DNA of 47,888 nt, from the IMG/VR virus record IMGVR_UViG_2718218397_000005, one strand, 5' to 3'. The number at the start of each line of letters is the position of its first letter. Positions within the stretch are counted from its first letter, which is position 1. This DNA is from a virus (lineage: Duplodnaviria; Heunggongvirae; Uroviricota; Caudoviricetes). Below the pieces are notes generated by a model. That model made no database searches. It saw only the letters and a program-made list of their open reading frames with translations, and was not told the origin of the DNA. This document shows positions 1 to 47,888 of this stretch, piece after piece. A program made the translations under genes and the position numbers.

Positions 1-316
1 TATAATAAACTTACTTTTTTATCATTTTTCCACTTTAACAACATTTTGCTCCACTTTTCCACGATCAAACAACTTGAAATCTGGTTAAAATAACACGCAA
101 CACTATTCTTCTTCCTTGAGTCCGCCCGGAACTCGAAAAACAAACCGAGTTAAAGCCATTTTTCACAAAATCGATTTTGGGTCTCACCAAAATTACGGGG
201 TTGCATACGCATTCGTTTATTTTCGAACGTGTACATACAAATATGCACAAAAATAATCAAAATTATTTTCTGAGATGCATTATGATATGAACACCAATTT
301 CGTATAGAGTCTCACT

Positions 317-907
317 ATGTCTCGAATTTTTGCTTACTGTCGGATATCAACGCTGGATCAGACCATCGAAAATCAACGCCGGGAAATCGAAAGTGCAGGT
401 TTTAAAATCAAACCTCAGCAAATAATCGAAGAACACATTAGCGGCTCAGCAGCAACCAGTGAGCGTCCTGGTTTTAACCGGTTGCTTGCTCGCCTGAAAT
501 GTGGTGATCAATTGATTGTGACAAAACTGGATCGCCTTGGTTGTAATGCAATGGATATCAGGAAAACAGTGGAACAACTGACCGAAACAGGTATCAGAGT
601 GCATTGCTTAGCATTGGGGGGCATTGACCTGACCAGTCCAACAGGAAAAATGATGATGCACGTAATTTCAGCAGTCGCTGAATTTGAACGAGACCTTTTA
701 CTTGAACGCACTCATTCCGGGATAGTAAGAGCCCGCGGCGCAGGGAAACGTTTTGGTCGACCACCTGTGTTAAATGAAGAACAGAAACAGGTGGCATTCG
801 AACGAATTAAGTCAGGTGTAAGTATAAGTGCCATTGCCCGGGAATTCAAAACCTCGCGGCAAACCATTTTAAGAGCCAAAGCAAAACTTCAGACACCTGA
901 CATATAA
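317..907 (+). CDS. pin: Serine recombinase, DNA invertase (Pin/Gin/Hin family)
   Basis: 196-aa ORF; N-terminal resolvase catalytic motif YCRISTLDQ with Ser nucleophile; C-terminal HTH ([17 protein letters not shown]); sits beside stf-tfa as in e14/Rac/Qin-type prophages. Confidence 0.85.
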
Positions 908-1004
908 AAAATAATCTCGGTGTGAGATGCTTTACGTCTTCCAAGCCCCCTTCCTTGCCGTAAATGGAAAGATACATCTAATTATAGAATTTATATGTTT
1001 TACC

Positions 1005-1580
1005 CTACGGCAGTGCTGGCCATTCAATATCCTGTGCAGTTGACGTATCAACACGGTTCAGCAACACCCGATACTTTTTCCAGGCTTCCAGCAATGAGGT
1101 TTCTTCCTCCGTTGCGATTTCCAGATCTACAGCATCCTGAAGTGGCGCAATATGCTCACTGGCTACCTGCATCAGGCTGTTTTTTGTTTCTTCCGCCTCT
1201 CGGATCCGGAACAGTTTTTCTGCTTCTGCATCTTTCACCCAGGCTGTGCCGTTCCACTTCTGAAACTCCCCTTCCGGCGATAACCAGGTAACATTTTCCG
1301 GTAACGGACCGAGTTCAGAAATAAATAACGCGTCCCCTGACGCTACGTCATAAACCGTTTTACCCCGATGGTCTTCAACGAGATGCCACGATGCCTTATC
1401 ACTGTTGAAAACAGCCACAAAGCCAGCAGGAATATCTGGTGGTGCAATATCGGTACTGTTTGCTGGCAGACCTGTATGAGGCGGAATATATGCGTCACCT
1501 TCACCAATAAATTCATTAGTTCCGGCCAGCAGATTATAAATTTTTATGGTCCGTGGTTGTTCACTCATTCTGAATGCCAT
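1005..1580 (-). CDS. tfa: Tail fiber assembly protein
   Basis: 191-aa ORF ([24 protein letters not shown]...) resembling lambda Tfa; start overlaps stf stop (ATGA). Confidence 0.85.
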
Positions 1581-4546
1581 TATGCAAGCCTCACAATATA
1601 GTTAAATGCGATGTTTTTGACGGTGTTTTCCGCGTTACCAGCAGCGTTAACGGTGATGGTGTGTCCATGTGAACCAATCGCAACGGAGTGCGTATGAGCA
1701 CCAATACCGACAGTATGCGCGTGTGCACCTGCAGATGCTGCTGTGCCGGACAGTGAATGGCTATGATTACCATCTGTACTGGTATTCGCTAACCACCCCG
1801 TAGACATACCTACTGAGCCTTGTACACCCCAGGTATTTTGACCTGAGCTTGTATAACCATATTGATAAGTATCTTTAAAAACACTGGGGTTAAATCGACG
1901 GCCATCTCTATGGCTGTGATTACCAGCTGCATTCGTGCTGCCACTTAAACTATGGGTATGCGCACCAGTGTTATTCGTGGATTTAGTGCCGTAATCAAAC
2001 GACGATGTGGTTTTCGTCCCCAAATCCGTACTGGATGCGCTGGCGCTGTGGGTATGCGATTTAATGCCGTCCTGTTCCTGAGACAATACGGCCCGACCAC
2101 TGGCAGGTTTGCCCTTAATCGTCCAGCCACGCATATCAGGGATCACGCCTGACGGATAAGCGGCTGCAAGTTTCGGGTATGCAGATTTGTCAAAAGTCTG
2201 CCCCTGCATCAGGGCATAGCCAGACGGAACGGTATCTGATGGCCACGGGATTGGTGCGCCAGGCGGATAAAACTGCTCTGATGGCGTATAGAGTGAATAA
2301 ACTGTACCGTCCGTTAACCCTTCCGGCTTATTAGCAGAATATGCTGGTGACGTATGAATCGTCACGCTGGCATTACTGGTATAATCCCATTGAATATTTA
2401 CACCAGTCGCATAATTTCCGATTGCAACGTAAATATCGTAAGTATCACCAGATGTATTGACCCAGGCAAAATTTGTAAACCCTGTCGATGTGCGCTGCCA
2501 TAACGCACCAGTAATCCCCTTCGGATTACCATTACCTGCACGTAAAACAAGTTCAGATATACCTGCCTGTTGAGGTGACCCCACGTTAAATCCAGCGCCA
2601 CCAATCAACGTAATTGAAACAACAGAACTCGCCTGTGGCATGGTTACCGTTGCTAATTTGAACCAACCAGCACCACCGCTGAATGACATTGTTGTTGAGT
2701 TAAGCGTACCAATATCTTTCGGCGTCAGTGTTATATCCGCTGAAAGCGCCTTACCATTCACCTTACGGGCAGAAGGTACCCGACCATTCGCATTGTCATT
2801 AGCTGCTTTCACTGCTTTCGGTGTCGCAGCAAGCGTTTCAGATGTGCTGTTGGTTGCACTACTGAGCTGGACAATTCCTTTTTGTGCTGTCGTAGCGTCC
2901 TGTGCGGTGTATTTCCCGTTAGCCAGGTCATACGCGGCCTTAACGGCTTTTGGCGTTGCCGCCTGTGACTCGGAAGTGCTGTTAGTCGCACTGCTGAGCT
3001 GAACTATCCCTTTCTGTGCTGTCGTTGCATCCTGTGCGGTGTATTTCCCGTTAGCCAGGTCATTCGCGGCCTTAACGGCTTTTGGCGTTGCCGCCTGTGA
3101 CTCGGAAGTGCTGTTGGTCGCACTGCTGAGCTGTACTATCCCCTTTTTCGTCGTGCTCGCATCCTCAAGCGCCACGGCGGATGCAATATCCTCTGCCCGT
3201 TTTGCTGCTGTCTCGGCGCGCGTTGCCGCGGATTCCGCCGTACTTTTGCTCTGTGCTGCCGCTGCCGCACTGCCAGCAGCCTCTGTCGCCTTCGTGGATG
3301 CCGTCGTGGCGCTGCCCCTCGCTGCTGACGCCTGTCTGGTCGCCTCATCTTTTGAAGCAGACGCAGATGATGCCGATGACGCCGCCGAACTGGCGGACGA
3401 TGCGGCAGCCGTTTTTGAGGATTCTGCGCTGGTTTCCGACGCTTTCGCGTTCGTTTCGGATGTCTTCGCTGCGGAAGCAGACCTCGCTGCTGCGCTGGCC
3501 TGTTCAGTGGCTTCGCCAGCCTTCGTTGTGGCTGTTGAAGCGGATGATGCGGCGCTTTCTGCCGATTTTCCGGCGGCGGTGGCACTGACTGCTGCCTCCT
3601 CTGCCTTAATGGACGCCTCACGGGCCGATGATGCAGCTGCTGTCTCAGAGTCTGCCGCAGCTGAGGCGCTCTGTTCCGCTGCCGTTTCAGAAGACCTGGC
3701 ATTCGTCTCGGACGTTTTTGCCGCCTTCACGGAATTTCCTGCCGCCGTTGCCGAGGAGGCTGCACTGCTGGCGCTTGTGGAGGCGTTCGTTTCTGATGAT
3801 TTTGCCGCCTCTTTGGAGGCCGCCGCATCTCTGGCTGAAGTGGCGGCTTCTGACGCTTTCGTCGTCGCAGTGGATGCAGAAGTGGCTGCTGATTTTTGTG
3901 ACGCTGCAGCATTCGTTTCTGACGTTTTCGCCGCACCGGCACTGGTGGCCGCCGCGCTTTTTGAGGACTCTGCAGCGGCAGCACTTTTTGATGCTTCAGT
4001 GGCCTTTGTTGATGCCGTTCCTGCGCTGGAAGACGCCTCCTGAGCCGAAGTCGCGGCCTGTCCGGCTGACGTGCTGGCTGCACGCGCTGAGCCTGCAGCA
4101 TCAGTCGCATGGGTTGCCGCCTCACGGGCAGATGTGCCGGCATCACTGGCTGACTTCTTCGCGGCTGCCGTGTTCTGTGCCACCGCGGACGCGTTACGCG
4201 TCACCTCTTCCACCATCAGTTCAAAACGGCGCAGAGCCTCCGGACGGGCATCATCCTCCGTCATGGCACCGAGAAAATCATTCAGCGTACCGGGTCGGGA
4301 ATCTTCATACACGGTGATGGTCCCGGCATGTGACGGCGGGAATCCTTCCACCAACAGAATAACGCTGTACTGACCGTACTCAACGTCCATGCTGTAACGC
4401 CCGGCTTCATCCGGATTTTCTGAGGCCAGCGTGTTCACCACCACCGTGGTGCTGTTACGTTTTGCTTTCAGCTGGATTGTGCAGTTCTGTACCGGTTTTC
4501 CTGTGCCGTCTTTCAGTACACCTGAAATCTTTACTGCCATATTCAC
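1580..4546 (-). CDS. stf: Side tail fiber protein
   Basis: 988-aa ORF; N-terminus [26 protein letters not shown]... is lambda Stf-like; long Ala/Ser/Thr-rich region; three ~44-aa tandem repeats; His-rich C-terminal region (HTHS/HSHS). Confidence 0.85.
2785..3180. repeat. Tandem ~132-bp direct repeats (3 copies) inside stf
   Basis: Near-identical 132-bp units at 2917-3048 and 3049-3180 with a more divergent copy at 2785-2916; encode repeated [42 protein letters not shown]. Confidence 0.8.
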
Positions 4547-4551
4547 CCCAC

Positions 4552-4577
4552 AAAAAAGCCCGCCTGAACCGGCGGGC
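4552..4577 (-). terminator. Rho-independent terminator downstream of lom
   Basis: Stem GCCCGCC (4558-4564) / GGCGGGC (4571-4577), 6-nt loop, followed on the minus strand by a T6 tract (A6 at 4552-4557 on plus strand). Confidence 0.6.
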
Positions 4578-4604
4578 TGTCATAACACTGTGTTACCTGG
4601 CTAA

Positions 4605-5204
4605 TCAGAACTTATAACCGACACCCACGATGAAACCGTCAGTGCGCCAGTCGCCACTGCCGGAGCCTTCATAAGCAATATCAATGGCCACGGATTCGGT
4701 CGGGTTAAACTGCACGCCAGCTCCCCACGCCAGAGACGTGTTGCTGTGGCGACCGTCATCACTTCCGGTCAGCACGTCGTGCGTTTTCCCCTTGTTGTCA
4801 GTTACGCGGAGATAATCCCCGGAGAAAGTCGACACACGGCTGTAAGCCACACCCGCCATCGCATACGCGCTGAACCATTCATTCACGCGCACAGACGGCC
4901 CCGCCATTACGCTGAACCAGCGGTTACGAACGGAATCTTCATGCCAGCGAGTATCGCTGTAATGGGTCAGCTGGCGATTCTTGTCTCCTGCATAGCTGAA
5001 TGACGTCACCAGCCCCAGCGTATCCGTAAACTCATAACGGTATTTCACGTTAATCCCGTTCAGATCATCACTGCCGGGAACGTTGGTCCGGGCATGAAGA
5101 TACCCCGCGCTCAGCGTGGACTGATGTTCAGACGCCCATGCAGGCGCACCGGATACGGCCAGACAAATGGCTGCGGACAAAATGGCGGCACAAACTTTAC
5201 GCAT
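4605..5204 (-). CDS. lom: Outer membrane protein Lom (Ail/Lom family)
   Basis: 199-aa ORF with signal peptide (MRKVCAAILSAAICLAVSGAPAWA) and beta-barrel ending in F (..VGVGYKF); sits between J and stf as in lambda. Confidence 0.85.
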   Translation of the reverse strand: MRKVCAAILSAAICLAVSGAPAWASEHQSTLSAGYLHARTNVPGSDDLNGINVKYRYEFTDTLGLVTSFSYAGDKNRQLTHYSDTRWHEDSVRNRWFSVMAGPSVRVNEWFSAYAMAGVAYSRVSTFSGDYLRVTDNKGKTHDVLTGSDDGRHSNTSLAWGAGVQFNPTESVAIDIAYEGSGSGDWRTDGFIVGVGYKF

Positions 5205-5226
5205 AATTACCTCTCGCTTTTCTGCA

Positions 5227-5252
5227 ATAAAAAAGGCGTCATTCCTGACGCC
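5227..5252 (-). terminator. Rho-independent terminator downstream of J
   Basis: Stem GGCGTCA (5235-5241) / TGACGCC (5246-5252), loop TTCC, T-tract on the minus strand (plus-strand TAAAAAAG at 5227-5234). Confidence 0.55.
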
Positions 5253-5274
5253 ATTTATTGGGGTTATAAATATT

Positions 5275-8200
5275 TCAACGAATACTGATGCCGGAAGCCG
5301 CTTTTTTGGTCACAATCACCGTACAGTCGGTGATATTGCCTGCCCCCTGATTGCCTTTCTGGAAAATCTTAAACTCCAGAGTGACGCTACCACCACCACT
5401 AGGCATATCAATAACTGCACTGTAACTACCGGGAATGGCCCCTTTAGTTTCTCTGGATGCGATTAATACGCCGTTTTTGCGAACTTCAAAACCATAACCC
5501 GTGTATCGCGTGCCTCCCGGGTTATTTCCGCTCCCCGGATCGTCATACGCTATACCGTTAAAAATAATGGGCGGAATAATAATCTGGCGGTCAAAGTTAT
5601 GATCATCGCTGATGGTGACTGTAACCGTACCGTTTGGTGTTTCCGTGTTACCCCACGTACCGACTTTTTTCGGGAAGGCTTTTGATACAGCTTTAACGAA
5701 ATCTCCTCTGACCTGGGTCGCCTCCAGCATGCCCTTAATCGTACAGTTCTGGTTAATCGTGACATTGTTGAGCGTTCCTGAGTTCGCATTCACACTGCCA
5801 CTGATATCCGCATTTTTCGCCGTCAGTCTCCCGTCTGATGTCAGGGAAAATGCCGGAGGATTACCGCCGCTGGTAATGGTGGGGGCCGTCAGGCGTTTCA
5901 GGAACACTTCATTCATGAATATCTGATCGCCCTGACCAACAAACATCGGCTTTGTGTTGCCATTCGCAGGATTAATCATCGCAATCCTGTCTGCTGCCAG
6001 CAGCACCTGACTCTGCATGCCGTCAGGGGTGTTCTCAATACCGGCACCGATACCCGCAATATAAAGGCGTCCGTCCTGCATCTGCTGCAGCTTCACTGCC
6101 CACATGCTGTTCAGGTTATTATTTGTATCAACCTGAACCTTCTGTATCTGCTGGATCGCTGCACTCTGGTCTTCCAGTTTCTTATTGACGGTCTGTGTTA
6201 TTTCATTGCTGACATCCGTTATGGACGTCCTGATTTCAGTCAGGTCAGGCGCAAGCTGACCGTTATCAATCTGCGTCCACAGCTCCTGAGCCAGATGGGT
6301 TTTCCCTATCTCGCCTTTGAAAAAATCCAGATAGCCTGATGCATCATCACTCGGCTGACCGACAGCCTCCACGAATGCCGATTTGCCAACGGTGTTCACA
6401 CTGCGAACGTAAAAATAATAATCATGGCCCGGTTTGATATTGATACTGGCGGCTATCCAGTACAGTGCCGTACCAAGATAACGCGCGCTGGTTTCAACCT
6501 GCCTGATATCCGCAATCCGTTTTTCCGAGAACCAGAACTCAAACTGTACCGTCGGGTCATAAACCGCAAGATGCGGCGTGGCGGTTATCTGAAAATAGCC
6601 CGGCGTCAGCTCAATCCGCGACGGCGCTGCCGGTGCGGCAATCCGGAACGATACCGACGCCGGATCGCCCTGCTGCCCCCACGCATTTACTGCCCGGACT
6701 GTCAGCCTGTAGTTCCCCAGAGCCAGTTGTGTGAAGCGGTAAGTGGTTTCCGTCGTCCGGGCCGTGCTGACCAGCCGCTCACGGCCGTCATCTGCTGCCA
6801 CGGTCAGGCGAAGCAGGAAGCTCACGCCCTTCACCACCTTCGGCGTGTCCCAGCGCGCCAGCACCTGGTATTCCCCGCTGTCTGCGGTGACTTCTGCGGT
6901 CAGGTGCTTCACCGCTGGCGGCGTGACACCATTTACCGTGCCGCTCTGGTCGCCGTCAAAGTGCGCCCCGTTATCCACGATGGCCTCTTTTTCCGGTACA
7001 TGCTGCACGGCGGTGATGGCATACGTGCCGTCGTCGTTCTCACGGATACTCACGCAGCGGAACAGGCGCTGGCGCAACGTCGGCAGCTTCAGCCCCCATA
7101 CGCTGTATTCAGCAACGCCGTCAGGAACACGGCTCACTTTCACCTTCACGCCGTCGGTGACGGACTGAACCTCCACGCTGACCGGACTCCCCTGCCCGTC
7201 AACCAGGCTTATCAGCGTGGTGCCGGAAGATGGCAGCGTGATTTCACGGTCGAGCGTCAGCGTCCGGGTCTGGCTGTTTACCGCCAGCACGCGCCCGCCG
7301 GTGCGGATACCGGCATAGTCATCATCGCAGATTTCAATGACATCGCCCGGTACATGGCGAAGCCCTTCGGCACCCACGCTGAAGTCCACGGTCTGCGTTT
7401 CCAGCAGTTCTGTTTTAATCAGCCACAGCCCGGCGCGGTGTGCCTGCCCCCGGCTGGTACAGCCAAAAGCATCCATCTTCGTGACGTTACGACCGTAACG
7501 GGCAATGGCCTGCGTGTCCTCCACAAGCTCTGTCGCCGTCTCCCAGCCGTTATTCGGGTCAATCCAGTTCACCTCAACGGCATTATGGCGGTCCTTCAGG
7601 GCGCTGAAGCTGTAGCGGAACGGCGCACCATCATCCGGCATCACCACATTACTGCGGTTATAGGTCCACACCTTATCCGACGGTCGGTCCTGCACGAACG
7701 TCAGCGTCTGCCCGTTCCATACCGGCATACAGCGCATCGCAGAGCAGAAATCACTGAGCACATCCCACGCCTTGCGCTGTGTGGTCAGGTACGCATTACA
7801 GGTGATGCGCGGCTCCGTGCCGCCAAAACCGTCCGGCACCGACTGATCGCAATGCTGGCCGATGACATACAGCGCCCATTTGTCCACATCCGCCGCACCA
7901 AGACGTTTCCCCATGCCGTAGCGCGGATGGGTCAGCATATCCCACAGACACCAGGCCATGTTGTTGCTGTATGCTGGCTTAAACGTTCCGTCCCAGATAC
8001 CGCTGTATTGCCGCGTCTGCGGGTTATAGTTCGACGGCACCTGCAGAATGCGCCCGCGAAGATGATAATTACGGCTCACCTGCTGGCTGCCGAACTGCTC
8101 CGAATCCACCTGTACGCCGACCAGTGCCGTATTCGGGTAGCACTGTTTCACATCGATGATTTCGGTGTATGACGACCAGAGCGTTTTGTTCTGCAGCTGG

Positions 8201-8772
8201 TCTGTGGTGCTGTCCGGCGTCATCCTGCGCATCCGGATACTGAACGGGCGCGGCGGCAGGTTATCCACCACCACCGAGGCCAGATACTGCGAGGTGGTTT
8301 TGCCCTTAATGGTGATGTCTTTTTCCGTCACCCAGCCACCATTACGCTGTATCTGAACCAGCAGGCGAACTTCCGACGGATTCCGGTCCCCCTTTGAGGT
8401 GGTTTCCACCAGTGCCTGCACACCGAAGGTAAAGCGCAGTCGGTCAATGTTTGCCGACGTGATGGTCCGGGTGATCGGCGTGTCGTATTTCACTTCCGTA
8501 CCCAGCACCGTCTCGGAGCCGGAGGATTCAAATCCCTCCGGCGGTGTCTGCTCCTGCTCACCGGCCCGGAACACCACCGTGACGCCGGAGATGTTGGTAT
8601 TCCCCTCACTGTCCAGCACTGGCGTACTGTTCAGCAGCACGCTTTTTAATCCATCCACCGGACCTTCAACCGGCCCTTCGCTGATGGCATCGATCACACT
8701 CAGCAACTGCGTGGACTTCAGGTTGTCCTTCGTTTCGCGCGGAGTATGCCCCTTACTGCTGCCTTTACCCAT
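5275..8772 (-). CDS. J: Tail tip / host specificity protein J
   Basis: 1165-aa ORF, N-terminus [24 protein letters not shown]... as lambda gpJ; fibronectin-III-like central repeats; 99 nt longer than lambda J as remembered (3399 nt). Confidence 0.9.
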
Positions 8773-8832
8773 TCCTCACGCTCCATAAACGACAAAACCG
8801 CCCGGAAGCGGTTTCACATAAAACGTTTTTCA

Positions 8833-9504
8833 TCAACGACCAATCACCACAACCTGACCACCGTCCCCTTCGTCTGCCGTGCTGATCTCCTGAGAGACCA
8901 CCCGCGACCCCACGCGCATTTCACCGTACAGAACGGGCAGAACATTGCCCTGGGCAACCATGTTATCCAGTGAGGAGAAATAGGTGTTCTGCTTACCGTT
9001 ATCCGTTGTCTGTGTACGGGGAGTTCTGGCTTTCGGTGCCAGCATCTGCGCCACACCACCGAGCACCATACTGGCACCGAGAGAAAACAGGATGCCGGTC
9101 ATACCACCGGCCCCAATGGCTGCCCCCCATGCTGCAAGGGTGGCTCCGGCGGTAAAGAATGATCCGGCAATGGCGGCAGCCCCCAGGACAATCTGGAATA
9201 CGCCACCTGACTTGGCCCCGGCGACTCTGGGAACAATATGAATCACAGCGCCATCAGGCAGAGTCTCATGTAACTGAGCCGTTAACCCGGACGTGCTGAC
9301 GTCCCGCCCGGCAATCCGTACCTGATACCAGCCGTCGCTCAGTTTCTGACGAAACGCCGGGAGCTGTGTGGCCAGTGCCCGGATGGCTTCAGCCCCCGTT
9401 TTCACACGAAGGTCGATGCGGCGACCAAATCGTTGTAAATCCCCGTAAAGGCAGATGCGCGCCATGCCCGGTGACGCCAGAGGGAGTGTGTGCGTCGCTG
9501 CCAT
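8833..9504 (-). CDS. I: Tail assembly protein I
   Basis: 223-aa ORF (MAATHTLPLASPGMARICLYGDLQRFGRR...), lambda gpI-like; 60-nt gap to J and 103-nt overlap with K as in lambda. Confidence 0.85.
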   Translation of the reverse strand: MAATHTLPLASPGMARICLYGDLQRFGRRIDLRVKTGAEAIRALATQLPAFRQKLSDGWYQVRIAGRDVSTSGLTAQLHETLPDGAVIHIVPRVAGAKSGGVFQIVLGAAAIAGSFFTAGATLAAWGAAIGAGGMTGILFSLGASMVLGGVAQMLAPKARTPRTQTTDNGKQNTYFSSLDNMVAQGNVLPVLYGEMRVGSRVVSQEISTADEGDGGQVVVIGR

Positions 9505-10145
9505 TTGTCGGTGTACCTCTCTCGTTTGCTCAGTTGTTCAGGAATATGGTGCAGCAGCTCGCCGTCGCCGCAGTAAATTGCGGCGTGATTCGGCACCGAT
9601 GAACCAAAACAGCACAGCAGCACATCGCCCGGCTGTGCCGCTGACAACGGCACCTGATACAGCCCCGTCGCCTCCAGATTATCCAGATAGAGATTCTGGC
9701 CGTTACGCCACCAGTCATCCTCACGATGAAAGTCCGGCATCTCAATCCCCGCCAGATGATAAGCATCCCGGAACAGTGTGTAACAGTCCGTCACACCGTG
9801 CTCAAAGCGCCGCCCGGTGAGATGCGGCACACAGCGGAACTTATGAATCGTCCCCCGGCAGACCAGCCACCACGGCAAATCACTCTGCACCTGCAGCCGC
9901 CGGTCGGCCTCACTCAGCCAGGGTAGACCACCGGGGTGGCTGTGGACCAGCGCCACAATCTCACCCTGCATTTCTGCCTGCAGCCAGTCTTCCGGCGACA
10001 TACGGAAATACGCCTCCGGCTCACCGGAGATATTCACGCAGGGGAAATATCTTTCCCCCTCCGGCGTGCTTACCACGAAGCCGCACGACTCCGCTGGCGC
10101 ACATCGCCGGGCGTGCGCCAGAATCGCTGATTCTGTCTGTGTCAT
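9402..10145 (-). CDS. K: Tail assembly protein K (JAB/MPN plus NlpC/P60 domains)
   Basis: 247-aa ORF starting 5 nt after L stop; JAMM-like E..HSHP..SEAD motif and later Cys/His of NlpC/P60; lambda-annotated K start corresponds to internal Met49 at 10001. Confidence 0.8.
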   Translation of the reverse strand: MTQTESAILAHARRCAPAESCGFVVSTPEGERYFPCVNISGEPEAYFRMSPEDWLQAEMQGEIVALVHSHPGGLPWLSEADRRLQVQSDLPWWLVCRGTIHKFRCVPHLTGRRFEHGVTDCYTLFRDAYHLAGIEMPDFHREDDWWRNGQNLYLDNLEATGLYQVPLSAAQPGDVLLCCFGSSVPNHAAIYCGDGELLHHIPEQLSKRERYTDKWQRRTHSLWRHRAWRASAFTGIYNDLVAASTFV

Positions 10146-10150
10146 GGGAT

Positions 10151-10849
10151 TTACTGCGAAAGTTTGTTAATGGAAAGGAAGCCGCCAAAGTTGCCGACGT
10201 TATTGCGGAACTTACAACCGCTCAGGCATTTGCTGCATTTATCCTTCGTGATATCGGACGTTGGCTGGTCATATTCATCCGCGACAGCCGGACCGCTATA
10301 ACCGCACTCGTCACCGCGATAGGTCCAGGTGCAGGTGTTGGCCAGCATGATACGTCCCGGAAAAACAGCGCCATCCGTTTCCGTCGGCGTGGACAGTACA
10401 AAGGAGGCACTCACCGCGCTCAGTTCGCTGCACTGCTCAATGCGCCAGCGGCTGATCACCTCCTGCTCCGGATCGGCGTAACTGTTTCCGTTGACGAAGT
10501 TCACCGCATCCAGAAAACGGGCGTAAACCTTACGCCGGACCACCGTTCCGCCGACCAGACTCTGCATATCTTCCGCCATCCCGGTGACCATACCGTACAG
10601 GTTAGAAACCGTCAGCGTGGGGCGCGTACTGGTGCCTTTGCCATTCAGTTCAAAACCGCTCCCCTGAATGGGATACGGCTGATACTGTCGCCCCTGCCAG
10701 GTGACCGGCTCACCTTTTTCGTTCTGCTCATTACAGAAAAAATAACGTTCTCCACCGACCTCTGTCAGGTCGATTTCCCAGAGCACCACGCTGGCCGACT
10801 GCTCCGCACGGGTGCATTCATTCAGTGTTTCCTGCCGGATATCCTGCAT
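10151..10849 (-). CDS. L: Minor tail protein L
   Basis: 232-aa ORF (MQDIRQETLNECTRAEQSASVVLWEIDLTEVGGERYFF...), lambda gpL-like, C-terminal Cys cluster. Confidence 0.9.
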   Translation of the reverse strand: MQDIRQETLNECTRAEQSASVVLWEIDLTEVGGERYFFCNEQNEKGEPVTWQGRQYQPYPIQGSGFELNGKGTSTRPTLTVSNLYGMVTGMAEDMQSLVGGTVVRRKVYARFLDAVNFVNGNSYADPEQEVISRWRIEQCSELSAVSASFVLSTPTETDGAVFPGRIMLANTCTWTYRGDECGYSGPAVADEYDQPTSDITKDKCSKCLSGCKFRNNVGNFGGFLSINKLSQ

Positions 10850-11178
10850 CAGTTCACCACCTGTTCAAACTCTGCGCTGAACTCAACACGCAGCATACTG
10901 ACCCGCGACGACCATTTTGCGCAGGTCACCTTTATCTGCCGCCACTCATAAGGCGGCGTCCACAGAAAGGATTTCCAGCCCCCGTGCTCTTCCAGAAACG
11001 ACTCCAGTACCGTGGCCTCCTCACGGGGGACAGAAAGCGTCACGCTGTACGTTTTCAGGTTGGCATTCAGCCCGGCAGGCGCTCGCTGAGAATAACCATC
11101 ACCAAAGCGCACCTTTCTTACAGAAGGGACCGAAGCCACATCCATACCGGGTTTCACTTTCCAGCGGAAGGTCTTCAT
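10849..11178 (-). CDS. M: Minor tail protein M
   Basis: 109-aa ORF (MKTFRWKVKPGMDVASVPSVRKVRFGDGYSQRA...), lambda gpM-like; start overlaps H stop. Confidence 0.9.
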   Translation of the reverse strand: MKTFRWKVKPGMDVASVPSVRKVRFGDGYSQRAPAGLNANLKTYSVTLSVPREEATVLESFLEEHGGWKSFLWTPPYEWRQIKVTCAKWSSRVSMLRVEFSAEFEQVVN

Positions 11179-13736
11179 CGTCCACCTCCGGAGAACAGGC
11201 CACCATCACGCATCTGTGTCTGAATTTCATCACGGGCACCCTTGCGGGCCATGTCATACACCGCCTTCAGAGCAGCCGGACCTATCTGCCCGTTCGTGCC
11301 GTCGTTGTTAATCACCACATGGTTATTCTGCTCAAACGTCCCGGACGCCTGCGACCGGCTGTCTGCCATGCTGCCCGGTGTACCGACATAACCGCCGGTG
11401 GCATAGCCGCGCATCAGCCGGTAAAGATTCCCCACGCCAATCCGGCTGGTTGCCTCCTTCGTGAAGACAAACTCACCACGGTGAACAATCCCCGCTGGCT
11501 CATATTTGCCGCCGGTTCCCGTAAATCCTCCGGTTGCAAAATGGAATTTCGCCGCAGCGGCCTGAATGGCTGTACCGCCTGACGCGGATGCGCCGCCACC
11601 AACAGCCCCGCCAATGGCGCTGCCGATACTCCCGACAATCCCCACCATTGCCTGCTTAAGCAGAATTTCTGTCATCATGGACAGCACGGAACGGGTGAAG
11701 CTGCGCCAGTTCTGCTCACTGCCGGTCAGCATCGCCGCCATATTCTGTGCAATACCATCAAAGGTCTGCGTGGCTGCACTTTTTACCTGCGACATACTGT
11801 CCGTGGCGCTCTCTTCCCACTCACTCCAGCCGGACTTCAGGCCTGCCATCCAGTTCCCGCGAAGCTGGTCTTCAGCCGCCCAGGTCTTTTTCTGCTCTGA
11901 CATGACGTTATTCAGCGCCAGCGGATTATCGCCATACTGTTCCTTCAGGCGCTGTTCCGTGGCTTCCCGTTCTGCCTGCCGGTCAGTCAGCCCCCGGCTT
12001 TTCGCATCAATGGCGGCCCGTTTTGCCCGTTGCTGCTGTGCGAATTTATCCGCCTGCTGCGCCAGCGCGTTCAGGCGCTCCTGATACGTAACCTTGTCGC
12101 CAAGTGCAGCCAGCTGGCGTTTGTACTCCAGCGTCTCATCTTTATGCGCCAGCAGGGATTTCTCCTGTGCAGACAGCTGGCGACGTTGCGCCGCCTCCTC
12201 CAGTACCGCGAACTGACTCTCCGCCTTCCACAAATCCCGGCGCTGCTGGCTGATTTTCTCATTTGCTCCGGCATGCTTCTCCAGCGTCCGGAGTTCTGCC
12301 TGAAGCGTCAGCAGGGCAGCATGAGCACTGTCTTCCTGACGATCGCCCGCAGACACCTTCACGCCGGACTGTTTCGGCTTTTTCAGCGTCGCTTCATAAT
12401 CCTTTTTCGCCGCCGCCATCAGCGTGTTGTAATCCGCCTGCAGGATTTTCCCGTCTTTCAGTGCCTTGTTCAGTTCTTCCTGACGGGCGGTATATTTCTC
12501 CAGCGGCGTCTGCAGCCGTTCGTAAGCCTTCTGCGCCTCTTCGGTATATTTCAGCCGTGACGCTTCGGTATCGCTCTGCTGCTGCGCATTTTTGTCCTGT
12601 TGAGTCTGCTGCTCAGCCTTCTTTCGGGCGGCTTCAAGCGCAAGACGGGCCTTTTCACGATCATCCCAGTAACGCGCCCGCGCTTCATCGTTAACAAAAT
12701 AATCATCCTTGCGCAGATTCCAGATGTCGTCTGCTTTCTTAAACGCAGCCTCTGCCTTAATCAGCATCTCCTGCGCGGTATCAGGACGACCAATATCCAG
12801 CACCGCATCCCACATGGATTTGAATGCCCGCGCAGTCCTGTCTGCCCAGGTCTCCAGCGTGCCCATGTTCTCTTTCAGGCGGCGGGTCTGGTCATCAAAC
12901 CCTTTCGTTGCGGCCTCGTTCGCCGCCTGCAATGCCCCGGCTTCATCGCCGGAACGCTGCAACTGAGCAACATACGCAATCTGCTCCGTCGTCACGTTAT
13001 GGAACTGGCGTGCCATCGCCGTCAGCCCCGACGTCGGGTCTGTGGTCAGCTTCCCGAAGGCTTCAGCGACCTTGTCCACCTCCACGCCGGATGCAGAGGA
13101 GAAACGCGCCACACTCTGGCTGATGGACGCAATCTGAGCCTCACCGCTTACCCCCGCCTTAACCAGTGCGCTGAGTGACTCGCTGGTCTGGTTAAACGTC
13201 AGCCCTGCCGCCTGCCCGGCTCTGGACAGGACCAGCATACGATCTGCCGTCAGTCCCGCCTGATTGCCGGAAAGGACCAGCGTTTTGTTGAAATCGGACA
13301 GGGTTGAGTTGCCCTGATACCAGGCATACGCCAGCGCACCGGTCGCCACCGCCAGCGAGGTGGCCCCCACCATCGGCAGGGTGATCGCACCGGCAAGCCC
13401 CCTGAACATGGGGATCATCCCGCCGAAGGAGTCCTTCACCTGCCCCCCCTGTTGCAGCAGGATCAGCCACGGACTTTGCCCGCCTGCAAGCTGCGTGGCC
13501 ACGTCGGTGAACTGTGCAGGCAGCATACGCATGGCGGCTTTATACTGCCCGACGGAAATCCCCGCTTTCTGTGCAGCCAGCGCCTGTCGGCTCAGCGACT
13601 GTTCAACGACTGCCGCTGTTTTTTTCGCATCACTTTCCGTACCGGAAAAATGACGCCTGACTCTGGCCATCTGCTCGTCAAATCTGGCCGCATCCAGACT
13701 CAAATCAACGACCAGATCGCCTACCGGTTCAGCCAT
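11175..13736 (-). CDS. H: Tail tape measure protein H
   Basis: 853-aa ORF, coiled-coil-rich, Gly-rich C-terminal segment; lambda gpH-like (MAEPVGDLVVDLSLDAARFDEQ...). Confidence 0.9.
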   Translation of the reverse strand: MAEPVGDLVVDLSLDAARFDEQMARVRRHFSGTESDAKKTAAVVEQSLSRQALAAQKAGISVGQYKAAMRMLPAQFTDVATQLAGGQSPWLILLQQGGQVKDSFGGMIPMFRGLAGAITLPMVGATSLAVATGALAYAWYQGNSTLSDFNKTLVLSGNQAGLTADRMLVLSRAGQAAGLTFNQTSESLSALVKAGVSGEAQIASISQSVARFSSASGVEVDKVAEAFGKLTTDPTSGLTAMARQFHNVTTEQIAYVAQLQRSGDEAGALQAANEAATKGFDDQTRRLKENMGTLETWADRTARAFKSMWDAVLDIGRPDTAQEMLIKAEAAFKKADDIWNLRKDDYFVNDEARARYWDDREKARLALEAARKKAEQQTQQDKNAQQQSDTEASRLKYTEEAQKAYERLQTPLEKYTARQEELNKALKDGKILQADYNTLMAAAKKDYEATLKKPKQSGVKVSAGDRQEDSAHAALLTLQAELRTLEKHAGANEKISQQRRDLWKAESQFAVLEEAAQRRQLSAQEKSLLAHKDETLEYKRQLAALGDKVTYQERLNALAQQADKFAQQQRAKRAAIDAKSRGLTDRQAEREATEQRLKEQYGDNPLALNNVMSEQKKTWAAEDQLRGNWMAGLKSGWSEWEESATDSMSQVKSAATQTFDGIAQNMAAMLTGSEQNWRSFTRSVLSMMTEILLKQAMVGIVGSIGSAIGGAVGGGASASGGTAIQAAAAKFHFATGGFTGTGGKYEPAGIVHRGEFVFTKEATSRIGVGNLYRLMRGYATGGYVGTPGSMADSRSQASGTFEQNNHVVINNDGTNGQIGPAALKAVYDMARKGARDEIQTQMRDGGLFSGGGR

Positions 13737-14169
13737 ACCGGACTCCTCCTGCGATCCCTTCTGATACTGTCATCAGCATTACGTCATCCTCCGTCATGTC
13801 CGCCACATCCGGGGAAGCGGGGATAACTTCATTCCCGTCCGGGCCAAAGCGGACACCTCCGGCAAGCCCTGCCGCTTTCTGCATCAGCACATCATCTTCA
13901 GGCTCTTCGTCAGCCTCGCGCCGGTTCAGCAGACTGAAATCCAGCGGATGCATATCCGGATCGCTGAAAAACAGGCTGAGCACGGTGTACGTCAGCCCGG
14001 AAAAGTGCATATCCAGCAGAACATCATGAAAATAATGGGTACTGTAAAAGCGGTGCCAGTCGGCATACTCCGTGGATGACATCCCGGCAAGCATGGCACG
14101 CCAGTCGGGTCGCCCCATCTCACGCGCCAGTTTCAGGGCAAAACTCAGCTCACCGTCGAACACTTTCCC
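13729..14169 (-). CDS. T: T segment of the G-T tail assembly chaperone, expressed by -1 programmed frameshift from G
   Basis: ORF 13729-14163 in the -1 frame has no independent ATG (begins GTG) and overlaps the 3' end of G; lambda gpT-like sequence (FDGELSFALKLAREMGRPDWRAMLAGMSS...). Confidence 0.8.
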   Translation of the reverse strand, partial: GKVFDGELSFALKLAREMGRPDWRAMLAGMSSTEYADWHRFYSTHYFHDVLLDMHFSGLTYTVLSLFFSDPDMHPLDFSLLNRREADEEPEDDVLMQKAAGLAGGVRFGPDGNEVIPASPDVADMTEDDVMLMTVSEGIAGGVRYG

Positions 14170-14567
14170 GCAGAAACAGGCTCTGCGGGCCCGGCGTCCT
14201 CTGTCTGTTCAGGGGCATTATTCACCACAAACTCATACATACCAGACAGCCGGTACACCACGTTTTCAGCATGAGAAATTGCCTCCGTGGGCCAGGTGGT
14301 AAGCACTTCCTGCTCAATCTGTTTAACGGCTTCATTCATGGACGGCATCTGCGTCTTCTGCGGATGGTTATGCCACAGGGACATCGCCACCAGAAACGCG
14401 CCGGTTCTGATGGCGTCTTCCACAGTAAACTTCCGGTTGCTGTCTGACTCCGCCTGTTCTGCCTGCCGTTTCATCAGGGCGAGATGCTCAATGCGCTGCA
14501 GGGCTGACAGTTCAGAAAGCGTGACGGTCACACCGTTATGTTCAAATGATTCGGTTTTCAGGAACAT
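14145..14567 (-). CDS. G: Tail assembly chaperone G
   Basis: 140-aa ORF (MFLKTESFEHNGVTVTLSELSALQRIEHL...) ending ..AGKCSTVS; contains the slippery heptamer 6 codons before its stop. Confidence 0.9.
   Translation of the reverse strand: MFLKTESFEHNGVTVTLSELSALQRIEHLALMKRQAEQAESDSNRKFTVEDAIRTGAFLVAMSLWHNHPQKTQMPSMNEAVKQIEQEVLTTWPTEAISHAENVVYRLSGMYEFVVNNAPEQTEDAGPAEPVSAGKCSTVS
14163..14169 (-). promoter_or_regulatory. Programmed -1 ribosomal frameshift slippery site G GGA AAG (G to G-T)
   Basis: Minus-strand GGGAAAG (plus-strand CTTTCCC at 14163-14169) placed in the G frame as GCG GGA AAG, exactly where the T frame opens. Confidence 0.8.
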
Positions 14568-14582
14568 CGCTGACTCTCCGGA

Positions 14583-15323
14583 TTAACTGGCGGTGACGGT
14601 AATTTCTGCAACCGCAGCAAACTCACCATTACCGGATACAACCGGAATGTTGACCTTGCCTGCAGCAACGCCGTTCACGGTGATGGTCATACCACTGACC
14701 GACACGGTGGCTTTTGTTTTATCCGCAGACACCGCACGAAAGCTCTTGTCGGTTACGCCCTCCGGCTGGAAGGCCACGGTCAGCGTGGTGCTCTGCCCTT
14801 TCACCACCGAGGTGCTGGCAGGCGTCACGGTCATGCCGGTTGCCGCTGTTACCGTGCTGCGATCTTCTGCCATCGACGGACGTCCCACATTGGTGACTTT
14901 CACCGTGCGGGTGATCACTTCCTTCGCCGTCACCGCCTTACCGATACTGCTGACCCAGCCACGGAACACATCGACCGTGCCGTTCGGGAAGCGGATTTTA
15001 TAGGCACGGGTATCGCCTTCATTAAACCACGCCAGCAGCGCCTGCTGCCCCTGCTCTCCGGGCATCCACGCCAGCGTGAAGCTGGTATCTCCGGCAGATT
15101 TCTGCCCCTGCCCGGTCGCAGTCCAGTCTGCATCTTCATCATCGAGATAGCTGTCGTCATAGGACTCAGCGGTCAGTTCGCCGGGCGTCAGGTCTTTAAC
15201 TTTTGCCAGACGCGACCAGTCAACGTCTGAAAGCGGATTCGCATAAGGGTCACCGCTCCCCTTATAAACCCACAGGGTGGTCCCGGCACCTTTCACCGGC
15301 ATTGTAGGATTTGGTACAGGCAT
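14583..15323 (-). CDS. V: Major tail tube protein V (with C-terminal Ig-like domain)
   Basis: ORF 14583-15353; likely start at Met11 ([27 protein letters not shown]...) giving 246 aa, lambda gpV-like. Confidence 0.9.
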
Positions 15324-15330
15324 AGCGTCC

Positions 15331-15726
15331 TCACATTTCATAGGTAATGACATAAGTCAGATCGGCTGAACTCCACAGGCCCGCATCATCGTCGCGCCGG
15401 TAGTCATAGCCGCTGGCCACCATACTGGTGATCAAATCTGACAGTGCCGGGATATCGCTCATCACCGGATAAATCCGGGACTCCATCCACGCATCCAGCT
15501 CTGAATCCGGCACCTGAGCAGGCAGGAAAACTTCGATATGCAGCTCCGCCTGCCAGGTATCGCTGTCCAGCTCTTCGCCCGTGTATTCAGCGCCGGTGAG
15601 ATAAACGGCAACTGCCGGAAAATCCGCCTCATCAAAAACAGCGGGGCGACCATCAAAAAACGTCGCCCCGGTGTCATGCTTCTCCAGTGCATCCAGTACG
15701 GCTGCACGGAGTTCAGTATGTTTCAT
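15331..15726 (-). CDS. U: Tail terminator protein U
   Basis: 131-aa ORF ([31 protein letters not shown]...), lambda gpU-like. Confidence 0.9.
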
Positions 15727-16301
15727 CGCTTTATTACCATCCTCAGTTGATGCTGCAGCGCATAGCCCAGCTCTTTCGGAAGACGTTCACGCCGTATCCG
15801 CTCAATATTTTGTTTAAACGCCGTGGTCAGCGGCACCGCCATCGGGATTTTCACCACATCAATGGGGTAACGGTTTTTCCCGGCCACACGCTGCATGACA
15901 TGCCACCGGCCATTTTTCAGTTGCTGAATAAACGCGCCGGGAATACGACGGTTACCCACCACAAGCACGCTGCCGCCACCTTTCAGGGATGAACGCTGCC
16001 CCTTTTTACGACGCCTGCGGCGCGAAAGGACAACCCGCGCATTACCCAGCTTGATTACGGGCAAATCCCCCCGGTTAACTTTGATTCTGGCCTGCGGATT
16101 TTTGACCGTGGCCCTTTTCAGCCTGGCCCTTTCCTTTACCAGTTTCCGGCGTACCTTTGTCTCACGGGCAACCTGTGACGCCGACTGCGATATCGCGGAT
16201 GAAGCAACGCGGTTAATGGCCATTGCGGCGGCACCAGGCACCGCCGTTTTGCTGATACGGCTGAGGTTTTCAACGGCCTGCTCAAGACCTTTTATGGCCA
16301 T
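15723..16301 (-). CDS. Z: Tail completion protein Z
   Basis: 192-aa ORF (MAIKGLEQAVENLSRISKTAVPGAAAMAINR...), lambda gpZ-like. Confidence 0.9.
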   Translation of the reverse strand: MAIKGLEQAVENLSRISKTAVPGAAAMAINRVASSAISQSASQVARETKVRRKLVKERARLKRATVKNPQARIKVNRGDLPVIKLGNARVVLSRRRRRKKGQRSSLKGGGSVLVVGNRRIPGAFIQQLKNGRWHVMQRVAGKNRYPIDVVKIPMAVPLTTAFKQNIERIRRERLPKELGYALQHQLRMVIKR

Positions 16302-16312
16302 ACATCCCCCTT

Positions 16313-16666
16313 TCAGCGGCGACGGTTAACGGCAGGCGGTACGCCCCGTCCAAGCCAGAGATGACAACTTCCGCCATCATCCGGCGAAACCCGATCTACC
16401 CAGAAATTTTCCTCACCGATGGTCAGCGTGTCTCCACGCCGCAGCTGCCGCACCTCATCAGTCCGGACAAACAGGGACGGGCTGGAGCCTTCAACGCGCA
16501 CGCCCTGTCCGGCATAGCTGATATTTTCAGGGTCATCAAAAACACCACGTATCACCGCACCTGACTGCTCACCGGATGTAATGGTGGCTGACGTTCCCAT
16601 GTACCCGCGTATCGTTTCATCGGCGCGGGCAATGGCAGCATCGAACAGGTTATCGAAATCAGCCAC
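16313..16666 (-). CDS. FII: Head-tail joining protein FII
   Basis: 117-aa ORF (MADFDNLFDAAIARADETIRGYMGTSATI...), lambda gpFII-like. Confidence 0.9.
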   Translation of the reverse strand: MADFDNLFDAAIARADETIRGYMGTSATITSGEQSGAVIRGVFDDPENISYAGQGVRVEGSSPSLFVRTDEVRQLRRGDTLTIGEENFWVDRVSPDDGGSCHLWLGRGVPPAVNRRR

Positions 16667-16677
16667 AGCGCCTCCCG

Positions 16678-17076
16678 TTATTGCATTCTGGCCAGGCCGC
16701 GCTCTGTCATTTCGGCTGCCACACCGGCAGAGACACGAAACGCCGTTCCCGGCAGCACAAATGCCACAGGTTCATCCCGCGTGGCGTGAAGTGCATCAGT
16801 ATGCAGCTTCACCAGTGCCACGACCGTGACCAGTTCAGACGTATCCAGAATCACGGTATCCGGCTGCGCTGATCCCACCTCATTTTCATGTCCGGTCAGC
16901 ACATTTTCCCGGCTGAGAGGGGTGTCCTGACCGGCAGTTTCATCCGTGTCATCAAGCTCCTCTTCCAGCTCTGCCACACGGAGCGCCAGTTCTTCTTTCG
17001 TCCCCGTCAGGCTGACATCACGGTTCAGTTGTTCACCCAGCGAGCGGAGACGGGCAATCAGTTCATCTTTCGTCAT
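16678..17076 (-). CDS. FI: DNA packaging protein FI
   Basis: ORF 16678-17115; probable start at MTKDELIARLRSLGEQLNRD... (132 aa), lambda gpFI-like. Confidence 0.85.
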   Translation of the reverse strand: MTKDELIARLRSLGEQLNRDVSLTGTKEELALRVAELEEELDDTDETAGQDTPLSRENVLTGHENEVGSAQPDTVILDTSELVTVVALVKLHTDALHATRDEPVAFVLPGTAFRVSAGVAAEMTERGLARMQ

Positions 17077-17117
17077 GGACTCCTCCACAGAGAAACAATG
17101 GCCCCGAAGGGCCATGA

Positions 17118-18143
17118 TTACGCCAGTTGTACGGACACGAACTCATCAGGGTCAGCCAGCAGCATCAGCGGTGCTGACTGAATCATGGTGAACTCACGCG
17201 CCGGATCGCCGGTGGTCACCCAGTTTTTCGGGTAACGGGCAGAGGCGTTAATGCCTTCGCGCTGTGCGTCCGCATCCTGAATGCAGCCATAGGTGCGCAG
17301 ACCGCGTGCCTGAGTGTTCCCCAGCACCATCGTGTTGTCCGGCAGGAAGTTCTTTTTGACGCCGTTTTCCACGTACTGTCCGGAATACACGACGATGGCC
17401 ACATCGCCATACATCCCCTTATAGGACACCGCTTTACCCAGGTCTTTCACCGCTGTCTCCAGCTCGGAATTAGAGCCACGACGGGTATCCAGCTTCTCCT
17501 TGACGGCTTTGAAGGAACGGAACAGCGCCCAGCCTTTCGGATCGAACACGATGATATTCACCACACCGCTGGCGTTCAGCGCGTAGGCTTCGATATCGTC
17601 GGTCGGGTCATACGTGGACTTGTCACGCTTGCTCCACTCCGTGCCGCCGGACTGCGTGATGTTATTCTCCTCACTGCGGCCCATATCCACCTCAACCGGA
17701 TCGAAGGCTTCACCGGTCATGGTGTATTTGCCCTTAAGCACGGCAGAAACTGCCTGCATCTCTTCGACCTGAGCAATAGCCAGCTCTTCGTCACGCATGT
17801 TCTGCATGATGATGCGACGGCGGCGGTAAGCCGGGTCCGCCAGATTCTGCGGATCTTCATCCGGCAGGCGACGCAGGGTCATCTGCGGATTCACTTCATG
17901 CTTCGGCTTGACATATCCCGGCGTAAATTCAGAGGTGGAGCCGCCACGGGAACGGATAACCTCACCGGAAACAATCGGCGAAACGTACAGCGCCATGTTT
18001 ACCAGTCCCGGAATTTGTGAGAGATAGACTTTCTCCGTGGTGAAGGGATAGCTCTCACGGAAAAAGAGACGCAGAAACAGCGGATCAAACTTAAATTTCT
18101 GCTCATTTGCCGCCAGCAGTTGGGCGGTTGTGTACATCGACAT
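17118..18143 (-). CDS. E: Major capsid protein E
   Basis: ORF 17118-18170; probable start MSMYTTAQLLAANEQKFKFDPLFLRLFFRE... (341 aa), lambda gpE-like. Confidence 0.9.
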   Translation of the reverse strand: MSMYTTAQLLAANEQKFKFDPLFLRLFFRESYPFTTEKVYLSQIPGLVNMALYVSPIVSGEVIRSRGGSTSEFTPGYVKPKHEVNPQMTLRRLPDEDPQNLADPAYRRRRIIMQNMRDEELAIAQVEEMQAVSAVLKGKYTMTGEAFDPVEVDMGRSEENNITQSGGTEWSKRDKSTYDPTDDIEAYALNASGVVNIIVFDPKGWALFRSFKAVKEKLDTRRGSNSELETAVKDLGKAVSYKGMYGDVAIVVYSGQYVENGVKKNFLPDNTMVLGNTQARGLRTYGCIQDADAQREGINASARYPKNWVTTGDPAREFTMIQSAPLMLLADPDEFVSVQLA

Positions 18144-18198
18144 AAAAAAATCCCGTAAAAAAAGCCGCACAGGCGGCCTTTAGTGATGAAGGGTAAAG

Positions 18199-18530
18199 TT
18201 AAACGATGCTGATTGCCGTTCCGGCAAACGCGGTCCGTTTTTTCGTCTCGTCGCTGGCAGCCTCCGGCCAGAGCACATCCTCATAACGGAACGTGCCGGA
18301 CTTGTAGAACGTCAGCGTGGTGCTGGTCTGGTCAGCAGCAACCGCAAGAATGCCAACGGCAGCACCGTCGGTGGTGCCATCCCACGCAACCAGCTTACGG
18401 CTGGAGGTGTCCAGCATCAGCGGGGTCATTGCAGGCGCTTTCGCACTCAATCCGCCGGGCGCAGTTGCGGTATGAGCCGGGTCACTGTTGCCTGCGGCTG
18501 GTAATGGGTAAAGGTTTCTTTGCTCGTCAT
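18199..18530 (-). pseudogene. D: Capsid decoration protein D, interrupted by a 1-nt deletion frameshift
   Basis: ATG at 18530 with SD AAGGGA encodes [13 protein letters not shown] then shifts out of frame (stop at 18447-18449); remaining gpD sequence [27 protein letters not shown]...AISIV continues in the adjacent frame to the stop at 18199; span is 332 nt, not a multiple of 3. Confidence 0.75.
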
Positions 18531-18539
18531 AAACATCCC

Positions 18540-19839
18540 TTACACTGGTGTGTTCAGCAAATCGTTAACGGCATCAGATGCCGGGTTACCTGCAGCCAGC
18601 GGTGCCGGTGCCCCCTGCATCAGACGATCCAGCGCAGTGTCACTGCGCGCCTGTGCACTCTGTGGTGCTGCGGCCAGAATGCGGCGGGCCGTTTTCACGG
18701 TCATACCGGGGGTTTCTGCCAGCACGCGTGCCTGTTCTTCGCGTCCGTGAGCCTCCTCACAGTTGAGGATCCCCATAATGCGGCTGTTTTCTGCCGCAAC
18801 CGCTGCGGTGATCTGCGCGTTCACGTCCGGCTGCGCCGCGCTGGCGTTCTCGCCCTCCGTCGCTGGCACCACGTCAGTAACGTCAGCCTGCGAAGCAGTG
18901 GCTGAAACAGTTGTTGATTGAGTCTCTTTGGTCATTCGCCCTCCTGAGAGACGGGATTTACGTGCATCCAGTGCATCACGCATGACGGTGATCGCATCGG
19001 TGCTGTTAACAAGTTCATCAGCCAGTCCGGCATCAATGGCCTCCTGACCGCTGTACACTGCAGCCTCGGTATCCAGCACAGCCTGCACGGACAGGCCGGT
19101 ATATGCCGACACCTTCTGCGCAAACATCCGGCGGGTTGCGTCCATCCGGGACTGCAGTGTCTCCCGGACGTCATCCGGAAGATGGCTGTAGGGGTTGCCA
19201 TCCACCTTATGGCTGCCGCTGTAAATCAGCGTGATTTCCACACCCTGTTTCTCCAGCGCAGCACCGTAATTACTGTGAGCCATCATGACGCCGATGGAGC
19301 CTGTCCGGGCGGTCTGCGTGACCAGACGCCGGGAGGCGGCACTGGCAAGCAACTGACCTGCACTGCAGTTCATGTCGTTGGCAAGCGCCCATACCGGTTT
19401 TATGTCACGCACACGGGCGATGATGTCAGCGCAGTCAAATGCCCCCGCCACCATCCCGCCGGGCGTGTCCATATCGAGCAGAATGCCGTCCACCATCGGA
19501 TCGCTGGCAGCCTGTTGCAGACGGGCGATAATGCCGTTGTAACCGGTCATCCCCGAGTACGGCTGCAGCGCCCGCGTCCGGCTGACCAGCGTGCCGGACA
19601 CCGGCAGCACGGCGATGCCGTTCATGACCTGATAACTGCGGGCCTGTCGTGGTCCGTCATCATCACCGGATAATGCCAGCGTCGCGAGTGCCTCCTGGGC
19701 AGTCAGGCTGTCGCCGGACACCGCATCCGTCAGGCGGCTGATCCCAAGCTGGCCTGCAAGCGCACAAAAGAAAACCCGCGCATAGGCGGGTTCAAGCATC
19801 AGCGGCTCATTAAAGGCCATGCTGGCAATATGCGGGAGA

Positions 19840-19859
<20 letters not shown>
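18540..19859 (-). CDS. C: Prohead protease/scaffold C (S49 peptidase family; Nu3 scaffold is the in-frame C-terminal part)
   Basis: ORF 18540-19994; lambda gpC-like sequence begins at GTG (V)[20 protein letters not shown]... giving 439 aa; 20-nt overlap with B as in lambda. Confidence 0.85.
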
Positions 19860-23540
<3,681 letters not shown>

Positions 23541-23566
<26 letters not shown>

Positions 23567-24086
23567 TCAGCAACCCCGGTATCAGTTCATCCAGCGCGGC
23601 TGCTTTGTTCATGGCTTTGATGATATCCCGTTTCAGGAAATCAACATGTCGGTTTTCCAGTTCCGGAAAACGCCGCTGCACCGACAGGGGGAGCCCGTCG
23701 AGAATACTGGCAATTTCACCTGCGATCCGCGACAACACGAAAGTACAGAATGCGGTTTCCACCACTTCAGCGGAGTCTCTGGCATTCTTCAGTTCCTGTG
23801 CGTCGGCCTGCGCACGCGTAAGTCGATGGCGTTCGTACTCAATAGTTCCTGGCTGGAGATCTGCCTCGCTGGCCTGCCGCAGTTCTTCAACCTCCCGGCG
23901 CAGCTTTTCGTTCTCAATTTCAGCATCCCTTTCGGCATACCATTTTATGACGGCGGCAGAGTCATAAAGCACCTCATTACCCTTGCCACCGCCTCGCAGA
24001 ACGGGCATTCCCTGTTCCTGCCAGTTCTGAATGGTACGGATACTCGCACCGAAAATGTCAGCCAGCTGCTTTTTGTTGACTTCCAT
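23541..24086 (-). CDS. nu1: Terminase small subunit Nu1
   Basis: 181-aa ORF with N-terminal winged HTH (MEVNKKQLADIFGASIRTIQNWQEQGMPV...), lambda Nu1-like. Confidence 0.9.
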
Positions 24087-24263
24087 TGTTCATTCCACGG
24101 CCAAAAACAGAGAAAGGAAACGACAAAGGCCCAAAAGTTCGTTTTCAGCACCTGTCGTTTCCTTTCTTTTCAGGGGGTATTTTAAATAAAAACATTAAGT
24201 TACGACGAAGAAGAACGGAAACGCCTTAAACCGGAAAATTTTCATAAATAGCGAAAACCCGCG

Positions 24264-24275
24264 AGGTCGCCGCCC
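24264..24275. other. cos: cos site (cosN 12-nt cohesive-end sequence)
   Basis: Plus strand AGGTCGCCGCCC at 24264-24275 is the reverse complement of the lambda left cohesive end GGGCGGCGACCT; about 180 bp upstream of Nu1, with cosB-like context. Confidence 0.85.
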
Positions 24276-24474
24276 CGTAACCTGTCGGATCGCCGGAAAG
24301 GACCCGAAAAATGATAATAATTATCATCTACATATCACAACGTGCATCTACGCCATCAAACCACGTCAAATAATCAATTATGACGCAGGTATCGTATTAA
24401 TTGATCTGCATCAACTTAACGTAAAAACAACTTCAGACAATACAAATCAGCGACACTGAATACGGGGCAACCTC

Positions 24475-24669
24475 ATGTCAACTAAGAACAGAACCCGCAG
24501 AACAACAACCCGCAACATCCGCTTTCCTAACCAAATGATTGAACAAATTAACATCGCTCTTGAGCAAAAAGGGTCTGGGAATTTCTCAGCCTGGGTCATT
24601 GAAGCCTGCCGTCGGAGACTAACGTCAGAAAAGAGAGCATATACATCAATCCAAAGTGATGATGAATAA
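24475..24669 (+). CDS. Small basic protein, YlcI-like (DUF3950-type), cos-proximal
   Basis: 64-aa ORF MSTKNRTRRTTTRNIRFPNQMIEQINIALEQKGSGNFSAWVIEACRRRL...; Arg-rich N-terminus with ribbon-helix-helix-like core; position as in DLP12. Confidence 0.6.
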   Translation: MSTKNRTRRTTTRNIRFPNQMIEQINIALEQKGSGNFSAWVIEACRRRLTSEKRAYTSIQSDDE

Positions 24670-25028
24670 ACATCCCGGTTTCTTCCACCATCGCACCGGA
24701 AAAGCGACTATGAGGGTAACCCTGCGTCTGTCAGCACAGTAAAACCCGGTGTGCATCGTTTTTGATTATTCCCGCACACTCACGCAGAAGGAATTCCCCG
24801 TCGGGCTACGGTCATGGTTAATGCGGGAATACGGCGACGATACAGCGCAGCTAAAAGGGTAATGGACAGAAAGAGCGGTTTATTTCATTCCACAGGATTC
24901 TGAGTGCCCCCCTCCTCCAATAGGCTGAGCATCCACCTATATAGTTTTAATTTTCATCAATCCATTTAACTATCGTTTAATTGTTGTCACATAGGATTCT
25001 GCCGTTTTTAACAATGCAGGATAATAAG

Positions 25029-25322
25029 ATGAAAAAAATGTTGTTTTCTGCCGCTCTGGCAATGCTTATTACAGGATGTGCTCAACAGACGTTTACTGTT
25101 GGAAACAAACCGACAGCAGTAACACCAAAGGAAACCATCACCCATCACTTCTTCGTTTCGGGAATTGGACAGGAGAAAACTGTTGATGCAGCCAAAATTT
25201 GTGGCGGCGCAGAAAATGTTGTTAAAACAGAAACCCAGCAAACATTCGTAAATGGATTGCTCGGTTTTATTACTTTAGGCATTTATACTCCGCTGGAAGC
25301 GCGTGTGTATTGCTCACAATAA
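25029..25322 (+). CDS. bor: Bor lipoprotein (serum-resistance-associated)
   Basis: ORF 24981-25322; probable start MKKMLFSAALAMLITGCAQQTFTV... (lipobox LITGC), 97 aa, lambda Bor-like; opposite strand to lysis genes. Confidence 0.85.
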   Translation: MKKMLFSAALAMLITGCAQQTFTVGNKPTAVTPKETITHHFFVSGIGQEKTVDAAKICGGAENVVKTETQQTFVNGLLGFITLGIYTPLEARVYCSQ

Positions 25323-25353
25323 TTGCATGAGTTGCCCATCGATATGGGCAGCT

Positions 25354-25827
25354 CTATCTGCACTGCTCATTAATATACGTCTGGGTTCCTTCCAGTTGTT
25401 TTTGCATAGTGATCAGCCTCTCTCTGAGGGTGAAATAATCCCGTTCAGCGGTGTCTGCCAGTCGGGGGGAGGCTGCATTATCCACGCCGGAGGCGGTGGT
25501 GGCTTCACGCACTGACTGACAGACTGCTTTGATGTGCAACCGACGACGACCAGCGGCAACATCATCACGCAGAGCATCATTTTCAGCTTTCGCATCAGCT
25601 AACTCCTTCGTGTATTTTGCATCGAGCGCAGCAACATCACGCTGACGCATCTGCATGTCAGTAATTGCCGCGTTCGCCAGCTTCAGTTCTCTGGCATTTT
25701 TGTCGCGCTGGGCTTTGTAGGTAATGGCGTTATCACGGTAATGATTAACAGCCCATGACAGGCAGACGATGATGCAGATAACCAGAGCGGAGATAATCGC
25801 GGTTACTCTGTTCATTGCTGACCCCAC
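25354..25827 (-). CDS. Rz: Spanin inner-membrane subunit Rz (i-spanin)
   Basis: 157-aa ORF with N-terminal TM segment ([20 protein letters not shown]) and coiled coil; lambda Rz-like. Confidence 0.85.
25413..25595 (-). CDS. Rz1: Spanin outer-membrane lipoprotein Rz1 (o-spanin), embedded in Rz in +1 frame
   Basis: 60-aa [27 protein letters not shown]...PPPPPAW... with lipobox and Pro-rich segment, fully nested in Rz. Confidence 0.8.
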
Positions 25828-26309
25828 AAACAGATTTCACGCTCAATCTCACGACGAGTCATGAGACCTTTCCATTGCTTACCGCCAGCATATGTCCAGC
25901 GACGTAGCTGATCACATGCGCCTTTGATATCGCCCTGGTTTATTTTGCGAAGAAGCGTCGATGTTCTGAAATTGCCAGCACCCACGTTGTAAACGAATGA
26001 GTAAAGAGCGCCGCGCGTTGTTTCCGGTATATCGACTTCGATGTACGGGTTAATTTGTCTGGCGACAGTGGCAAGGTCTTTATTCAAGAGTGCTTTGCAT
26101 TCTGCTTTGGTATACGTTTTACCGAGCATGATGTCTTTTCCTGTATGCCCGTGACATACAGTCCATACACCAACAATATCTTTGTATGGTATGTAGCTGA
26201 CACCTTCCAGACCATCGTTACCACTTGGGCCAGTGATTAACACTGATGCTATAGCAATTGCTCCGCCACCAATAGCAGCAGCAACGGCTTTTCGTAATGA
26301 TGGAGGCAT
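25812..26309 (-). CDS. R: SAR endolysin (phage 21 R-type lysozyme, T4-lysozyme-like fold)
   Basis: 165-aa ORF; N-terminal signal-anchor-release segment ([23 protein letters not shown]) then lysozyme domain (..[16 protein letters not shown]..); not the lambda R transglycosylase. Confidence 0.85.
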
Positions 26310-26524
26310 TATTCACCTCTCGCAGCCTTGCGCTTATCTTCTTTAATCTTGAAATAAAGGTTTGTCAGGTACGTCAGCAGGCCAAATACCAGGCTACCCA
26401 GCACACCTATTGCTGCCCACTGTGAGGGCGTGACTTTATCGAGCAGCTGTAAAAACCAGTAACCGGCACTACCTGCTGAGGTGCCATAGGCGACACCCGT
26501 TGTTAACTTATCCATGGATTTCAT
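26309..26524 (-). CDS. S: Pinholin S (phage 21 type) with dual-start motif
   Basis: ORF 26309-26569; probable start [30 protein letters not shown]... (71 aa) with Met1/Met4 dual start and two TM segments. Confidence 0.8.
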
Positions 26525-26651
26525 AACCCCACCTCGCAGACAAAGCGGGTGTAAATTGAGGGAATACAACGTATCGCAAAAAAGCAGAAACGTAACAGAC
26601 TCGGAGTCAGTGAATAACTCAGGTATTGGGTTATCAGCTAATATCGAGACT

Positions 26652-26682
26652 CAAAAAATGGAAAAACCCGCTCGACGGCGGG
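26652..26682 (-). terminator. Rho-independent terminator upstream of the lysis cassette (candidate tR'-like site)
   Basis: Stem CCCGC (26667-26671) / GCGGG (26678-26682); minus-strand transcript continues into TTTTTCCATTTTTTG. Confidence 0.55.
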
Positions 26683-27112
26683 TTTAAGCTGTGTGACGAA
26701 GTAACCACTCTTAACAGCATAACCAATTTTTTACGTACGTAAACCACTAAATGATATTTGCGAGAATGCTACCGAGTATTGAAAACACCACTACAAATAC
26801 ATAAGCAAATCTCAACAAATAACCAACAAATAATTTCCAGCGTTATTTTTAGCCGATTTAAATTGAACCTTCAAATTATAGAGCGCTTATAAATAACAGC
26901 CATTAATATAAATTGGCTAATAGATTTATTTTTATTCAGCCAAGAGCCATGAATAGGATTCGATAGAAAAAGTTCAGATAAAAATAGAGATCTACTTCAC
27001 AAATCAAATGAGAAACCAAAACTTACATCTTGAAATAATCACATTGATTAGATGAATATTTATCGCGCAGTGACATCATTTTTTAATAATAGTTCAAAAA
27101 AAAGGGCTCACG

Positions 27113-28195
27113 ATGAAAAAATTAACAGTGGCAATTTCTGCTGTAGCTGCATCAGTACTGATGGCGATGTCTGCTCAGGCAGCTGAAATTTATAATAAAG
27201 ACAGTAACAAGCTGGATCTGTACGGGAAAGTTAATGCTAAGCACTACTTCTCCTCTAATGATGCAGATGATGGTGATACTACTTATGCCCGTCTTGGCTT
27301 CAAAGGTGAAACCCAAATCAACGATCAACTGACTGGTTTCGGTCAGTGGGAATATGAATTCAAAGGCAACCGCGCTGAATCTCAAGGTTCCTCCAAAGAT
27401 AAAACCCGTCTTGCCTTCGCTGGCCTGAAATTCGGTGACTACGGCTCCATCGATTATGGCCGTAACTACGGTGTAGCATACGATATTGGTGCATGGACCG
27501 ACGTTCTGCCAGAATTCGGTGGCGATACCTGGACCCAAACAGATGTATTCATGACTGGTCGCACCACAGGTGTTGCAACTTATCGTAACAATGACTTCTT
27601 TGGTCTGGTTGATGGTCTGAACTTTGCTGCTCAGTATCAGGGTAAAAATGACCGTACTGACGTAACTCAAGCTAATGGTGATGGTTTCGGTTTCTCCACT
27701 ACTTATGAGTATGAAGGTTTCGGCGTAGGTGCAACCTATGCTAAATCTGACCGCACTAATAATCAGGTTATCTACGGTAACAACGGTCTGAATGCTTCTG
27801 GTCAAAATGCTGAAGTATGGGCAGCTGGTCTGAAATATGATGCGAACAACATCTATCTGGCCACCACCTATTCTGAAACCCAGAACATGACTGTTTTTGG
27901 TAATAACCATATTGCCAACAAAGCACAAAACTTCGAAGCTGTTGCACAATATCAGTTCGACTTCGGCCTGCGTCCATCCGTTGCTTACCTGCATTCTAAA
28001 GGAAAAGACTTGGGTGTTTGGGGTGATCAGGACCTGGTTGAATATGTTGATGTAGGTGCAACCTATTACTTCAACAAAAATATGTCCACTTTTGTTGACT
28101 ACAAAATCAACCTGATTGATAAGAGCGATTTCACGAAAGCATCTGGCGTTGCTACCGATGATATCGTTGCTGTAGGTATGGTTTACCAGTTCTAA
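27113..28195 (+). CDS. nmpC: Outer membrane porin, OmpC/OmpF family (phage-borne Lc/NmpC type)
   Basis: 360-aa ORF with signal peptide ([23 protein letters not shown]), porin motifs, C-terminal ..VAVGMVYQF; sits between Q and S on the opposite strand as in DLP12/PA-2. Confidence 0.85.
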
Positions 28196-28219
28196 TTTGA
28201 TTACTAAAAGATATGTTGT

Positions 28220-28236
28220 GGGAGGCTTTGCCTCCC
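28220..28236 (+). terminator. Stem-loop immediately downstream of the porin gene
   Basis: GGGAGGC TTT GCCTCCC, extended imperfectly to 28214-28242; no clear U-tract so factor-independence is uncertain. Confidence 0.4.
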
Positions 28237-28383
28237 CAACATATAAGTGGCTCCCTCAAGCCACTTCCTTTAGAAGCACAACCTTGCTTCTAACTATACA
28301 AACCTTCTGTTATATATTACCCTTTATTTTTGGGGGCGTTTCAACGCCCCATTTTTAATAACTTTTAGTAAATAATTGGCGTA

Positions 28384-28767
28384 TTAATTAGAGTTATTAA
28401 CAACGATATCCATCTCTAACCGGATATCTAATGCCATTAACATCCCTTCAATTATGCCCTCAGCCTTTTGTAACCTTTTCCCGATATAACCATCAGAGCA
28501 GCAATGCTTACCTGCCAGTGACATGAATGTCATACCGACTACATAATAATCTACTAATAAATCGTGCAAATCGCTGTTGTTCTTTTTCAGACGGGCCATG
28601 CACCCGCAAATGATCATCGCGTCATCGTCACAACATTGCGGGCGAGATTTTACTTTTGAAGGAATTAATCCCTTAAAACCGGCGGCAATGGACGACCAGG
28701 TCACATCTTCATGATTATTAGCCGCCCACGCTCCCCAACGCTCAAGAACCATCTGAATATCACGCAT
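28384..28767 (-). CDS. Q: Late-gene antiterminator Q (phage 21/DLP12 QuuD type)
   Basis: ORF 28384-28782; probable start [24 protein letters not shown]...; Cys-rich zinc-binding region ([16 protein letters not shown]...HCC). Confidence 0.8.
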
Positions 28768-28849
28768 CAACTTACTCCACAAAAATCAGACCAGAACGCC
28801 AATTACAAGCAAAAATCAATAAAACAGTATTAGTTGATTGTTATCTCTG

Positions 28850-28990
28850 GCTTCATACTCCTGCTCCTGTCAGGGTTTTGGCGTAATTCTTCAGTATTCG
28901 GTAATCGGTCAAAACAGAACCGGGGAAACGATATAAGCGCAGATGCCCCCAGCGGTGGCGAAGAAGTTCTGCCATATAAAACTCAAACAT
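28850..28990 (-). CDS. Small nin-region protein (YlcG-like)
   Basis: Manually translated 46-aa [48 protein letters not shown]; ATG overlaps rusA stop (ATGA coupling); below the ORF-track length cutoff. Confidence 0.45.
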
Positions 28991-29352
28991 CATTCATTCC
29001 CCATTTCGGTGATGGTCAGTTCCAGCCTCCCACCTTTGGTAACAGGCATCTTCACAACACGGTAATCAACGACCTGAGCATCATCCAGCCAGAAACCTGC
29101 TTTAGTGAGTGCGTCAAAAGCGGCTTTTTGCAGATTATCCAGGTCACGGCGACGGCGATCCGGCATGTGGCACTCAATGCGGATTTTCACAGGCATAGCC
29201 AGGCCGATATCCAGCATTGCGTTTTTAATGATTCGGGCGACGTTATCGCGGTATGCCTGCCCCTCTGCGCTGACGTGCGTGCGCCCGCGATTATGGCGGT
29301 AATAGCGATTATTGCTCGGAGGCCAGGGTAATGTGATGCTGTAGGTATTCAC
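28990..29352 (-). CDS. rusA: Holliday junction resolvase RusA
   Basis: 120-aa [40 protein letters not shown]...; RusA family; nin-region position. Confidence 0.9.
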
Positions 29353-29678
29353 GCCTTAATAACCCCCTCTTTCAGCCAGATAACCTGTGTTCTCGCCATA
29401 CCTTCCAGCGCGCATTCTTTTGCATATGCAGCATCGACAAAATGTGTGCGGCGGTCGATTTCGTCGTGGCAGGCAGAACATGCAATGGTGGCAATCAGGT
29501 CTGGCGGTTTGGTACCGGTGCCGCACAATCCAGTCAGCCGGATATGTGCCAGTACAGACGTTTCAGGGTTGCCATTACATACGCCAGGGATTCTTACCTG
29601 GCATTCCCGACTACGCGCTGCTTTTCTCAAATCAGCCATGATTCCTCCTTGCTGCCAGTCGCAACCATTTTTTATCAA
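29349..29678 (-). CDS. Nin-region protein, YbcO-like (DUF1364), Cys-rich
   Basis: 109-aa ORF with Cys/His cluster (..[31 protein letters not shown]..); start overlaps rusA; true start may be internal Met14. Confidence 0.7.
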
Positions 29679-29743
29679 CCAGGCTGGCGGTATATCCGAG
29701 CAGTGTTGGTATTTCGGAAGGCTTCAGCTCCGGTTTACGCTTA

Positions 29744-31048
<1,305 letters not shown>

Positions 31049-31063
31049 CCACTACAGTAGCCA

Positions 31064-31519
31064 TTACGCCTCCTGCTTGTCGCGGAGCAGCTGGAACTCG
31101 CAGCTCTGCGGAATAGTCAGGTGGCAGCCAATATTCACCGCCCAGGCTTCAACCTTACACAGGAAGACATACATCTCTCCGGTATCAAGATCGGAGGTAT
31201 GGCGTAACGACTGGATAGTGGTGATATCACCGGTTACGACATCAACCAGGTCTTTGGTTTCATAACCGAGATATGTGTGTTTGAGAGCATCTTTTACCCA
31301 AGCTGGAGTAGCGAACGTTTTACCCCTGCTGATGAGGTATTCACTGATTTCGCTGTACCACATGTGGCTGAGTGCATTCTGGGAAAGACTGCGTTTCTCA
31401 CGCCACGGTTTAAGCACCATGCGAAAGCATTTGCCCTCCTCCAGATAAGGCTGGATCTGCCGACCGATAGCGGTGAAGTTACCGCGATGTAATTTGATGC
31501 CATCTTGTGGGAGATTCAC
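31064..31519 (-). CDS. ybcN: Nin-region protein YbcN-like
   Basis: 151-aa ORF (GTG start) [55 protein letters not shown]... Confidence 0.75.
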
Positions 31520-31706
31520 GCTTCACCTCCGCAGAGGTCAAACGCTGGATACAATATATCGCAGGTGCATTTCTGCATCTGTGGAGGGAGAAGAGAGTTT
31601 GGATTGTGTGTGCGCATAAACGTCCCCGTTTAGCGCAGAAGTCACCGGAGTTGTTCAGGCTCCGATGACATGATTATGGCGAGTTGATTATCGCAAATCA
31701 AAGGTT

Positions 31707-32063
31707 TTAATTGTGCTTTATTCCTTCAAGCGTTGCCTTCATACCAACCAAAGAAATGTTTAGCTCTCCAACTTTCTCAGGGCTATATAATTCAGAATGA
31801 AGCCAATATTCTGATTTATCTAAACATCTTTTAGCCAGCTCTCGATCAAAGTCTACGACTTGGGAAGACGCTTCATACCAAAGCCTATAAAGTTTTTCTT
31901 CTTCGTTTGGGTTATTAGGCTCACCACGTTTTAATTTTTCAGTATATAAAATTGTTGAATAAATCGCAGGAGTTAATCCAGTGATTGCCCTCTGCCGCAG
32001 ATCGGATTTGTTTGTTATCCACCCCAACAGACGATCTCCCATCCATGTGATAATTGTATCCAT
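31707..32063 (-). CDS. Hypothetical protein, no recognisable family (accessory)
   Basis: 118-aa ORF MDTIITWMGDRLLGWITNKSDLRQRAITGLTPAIYSTILYTEK...; AT-rich codon usage unlike neighbouring phage core genes. Confidence 0.5.
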   Translation of the reverse strand: MDTIITWMGDRLLGWITNKSDLRQRAITGLTPAIYSTILYTEKLKRGEPNNPNEEEKLYRLWYEASSQVVDFDRELAKRCLDKSEYWLHSELYSPEKVGELNISLVGMKATLEGIKHN

Positions 32064-32524
32064 GCTTTAGCCCTTCTTAGTAAATAGTGTGTAGGGCGAC
32101 TGAAGGACCGAGTTTATGCTTTTTCGCATTGCTTTCAGTTAGTACACCGGTATCGCACCGGAAACAATCCTACGGCAAATTGGTTGTCTGACCTCTCGGT
32201 TTTTCGTGCATTAACCGATACCCACTACAGTCTCGGCGAAAGCTGCACACCCCCAGGGTGTACTGGTAGCACTCGGCACAGCCTAGCACGCCACTTTCTT
32301 CTCACTATCCAGTCTAATTTTATCCCCTAGTCAGACACTCAGATGTAGTGCTCCGCAGCGGCATGCGGGGGAATACAAAAACTCGGACAAAATTGGGCCC
32401 TCCTTTTTGAATCACTCGCGGGGATGTAGTTATTAATACATGGAAAAAGATCTGTTTTCAAATCCAACATTATATGGTTTCAATACCACGGGGTGGCTAT
32501 GTGTTTCTCATTGTTAATTGGAAT

Positions 32525-32848
32525 CTACTGTAATCGATCCGAACGTAAATGCGGCAAAACTCGACTCCACTTATCATCCTGCCACGGCCGGAATTTTACA
32601 TGTGCCGTTTCTCTGGCAAGGATTGCCTGTGCCTTATTGAGTATCTGGGGATATTCTTGCTCGATAGAAGTGAAGCGACCAGCTTCACGATGCTCCGCAA
32701 CCTGAAGAAGAGGAGTAACGTTCTGGTAGGTAATTAACATCACATTCCCTGCTCGCCATAACCAGGCGAGTGTGCAAAGTTCGTTATCAGTGAATTGTTT
32801 TGTGATTGGGTATTGTTGAACTGCTAGAACGAGAACGCCAGCATCCAT
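32525..32848 (-). CDS. Hypothetical protein, no recognisable family (accessory)
   Basis: 107-aa ORF MDAGVLVLAVQQYPITKQFTDNELCTLAWLWRAGNVMLITYQNV...; possible -10 TATAAT upstream on the minus strand. Confidence 0.5.
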   Translation of the reverse strand: MDAGVLVLAVQQYPITKQFTDNELCTLAWLWRAGNVMLITYQNVTPLLQVAEHREAGRFTSIEQEYPQILNKAQAILARETAHVKFRPWQDDKWSRVLPHLRSDRLQ

Positions 32849-32959
32849 TGGCAGTCTCTATAGTAAAACCATAGCTCAGGACGCTTCGTTCAGGATAGAT
32901 AATTTTATTGTACTTACCTAACTTTCTTATTATAGCACGGTTGAAAAAGTGATTATTAC

Positions 32960-34486
32960 TCAAAAATAAACCTCACCATCAACCATATATTTGAGAGTAC
33001 TTATCGCCTGCTGGGCGGATATTGTTTTCATTAAAGGATAGTGTTTAAAAACAATGCCATTCATAAAATAGATATCACAGGTTTTATTATCTGTATTGAT
33101 TATGATTTTTTCGAATGTTTTATAGGCAAGTGTACGACATAGCTCTCGCCCATTTTTACTGGTTAAGTCAATAGCATGAAAATCACCAAGTGAACTCACC
33201 GCTTTACTCTTCAAAGTTTTTAATGATACAGAAGCCCTTCGTAATTCCTTATCTAATACTCTGATTTTTTCTGCTATAGCGGTAACTTCAGGCGCAACAG
33301 ATAATGCAGCAATTAAATTATTAATTTTCATCTGGAGCTCAATAATTTTCAACTCTAAAGTTTCATTAGCATCTTTCTTGTTTTCAACTGGTTGGATTTT
33401 ACTACAATTAAAAAGCAACTCATTAATGATATTATAATCAACCAAATCTCTCTTTATTGATGGCCTGTCACATCGATGCAGTCTTCTCATCGGACAAACA
33501 TAATAGCCATGCAAACTTCCAGATACCGCATGAACAATCATGGTATTACCACAAGCCTCGCACTTCATAACTGTTCGAAGTAGATTTATCAACATAGGAT
33601 TTTTGCTACTATTGCTAATACCAAAAGGTGCCAACCGAATTTCCTGTACAGCGTAAAACAAATCATCTGATATGACTCTGGGATAATAGCCAGCGATTTC
33701 ACTTATTCCTTTACCTCTTGCACGATATGAAGGTACGCATATACCTATCAGAGCTTTATTCGCTAATAATTTTTCAATTACAGAAGGTCCCCATGCACTT
33801 TCTTTTCCTGAGAAATTCTTTACAGCATGATCATTTAAATACTTGGCTATTGCATTCAATGAGCGCCTTTCCATCCTGAGTTTAAAAATTAGCTCAATAG
33901 TTTTCACCCTGTCGGGGTCTGGAACAAAAGCCGTTCTTTTGTCATCTAAGGAGAGCCATCTCGGACAAGACGCCGTCATAATCGTACCTGATTCCAGTGC
34001 ATCCTGCCGTTTTTTCTTCCATGATAATTTAACCCGACTTGACTTTATCTCGCTTTCTTCATTTGCCCTTTGTGCTATAAGTATGGCTTTTATTAATGAA
34101 TATGGCTCATTCAAAGAGTCAATATTATAGACTGTATTGTCGCAAAGAGTTATAACATCAATACCGTGATTCAAAATCAATTTCAGACGTTCAATCGCTT
34201 CACCGACTTTTTCTCTTGAAAGTCTGTCCAGACTTTCAACTAACAATGTAGTTCCTGGCAATATATAACCATGCTCTATAGCATCTAAAAATTCCGAAAA
34301 AGCTCCTGATTGTGCATGCTTTCCTTTGAATGCACTTAATCCTAAATCTTCATATGTTATGGTATCAAGATAATAATCACTATTTACCTTTAACCATTCA
34401 GCAATAAGTCTTCTCTGTCGGTTTAATGAGTCGCCAGACATCTGACCTGGTGATGAAAATCGCATATATGCTATGGCTTTTTTCAT
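32960..34486 (-). CDS. ybcK: Large serine recombinase (YbcK-like)
   Basis: 508-aa ORF; N-terminal resolvase catalytic domain (AIAYMRFSSPGQ..), recombinase domain, zinc-ribbon (CEACGNTMIVH...YYVCPMRRLHRCDRP), C-terminal coiled coil; AT-rich. Confidence 0.8.
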   Translation of the reverse strand: MKKAIAYMRFSSPGQMSGDSLNRQRRLIAEWLKVNSDYYLDTITYEDLGLSAFKGKHAQSGAFSEFLDAIEHGYILPGTTLLVESLDRLSREKVGEAIERLKLILNHGIDVITLCDNTVYNIDSLNEPYSLIKAILIAQRANEESEIKSSRVKLSWKKKRQDALESGTIMTASCPRWLSLDDKRTAFVPDPDRVKTIELIFKLRMERRSLNAIAKYLNDHAVKNFSGKESAWGPSVIEKLLANKALIGICVPSYRARGKGISEIAGYYPRVISDDLFYAVQEIRLAPFGISNSSKNPMLINLLRTVMKCEACGNTMIVHAVSGSLHGYYVCPMRRLHRCDRPSIKRDLVDYNIINELLFNCSKIQPVENKKDANETLELKIIELQMKINNLIAALSVAPEVTAIAEKIRVLDKELRRASVSLKTLKSKAVSSLGDFHAIDLTSKNGRELCRTLAYKTFEKIIINTDNKTCDIYFMNGIVFKHYPLMKTISAQQAISTLKYMVDGEVYF

Positions 34487-34680
34487 GGTGACACCTGCTA
34501 ACGTATGCTTTTATAAACCTTAGTGGTGGGATATAATTTTTGTTTAATTTTTATTTAAAAAGACAATTAAGGTCACATTATCTTGAATATACAACAATAA
34601 TCGTATTGCAATTTTCTTACGCCATAATCTTGAAAGCACAAAAGAATACATAAAAAAATAAAGACATTAACAAAAAGCAT

Positions 34681-34711
34681 AAAACGAGGCTCATATAAAT
34701 ATAAGAGCCTC
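34681..34711 (-). terminator. Rho-independent terminator downstream of emrE
   Basis: Stem GAGGCTC (34686-34692) / GAGCCTC (34705-34711), AT-rich loop, followed on the minus strand by GTTTT. Confidence 0.55.
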
Positions 34712-34742
34712 CATATTTTAGTCGTTTAGAAACAAATTATTT

Positions 34743-35075
34743 TTAATGTGGTGTGCTTCGTGACAATAAATTAATAACCAACACACCGGCACAAATCAAC
34801 ATCATGCCTATAATGGCTGGCAGGTCCAGCCGTTGGCCGAAAAGTCCCCATGACAGTAAGCTAATCAGGACAATACCGACTCCTGACCAGATAGCATAAG
34901 CAATCCCTGTAGGAATATAAGCCAGCGTCTGAGCTAATAACCAGAATGATGCACAATAACAAATAATTGTACCAACAGATGGCCATAACCGTGTAAAACC
35001 TTCTGAAAACTTCATTAAGGTTGTACCAATGACCTCTGCAAGTATTGCACCACCAAGATAAATATAAGGGTTCAT
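34743..35075 (-). CDS. emrE: Small multidrug resistance (SMR) efflux transporter EmrE
   Basis: ORF 34743-35129; probable start MNPYIYLGGAILAEVIGTTLMKFSEGFTRLWPS... (110 aa), four TM helices, conserved Glu14. Confidence 0.9.
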   Translation of the reverse strand: MNPYIYLGGAILAEVIGTTLMKFSEGFTRLWPSVGTIICYCASFWLLAQTLAYIPTGIAYAIWSGVGIVLISLLSWGLFGQRLDLPAIIGMMLICAGVLVINLLSRSTPH

Positions 35076-35142
35076 AGAATATTCTTTCCTGTTCAAACTG
35101 GAGAGAATTGTACTACAGTTTGAACTCAACTCACCTGTTTCA

Positions 35143-35445
35143 TCATTGTGTACCCATTGATGTTCTTTTATATACCCTCAATACCCGTTTCATCGCGGCA
35201 CTCTGGCGACACTCCTTAAAAATCAGATTCGTGCTCACCTTTCCTTCCCGTTCTTCTCTGGTAGCAAACCGGTAATACACCGTTCGCCAGACCTTACCTT
35301 CGATAACCAGAAGACCTGCCCGTGCCATTTTAGCCGCAGCCTGATTTATGCTGGTTACCGTTGCGCCTGTTACCGCGGCAACGTCCTGCGCACAGAATTT
35401 CTTATGAGTCCCCAGGTAATGAATAATTGCCTCTTTGCCCGTCAT
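35143..35445 (-). CDS. ren: Ren protein (Rex exclusion-related)
   Basis: 100-aa ORF MTGKEAIIHYLGTHKKFCAQDVAAVTGATVTSINQAAAKMARAGLLVIEGKVWRT..., lambda Ren-like. Confidence 0.85.
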   Translation of the reverse strand: MTGKEAIIHYLGTHKKFCAQDVAAVTGATVTSINQAAAKMARAGLLVIEGKVWRTVYYRFATREEREGKVSTNLIFKECRQSAAMKRVLRVYKRTSMGTQ

Positions 35446-36143
35446 ACCCTTGCTCCTTTCAGCCCAAACTTAGCTTTGATTTCTGCGATCTTCGCCAGAG
35501 CCTGTGCACGATTTAGAGGTCTACCGCCCATGACAGGAAGTTGTTTTACTGGTTCAGGTATAGCCTCACCACGGTTAATTCGTGCGGTCATACAGGACAG
35601 TTCATCGGCAGCCTTGCGCCGTAATTCCGCGTCAGTCAACGCATTGGCCCGCATGTTCTGATACAGGTTGGTAACCAGCCAGTAGTGCGCGTTTGATTTC
35701 CACGGATAAGACTCTGCATCCGGATACAGCCCGCGCTTCCGGCAATACTCGTAAACCATATCAACCAGCTCGCTGGCGTTTGGCAGCCCGGCGGTAACGG
35801 ATGCTTCTTCCCGGCACCAGGCGACAAACTGCCCGGGTGATGGCAGGAATGGTCGATTCTGCCGACGGGCTACGCGCATTCCAGCGTTAACCTGTTCCAT
35901 TGTGGTGATCCCGTTTTCCCGGAAAGCCAGCACCCACTGGCGGCGGATTTCGTTCAGTTCATTCTGGTCACGGTTAGCCAGGCTCGCCGGGAAAGTTGCC
36001 AGTAACTGGCTGAACACACCATTGATGATCTGCGCTACCTGTTGTACCTGCGGCTTTTCGTCGTACTGTTCCGGCATGTTGTTGGCGATCCGGCGCATCT
36101 GCTCACGGTCAAAGTTAACCATCTGTGCGGCGATGTTTTTCAT
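35442..36143 (-). CDS. P: Replication protein P (DnaB helicase loader)
   Basis: 233-aa ORF MKNIAAQMVNFDREQMRRIANNMPEQYDEKPQVQQVAQIING..., lambda gpP-like. Confidence 0.9.
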   Translation of the reverse strand: MKNIAAQMVNFDREQMRRIANNMPEQYDEKPQVQQVAQIINGVFSQLLATFPASLANRDQNELNEIRRQWVLAFRENGITTMEQVNAGMRVARRQNRPFLPSPGQFVAWCREEASVTAGLPNASELVDMVYEYCRKRGLYPDAESYPWKSNAHYWLVTNLYQNMRANALTDAELRRKAADELSCMTARINRGEAIPEPVKQLPVMGGRPLNRAQALAKIAEIKAKFGLKGARV

Positions 36144-37069
36144 AAATCCACCCCGTAAATCCAGTCAGTGTTTGTCAGGTCGAGTTTTGGTTTGCTGGCT
36201 ATCATGCCTGCCTGTTGCTTGTTACGGTTGATTTCGAGTTGGGTCCACTTGTCGCGGAGTTTGGCCGGACTTAGCACGTTACCGGACCAGAAGTTGTCCT
36301 GGCATGCCCAGCGGAAAAGCACGCACATGTCGCGGTGGTTACGTCCGTCACGTTCACGCATCAGGCGGATATCGTTAGCCCACCCTGCAAAATTCGGTTT
36401 TCTGGCTGATGGTGCGATGGTCTTCACCATGTCAAACATCCACTCTGCGGCGGTCAGGTCTTCTGCTGTCCCCCACTTGCTGCCGCTCTGAATTGCAGCA
36501 TCTGGTTTCACCACAGGAAGATCGTTTTCTGGTTGGTCAGAGGATTCGCCAGAATTCTCGGACGAAAAAGGTTTTATATTGTCTTTTGTTAGTTTGTCTT
36601 TTGTGTTTACCTGATTCGGGTAAACGCCTTTACCTGATTTGGGTAAACTTTTCTTACCTGATTCAGGTAAATTTACCTCTTTCAGGTAAACTTTATTTTT
36701 CTTACCTGATTCGGGTAATGTTGACCATTCACTGACCACATTATTAATACCGATATTCCGCCCGCTCTGAATCAAAATCCCACGCTTTACCAGAACACTT
36801 TTTGCAGCAGAACATTTGTGCGGTAATATCCCGGTCAATCCGGACAGTTGCTCGTTGCTCACCCAATCCAGTTTTTTATTAAAGCCATATGTTTTGCGCA
36901 TGACAGCCAGGAAGACCAGAAGCTGGTGCTGTGTTAATCCGGCCAGCATCACAGCTTCCAGCAACTCATTTGCAATGCGCGTATAACCATCATCGAGATC
37001 TGCCACGCGCGGCTCCTTTTGTGCCGCATCCGGCACTGGAAAATTGAATATCTCAGCAGTGTTTGCCAT
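36140..37069 (-). CDS. O: Replication initiator O
   Basis: ORF 36140-37159; probable start MANTAEIFNFPVPDAAQKEP.. preceded by GGGAGG SD; central LPESGKK repeats encoded by ori iterons; C-terminal P-interaction region. Confidence 0.8.
   Translation of the reverse strand: MANTAEIFNFPVPDAAQKEPRVADLDDGYTRIANELLEAVMLAGLTQHQLLVFLAVMRKTYGFNKKLDWVSNEQLSGLTGILPHKCSAAKSVLVKRGILIQSGRNIGINNVVSEWSTLPESGKKNKVYLKEVNLPESGKKSLPKSGKGVYPNQVNTKDKLTKDNIKPFSSENSGESSDQPENDLPVVKPDAAIQSGSKWGTAEDLTAAEWMFDMVKTIAPSARKPNFAGWANDIRLMRERDGRNHRDMCVLFRWACQDNFWSGNVLSPAKLRDKWTQLEINRNKQQAGMIASKPKLDLTNTDWIYGVDL
36607..36720. other. Origin of replication iterons (ori-lambda type) within O
   Basis: Five ~18-bp iterons TACCTGATTCGGGTAAAC and variants at 36607, 36631, 36655, 36674 and 36703, each an internal inverted repeat; AT-rich stretch follows. 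Confidence 0.8.
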
Positions 37070-37155
37070 AATTCCTCCCGCAATGAGTGTGTTACGATTT
37101 GCACCTGAAAGTCGGTTCTGTTCCCGCAGACCGACTTTCGCCATTTTTGAACCTG

Positions 37156-37701
37156 TCATATTGCCCCCAGCATGGTGGTGACCATCGCCATCAATGGACC
37201 AGCCAGATCCGGGTCCACTCGAAACATCGACACAATGCCTTCACTCATCTCCTTCAGTTTCTGGTGGCGTGGTGCGTTGAGAATGACCGCCTGCTTTGCC
37301 TCACAGAGTTCCTTTTCCATTTCAGCCAGCCGAGCCATGAAGCTATCCTGCTCAACCAGGTGGCCGCGATATTCCAGCGGTAGTACCGCCAGAATTGCCG
37401 GGGTCAGTTCACGCACGTTATTTCGGTATTTTTCAGAATCGAATTTGTTATCGAGGAAGCGGAACAGCTTCTGGCGTGCACGGCTGACATCATCAGGGAA
37501 ATCGATGGTGCCGCCGCCCTGCTCCCGATACTCATTCACAATGAGTGCGGCAACAACATCCTGATTATCTGCAGCCGACCAGGCGCGAACGGCATCACGG
37601 ATTTTTTCGTGGCCTGGCACCTGTTTTATTTGAGAACGATTTATCACCGCAGTCGGGCTAAATCCGCTAGTCTGTTGGTATGTAAGTGGTTGCATAATCA
37701 T
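37156..37701 (-). CDS. YdaT-like protein in the cII position
   Basis: 181-aa ORF; ..NEYREQGGGTIDFPDD.. and ..LTPAILAVLPLEYRGHL.. resemble remembered Rac YdaT segments; directly downstream of cro-like gene. Confidence 0.5.
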   Translation of the reverse strand: MIMQPLTYQQTSGFSPTAVINRSQIKQVPGHEKIRDAVRAWSAADNQDVVAALIVNEYREQGGGTIDFPDDVSRARQKLFRFLDNKFDSEKYRNNVRELTPAILAVLPLEYRGHLVEQDSFMARLAEMEKELCEAKQAVILNAPRHQKLKEMSEGIVSMFRVDPDLAGPLMAMVTTMLGAI

Positions 37702-37725
37702 TGCCTTATCAGTTAACGCCGCAGT

Positions 37726-37959
37726 TTAGGCGGCAGAATTACTCGCGTTAAACAATGGTGCAAGGTCGGGACGAATATCTGCTGGTTTAATCTTTCCACC
37801 AGTGGCTGAGACAATTTTCATTACATAGCGGGCATCAATTCCGCCACCGTGTAGCCAACGCCAAACAGTGGGCTGGGCTACACCGCATAGATCTGCCAGT
37901 CGTTTTTGACTACCTGTAATACTGATTGCGAGTTGAATGGTTTGATTTGTCATTATCAA
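37726..37959 (-). CDS. Cro-like HTH regulator (YdaS/Cro family)
   Basis: 77-aa ORF with HTH (..KRLADLCGVAQPTVWRWLHGGG..); divergent from cI across an operator-rich intergenic region. Confidence 0.75.
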   Translation of the reverse strand: MIMTNQTIQLAISITGSQKRLADLCGVAQPTVWRWLHGGGIDARYVMKIVSATGGKIKPADIRPDLAPLFNASNSAA

Positions 37960-37984
37960 TTCCTATTGGTATTACAATGAATGG

Positions 37985-38063
37985 ATAATAGCAATGCGTA
38001 TTAACCCAATCAATAGCAAAACGTGTTTTGACCATCAATACGCAAGCGTATAAATTAAAACTT
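37985..38063. promoter_or_regulatory. OR operator region with divergent pR / pRM promoters
   Basis: Dyad elements TAATAgcaatgcgTATTA, ATCAATAgcaaaacg and TACGCAAGCGTA; pRM-like -35 TTGACC (38028-38033) and -10 TAAATT (38051-38056) placing the start at the cI ATG (leaderless). Confidence 0.55.
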
Positions 38064-38756
38064 ATGAAAAAAGAAACTCTTGCTGATCGCTTAAACCTAG
38101 CGATGGAACAATCTGGAATGTCTCAAGGCGCTCTTGCAAAGGCGTCTGGCGTAGCTCAACCCACAATCTGGAGACTGACAAGCGGCAACGCACGCGGCTC
38201 AACAAAAATTGTTGAAATAGCTAATGCATTGGGTGTTCGAACAGAGTGGCTCTCATCAGGCATAGGCCCGATGAGAAATGACGGTCAACAATCAGGGAAG
38301 CCTGCTGCCAACCATCCCAAATACTTCAAGATTGACGTTCTTGATATAGAAGTGAGTGCCGGGCCGGGAGTCATCAACCGTGAGTTTGTAGAAGTTCTAC
38401 GCTCGGTTGAGTACTCGTTTGACGATGCTCGTCACATGTTCGATGGCAGGAAGGCAGAAAATATCCGCATCATTAACGTACGCGGTGACAGCATGTCAGG
38501 AACGATCGAACCAGGTGATCTTCTGTTCGTTGATATCACTGTTAAATCTTTCGACGGTGATGGTATCTATGCGTTTCTGTATGACGACACAGCCCATGTT
38601 AAGCGCCTGCAAATGATGAAGGATAAACTGCTGGTTATCTCTGATAACAAGAGCTACTCACCGTGGGACCCAATCGAGAAAGACGAGATGAACCGGGTGT
38701 TTATCTTCGGGAAAGTTATTGGGAGCATGCCGCAAACATACAGGAAACATGGATAA
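38064..38756 (+). CDS. cI: CI-type repressor (HTH_XRE plus S24 LexA-like autoprotease domain)
   Basis: ORF 38028-38756 from TTG; probable start MKKETLADRLNLAMEQSGMSQGALAKASGVAQPTIWRL..; C-terminal peptidase S24 motifs (..RGDSMSGTIEPGDLLFVD.., ..HVKRLQ..). Confidence 0.85.
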   Translation: MKKETLADRLNLAMEQSGMSQGALAKASGVAQPTIWRLTSGNARGSTKIVEIANALGVRTEWLSSGIGPMRNDGQQSGKPAANHPKYFKIDVLDIEVSAGPGVINREFVEVLRSVEYSFDDARHMFDGRKAENIRIINVRGDSMSGTIEPGDLLFVDITVKSFDGDGIYAFLYDDTAHVKRLQMMKDKLLVISDNKSYSPWDPIEKDEMNRVFIFGKVIGSMPQTYRKHG

Positions 38757-38836
38757 TCAATAATAGCCTGATTAGACATTTGGGTGATGAGAGAGGCTGC
38801 AGAAACGCAGCCTGATTCTAAAATGGGATATAAAAA

Positions 38837-39298
38837 ATGAGAATACTAGGTGTTAGGGCGGCGCCCAAAGTTACATCTTTTGTTGTATATTGCACTGATG
38901 AGTCTGCACTCAAATGTGTTGATGTTATTAAAATACCTTCGACCTTAGACACACCAGAAAAATTAAAGTATGTGCGAAATAACATCCTCGACATTCTTAA
39001 TTTATATAATGTTGAATTAGCTGCTATACGCGTTACTGAATCAAACTCTGATAATCTTAGCATTGACCGCCTTTATATAGAAGCTGTTATTCAAGAAGCA
39101 TTTTCAAGCAGTGATGTAAGAAGATATTACACCATTAGAAAATCTGGTATGAAGTCATCATTGAACCTAACAGAGATCGAGTATAAAGAAATATTGAAGT
39201 CACACCGTAATATAAATGGAATCGATAATTCTGGTTTTACAACTGAAACAAATGAAGCTGTTTTGGCTGCACTATCTGCGGAGGTAAGGGGATGCTGA
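38837..39298 (+). CDS. Hypothetical protein, first gene of a cI-linked cassette (rexA position)
   Basis: 153-aa ORF MRILGVRAAPKVTSFVVYCTDESALKCVDVIKIPSTLDT...; AT-rich; 7-nt overlap with the kinase gene. Confidence 0.55.
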   Translation: MRILGVRAAPKVTSFVVYCTDESALKCVDVIKIPSTLDTPEKLKYVRNNILDILNLYNVELAAIRVTESNSDNLSIDRLYIEAVIQEAFSSSDVRRYYTIRKSGMKSSLNLTEIEYKEILKSHRNINGIDNSGFTTETNEAVLAALSAEVRGC

Positions 39299-40338
39299 CT
39301 CCATACAAAAGAGCTGATGTAGCATTCGAATGGATTCGTGATCTAGAAGAACAGGGTTGTTTTTCAAAAGTATATCTGGCTCATGACAGACACCTAGCTC
39401 ATGACTTGGTGATTAAAGAAATAGAAAAAAAAGAAAACATTAACCACGACGACTACTTTAATGAAGCAAGGCTTCTCTATAAACATGCACATCCAAATAT
39501 TGTGCAAGTTCAGTATGCTGCTCAATGTGAGAGCAATATCTATATAGCCATGCCATTTTATCATAATGGTTCGCTAAACCAATTAATAAAAAAGATTAAT
39601 CTTACGAGCAGGGAGATAATACGGTATTCTATTCAATTTTTAAGTGGGCTTTATCATATACACTCAAAAGGTCTTATGCATTTTGATATAAAACCTAATA
39701 ACATCATGATATCAAACAGAAATGAGGCCATGCTATCTGACTTTGGATTGTCTCAGTTAGTCAATGAGGAATCGAGAGCTGCGCCTGAGTTTGGATATCA
39801 TTTTCATGTGCCACCGGAATATTTTTCTTTATCAACAAATGATTATAATTTCACATATGACATATATCAGGCAGGATTAACCATATATAGAATGTGTGTT
39901 GGATATGATAATTTTGAAAGAGAAAGATCTGCATTTAGAACGATTGAACAACTCAGAGAGTCGATAATTAATGGCTCCTATCCATTAAAAGAGTATCCTT
40001 CCCACATACATAAAAAATTGATAACAATAGTAAACAAATGCATTCATGTAGATCCAAATGAAAGATATCAATCCGTACTAGACGTACTAAACGATCTCTC
40101 AGCTATAAGTGATGGCGTTCTTGACTGGCGTCTACAGATGACAAAACCAACTAACGGCACATATGAATGGCAAAAAAAGTCTGGGGACGTTATACTGTCT
40201 ATAGTTTTTGACGCAGAAAATTCGTCTACTACTGGTTTTCGTTTATACGATGGTGGGCGGAAAAGGCGTGCTACGAACTTAACAATATCCTCAGGATGTA
40301 CCCCTACAAAACTGTATAGGTTATTAAAGGATAACTGA
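39292..40338 (+). CDS. stk: Eukaryotic-like (Hanks-type) protein kinase
   Basis: 348-aa ORF with beta3 Lys (LVIKEI), catalytic loop HFDIKPNN, DFG motif (LSDFGLS) and PPEYF activation-segment motif. Confidence 0.8.
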   Translation: MLTPYKRADVAFEWIRDLEEQGCFSKVYLAHDRHLAHDLVIKEIEKKENINHDDYFNEARLLYKHAHPNIVQVQYAAQCESNIYIAMPFYHNGSLNQLIKKINLTSREIIRYSIQFLSGLYHIHSKGLMHFDIKPNNIMISNRNEAMLSDFGLSQLVNEESRAAPEFGYHFHVPPEYFSLSTNDYNFTYDIYQAGLTIYRMCVGYDNFERERSAFRTIEQLRESIINGSYPLKEYPSHIHKKLITIVNKCIHVDPNERYQSVLDVLNDLSAISDGVLDWRLQMTKPTNGTYEWQKKSGDVILSIVFDAENSSTTGFRLYDGGRKRRATNLTISSGCTPTKLYRLLKDN

Positions 40339-40340
40339 TC

Positions 40341-40505
40341 ATGAAAAAGTGCGAGGAAGTAAGTAAGCTGCCTCGCAGACGTGATGCAGCATTAGCGGTT
40401 CCCTACAAAAAAGATGAGTTCATAAGCTCTTCTGATGACAAAAAATTTTCAAAGGCAAAAAATTTTGCATCTACATCTCTAAAAGATAAATACTTTAAGA
40501 TCTAG
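40341..40505 (+). CDS. Small Lys-rich ORF immediately after the kinase (speculative)
   Basis: Manually translated 54-aa ORF MKKCEEVSKLPRRRDAALAVPYKKDEFISSSDDKKFSKAKNFASTSLKDKYFKI; ATG 2 nt after kinase stop, AAGGA 9 nt upstream; stop abuts the terminator. Confidence 0.35.
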   Translation: MKKCEEVSKLPRRRDAALAVPYKKDEFISSSDDKKFSKAKNFASTSLKDKYFKI

Positions 40506-40532
40506 CCCGGCCACCGTGCCGGGTTTTCTTTT
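40506..40532 (+). terminator. Rho-independent terminator ending the cI-kinase operon
   Basis: Stem CCCGGC (40506-40511) / GCCGGG (40518-40523), 6-nt loop, then TTTTCTTTT. Confidence 0.7.
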
Positions 40533-40654
40533 GTCCCCTCCCCTCATCACACAAACCGTTCGAAAAACCACCACAACCTCCCTTCAGTTATCGCTATGCG
40601 ATGCAAGTCACAAAATTAATTCTTTTTGCTATCAAACAGTTAATATCAAAACAC

Positions 40655-40710
40655 ATCAATCAATAGCAATAAGTATTGATACCACCAATAGCAATAGCTA
40701 TTATCACCAT
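40655..40710 (+). promoter_or_regulatory. Putative OL operators and pL promoter
   Basis: Dyad ATCAATAgcaataagTATTGAT (40659-40680) and palindrome AATAGCTATT (40693-40702) share CAATAGCAA with OR; -35 TTGATA (40676-40681), 17-bp spacer, -10 TATTAT (40699-40704). Confidence 0.5.
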
Positions 40711-40777
40711 GTCGCAACAACACAACGATACGGCAACCGCCTGATTCACCGTTGCGATGACCGCTTAGATCCGCAGC

Positions 40778-41188
40778 TTGAATTTCGGCAGGCTCCGGGG
40801 AGTGCGAGGGGTGAAACGGACGCGTGAACGTCGGTGTGACCAGCTGAAATCAACTCAACACCTCATACCTCAGTCGCTTCAACGAGGCGGCTTAGTTATG
40901 ACAACCGGCGGCCATCCACCGCCTGAATACGCGCAGAAGTCTCTATATGTTCAGCAGCCCAGCTTACGGGCAGGAGTTTTTATGGTTCATCAACATTATG
41001 GAACGCAGACCGTTAATCGAGGTGCGGTCATGCCAGGAATGCTGGTCAAACACAAAGATGGTACCTGGACTGCATCAGCTAATTTACGCGGACGGCTTTA
41101 TCTGCATCGCGGCATCGAGCGCACTTATACCCGTGATTTGCTCGTGGAAGTTTTTCTCGACGGACGCGGCAACGGCCTGAATCACTAA
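40778..41188 (+). CDS. Hypothetical protein, first ORF downstream of putative pL (N-like antiterminator candidate)
   Basis: 136-aa ORF; Arg-rich N-terminal segment [12 protein letters not shown] reminiscent of N-family RNA-binding motifs; alternative start Met41 (40898) has a GAGG SD; assignment tentative. Confidence 0.35.
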
Positions 41189-41263
41189 TCCCCTTTCCTG
41201 TTTACCTAATCAGCCCGGCATTTCGCGGGCGATATATTCACAGCCATTTTCAGGAGTTCAGCC

Positions 41264-41560
41264 ATGAACGCTTATTACATTCAGGATCGTCTTGAGGCTC
41301 AGAGCTGGGCGCGTCATTACCAGCAGATTGCCCGTGAAGAGAAAGAGGCAGAACTGGCAGACGACATGGAAAAAGGTCTTCCACAGCACCTGTTTGAATC
41401 ACTCTGCATCGATCATTTGCAACGCCACGGGGCCAGCAAAAAAGCCATTACCCGTGCGTTTGATGACGATGTTGAGTTTCAGGAGCGCATGGCAGAACAC
41501 ATCCGGTACATGGTTGAAACCATTGCTCACCACCAGGTTGATATTGATTCAGAGGTATAA
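41264..41560 (+). CDS. gam: Gam (RecBCD inhibitor), short GamS-length form
   Basis: 98-aa [45 protein letters not shown]...; AGGAG SD 9 nt upstream; in-frame stop 19 codons upstream. Confidence 0.85.
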
Positions 41561-41565
41561 AACGG

Positions 41566-42351
41566 ATGAGTACAGCACTCGCAACGCTGGCAGGGAAGCT
41601 GGCTGAACGTGTCGGCATGGATTCTGTCGACCCACAGGAACTGATCACCACTCTTCGCCAGACGGCATTTAAAGGTGATGCCAGCGATGCGCAGTTCATC
41701 GCATTGTTGATCGTCGCCAACCAGTACGGCCTTAATCCGTGGACGAAAGAAATTTACGCCTTCCCTGATAAGCAGAACGGCATCGTTCCGGTGGTGGGCG
41801 TTGATGGCTGGTCCCGCATCATCAATGAAAACCAGCAGTTTGATGGCATGGACTTTGAGCAGGACAATGAATCCTGTACATGCCGGATTTACCGCAAGGA
41901 CCGTAATCATCCGATCTGCGTTACCGAATGGATGGATGAATGCCGCCGCGAACCATTCAAAACTCGCGAAGGCAGAGAAATCACGGGGCCGTGGCAGTCG
42001 CATCCCAAACGGATGTTACGGCATAAAGCCATGATTCAGTGTGCCCGTCTGGCCTTCGGATTTGCTGGTATCTATGACAAGGATGAAGCCGAGCGCATTG
42101 TCGAAAATACTGCATACACTGCAGAACGTCAGCCAGAACGCGACATCACTCCGGTTAACGATGAAACCATGCAGGAGATTAACACTCTGCTGATCGCCCT
42201 AGATAAAACATGGGATGACGACTTATTGCCGCTCTGTTCCCAGATATTTCGCCGCGACATTCGTGCATCGTCAGAACTGACACAGGCCGAAGCAGTGAAA
42301 GCTCTTGGATTCCTGAAACAAAAAGCCACTGAGCAGAAGGTGGCAGCATGA
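41566..42351 (+). CDS. bet: Bet (Red-beta single-strand annealing recombinase)
   Basis: 261-aa [41 protein letters not shown]..., lambda Bet-like. Confidence 0.9.
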
Positions 42352-43028
42352 CACCGGACATTATCCTGCAGCGTACCGGGATCGACGTGAGAGCTGTCGA
42401 GCAGGGGGATGATGCGTGGCACAAATTACGGCTCGGCGTCATCACAGCTTCAGAAGTTCACAACGTGATAGCAAAACCCCGCTCCGGAAAGAAATGGCCT
42501 GACATGAAAATGTCCTACTTCCACACCCTGCTGGCTGAGGTTTGCACCGGTGTGGCTCCGGAAGTTAATTCTAAGGCGCTGGCCTGGGGAAAACAGTACG
42601 AGAACGACGCCAGAACTCTGTTTGAATTCACTTCCGGCGTGAATGTTACTGAATCCCCGATCATCTATCGCGACGAAAGTATGCGCACCGCCTGCTCTCC
42701 CGATGGTTTATGCAGTGACGGCAATGGCCTTGAGCTGAAATGCCCGTTTACCTCCCGGGATTTCATGAAGTTCCGGCTCGGTGGTTTCGAGGCCATAAAA
42801 TCGGCTTACATGGCCCAGGTGCAGTACAGCATGTGGGTGACACGAAAAGATGCCTGGTACTTTGCCAACTATGACCCGCGCATGAAGCGTGAAGGCCTGC
42901 ATTATGTCGTGATTGAGCGGAATGAAAAGTATATGGCGAGTTTTGACGAGATGGTGCCGGAGTTCATCGAAAAAATGGACGAGGCACTGGCTGAAATTGG
43001 TTTTGTATTTGGGGAGCAATGGCGATGA
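42348..43028 (+). CDS. exo: Exo (lambda exonuclease, Red-alpha)
   Basis: 226-aa [43 protein letters not shown]..., lambda Exo-like. Confidence 0.9.
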
Positions 43029-43183
43029 CGCATCCTCACGATAATATCCGGGTAGGCGCGATCACTTTCGTCTACTCCGTTACAAAGCGAGGCTGGGTAT
43101 TTCCCGGGCTTTCTGTTATCCGAAATCCGCTGAAAGCCCAGCGGCTGGCTGAGGAGATAAATAATAAACGGGAGGCGGTATGA
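43025..43183 (+). CDS. Small hypothetical protein (lambda small-orf-like)
   Basis: Manually translated 52-aa [55 protein letters not shown]; ATG overlaps exo stop, stop overlaps next gene start. Confidence 0.4.
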
Positions 43184-44424
43184 ACGAGGCAGCAATAATT
43201 ATTGTCCCAACAGACATCAGCAAGAAAATTCGCGAAATAGAAGAGTCCTACAACAGATATATAAATGAATTTCGCATCCCTAATGATCATAAGATAATCG
43301 TGAATTATTCAGCAGGAAAAGACAGCACTGCCACACTCGCAGTGGCGCACACATTATTCGGCAAACAGGTACATGCTGTTATGGCAGACACGGATAATGA
43401 GCATAATCTAACTGTCGAATTCGCCAGGAGCATTCATGAGCAGATCGGTTGTAGCCCTGTGCAGGTTGTGAAGCGGATTTACACTGAAGAAGATTTTGCC
43501 AAACGACGAATTTATCTGCAAAAAAACTGGTCTAAACGACAGATGCTCCGCATGGGAGCATACCGTGGCATAGTCATGCCTTCCCTCGCACGTTCTGACA
43601 CCAAATTCGGGCAAGCCTGGAAGCGCACAGCAGAACGCTGGGGAATTGAGTTCGAAACTGCTCTTGATGCTGCGCTTTCCGTTATGCACCCATCCGGTAA
43701 TAGCTTTTTGGATTGCTCCCTTCTGCATGGCAAGTTCCCTATGCTGCGCGACCGATTCTGTACAGACGAACTGAAAATTCAGATAGCTTTCGACGCAGCC
43801 ATAAAGCCGCTCCTTGATGCTGGCGATGTTATCGTACAATGGTCTGGTGTTCGCGCGGATGAGTCCTCTAAGCACGCTGGATATGAGAGGTTTTCCCGCG
43901 ATATGCGCGACGCCGATTTTCTCTACAACTTCCTGCCGCTCCACAAATGGACGGCTGAGGACGTATTCGCAGTTCACAAATATTTCGGAATTAAGCCAAA
44001 TCCACTTTATATGCAAGGTGCGTCTCGTGTTGGCTGCATGAATTGCGTGCTATGCAACAAAGAGGAAATTGCAGAGACGGCTGCGCGCTGGCCAGAGCAC
44101 ATCAAAAAGCACAAACAATGGGAGTTGAAGGTACGCCTTGCTAGTAGATGGGTACACTGGATGAGCGTAGGAGAGATAAGCCAACGCTGGATGAAACAGT
44201 TCAATCTGCCACTTGGTCGAAATATTCAACTTTTTGGGCTAAAACCTGATGTGCAACACATCGACTGGTCAGGATTTTATGGTCCTCGTGGAGATCTTAA
44301 TTCTCCGGGTGTTTATGAAGTCGTAGAGTGGGCAAAAACAGGGCGCGGTGGCAAGGTCTACGATCTTGTAAAAGCAAGTCTCGATATAGAGGTTTGCTCT
44401 TCACGCTACGGTCTGTGCGAATAA
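43180..44424 (+). CDS. PAPS-reductase-like PP-loop ATP pyrophosphatase family protein
   Basis: 414-aa ORF with PP-loop motif (VNYSAGKDST) and later Cys residues (..RVGCMNCVLC..). Confidence 0.7.
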   Translation: MNEAAIIIVPTDISKKIREIEESYNRYINEFRIPNDHKIIVNYSAGKDSTATLAVAHTLFGKQVHAVMADTDNEHNLTVEFARSIHEQIGCSPVQVVKRIYTEEDFAKRRIYLQKNWSKRQMLRMGAYRGIVMPSLARSDTKFGQAWKRTAERWGIEFETALDAALSVMHPSGNSFLDCSLLHGKFPMLRDRFCTDELKIQIAFDAAIKPLLDAGDVIVQWSGVRADESSKHAGYERFSRDMRDADFLYNFLPLHKWTAEDVFAVHKYFGIKPNPLYMQGASRVGCMNCVLCNKEEIAETAARWPEHIKKHKQWELKVRLASRWVHWMSVGEISQRWMKQFNLPLGRNIQLFGLKPDVQHIDWSGFYGPRGDLNSPGVYEVVEWAKTGRGGKVYDLVKASLDIEVCSSRYGLCE

Positions 44425-44435
44425 TACTAAGTTAT

Positions 44436-45038
44436 TTACTCATTATTTTTTGATAATACAACTTTCTGCCAAGTTATCTGGTTACGTTGAAAACTATCTT
44501 TATTTATTGACGTAACTCGCAATGTTTTCAGACCTAACTGAGACGCTAACTCAAGAAGTTCCTCAGTATTAACAACGTTAATGTTTCTATCTGGTTCGGG
44601 AGGTCCTAAGCGCAATGTAATTATCATTCTCCCATTCAATGTTAAAAGATCAGTTAGCGTCTCTAGTGAGATTTTTTGCTCTTTTTTTGAAAGATGCATC
44701 CATACAGCACTGACTAAAATAAGGTCGAACTTTAGATTCATTGCTTTAACACTATGAAGAAAAGGCAATGAATCATCTAACCATATAATATGGTTAGATT
44801 TATAATATGAAGATGCCAAATTTCGCATCTTTTCACTTGGTTCAACAGCTATTACTTTATAACCTAATTCATCTAACGCAGCAGCATCACGGCCGGAACC
44901 TGAACCGACATCCAAAGAGACACCCTTAGATTGTAAAATAAACTCTTCAACATCCTGAAAGATAGAGTAAAAATCAAGTGATATATAATCGGCAAATAAG
45001 CGATCAGCATTATTGTCATAAAACTTCCACGAAGTCAC
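44436..45038 (-). CDS. Class I SAM-dependent methyltransferase (TehB-like architecture)
   Basis: 200-aa ORF with motif I (VSLDVGSGSGRDAAAL) and post-I acidic residue (VIAVEPS); no DPPY/NPPY motif, so probably not an N6/N4 DNA methyltransferase; AT-rich. Confidence 0.7.
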   Translation of the reverse strand: MTSWKFYDNNADRLFADYISLDFYSIFQDVEEFILQSKGVSLDVGSGSGRDAAALDELGYKVIAVEPSEKMRNLASSYYKSNHIIWLDDSLPFLHSVKAMNLKFDLILVSAVWMHLSKKEQKISLETLTDLLTLNGRMIITLRLGPPEPDRNINVVNTEELLELASQLGLKTLRVTSINKDSFQRNQITWQKVVLSKNNE

Positions 45039-45667
45039 TTTGATAATCCTGATTTTGCTTCGATAAATAATCCTGACTCAATATTTTTAATTGTTGCTTT
45101 GTATGTATTATGTGAAATGTCTTTTGAAAACAAGTTTGGATGATATACCCCAGCAATATTAACAAAGAAGCAAACAATAAGCATTACTGCCCAGCACGAC
45201 ACTACTATGTAACCAGTTTCCTTATTATCATAGCTAGAGGGCAATTTAAATCCAGCGTCTCTAGTAATTTCATTTAAAATATAGTTTTTTGAAGGATCTT
45301 CAATGTTTTTTTGTAGTGCTATTTTCGAACCAATTAAAGACCTTAAGCGATAAAGTGTAATCATTGTTGTGAAATCAAACAATGCTAACACTGCAAAGAT
45401 AATCCATAGGGAACTTTCATTTGCCAGTGTTGTTGCATACCACAACCCACCATTGACAGCAATTACGAAACTAGGGATTTGCCACATGAGCTGATTTAAA
45501 GCCCGCATGTGTTGTCCTGCTTCAAGATAAGTAATCTCCTGCAGCTTCTGATACCAACGGATTGCCTCAATTTTTAGATTTTCGTTAATCTGTTGCTGTT
45601 GCTGATTTACCATGTAATCCCTGCTCAACGAACTGAAACTTTTAATGATGCTATCACAACTTATCAA
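45035..45667 (-). CDS. Hypothetical membrane protein co-transcribed with the methyltransferase
   Basis: 210-aa ORF with poly-Gln N-terminus and about 3 hydrophobic segments (e.g. IPSFVIAVNGGLWYATTL, LWIIFAVLALFDFTTMITLY, YIVVSCWAVMLIVCFFVNIAGV); 4-nt overlap with methyltransferase. Confidence 0.55.
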   Translation of the reverse strand: MISCDSIIKSFSSLSRDYMVNQQQQQINENLKIEAIRWYQKLQEITYLEAGQHMRALNQLMWQIPSFVIAVNGGLWYATTLANESSLWIIFAVLALFDFTTMITLYRLRSLIGSKIALQKNIEDPSKNYILNEITRDAGFKLPSSYDNKETGYIVVSCWAVMLIVCFFVNIAGVYHPNLFSKDISHNTYKATIKNIESGLFIEAKSGLSK

Positions 45668-45904
45668 GAAGATGAATTTCGTTATTTAAATTTAATATAT
45701 CGGAGGCTTTTATCAGAACTTATACATAATACAAGCCCGATGGCTGTCACCAGACAGGAGCATCAATAACATTTGCCGTAGCGTACTGAAGAAGCACCGC
45801 GAAACGGTAACGCTGAGGGATTCACACCGACTCATTTAAGCCTGGCGATCGGCATGTTAAACGGCATCTTTAAGGAGCGATGAACATGAAAAGCAAAATC
45901 ATCA

Positions 45905-45928
45905 GGGAGCTACAGGCTCCTTTTTTAT
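45905..45928 (+). terminator. Rho-independent terminator-like hairpin
   Basis: Stem GGAGC (45906-45910) / GCTCC (45916-45920), loop TACA(G), followed by TTTTTTATT. Confidence 0.45.
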
Positions 45929-45981
45929 TATTCGCATTCACCCTCAAGCGTATTAACCAACAATTCAGAGATTAATGGAAG

Positions 45982-46200
45982 ATGGCAGACATCATTGATT
46001 CAGCATCAGAAATCGAAGAATTACAGCGCAATACAGCAATAAAAATGCGTCGTCTGAACCACCAGGCTATATCTGCCACTCATTGTTGTGAGTGTGGCGA
46101 TCCGATAGATGAACGAAGACGCCTGGCCGTTCAGGGTTGTCGGACTTGTGCAAGTTGCCAGGAGGAGATCGAACTTAAGAACAAACAATGGGGACTGTGA
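45982..46200 (+). CDS. TraR/DksA-family C4 zinc-finger protein
   Basis: 72-aa ORF MADIIDSASEIEELQRNTAIKMRRLNHQ... with CxxC-x17-CxxC (CCECGDPID...CRTCASC). Confidence 0.8.
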   Translation: MADIIDSASEIEELQRNTAIKMRRLNHQAISATHCCECGDPIDERRRLAVQGCRTCASCQEEIELKNKQWGL

Positions 46201-46247
46201 TGGCCTCAAAGCAGCAAATTTCAACATCGTCCAATTGAGGTGTAAAA

Positions 46248-46526
46248 ATGTTCAGAATCATTTTTCCTAACACCTGGTACGTCGACCACCACGGCACTCC
46301 CTGCAAAATCCTGCGTTCTACCCACAACAAAGTTCACTACATCCGAAAAGGCAGAACATGTATCGCCAGCATGTTCCGCTTTAATCATGACTTTGAACCT
46401 GTGAATAAAGCTGATGCAGATCGGATAGCAGAAGAGATCGAAACGGCAGAACACATTAAGAAGTTACGTGACATGCGTTCAAAAAGCAGAGGTAACCATG
46501 GAATCATACAGCCTCACACTCGATGA
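46248..46526 (+). CDS. Hypothetical protein
   Basis: 92-aa ORF MFRIIFPNTWYVDHHGTPCKILRSTHNKVHYIRKGRTCIASM...; no recognised family. Confidence 0.5.
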   Translation: MFRIIFPNTWYVDHHGTPCKILRSTHNKVHYIRKGRTCIASMFRFNHDFEPVNKADADRIAEEIETAEHIKKLRDMRSKSRGNHGIIQPHTR

Positions 46527-46869
46527 GGCCTGTCAGTTTCTCAAGATATCCAGACCTACCGCTACCAACTGGATACGAACAGGCCGCCTACAGGCAACAC
46601 GCAAAGACCCCACTAAACCAAAATCTCCTTACCTCACAACGCGACAAGCCTGCATTGCGGCGCTTCAGTCTCCGCTGCATACTGTCCAGGTGAGCGCGGG
46701 TGATGGCATAACAGAGGAAAGAAAATGTCACTCTTCCGCAGAAATGAAATATGGTATGCCTCGTATTCGCTCCCGGGCGGGAAACGAATTAAGGAATCTC
46801 TTGGCACAAAGGACAAGCGGCAAGCTCAGGAGTTGCACGACAAGCGAAAAGCAGAACTCTGGCGAGTAG
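46498..46869 (+). CDS. xis: Excisionase-like (AlpA/Xis-type HTH) protein
   Basis: ORF 46468-46869; probable start [31 protein letters not shown].. after GAGGT SD; reading frame runs 145 nt into int, so the C-terminal part may be non-native. Confidence 0.55.
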
Positions 46870-47888
46870 AAAAGCTAGGGGATTTACCTGATGTCACTTT
46901 TGAAGAGGCCTGCCTAAGATGGCTTGAGGAAAAAGCTGATAAAAAATCTCTCGATTCAGATAAAAGCCGGATTGAGTTCTGGCTTGAACATTTTGAGGGT
47001 ATAAGGCTTAAAGATATCTCGGAGGCAAAGATTTACTCTGCTGTAAGCAGAATGCATAACAGAAAGACGAAAGAAATATGGAAACAGAAAGTTCAGGCCG
47101 CCATCAGGAAAGGTAAAGAACTGCCTGTTTATGAACCAAAGCCAGTATCAACTCAGACAAAGGCAAAGCATCTTGCCATGATAAAGGCCATTCTCCGTGC
47201 TGCAGAACGCGACTGGAAGTGGCTGGAAAAAGCGCCTGTCATCAAGATACCAGCGGTCAGAAACAAGCGAGTCAGATGGCTGGAAAAGGAGGAAGCAAAA
47301 CGCCTTATTGATGAGTGCCCCGAACCACTGAAATCTGTCGTCAAGTTTGCGCTGGCAACTGGTCTGAGAAAGTCGAACATCATAAATCTGGAATGGCAAC
47401 AAATCGACATGCAGCGACGAGTTGCCTGGGTGAATCCAGAAGAGAGCAAATCAAACCGCGCCATTGGTGTGGCGCTGAACGATACCGCCTGTAAAGTGTT
47501 GCGTGATCAAATAGGCAAGCATCACAAATGGGTGTTTGTACATACCAAGGCGGCTAAGCGAGCAGATGGAACATCAACGCCTGCGGTCAGGAAGATGCGC
47601 ATCGACAGCAAGACATCATGGCTATCAGCTTGTCGTCGTGCAGGAATTGAAGATTTCCGTTTCCATGACCTCAGACATACCTGGGCAAGCTGGCTGATTC
47701 AGTCAGGCGTCCCATTATCAGTGCTTCAGGAAATGGGCGGATGGGAGTCCATAGAAATGGTTCGTAGGTATGCTCACCTTGCGCCTAATCATTTGACAGA
47801 GCATGCGAGGAAAATAGACGACATTTTTGGTGATAATGTCCCAAATATGTCCCACTCTGGAATTATGGAGGATATAAAGAAGGCGTAA
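46725..47888 (+). CDS. int: Tyrosine site-specific integrase (DLP12 IntD-like)
   Basis: 387-aa [38 protein letters not shown]...; C-terminal catalytic residues (..[11 protein letters not shown].., ..[15 protein letters not shown]); window ends at its stop codon. Confidence 0.9.

Follow-up and report, generated by a model that had tools for sequence, protein, structure and literature searches.

What is a protein of the PAPS-reductase superfamily doing at the distal end of a lambda-like exo-bet-gam operon? The gene lies in a stretch of 47,888 nucleotides from a virus of the Caudoviricetes (IMG/VR record IMGVR_UViG_2718218397_000005), referred to here as the window. The original prediction, made from the sequence, offered three roles: DNA modification, anti-restriction or recombination. 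The analysis below suggests that the gene, which travels with two neighbors known from the surroundings of bacterial DNA-sulfur systems, is most likely a DNA-marking or counter-defence device, and not a gene for recombination or sulfate assimilation. The features discussed are:

43019..43183 (+): small ORF, homologue of lambda orf60a (Pfam DUF1317, E 8e-34; PHROG 1998)
43180..44424 (+): the PAPS-like gene, a phage DndC/SspD-like PP-loop ATP pyrophosphatase of the PAPS-reductase superfamily
43309..43326 (+): PP-loop, residues 44-49, S-A-G-K-D-S (family consensus SGGKDS)
43759..43776 (+): C194-T-D-E-L-K199 (FCTxELK); C194 and K199 are invariant
43873..43875 (+): codon 232, CAC (His); Arg (CGC) in relatives
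44035..44046 (+): C286-M-N-C289 (RVGCxxC), a putative Fe-S CxxC; C286 is invariant and C289 at least 90% conserved
44395..44418 (+): C-terminal signature of the family, C406-S-S-R-Y-G-L-C413, with both cysteines conserved
44436..45038 (-): first companion, a class I SAM-dependent methyltransferase of 200 aa (Pfam Methyltransf_11/25/23/12)
45035..45613 (-): second companion, a membrane protein of about 192 aa, assigned by hydropathy; the longest ORF runs from TTG 45667

The PAPS-like gene is a genuine ORF that starts with ATG and encodes 414 aa exactly where it was predicted, with NYSAGKDST at residues 42-50. The protein is a long form: about residues 120-155 make up an insert, and the segment at about residues 325-360 is variable. 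A Shine-Dalgarno sequence, GGGAGG, stands 5 nt 5' of the start codon, which shares the letters ATGA with the TGA stop of the small ORF; the two genes are translationally coupled. The small ORF, which overlaps both the exo stop and the PAPS-like start, has 54 codons from the ATG at 43019 or 52 from the ATG at 43025; the RefSeq call for it in E. coli SE11 is 52 codons, and lambda orf60a is annotated as DUF1317. Upstream, gam, bet (RecT family) and exo (YqaJ family) follow the lambda order. The predicted setting is thus confirmed: an exo-bet-gam operon, a coupled 52-codon ORF after exo, and a PP-loop protein in the non-essential exo-xis region. What did not hold is the description of the gene as a lone copy, because a convergent methyltransferase and membrane-protein pair adjoins it. 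The PAPS-like gene comes first in a recurrent three-gene cassette that spans 43180-45613.

The residues expected of an active enzyme are conserved. S44, G46, K47, D48 and S49 of the PP-loop are each at least 90% conserved among 142 sequences, and the A45 variant is common to close enterobacterial relatives. The CysH loop at the aligned position is degenerate (SSSFGIQA in V. vulnificus CysH). The FCTxELK motif has counterparts in lambda NinC (FCTDRLK) and in DndC and SspD (WCTxxLK). The CxxC aligns with GCEPC of the P. aeruginosa APS reductase 2goy, where these cysteines are Fe-S ligands. In the tail, C406 and C413 are 96% and 97% conserved in an alignment of 134 sequences, G411 and C413 are at least 90% conserved in alignment A1, and a CSSxYGLCE-type tail is retained in short-form relatives of about 32-38% identity. 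Altogether the invariant or near-invariant positions are the PP-loop, D70/T71/E74, C194, K199, G223, R225, E228, S229, R232, N274-Y277, C286/C289 and C406/C413. DndC carries a [4Fe-4S] cluster on three cysteines and has ATP pyrophosphatase activity, and from the alignment C194, C286, C289, C406 and C413 appear compatible with a cluster of that type. In a high-confidence structure model the protein looks like APS/PAPS reductases and like [4Fe-4S] tRNA thiolases. A single-sequence search of the PDB gave marginal matches only, and the profile and fold searches returned the generic PP-loop fold, with no solved DndC or SspD among their matches.

One conserved position differs in the window. Codon 232 encodes Arg (CGC) in phi458, SE11, HS30-1 and P0001, a cluster representative 99% identical to the protein, and conservation of the column reaches at least 90% across the family; in the CysH motif R-x-x-Q-S-x-S-R its counterpart is the second Arg. 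R232H is a private change at a near-invariant Arg, and this allele may be impaired.

The family assignment comes from profile searches. The protein scores 71.9 bits against PF01507 (PAPS_reduct; cut-off 22.5) over residues 39-290, and matches PHROG 424, the "phosphoadenosine phosphosulfate reductase" of phages, at E 1.3e-64 (219.9 bits, residues 5-413); on these scores the PAPS_reduct assignment is far above chance. The family is large, with at least 569 relatives in IMG/VR and 658 representative clusters at E <= 1e-10. Profile comparison gives SspD at a probability of 99.7% (hhalign, E 2e-25, about 23% identity), lambda NinC at 99.1% (E 7e-19, 23% identity over 207 aligned columns) and DndC at 98.2% (E 3e-14), so that by profile the closest is SspD, then lambda NinC, then DndC. 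PADLOC matches SspD, BrxP and DndC, with SspD best, at E 3.8e-18 and limited to residues 183-328; judged by its profiles the protein is a homologue of SspD, not an orthologue. The DndC equivalog TIGR03183 gives 29.6 bits against a cut-off of 290.4, which counts against the explanation preferred below. The CysH and APS-reductase models also stay under their cut-offs: NF002537 at 45.8 bits vs 154 (E 6e-12), TIGR00434 at 31.6 vs 165.1, TIGR02055 at 43.5 vs 235.3 (E 3e-11) and TIGR02057 at 20.4 vs 254.2. The original prediction also drew an analogy to QueC, which is weak, at 18 bits: the PP-loop region alone matches, and QueC-like 7-deazaguanine synthesis was rejected on both cut-offs (PF06508, 18.2 bits vs 22; TIGR00364, 17.8 vs 150.3).

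The settings of relatives indicate which of the three predicted roles to keep. The family lies in temperate-phage early operons in every case, whether in the exo-xis region, in nin or upstream of gene A in P2-like phages. Relatives sharing 68-83% identity occur after P in lambdoid nin (the position of the Klebsiella relatives) or ahead of gene A in early operons of the P2-like type, and the position after exo is therefore incidental. These locations leave the recombination role unsupported, and it was rejected. DNA modification or anti-restriction gains comparative support, since the neighbors and fusions of the family include DNA methyltransferases, and SspD, BrxP and DndC are its closest defence relatives. 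Among the relatives, P0107 is fused to MT-A70 and P0125 to an NPPF-type N6A-methyltransferase. At a distance of no more than two genes, 8 of the 50 long-form loci have a Dam (D12) gene and 9 of the 46 short-form loci a C5 DNA methyltransferase. Sulfur-assimilation genes were never found as neighbors of the family, which are DNA methyltransferases and replication genes instead. None of the neighbors is universal: GPA, Dam, C5 methyltransferase, exo and DksA/TraR vary from locus to locus.

The companion methyltransferase is convergent with the PAPS-like gene, with 11 nt between the stop codons. Its PADLOC match to mad2 is at domain level, its closest relatives of solved structure methylate small molecules or peptides, and a DNA methyltransferase was not detected anywhere in the window. 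The N-terminal domain of P0125 was considered as a member of the same 200-aa family and rejected: the SAM loop alone aligns, and P0125 has the NPPF motif. The stop of the membrane-protein gene overlaps the methyltransferase start by 4 nt. Its product has a conserved N-terminal helix, EAGQHMRALNQLMWQxPS, and hydrophobic helices, and belongs to a small family of 148 proteins. It had no match in Pfam (even at E 10), PHROG, NCBIfam or PADLOC, and its AF2 model, all-helical with a pLDDT of 73.8, gave no meaningful match in a fold search. A SLATT/DUF4231 identity, taken from a UniRef name, was unsupported by Pfam, PADLOC or fold.

The methyltransferase profile retrieved 24 viral loci: in 20 an intact convergent PAPS-like gene directly adjoins the pair, in 2 remnants of one are present, and 2 have none. 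In phage-type metagenome loci the pair adjoins an intact PAPS-like gene in 8 of 8. Pairs that are 73-82% identical adjoin PAPS-like partners merely 39% identical. Of the 50 long-form relatives, 42 have no pair, which is counted against the preferred explanation. The stretch of the pair is low in GC (0.37-0.40). Around the companion operon, scanning for promoters and terminators yielded sites no more numerous than in shuffles. The pair is probably expressed at a different time than the PAPS-like gene because the two are convergent, a further point against the preferred explanation.

Distant homologues of the pair are also found on bacterial chromosomes, adjoining dndBCDE or sspBCD in 11 of the 16 loci with enough flank to be counted. 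At a pair-bearing dndBCDE cluster in Chromobacterium, the DndC is a true one (TIGR03183, 633.6 bits). Beside Dnd and Ssp, the pair also sits in defence islands with HNH, PIN, AbiE, HipA and Mrr genes. In one locus, L185, a trio of 616, 515 and 1768 aa follows the pair; NCBIfam did not confirm it as DndFGH, and the locus was left out of the phosphorothioate-linked count. Literature searches found no description of a Dnd-associated pair of membrane protein and methyltransferase.

The explanation we prefer, at roughly an even chance, is that the PAPS-like gene encodes an early-expressed, DndC/SspD-like enzyme for DNA sulfur modification or anti-defence. The gene would be transcribed with the delayed-early leftward operon gam-bet-exo-orf60a, and because of this the enzyme would be made early in lytic growth and be silent in the lysogen; this timing is suggested by the gene order and the overlapping stop and start codons. 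The enzyme would bind ATP at its SGGKDS-type loop and, as the alignment suggests, may carry an Fe-S cluster on C194, C286, C289 and one C-terminal cysteine. A host cysteine desulfurase would supply mobilized sulfur, and the enzyme would place a sulfur mark, a phosphorothioate or a closely related modification, on replicating phage DNA. Alternatively, it may serve as an additional catalytic subunit in a Dnd/Ssp machine of the host. By either route the DNA of the phage would evade defences based on phosphorothioate and others that depend on modification. Family membership, the conserved catalytic residues, the conserved cassette and the genomic associations are observed; from them we infer that the substrate would be DNA, the chemistry that of sulfur and the benefit anti-defence.

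The pair probably reads, processes or guards the same modification, since it accompanies dndBCDE and sspBCD in bacteria. A more tentative proposal is that the trio may be a previously undescribed phosphorothioate-linked module, with the pair as a new Dnd/Ssp accessory (sensor, effector or processing unit); the form found in temperate phages may be a minimal one, its modification supplied by a DndC/SspD-like enzyme alone, with no dedicated P-loop NTPase. Also counted against the preferred explanation are the R232H change of this allele, the lack of DndB, DndD, DndE, SspB and SspC in the window and, to our knowledge, the lack of Dnd/Ssp in most E. coli. Phosphorothioate synthesis reportedly needs a P-loop NTPase (DndD, SspC or BrxC) besides the PAPS-domain protein (PMC12914056).

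The same fold could also serve another chemistry, in which the enzyme adenylates and then thiolates or substitutes a nucleobase of DNA or tRNA, making no backbone phosphorothioate, and the SAM methyltransferase might then methylate the product. TtuA, TtcA and NcsA are [4Fe-4S] PP-loop thiolases that work by adenylation followed by thiolation. We regard this as unlikely, in that the profiles put the family nearer to SspD and DndC than to any tRNA thiolase model, and the companion pair co-localizes specifically with Dnd and Ssp clusters.

Somewhat less likely still is a prophage defence or addiction module, in which the pair acts as effector or sensor in the lysogen and the PAPS-like enzyme provides the protective mark, or neutralizes the pair, once the prophage itself turns lytic. 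The strictly convergent orientation fits, as it calls for separate promoters, with antisense silencing through read-through from pL as a possibility, and so do the defence islands around chromosomal pairs, the moron-like GC of the pair, and the way the PAPS-like partner is swapped while adjacency is kept. On the other side, neither the membrane protein nor the trio is covered by a PADLOC model, no effector fold can be recognized in the membrane protein, the promoter scan gave no excess over shuffles, and the pair is absent beside most long-form PAPS-like genes.

A regulatory protein is very improbable. E. coli IbrA is a PAPS-reductase-domain protein, and IbrA-like co-activators are defined by a C-terminal DUF3440 and an adjacent ParB-like IbrB. 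A role of this kind, co-activating prophage gene expression, would suit the annotation of phi458 Orf4 as a "putative transcriptional regulator". Against it, a Pfam search at E <= 0.01 found no DUF3440 in the protein, no ParB-like IbrB is close by, and the neighbors are DUF1317 and the SAM methyltransferase; all catalytic-type residues are conserved across the 142 diverse sequences, which therefore favors an enzyme, and the IbrA-like reading was rejected. The least probable reading, a viral CysH that boosts host assimilatory sulfate reduction, draws on the Pfam and PHROG names, the similarity of the C-terminal half to CysH/APS reductase (NF002537, TIGR02055), the top structural matches and the treatment of a phage PAPS reductase as a sulfur-metabolism auxiliary gene in PMC13369170, and it was rejected on the CysH-model scores far under cut-off, the catalytic SGGKDS ATP-pyrophosphatase loop that the family retains and CysH has lost, a tail of CSSxYGLCE instead of ECGLH, and neighbors unrelated to sulfur assimilation.

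Annotations of "phage PAPS reductase" are abundant, and surveys of viromes routinely list them among the auxiliary genes of sulfur metabolism. The sequence evidence for this clade points to an ATP-pyrophosphatase of the DndC/SspD type with links to DNA modification, and such surveys would then need a different reading. The pair that also flanks Dnd/Ssp clusters gives an experimentally tractable handle in the inducible coliphage phi458, both on how phages cope with phosphorothioate-based immunity and on whether DNA can be modified by a PAPS-domain enzyme acting alone, with neither DndD nor SspC. A class of function is also suggested for lambda NinC, one of the remaining unexplained genes of lambda.

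Among known systems, CysH and APS reductase share 12-20% identity with the protein, whose genomic context is unrelated to sulfur assimilation. CysH acts on pre-activated PAPS and ends in a catalytic redox tail, ECGLH; the phage protein has an intact SGGKDS-type loop where CysH has lost the PP-loop, and ends in CSSRYGLCE.

Lambda NinC (290 aa) shares the motifs SGGxxS, DTGxEH, FCTDxLK and GIRADE, and is likewise a non-essential early gene of a lambdoid phage. It differs in having no C-terminal cysteine tail and in the divergent second half of its domain, and by sequence the window protein is related to the NinC family but is not a full-length member. No ninC was found in the window prophage, and literature searches on the function of NinC found nothing.

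A Vibrio podophage PAPS-Dam fusion, p0018, was shown by experiment to provide escape from Dnd together with a neighboring gene (Piel et al., bioRxiv 10.1101/2021.05.05.442762), and an anti-defence role has been proposed for phage PAPS reductases under Aca control (PMC13551039). By description, not by sequence, the window gene is like p0018 in that a phage PAPS-reductase domain is tied to DNA adenine methyltransferase in the family; unlike p0018, which is fused and acts with a second gene, it is unfused and has no DNA methyltransferase in the window.

The likeness to DndC lies in the PP-loop, the cysteine-bearing Fe-S-type motifs and the companion pair, which adjoins true dndBCDE clusters. DndC works with operon partners that include DndD, an ABC/SMC-like ATPase, and DndE; tblastn found no match to DndB, DndD or DndE across the whole window at E <= 0.01. 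A cysteine dyad has been described as unique to DndC (PMC10853773) and was not identified in the phage protein.

The phage protein is longer than SspD, with its insert and distinct CSSxYGLCE tail, and stands solo in a phage early operon. SspD is the ATP pyrophosphatase of the SspABCD single-strand DNA phosphorothioation system, and its partners SspA, SspB (DUF4007) and SspC were not found in the window (tblastn for SspB and SspC). The two proteins have in common the SGGKDS, DTGxE, WCTxxLK, GxRxxE and RxGCxxC motifs, and in both settings the same pair of membrane protein and SAM methyltransferase lies nearby.

The PAPS-like gene proved to be exactly the 414-aa ORF of the original prediction, with an ATG start and a GGGAGG ribosome-binding site upstream. 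The coupled small ORF that precedes it was also confirmed: its stop codon and the PAPS-like start codon share an ATGA overlap, and it has 52 codons in the RefSeq call and 54 when read from its first ATG. It belongs to DUF1317 (Pfam, E 8e-34), the same family as lambda orf60a, and 5' of it the lambda order of gam, bet (RecT family) and exo (YqaJ family) is kept. On the other side, a convergent two-gene operon of low GC (0.37-0.40) terminates 11 nt beyond the PAPS-like stop codon. The genes are arranged as follows:

from ATG 43019 (+), small ORF (DUF1317)
43180-44424 (+), PAPS-like ORF
44436-45038 (-), class I SAM methyltransferase, 200 aa, its start overlapping the membrane-protein stop by 4 nt
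45035-45613 (-), membrane protein, about 192 aa

In Escherichia phage phi458, which is about 99.5% identical to the window in the PAPS-like region, the gene is annotated as a 'putative transcriptional regulator'. This phage has been isolated and completely sequenced and its host is on record (E. coli MC1061), which makes experimental work practical. The gene was found in only 1 of 180 lambdoid phage records having the exo/orf60a junction and in 28 of 5,426 complete genomes of E. coli. In these genomes it invariably follows DUF1317, with identity never under 99%. It is thus rare cargo of the exo-xis accessory region.

Other cargo is present in the window. A 153-aa ORF with no family match and a Ser/Thr kinase of eukaryotic type (348 aa; Pkinase, E 3e-46) lie immediately 3' of the cI-like repressor gene (38837-40338, +); in PADLOC this kinase hits the defence families mad6 (8e-49) and PD-T4-6 (5e-36), and it is likely a prophage-encoded exclusion kinase. 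In the nin region, a low-GC stretch (32960-35129, -; 0.35-0.37) encodes two proteins that are unusual as cargo between the replication genes and Q: a large serine recombinase of 508 aa (Resolvase, Recombinase and Zn ribbon) and an SMR (small multidrug resistance) efflux protein of 128 aa (PF00893, E 5e-35). A protein of 181 aa with a YdaT toxin domain (37156-37701, -; E 3e-29) is encoded between the cro-like region and the replication gene O homologue, at about the place of lambda cII, and E. coli SE11 has a homologue in the same place.

The window protein matches Pfam PAPS_reduct (71.9 bits, cut-off 22.5) and PHROG 424 (E 1e-64), and passed no curated NCBIfam model; the CysH, APS-reductase, DndC, QueC and LarE models all fell far under their own cut-offs. 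Domain-level matches in PADLOC were to SspD (4e-18), BrxP (5e-15) and DndC (5e-8). Profile-profile comparison of the family ranked SspD first (probability 99.7%, E 2e-25), lambda NinC second (99.1%, E 7e-19) and DndC third (98.2%, E 3e-14). Searched for exhaustively with HMMER, relatives made up 1,357 representative clusters at E <= 0.001, of which 147 reached E <= 1e-30. Most relatives are of a short form of about 320 aa; the window protein belongs to a long form that has an insertion around residues 120-155 and a segment around 325-360 that varies. Scoring over 134-142 diverse members gave these invariant or near-invariant positions:

S44-G-G46-K47-D48-S49, the PP-loop (A45 in the window lineage)
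D70, T71, E74
C194 and K199, in FCTxELK
G223, R225, E228, S229, R232
N274-P-L-Y277
R283-V-G-C286-x-x-C289
K294, W314-E315, W384
C406-S-S-x-Y-G-L-C413, C-terminal

In a PDB profile search the CxxC aligned with GCEPC in the APS reductase of P. aeruginosa, and an Fe-S site is very likely, judging from alignment. The same search showed that the family retains SGGKDS where CysH has the degenerate loop SSSFGIQA; with the failed CysH and APS-reductase models, this led us to reject a CysH identity. The predicted SGGKDS-type loop stands as a family feature; the likeness to QueC is weak. We conclude that the window protein is a PP-loop enzyme that uses ATP and belongs to the DndC/SspD/NinC branch. The solo form has been widely misread as cysH.

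Lambda NinC itself (NC_001416, 13582-14454), a distant homologue of the family, is a 290-aa nin-region protein annotated by RefSeq as a PAPS reductase, on whose function we found nothing in the literature. The whole window has no NinC; a Klebsiella locus carries a window-type gene at the ninC position.

Codon 232 of the window gene (43873-43875) is CAC, for histidine. All other copies checked (phi458, SE11, HS30-1 and the 99%-identical cluster representative) have arginine, CGC, in a column at least 90% conserved, whose counterpart in the R-x-x-Q-S-x-S-R motif of CysH is the second arginine. The window's His232 allele may be an impaired, hypomorphic one.

Relatives of 68-83% identity were found at the exo-xis position as in the window, in the lambdoid nin region just after P (where lambda has ninC), in a P22-like early-left operon and, at 14 of 50 long-form loci, in P2-like early operons, where they immediately precede replication gene A. 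Since every one of these operons is early lytic, the gene's place next to exo is incidental. A DksA/TraR-type zinc-finger gene (72 aa; 45982-46200, +) lies just past the cassette; a homologue lies within two genes of the PAPS-like gene at 11 of 50 long-form loci, among them P2-like prophages in which it is directly upstream.

The original prediction had proposed a role in DNA modification, anti-restriction or recombination. Recombination is not borne out by these settings, whereas the other two gain from methyltransferase fusions and neighbours of the relatives. One relative (P0107) is an MT-A70 and PAPS fusion adjoining Nmad5 and DUF4406 genes, and another (P0125) has an N-terminal NPPF-type N6-adenine methyltransferase fused to PAPS. 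At 8 of 50 long-form loci a Dam gene of the D12 class is no more than two genes away, usually overlapping and directly upstream, and at 9 of 46 short-form loci the same holds, as to distance, for a C5-cytosine DNA methyltransferase. At three loci a SAD/SRA-domain protein follows, by a weak, below-cut-off domain match. Such a methyltransferase-rich neighbourhood is expected of a DNA-modifying or anti-restriction gene. SAD/SRA is a reader domain for modified cytosine; the protein concerned has 397 aa (L115, 7067-8260, and two similar loci) and lies directly downstream of short-form genes that often also adjoin C5 DNA methyltransferases. In an Aeromonas prophage (L004, 6357-10094), a co-directional early block in which DUF4406, Nmad5 (nucleotide-modification-associated domain 5) and an unassigned 232-aa gene precede the MT-A70 and PAPS fusion may be a larger DNA-modification operon.

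The gene had been taken for a lone copy, which it is not, as the convergent pair is 11 nt away and the trio recurs elsewhere: in E. coli prophages with differing immunity regions and integrases, in the nin region of a Klebsiella locus, and at further loci, Enterobacter included. The pair is present at only 8 of 50 long-form PAPS loci, and the search from the methyltransferase side is more telling: 20 of 24 viral loci had an intact convergent PAPS-like gene right beside the methyltransferase gene, and a further 2 had remnants only. The membrane-protein profile recovered the same trio at all eight phage-type metagenome loci. The trio is still intact at 42-44% methyltransferase and 39-41% membrane-protein identity, with a short-form PAPS partner whose identity is only about 32% by tblastn and 38% by local alignment. 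Between two loci (L158 and L141) the pairs are 82% and 73% identical and the PAPS partners only 39%, so the partner was exchanged with adjacency and orientation kept, which argues for functional coupling and not hitch-hiking.

With 148 proteins in 5.8 billion, the family of the membrane protein is a small one, and in its distant chromosomal members the methyltransferase is always next. The pair is divergent from dndB-dndC-dndD-dndE in Chromobacterium and Microvirgula, where dndC is a true DndC (TIGR03183, 634 bits), and from DUF4007(SspB)-SspC-SspD clusters in Chitinimonas and Methylotenera. It adjoins HNH, the TIGR04096 'dnd-associated methyltransferase' and DndE in Burkholderia, and lies near DndB in Luteimonas and near Dnd genes at five further metagenome loci. 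Among 16 chromosomal loci with enough flank, 11 have dnd or ssp genes within 8 kb; for comparison, PMC12914056 puts the share of gut genomes with such genes at about 6%. Five loci depart from this: three similar ones adjoined by HipBA, Mrr and a helicase, and also L185 and L186. At L185 (8001-16579) three genes come after the pair, coding for 616, 515 and 1768 aa, and the third has an FtsK/SpoIIIE ATPase domain; in size they recall DndFGH, but no NCBIfam model recognised them. Common to the Dnd, Ssp and phage settings is a PAPS-family enzyme, and nothing else argues as strongly, if indirectly, for DndC/SspD-type chemistry in the phage enzyme.

We see roughly an even chance that the enzyme would be made early, from pL, bind ATP, carry an Fe-S cluster and use sulfur from host IscS to mark phage DNA with phosphorothioate or a closely related sulfur modification, or alternatively supplement a host Dnd/Ssp machine; by both routes the phage would evade defences that depend on modification. 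The chief obstacle is the P-loop NTPase (DndD, SspC or BrxC) that PMC12914056 reports as necessary for phosphorothioate synthesis; a search of the window found no such NTPase, Dam or C5 methyltransferase. Thiolation of a base or tRNA in the manner of TtuA is an unlikely alternative. Somewhat less likely again is a defence or addiction module of the prophage, where the pair would act in the lysogen and the enzyme would shield the phage's own lytic cycle. Because the pair is convergent, pL read-through would run antisense to it, which is compatible with mutually exclusive expression of pair and enzyme; a promoter scan around the companion operon found no more sites than in shuffles. An IbrA-like regulator is very improbable, and a CysH-type metabolic gene, given the failed NCBIfam models, hardly credible.

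Against the searchable literature, in which we found no description of the pair, and PADLOC, which has no model covering the membrane protein, three things appear to be new: the conserved trio, the linkage of the pair to both Dnd and Ssp clusters, and the kinship of the family with lambda NinC. The name is not new (PHROG 424, 'PAPS reductase family protein'), and an anti-defence role has been suspected before. Phage PAPS reductases in Aca-regulated operons were proposed as anti-defence genes (PMC13551039), and a Vibrio phage was shown by experiment to escape Dnd through a PAPS-Dam fusion and a neighbouring gene (bioRxiv 10.1101/2021.05.05.442762).

What the first reader, a model, noticed from the sequence alone, without database searches (positions are those of the whole stretch)
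44436..45667. AT-rich antisense two-gene module: membrane protein plus SAM-dependent methyltransferase
Within the pL-transcribed early-left region, two overlapping minus-strand genes are oriented against the surrounding operon. One is a 210-aa protein with a poly-Gln N-terminus and about three TM segments; the other is a 200-aa class I SAM methyltransferase (motif I VSLDVGSGSGRD) lacking DNA-methyltransferase DPPY/NPPY motifs. They converge on the PAPS-reductase-like gene with only 11 nt between them. Composition and orientation suggest a horizontally acquired module of unknown substrate.
Basis: partly seen in the sequence, partly recalled or inferred. Interest (0 to 1): 0.45.

Follow-up and report, generated by a model that had tools for sequence, protein, structure and literature searches.

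The report
Membrane-anchored methyltransferase tied to DNA phosphorothioation genes
The two antisense genes are real and encode a small membrane protein plus its partner methyltransferase, a rare pair that in many bacteria sits beside, or is fused within, the gene clusters that put sulfur into the DNA backbone, so it is probably an undescribed accessory of that system and not a stray stress-resistance gene.

Summary
Two minus-strand genes, 44436-45038 (methyltransferase, MTase, 200 aa) and 45035-45613 (membrane protein, 192 aa from an ATG, not 210 aa from the TTG), overlap by 4 nt. They lie in a 32-37% GC patch and end 11 nt from the convergent PAPS-reductase-like gene.

New findings:
- **Obligate pair.** In every locus fetched through the membrane protein, the MTase is directly downstream or fused to it in one ORF (Alphaproteobacteria, Nostoc).
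- **Three-gene unit.** The PAPS-reductase-like (SspD/DndC-like) gene belongs with the pair. All 28 of 5,426 complete E. coli genomes that hold any part hold all three genes. The convergent layout persists down to about 40% (pair) and 32% (reductase) identity.
- **Link to phosphorothioation (PT).** Outside phages the pair sits next to dndBCDE or sspBCD. 35 of 50 non-redundant loci have such a gene within 10 kb.
- **Other partners.** Distant membrane-protein relatives pair with a HIT hydrolase or carry a fused DnaQ-type exonuclease, again beside dnd genes.

The MTase is a generic class I small-molecule-type enzyme. It is not TehB, has no DNA-MTase motif IV, and among defence models matches only MADS Mad2. 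The membrane protein has no known family or fold.

Best reading: a membrane-anchored MTase accessory to PT machinery. The substrate is inferred, possibly the phosphorothioate sulfur. I found no description of it in the literature searched.

The parts
45035..45613 (-). Gene for the membrane subunit (192 aa from ATG 45613; the open frame continues up to TTG 45667). Conserved core: E..YLEAGQHxRxLNQLMWQxP...GGLWY, RLR..I....Q, V..CW.
   Evidence: No Pfam, NCBIfam, PHROG or PADLOC family. No PDB fold match at E<1.
44436..45038 (-). Gene for the class I SAM-dependent methyltransferase subunit (200 aa, GTG start overlapping the upstream stop).
45035..45038 (-). 4-nt start/stop overlap (GTGA) between the two genes, implying translational coupling.
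   Evidence: The same 4-nt overlap, or a gap of 15 nt or less, is seen in homologous loci.
43180..44424 (+). PAPS-reductase-family PP-loop gene (414 aa, SspD/DndC/BrxP-like). It is the convergent third member of the unit.
   Evidence: Pfam PAPS_reduct 8.8e-20. PADLOC SspD 3.8e-18, BrxP and DndC. Co-inherited with the pair.
44425..44435 (.). 11-nt spacer between the convergent stop codons. There is no room for a terminator, so transcripts from either side must read antisense into the other gene.
   Evidence: The same 11-12 nt gap occurs in L003, L015, L039-L045 and L051-L054.
45648..45676 (-). Candidate promoter of the pair: -35 ttcatc (45676-45671), 17-nt spacer, extended -10 TGaTAGCAT (tg 45656-45655, tagcat 45653-45648). 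This is an inference only.
   Evidence: Sequence. The element TGnTAGCAT/TGnTACGAT is conserved in Enterobacter, Serratia and viral-contig alleles. The consensus scan did not report it.
45590..45604 (-). CAGCAA hexanucleotide repeat encoding the N-terminal poly-Gln tract. Its length varies between alleles.
   Evidence: Alleles of 192, 194 and 196 aligned residues.

Best explanation
The two genes encode the two subunits of one membrane-anchored SAM-dependent methyltransferase. A small three-helix membrane protein holds a 200-aa class I catalytic subunit. In this prophage they form a three-gene unit with the convergent SspD/DndC-like PP-loop ('PAPS reductase') gene. The pair belongs to a small family of membrane-protein-plus-enzyme modules that are accessories of DNA phosphorothioation (Dnd/Ssp-type) machinery.

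Proposed working:
1. The pair is transcribed from its own promoter, antisense to pL, so mainly in the lysogen.
2. The membrane subunit places the MTase at the inner face of the membrane.
3. The MTase transfers a methyl group to a nucleophile generated by, or characteristic of, the phosphorothioate pathway. Most likely this is the sulfur of a thiophosphoryl or phosphorothioate group in a nucleotide or in DNA, which would neutralise or remove it.

Shown by computation: gene reality, obligate pairing and fusion, an intact SAM site, the three-gene linkage and the Dnd/Ssp neighbourhood.

Inferred: physical complex, membrane location, timing of expression, substrate and biological role.

My own split of the confidence:
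- Obligate two-subunit enzyme: about 0.85.
- Functional link to PT-type machinery: about 0.7.
- S-methylation of a phosphorothioate or thiophosphate: about 0.25.
For: **Pairing**
- All 36 loci fetched through the membrane protein from genome and viral collections have the MTase immediately downstream on the same strand.
- Metagenome loci show the same wherever the contig allows.
- The two are one ORF of 338-383 aa in Hoeflea, Rhodoplanes, Neorhizobium, Hyphomicrobiaceae, Caulobacter, Phenylobacterium and Nostoc. About a dozen 331-391-aa representatives show the same fusion.

**Selection**
- pN is well below pS for all three genes.

**Three-gene unit**
- 28 of 5,426 E. coli genomes hold any part of 43180-45700, and all 28 hold at least 80% of it.
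- The convergent PAPS-reductase gene is retained while membrane protein, MTase and reductase fall to 41, 43 and 32% identity.

**PT link**
- Neighbours were identified as SspB, SspC, SspD, DndA and DndE-HerA by PADLOC and Pfam.
- DndB, DndC, DndD and DndE were called next to the pair in Microvirgula.
- 35 of 50 non-redundant membrane-protein loci have a DndB/C/D, SspD or phage-type PP-loop gene within 10 kb. Only 5 loci with 7 kb or more on both sides lack one.
- Arrangements differ: downstream of dndE in L022, a 4-nt overlap with a dndB-like gene in L025 and L082, 40 nt upstream of dndB in L028, and divergent from dndB in L008. The linkage is therefore not one inherited block.

**Sister modules**
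- HIT-membrane protein-dndBCDE in L090.
- Membrane protein plus HIT, and a DnaQ-type exonuclease fused to the membrane domain, in L081, L084, L088 and L089.

**Chemistry lead**
- HINT1, a HIT enzyme, desulfurates nucleoside 5'-thiophosphates (PMC8775712).
- Sequence relatives with a known function include TehB, and TPMT/TehB Pfam hits recur in homologues.
Against: - No experiment bears on any step.
- Five well-flanked loci, in Citrobacter and Klebsiella prophages, a viral contig, a metagenome contig and Caulobacter, carry the pair with no PP-loop or Dnd gene within 7-10 kb. The pair may therefore work alone.
- The window has no DndA/B/D/E or SspA/B/C. The phage PP-loop protein on its own is not known to make PT.
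- Dnd and Ssp loci are defence islands, so some of the co-location could be island hitch-hiking.
- The topology is unresolved. Enzyme domains are fused on both sides of a three-helix domain.
- The MTase family also occurs without the membrane protein, in Vibrio (followed by an HNH nuclease) and in a metabolic context in Streptomyces.
Confidence: 0.45

Rival explanations
1. A stand-alone prophage moron. A membrane protein plus enzyme gives superinfection exclusion or abortive-infection defence with no mechanistic tie to phosphorothioation. On this view its position next to Dnd, Ssp or PAPS-reductase genes reflects defence-island and moron-hotspot clustering.
For: - The pair sits in classic moron slots: between exo and int here, and between P and nin in Citrobacter and Klebsiella prophages. 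In the Klebsiella case it lies next to a NACHT and a HATPase_c_3 protein and has no PP-loop gene nearby.
- It is AT-rich with its own orientation.
- It is rare and patchy: 28 of 5,426 E. coli genomes, one GenBank phage record, no plasmids.
Against: - Linkage to one particular enzyme family (DndC/SspD/PP-loop, or DndB/D) holds in 35 of 50 non-redundant loci across Alpha-, Beta- and Gammaproteobacteria and Nostoc.
- That linkage includes overlapping or near-abutting operon positions.
- In E. coli the three genes are all-or-none.
- The membrane protein matches no PADLOC model.
Confidence: 0.2
2. A nucleic-acid methyltransferase that marks DNA or RNA as self. It would act like the MTase domain of MADS Mad2 or the methylases that replace PT enzymes in some DndD/E-centred systems, with the membrane protein as a regulator or anchor.
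For: - All 50 family members tested hit PADLOC mad2 and nothing else (best E 5e-22; window protein 7.4e-15 over model positions 290-446 of 492).
- A neighbouring DndE-HerA protein hits mad8.
- PMC10853773 reports that DndD/E cores can recruit DNA methylases in place of PT enzymes.
- Conserved Arg residues (R50, R143, R151, R185) would suit an anionic substrate.
Against: - There is no (D/N/S)PP(Y/F/W) motif IV and no target-recognition domain. The protein is a bare 200-aa Rossmann core.
- The mad2 match covers only the shared Rossmann domain.
- I could not find out what Mad2 does.
Confidence: 0.15
3. An envelope-modifying enzyme. The membrane-anchored MTase methylates a lipid, quinone or other membrane-resident molecule, changing phage adsorption or injection, or host physiology (lysogenic conversion).
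For: - It has a membrane anchor.
- Fold neighbours include UbiG, phosphoethanolamine and phosphatidylethanolamine N-methyltransferases and a cyclopropane-fatty-acid-synthase-like protein.
Against: - It does not explain the Dnd/Ssp/PP-loop linkage.
- It does not explain why sister modules swap the MTase for nucleotide- or nucleic-acid-acting enzymes (HIT, DnaQ-type exonuclease).
Confidence: 0.08
4. A TehB-like metalloid (tellurite/selenite) detoxifying methyltransferase with a TehA-like membrane partner.
For: - Pfam TehB scores 23.0 bits against a cut-off of 20.4, over profile positions 29-113 of 193.
- TehB structures are among the best PDB sequence matches, at about 1e-8.
- The gene order, membrane protein then MTase, superficially recalls tehAB (my own knowledge).
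Against: - NCBIfam TehB equivalogs score 18-24 bits against cut-offs of 218-303.
- Only the generic SAM-binding half aligns.
- The partner is a three-helix protein with no known family, not a multi-span TehA-type channel.
- No ter or teh genes appear in any of the contexts examined.
Confidence: 0.05

Closest known systems
Accessory and partner modules of DNA phosphorothioation systems (DndB, DndFGH, DndI, PbeABCD, SspE, SspFGH)
   Same: - It is encoded immediately beside dndBCDE or sspBCD, sometimes in the same operon.
- It is variable and swappable like the known partners.
- It occurs on mobile elements.
   Different: - None of the known partners is a SAM methyltransferase or a small membrane protein. 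DndI is an ATPase/nickase (PMC11662687). DndFGH carries only an inactive Dam-like domain (PMC10853773).
- The three Dnd papers I searched by term for methyltransferase or membrane (two for both, the DndI paper only via its abstract) do not mention this pair.
- In the phage form, the only PT-type gene present is a lone SspD/DndC-like PP-loop protein.
MADS Mad2 (PADLOC model PDLC04134)
   Same: Its C-terminal part (model positions 290-446 of 492) is the same MTase subfamily. 50 of 50 family members match it and no other defence model.
   Different: - Only about 157 of 492 model positions are covered.
- No other mad gene matched among the five window proteins scanned.
- The membrane protein does not match mad2.
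- Mad2's biochemical role could not be retrieved.
TehB (tellurite-resistance SAM methyltransferase) and the tehAB operon
   Same: - It is a small class I MTase of similar size with weak sequence similarity.
- The gene order is membrane protein then MTase.
   Different: - It fails all TehB equivalog cut-offs.
- The partner is unrelated to TehA.
- The genomic context is PT and defence, not metalloid resistance.
HIT-family nucleotide hydrolases acting on thiophosphates (HINT1)
   Same: A HIT gene takes the place of the MTase next to distant members of the same membrane-protein family, once directly upstream of dndBCDE. HINT1 removes sulfur from nucleoside 5'-thiophosphates (PMC8775712).
   Different: - It is a different fold and chemistry.
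- The bacterial HIT proteins here are untested.
- The parallel is an inference about function, not homology.
Phage PAPS-reductase-like proteins (PHROG 424; phage 186, P2-like and Burkholderia phages)
   Same: The third gene of the unit belongs to this family. Relatives 32-36% identical occur in many temperate phages.
   Different: Among GenBank phage records with a PAPS-reductase match, only phi458 also has the MTase. The pair therefore marks a subset. The function of the phage PP-loop proteins is itself unknown.

Membership tests
Class I (Rossmann-fold) SAM-dependent methyltransferases | Glycine-rich motif I (GxGxG) after strand 1 and an acidic residue at the end of strand 2 that binds the SAM ribose | tested here: met
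   VGSGSGRD is present, with G45, G47 and G49 invariant. E66-P67 is invariant in 50 sequences.
Class I (Rossmann-fold) SAM-dependent methyltransferases | Seven-stranded beta sheet fold and family HMM score above the curated cut-off | tested here: met
TehB tellurite-resistance methyltransferase | Full-length match above the NCBIfam equivalog cut-off | tested here: not met
   NF008992 scores 24.1 against 303. NF008405 scores 18.9 against 218. TIGR00477 scores 18.4 against 219.5.
TehB tellurite-resistance methyltransferase | Pfam PF03848 domain | tested here: inconclusive
   It scores 23.0 bits against a cut-off of 20.4, but only over profile positions 29-113 of 193, which is the generic SAM-binding half.
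DNA N6-adenine / N4-cytosine methyltransferases | Catalytic motif IV (D/N/S)PP(Y/F/W) and a target-recognition domain | tested here: not met
MADS defence system (Mad1-8) | Full-length Mad2 and the other mad genes in the locus | tested here: not met
   Only mad2 positions 290-446 of 492 match. The other four window proteins scanned hit no mad model.
Dnd / Ssp DNA phosphorothioation modification systems | PP-loop sulfurtransferase DndC or SspD | tested here: inconclusive
   The window 414-aa protein gives PADLOC SspD 3.8e-18 (model positions 74-211 of 277) and DndC 5e-8. It is far below the NCBIfam DndC cut-off, 29.6 against 290.4. It is family-level similar, not an orthologue.
Dnd / Ssp DNA phosphorothioation modification systems | Companion genes DndA/B/D/E or SspA/B/C in the same locus | tested here: not met
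   Local HMMs for DndB, DndD, DndC and SspD hit nothing else in the 47.9-kb window. SspA, SspB, SspC, DndA and DndE were not searched in the window. Companion genes are present in the non-phage loci.
Known anti-phage defence systems (PADLOC-DB 2.0) | Match of the membrane protein to any defence-protein model | tested here: not met
   0 of 35 family members hit any model at E<=0.01.
Two-subunit enzyme (membrane anchor plus catalytic subunit) | Physical interaction and membrane localisation | not testable with these tools
   Only indirect support: invariable adjacency, 4-nt overlap and natural fusions. No multimer prediction was available.

The most novel reading that the evidence does not exclude
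The pair is a phosphorothioate 'eraser' or 'converter'. A membrane-anchored enzyme S-methylates the sulfur of phosphorothioate linkages or thiophosphoryl nucleotides. The resulting S-methyl triester then loses methanethiol, restoring a normal phosphate, or breaks the strand.

Sister modules would reach the same end with a HIT desulfurase or an exonuclease. In Dnd and Ssp hosts this would control or recycle PT. In the prophage, together with its SspD-like enzyme, it would act on PT-bearing DNA at the membrane, for example on incoming DNA.

This would be the first enzymatic PT-removal or PT-methylation activity, or a new DNA backbone modification.
Probability: 0.18. Interest if true: 0.85.

Novelty: new variant of a known kind. 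Interest (0 to 1): 0.6.

Why it matters
DNA phosphorothioation systems are widespread, but how PT levels are controlled, turned over or read out is only partly understood. The known partner modules (DndFGH, DndI, Pbe, SspE, SspFGH) do not cover many 'orphan' modification clusters.

A conserved membrane protein that recruits a methyltransferase, a HIT hydrolase or an exonuclease next to dnd and ssp genes is a concrete, testable new partner. The same module rides on an inducible E. coli lambdoid phage together with a lone SspD-like enzyme.

This gives a cloned-size (2.5 kb) entry point into two questions: what the common but uncharacterised phage 'PAPS reductases' do, and whether PT can be enzymatically removed or further modified.

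Tried and rejected
**Family and fold searches that found nothing for the membrane protein**
- Pfam, NCBIfam, PHROG and PADLOC gave only sub-threshold DUF hits.
- A Foldseek search of its AF2 model (pLDDT 74) against PDB gave nothing below E=1.
- The afdb50 library was unavailable.

**MTase fold searches**

**TehB assignment**
- Rejected on curated cut-offs.

**Literature**
- Searches for phi458, the RefSeq accessions, Dnd plus methyltransferase, and phage PAPS reductase found no description of these genes.
- The MADS paper could not be retrieved, so Mad2's role is unknown to me.

**Expression signals and topology**
- The consensus promoter scan found no sigma-70 site upstream of the pair. A candidate extended -10 promoter was found only by aligning homologous upstream regions.
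- A simple positive-inside count did not resolve the membrane topology.

**Plasmids**
- No relative of the membrane protein was found.

**Ideas considered and dropped**
- That the PAPS-reductase gene is a common lambdoid gene next to which the pair merely inserted. In E. coli the reductase allele occurs only together with the pair.
Full report
**1. What is in the window**

The window is a lambdoid prophage. It is 100% identical over this stretch to a prophage at the argU/DLP12 attachment site of E. coli THO-008 and 99.3% identical to the inducible phage phi458.

On the + strand, the pL direction, lie gam, bet (41566-42351), exo (42348-43028), a DUF1317 gene and a 414-aa PAPS-reductase-family gene (43180-44424). 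Further along the same strand are a frameshifted ZapA-like remnant, TraR/DksA, DUF4222 and int (46725-47888).

Between them, on the minus strand, are the two ORFs of the finding:
- A 200-aa class I methyltransferase (MTase) at 44436-45038.
- An upstream ORF at 45035-45667.

The two overlap by 4 nt. The MTase stop lies 11 nt from the stop of the PAPS-reductase-like gene. GC falls to 0.32-0.37 over the pair.

One correction concerns the start codon. The membrane protein most likely starts at ATG 45613 (192 aa). That start has an AGGGA ribosome-binding site, is used by RefSeq and is conserved in alignments. The TTG at 45667 lies inside a candidate promoter.

**2. Are they real genes?**

Yes.
- The MTase has 451 homologues and the membrane protein 68 in the word-indexed search.
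- An exhaustive profile search finds the membrane-protein family in only 229 of 1.84 billion representative clusters.
- Against alleles 56-71% identical, non-synonymous divergence (0.19-0.32) is far below synonymous divergence (0.61-0.79) for both genes and for the PAPS-reductase gene.

**3. The proteins**

*MTase.* It passes the Pfam cut-offs for Methyltransf_11/25/23/12. It folds confidently (pLDDT 95.7). It keeps motif I (GSGSGRD), the acidic residue after strand 2 (E66-P67) and an invariant SAVWMH loop after strand 4, plus conserved R143 and W190.
- It has no (D/N/S)PP(Y/F/W) motif.
- All TehB equivalog models score an order of magnitude below cut-off.
- In the defence library the only match is the C-terminal domain of MADS Mad2. 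This holds for all 50 family members tested.

*Membrane protein.* It has no family in any library and no fold match.
- Its model shows a long N-terminal helix running into a weakly hydrophobic helix, a tight hairpin to a second hydrophobic helix, a variable loop and a third hydrophobic helix.
- Invariant polar and aromatic residues cluster in R..LNQLMWQ.P......GGLWY and RLR...Q.

**4. The two genes are one functional unit**

- Loci fetched through the membrane protein alone (17 from GTDB genomes, 19 from viral contigs) all have the MTase immediately downstream on the same strand.
- The 37 metagenome loci agree wherever the contig is long enough.
- In nine genome loci from Alphaproteobacteria and Nostoc the two are fused in one 338-383-aa ORF. 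Several metagenome loci and about a dozen 331-391-aa representative clusters show the same fusion.

Constant adjacency, start/stop overlap and natural fusion are the standard signature of subunits of one enzyme.

**5. The unit has a third member here, and a consistent neighbourhood elsewhere**

*In E. coli.* Any part of 43180-45700 is found in 28 of 5,426 complete genomes, and all 28 have essentially all of it.

*In other enterobacterial prophages and viral contigs.* The same layout recurs: membrane protein, then MTase, then a convergent PAPS-reductase gene. The 11-12-nt gap is often kept. This holds while the three proteins diverge to 56-66, 58-63 and 77-84% identity, and further to 41, 43 and 32%.

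*Outside phages.* The pair lies beside canonical PT genes:
- dndBCDE in Microvirgula, with neighbours called as DndB, PAPS_reduct, SMC/AAA_23 and DndE.
- dndD/E in Burkholderia.
- SspB, SspC and SspD in Chitinimonas and Methylotenera.
- DndA, B, C and D, or DndE-HerA, in the alphaproteobacterial and Nostoc fusion loci.
- PLD-helicase plus DndD-family ATPase loci in Polaromonas, Hydrogenophaga and Rhizobacter.

*Tally.* After collapsing membrane proteins at 90% identity, 35 of 50 groups have a DndB/C/D, SspD or phage-type PP-loop gene within 10 kb. Of the 15 without one, 10 sit on contigs with less than about 5 kb on at least one side. Only 5 have 7 kb or more on both sides.

*Arrangements differ.* The pair is downstream of dndE in L022, overlaps a dndB-like gene by 4 nt in L025 and L082, is 40 nt upstream of dndB in L028, and is divergent from dndB in L008. 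The association is therefore not a single inherited block.

*Exceptions.* The pair occurs with no PP-loop neighbour in a second prophage slot (P-nin) in Citrobacter and Klebsiella. The MTase occurs without the membrane protein in Vibrio, where an HNH_2 nuclease follows it, and in a metabolic context in Streptomyces.

**6. The membrane protein is the constant and the enzyme is swappable**

Distant members of the membrane-protein family (E 1e-10 to 1e-17) come in several forms:
- Stand-alone proteins of 145-167 aa.
- Proteins with an N-terminal DnaQ/RNase_T exonuclease fused.
- A protein with an unidentified 240-aa N-terminal domain.

The four contexts recovered for the stand-alone and exonuclease-fused forms show a HIT-family gene next to them. 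In L090 the order is HIT, membrane protein, dndB, dndC, dndD, dndE on one strand. Another stand-alone member has the MTase downstream.

The family thus couples a membrane element to an MTase, a HIT hydrolase or an exonuclease, again within PT neighbourhoods.

**7. How it most likely works**

*Shown by computation:* an obligate pair, an intact SAM site, hydrophobic helices, three-gene inheritance and PT-type neighbourhoods.

*Inferred:*
- (a) The two proteins form a complex at the inner membrane.
- (b) In the prophage the pair is expressed from its own promoter. A candidate is -35 ttcatc, a 17-nt spacer and TGaTAGCAT at 45676-45648, conserved in three other alleles. Expression would be when pL is off, because with only 11 nt between the stop codons the pL transcript must run antisense through the pair.
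- (c) The substrate is a product or hallmark of the PT pathway.

My preferred chemistry is S-methylation of a thiophosphoryl or phosphorothioate sulfur. It rests on three leads, none of which is a test:
- The interchangeability with HIT enzymes. HINT1 desulfurates nucleoside thiophosphates (PMC8775712).
- The weak but recurrent TehB and TPMT similarity.
- The known chemical lability of S-alkylated phosphorothioates (my own knowledge).

I put about 0.85 on the two-subunit enzyme, about 0.7 on a functional link to PT-type machinery and about 0.25 on the S-methylation chemistry.

**8. Rivals**

- An independent defence or exclusion moron (0.2). It fits the moron position and the solo loci, but not the specific, multi-arrangement linkage.
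- A nucleic-acid MTase of the Mad2 kind (0.15). It fits the PADLOC hit, but not the missing motif IV and TRD or the fold neighbours.
- An envelope-modifying MTase (0.08).
- A TehB-type detoxifier (0.05). This is contradicted by cut-offs, partner and context.

**9. Comparison with what is known, and novelty**

Both genes are annotated only as 'class I SAM-dependent methyltransferase' and 'hypothetical protein'.

Two comparative Dnd studies I searched do not mention a membrane protein plus Rossmann MTase partner (PMC10853773, PMC8569181). The DndI paper describes an ATPase/nickase, which is not this pair (PMC11662687). No paper in the library cites the accessions or discusses these ORFs of phi458.

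I therefore rate it a new variant of a known kind: a new accessory module of PT-type systems, built from a generic MTase and a novel membrane protein. This is not proof that it is unpublished, because most subscription journals are not in the library.

**10. Unresolved**

- Membrane topology. Cytoplasmic enzyme domains are fused on both sides of a three-helix domain, and the positive-inside count is ambiguous.
- Why PT-linked enzymes need a membrane anchor.
- What the lone phage SspD-like enzyme does.
- What Mad2 does.

Noticed in passing
window 45590-45604 (minus strand): The poly-Gln tract is encoded by a CAGCAA hexanucleotide repeat. Alleles differ in tract length: 5 Q here, and two more in the 194-aa cluster that includes phi458-type sequences. 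This suggests slippage at the 5' end of the gene.
   Followed up: partly
window 45699-45883 (+): RefSeq annotates a frameshifted 'cell division protein ZapA' pseudogene just right of the cassette. From about 45763 rightwards the sequence matches thousands of lambdoid prophages and lambda-type phages, at about 29.5 kb in those records. This marks the right edge of the cassette.
   Followed up: partly
window 45904-45922 (+) and 45755-45735 (-): There are two terminator-like hairpins. One is on the + strand before the TraR/DksA gene. The other is on the minus strand just upstream of the candidate promoter of the pair.
   Followed up: no
window 38837-40338 (+): Two + strand ORFs (153 aa and 348 aa) directly follow the repressor-like gene at 38028-38756, in the slot where lambda carries rexAB. 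They were not examined.
   Followed up: no
window 27113-28195 (+), 29835-31048 (+), 32960-34486 (-), 317-907 (+): These are other accessory ORFs in the prophage: a signal-peptide-bearing porin-like ORF, two consecutive ORFs whose N-termini look like an insertion-sequence transposase pair, and two ORFs whose N-termini look like serine recombinases or invertases. These labels come from reading the translations only. They were not examined further.
   Followed up: no
L090 98-6098: A metagenome contig carries a HIT-family gene, a 145-aa distant relative of the membrane protein, then dndB, dndC, dndD and dndE, all on one strand.
   Followed up: partly
L081 591-1610, L084 9048-10304, L088 354-1358: A DnaQ/RNase_T-type exonuclease is fused N-terminally to the same membrane domain. 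In L081 and L088 a convergent HIT-family gene lies next to it. L084 instead has a cysteine-desulfurase-like ORF at 11041-12231, with no HIT gene identified.
   Followed up: partly
L010 6001-7689 (Vibrio sp. YMD68): An MTase of the same family has no membrane partner. It is followed by an uncalled 356-aa ORF with a C-terminal HNH_2 nuclease domain, inside an integrative element that also carries BrxR and MksBEF-like genes.
   Followed up: partly
L009 2535-6727; L029 6710-9826; L030: In Burkholderia and Phenylobacterium Dnd loci the pair is accompanied by an HNH nuclease (334-381 aa) and a 644-862-aa protein with no family match. This may be a further recurrent partner set.
   Followed up: partly
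L012-L014 3646-12395 (Klebsiella aerogenes prophage remnant): Here the pair sits between a NACHT-domain protein and a HATPase_c_3 protein in the P-nin region, with no PP-loop gene within 8 kb. This looks like a small defence cluster inside a prophage.
   Followed up: no
L031 11041-12573: A DndE-HerA fusion protein next to the fused membrane-MTase gene matches PADLOC mad8. Two components of these neighbourhoods (the Mad2-like MTase and the Mad8-like HerA) therefore resemble MADS parts.
   Followed up: no
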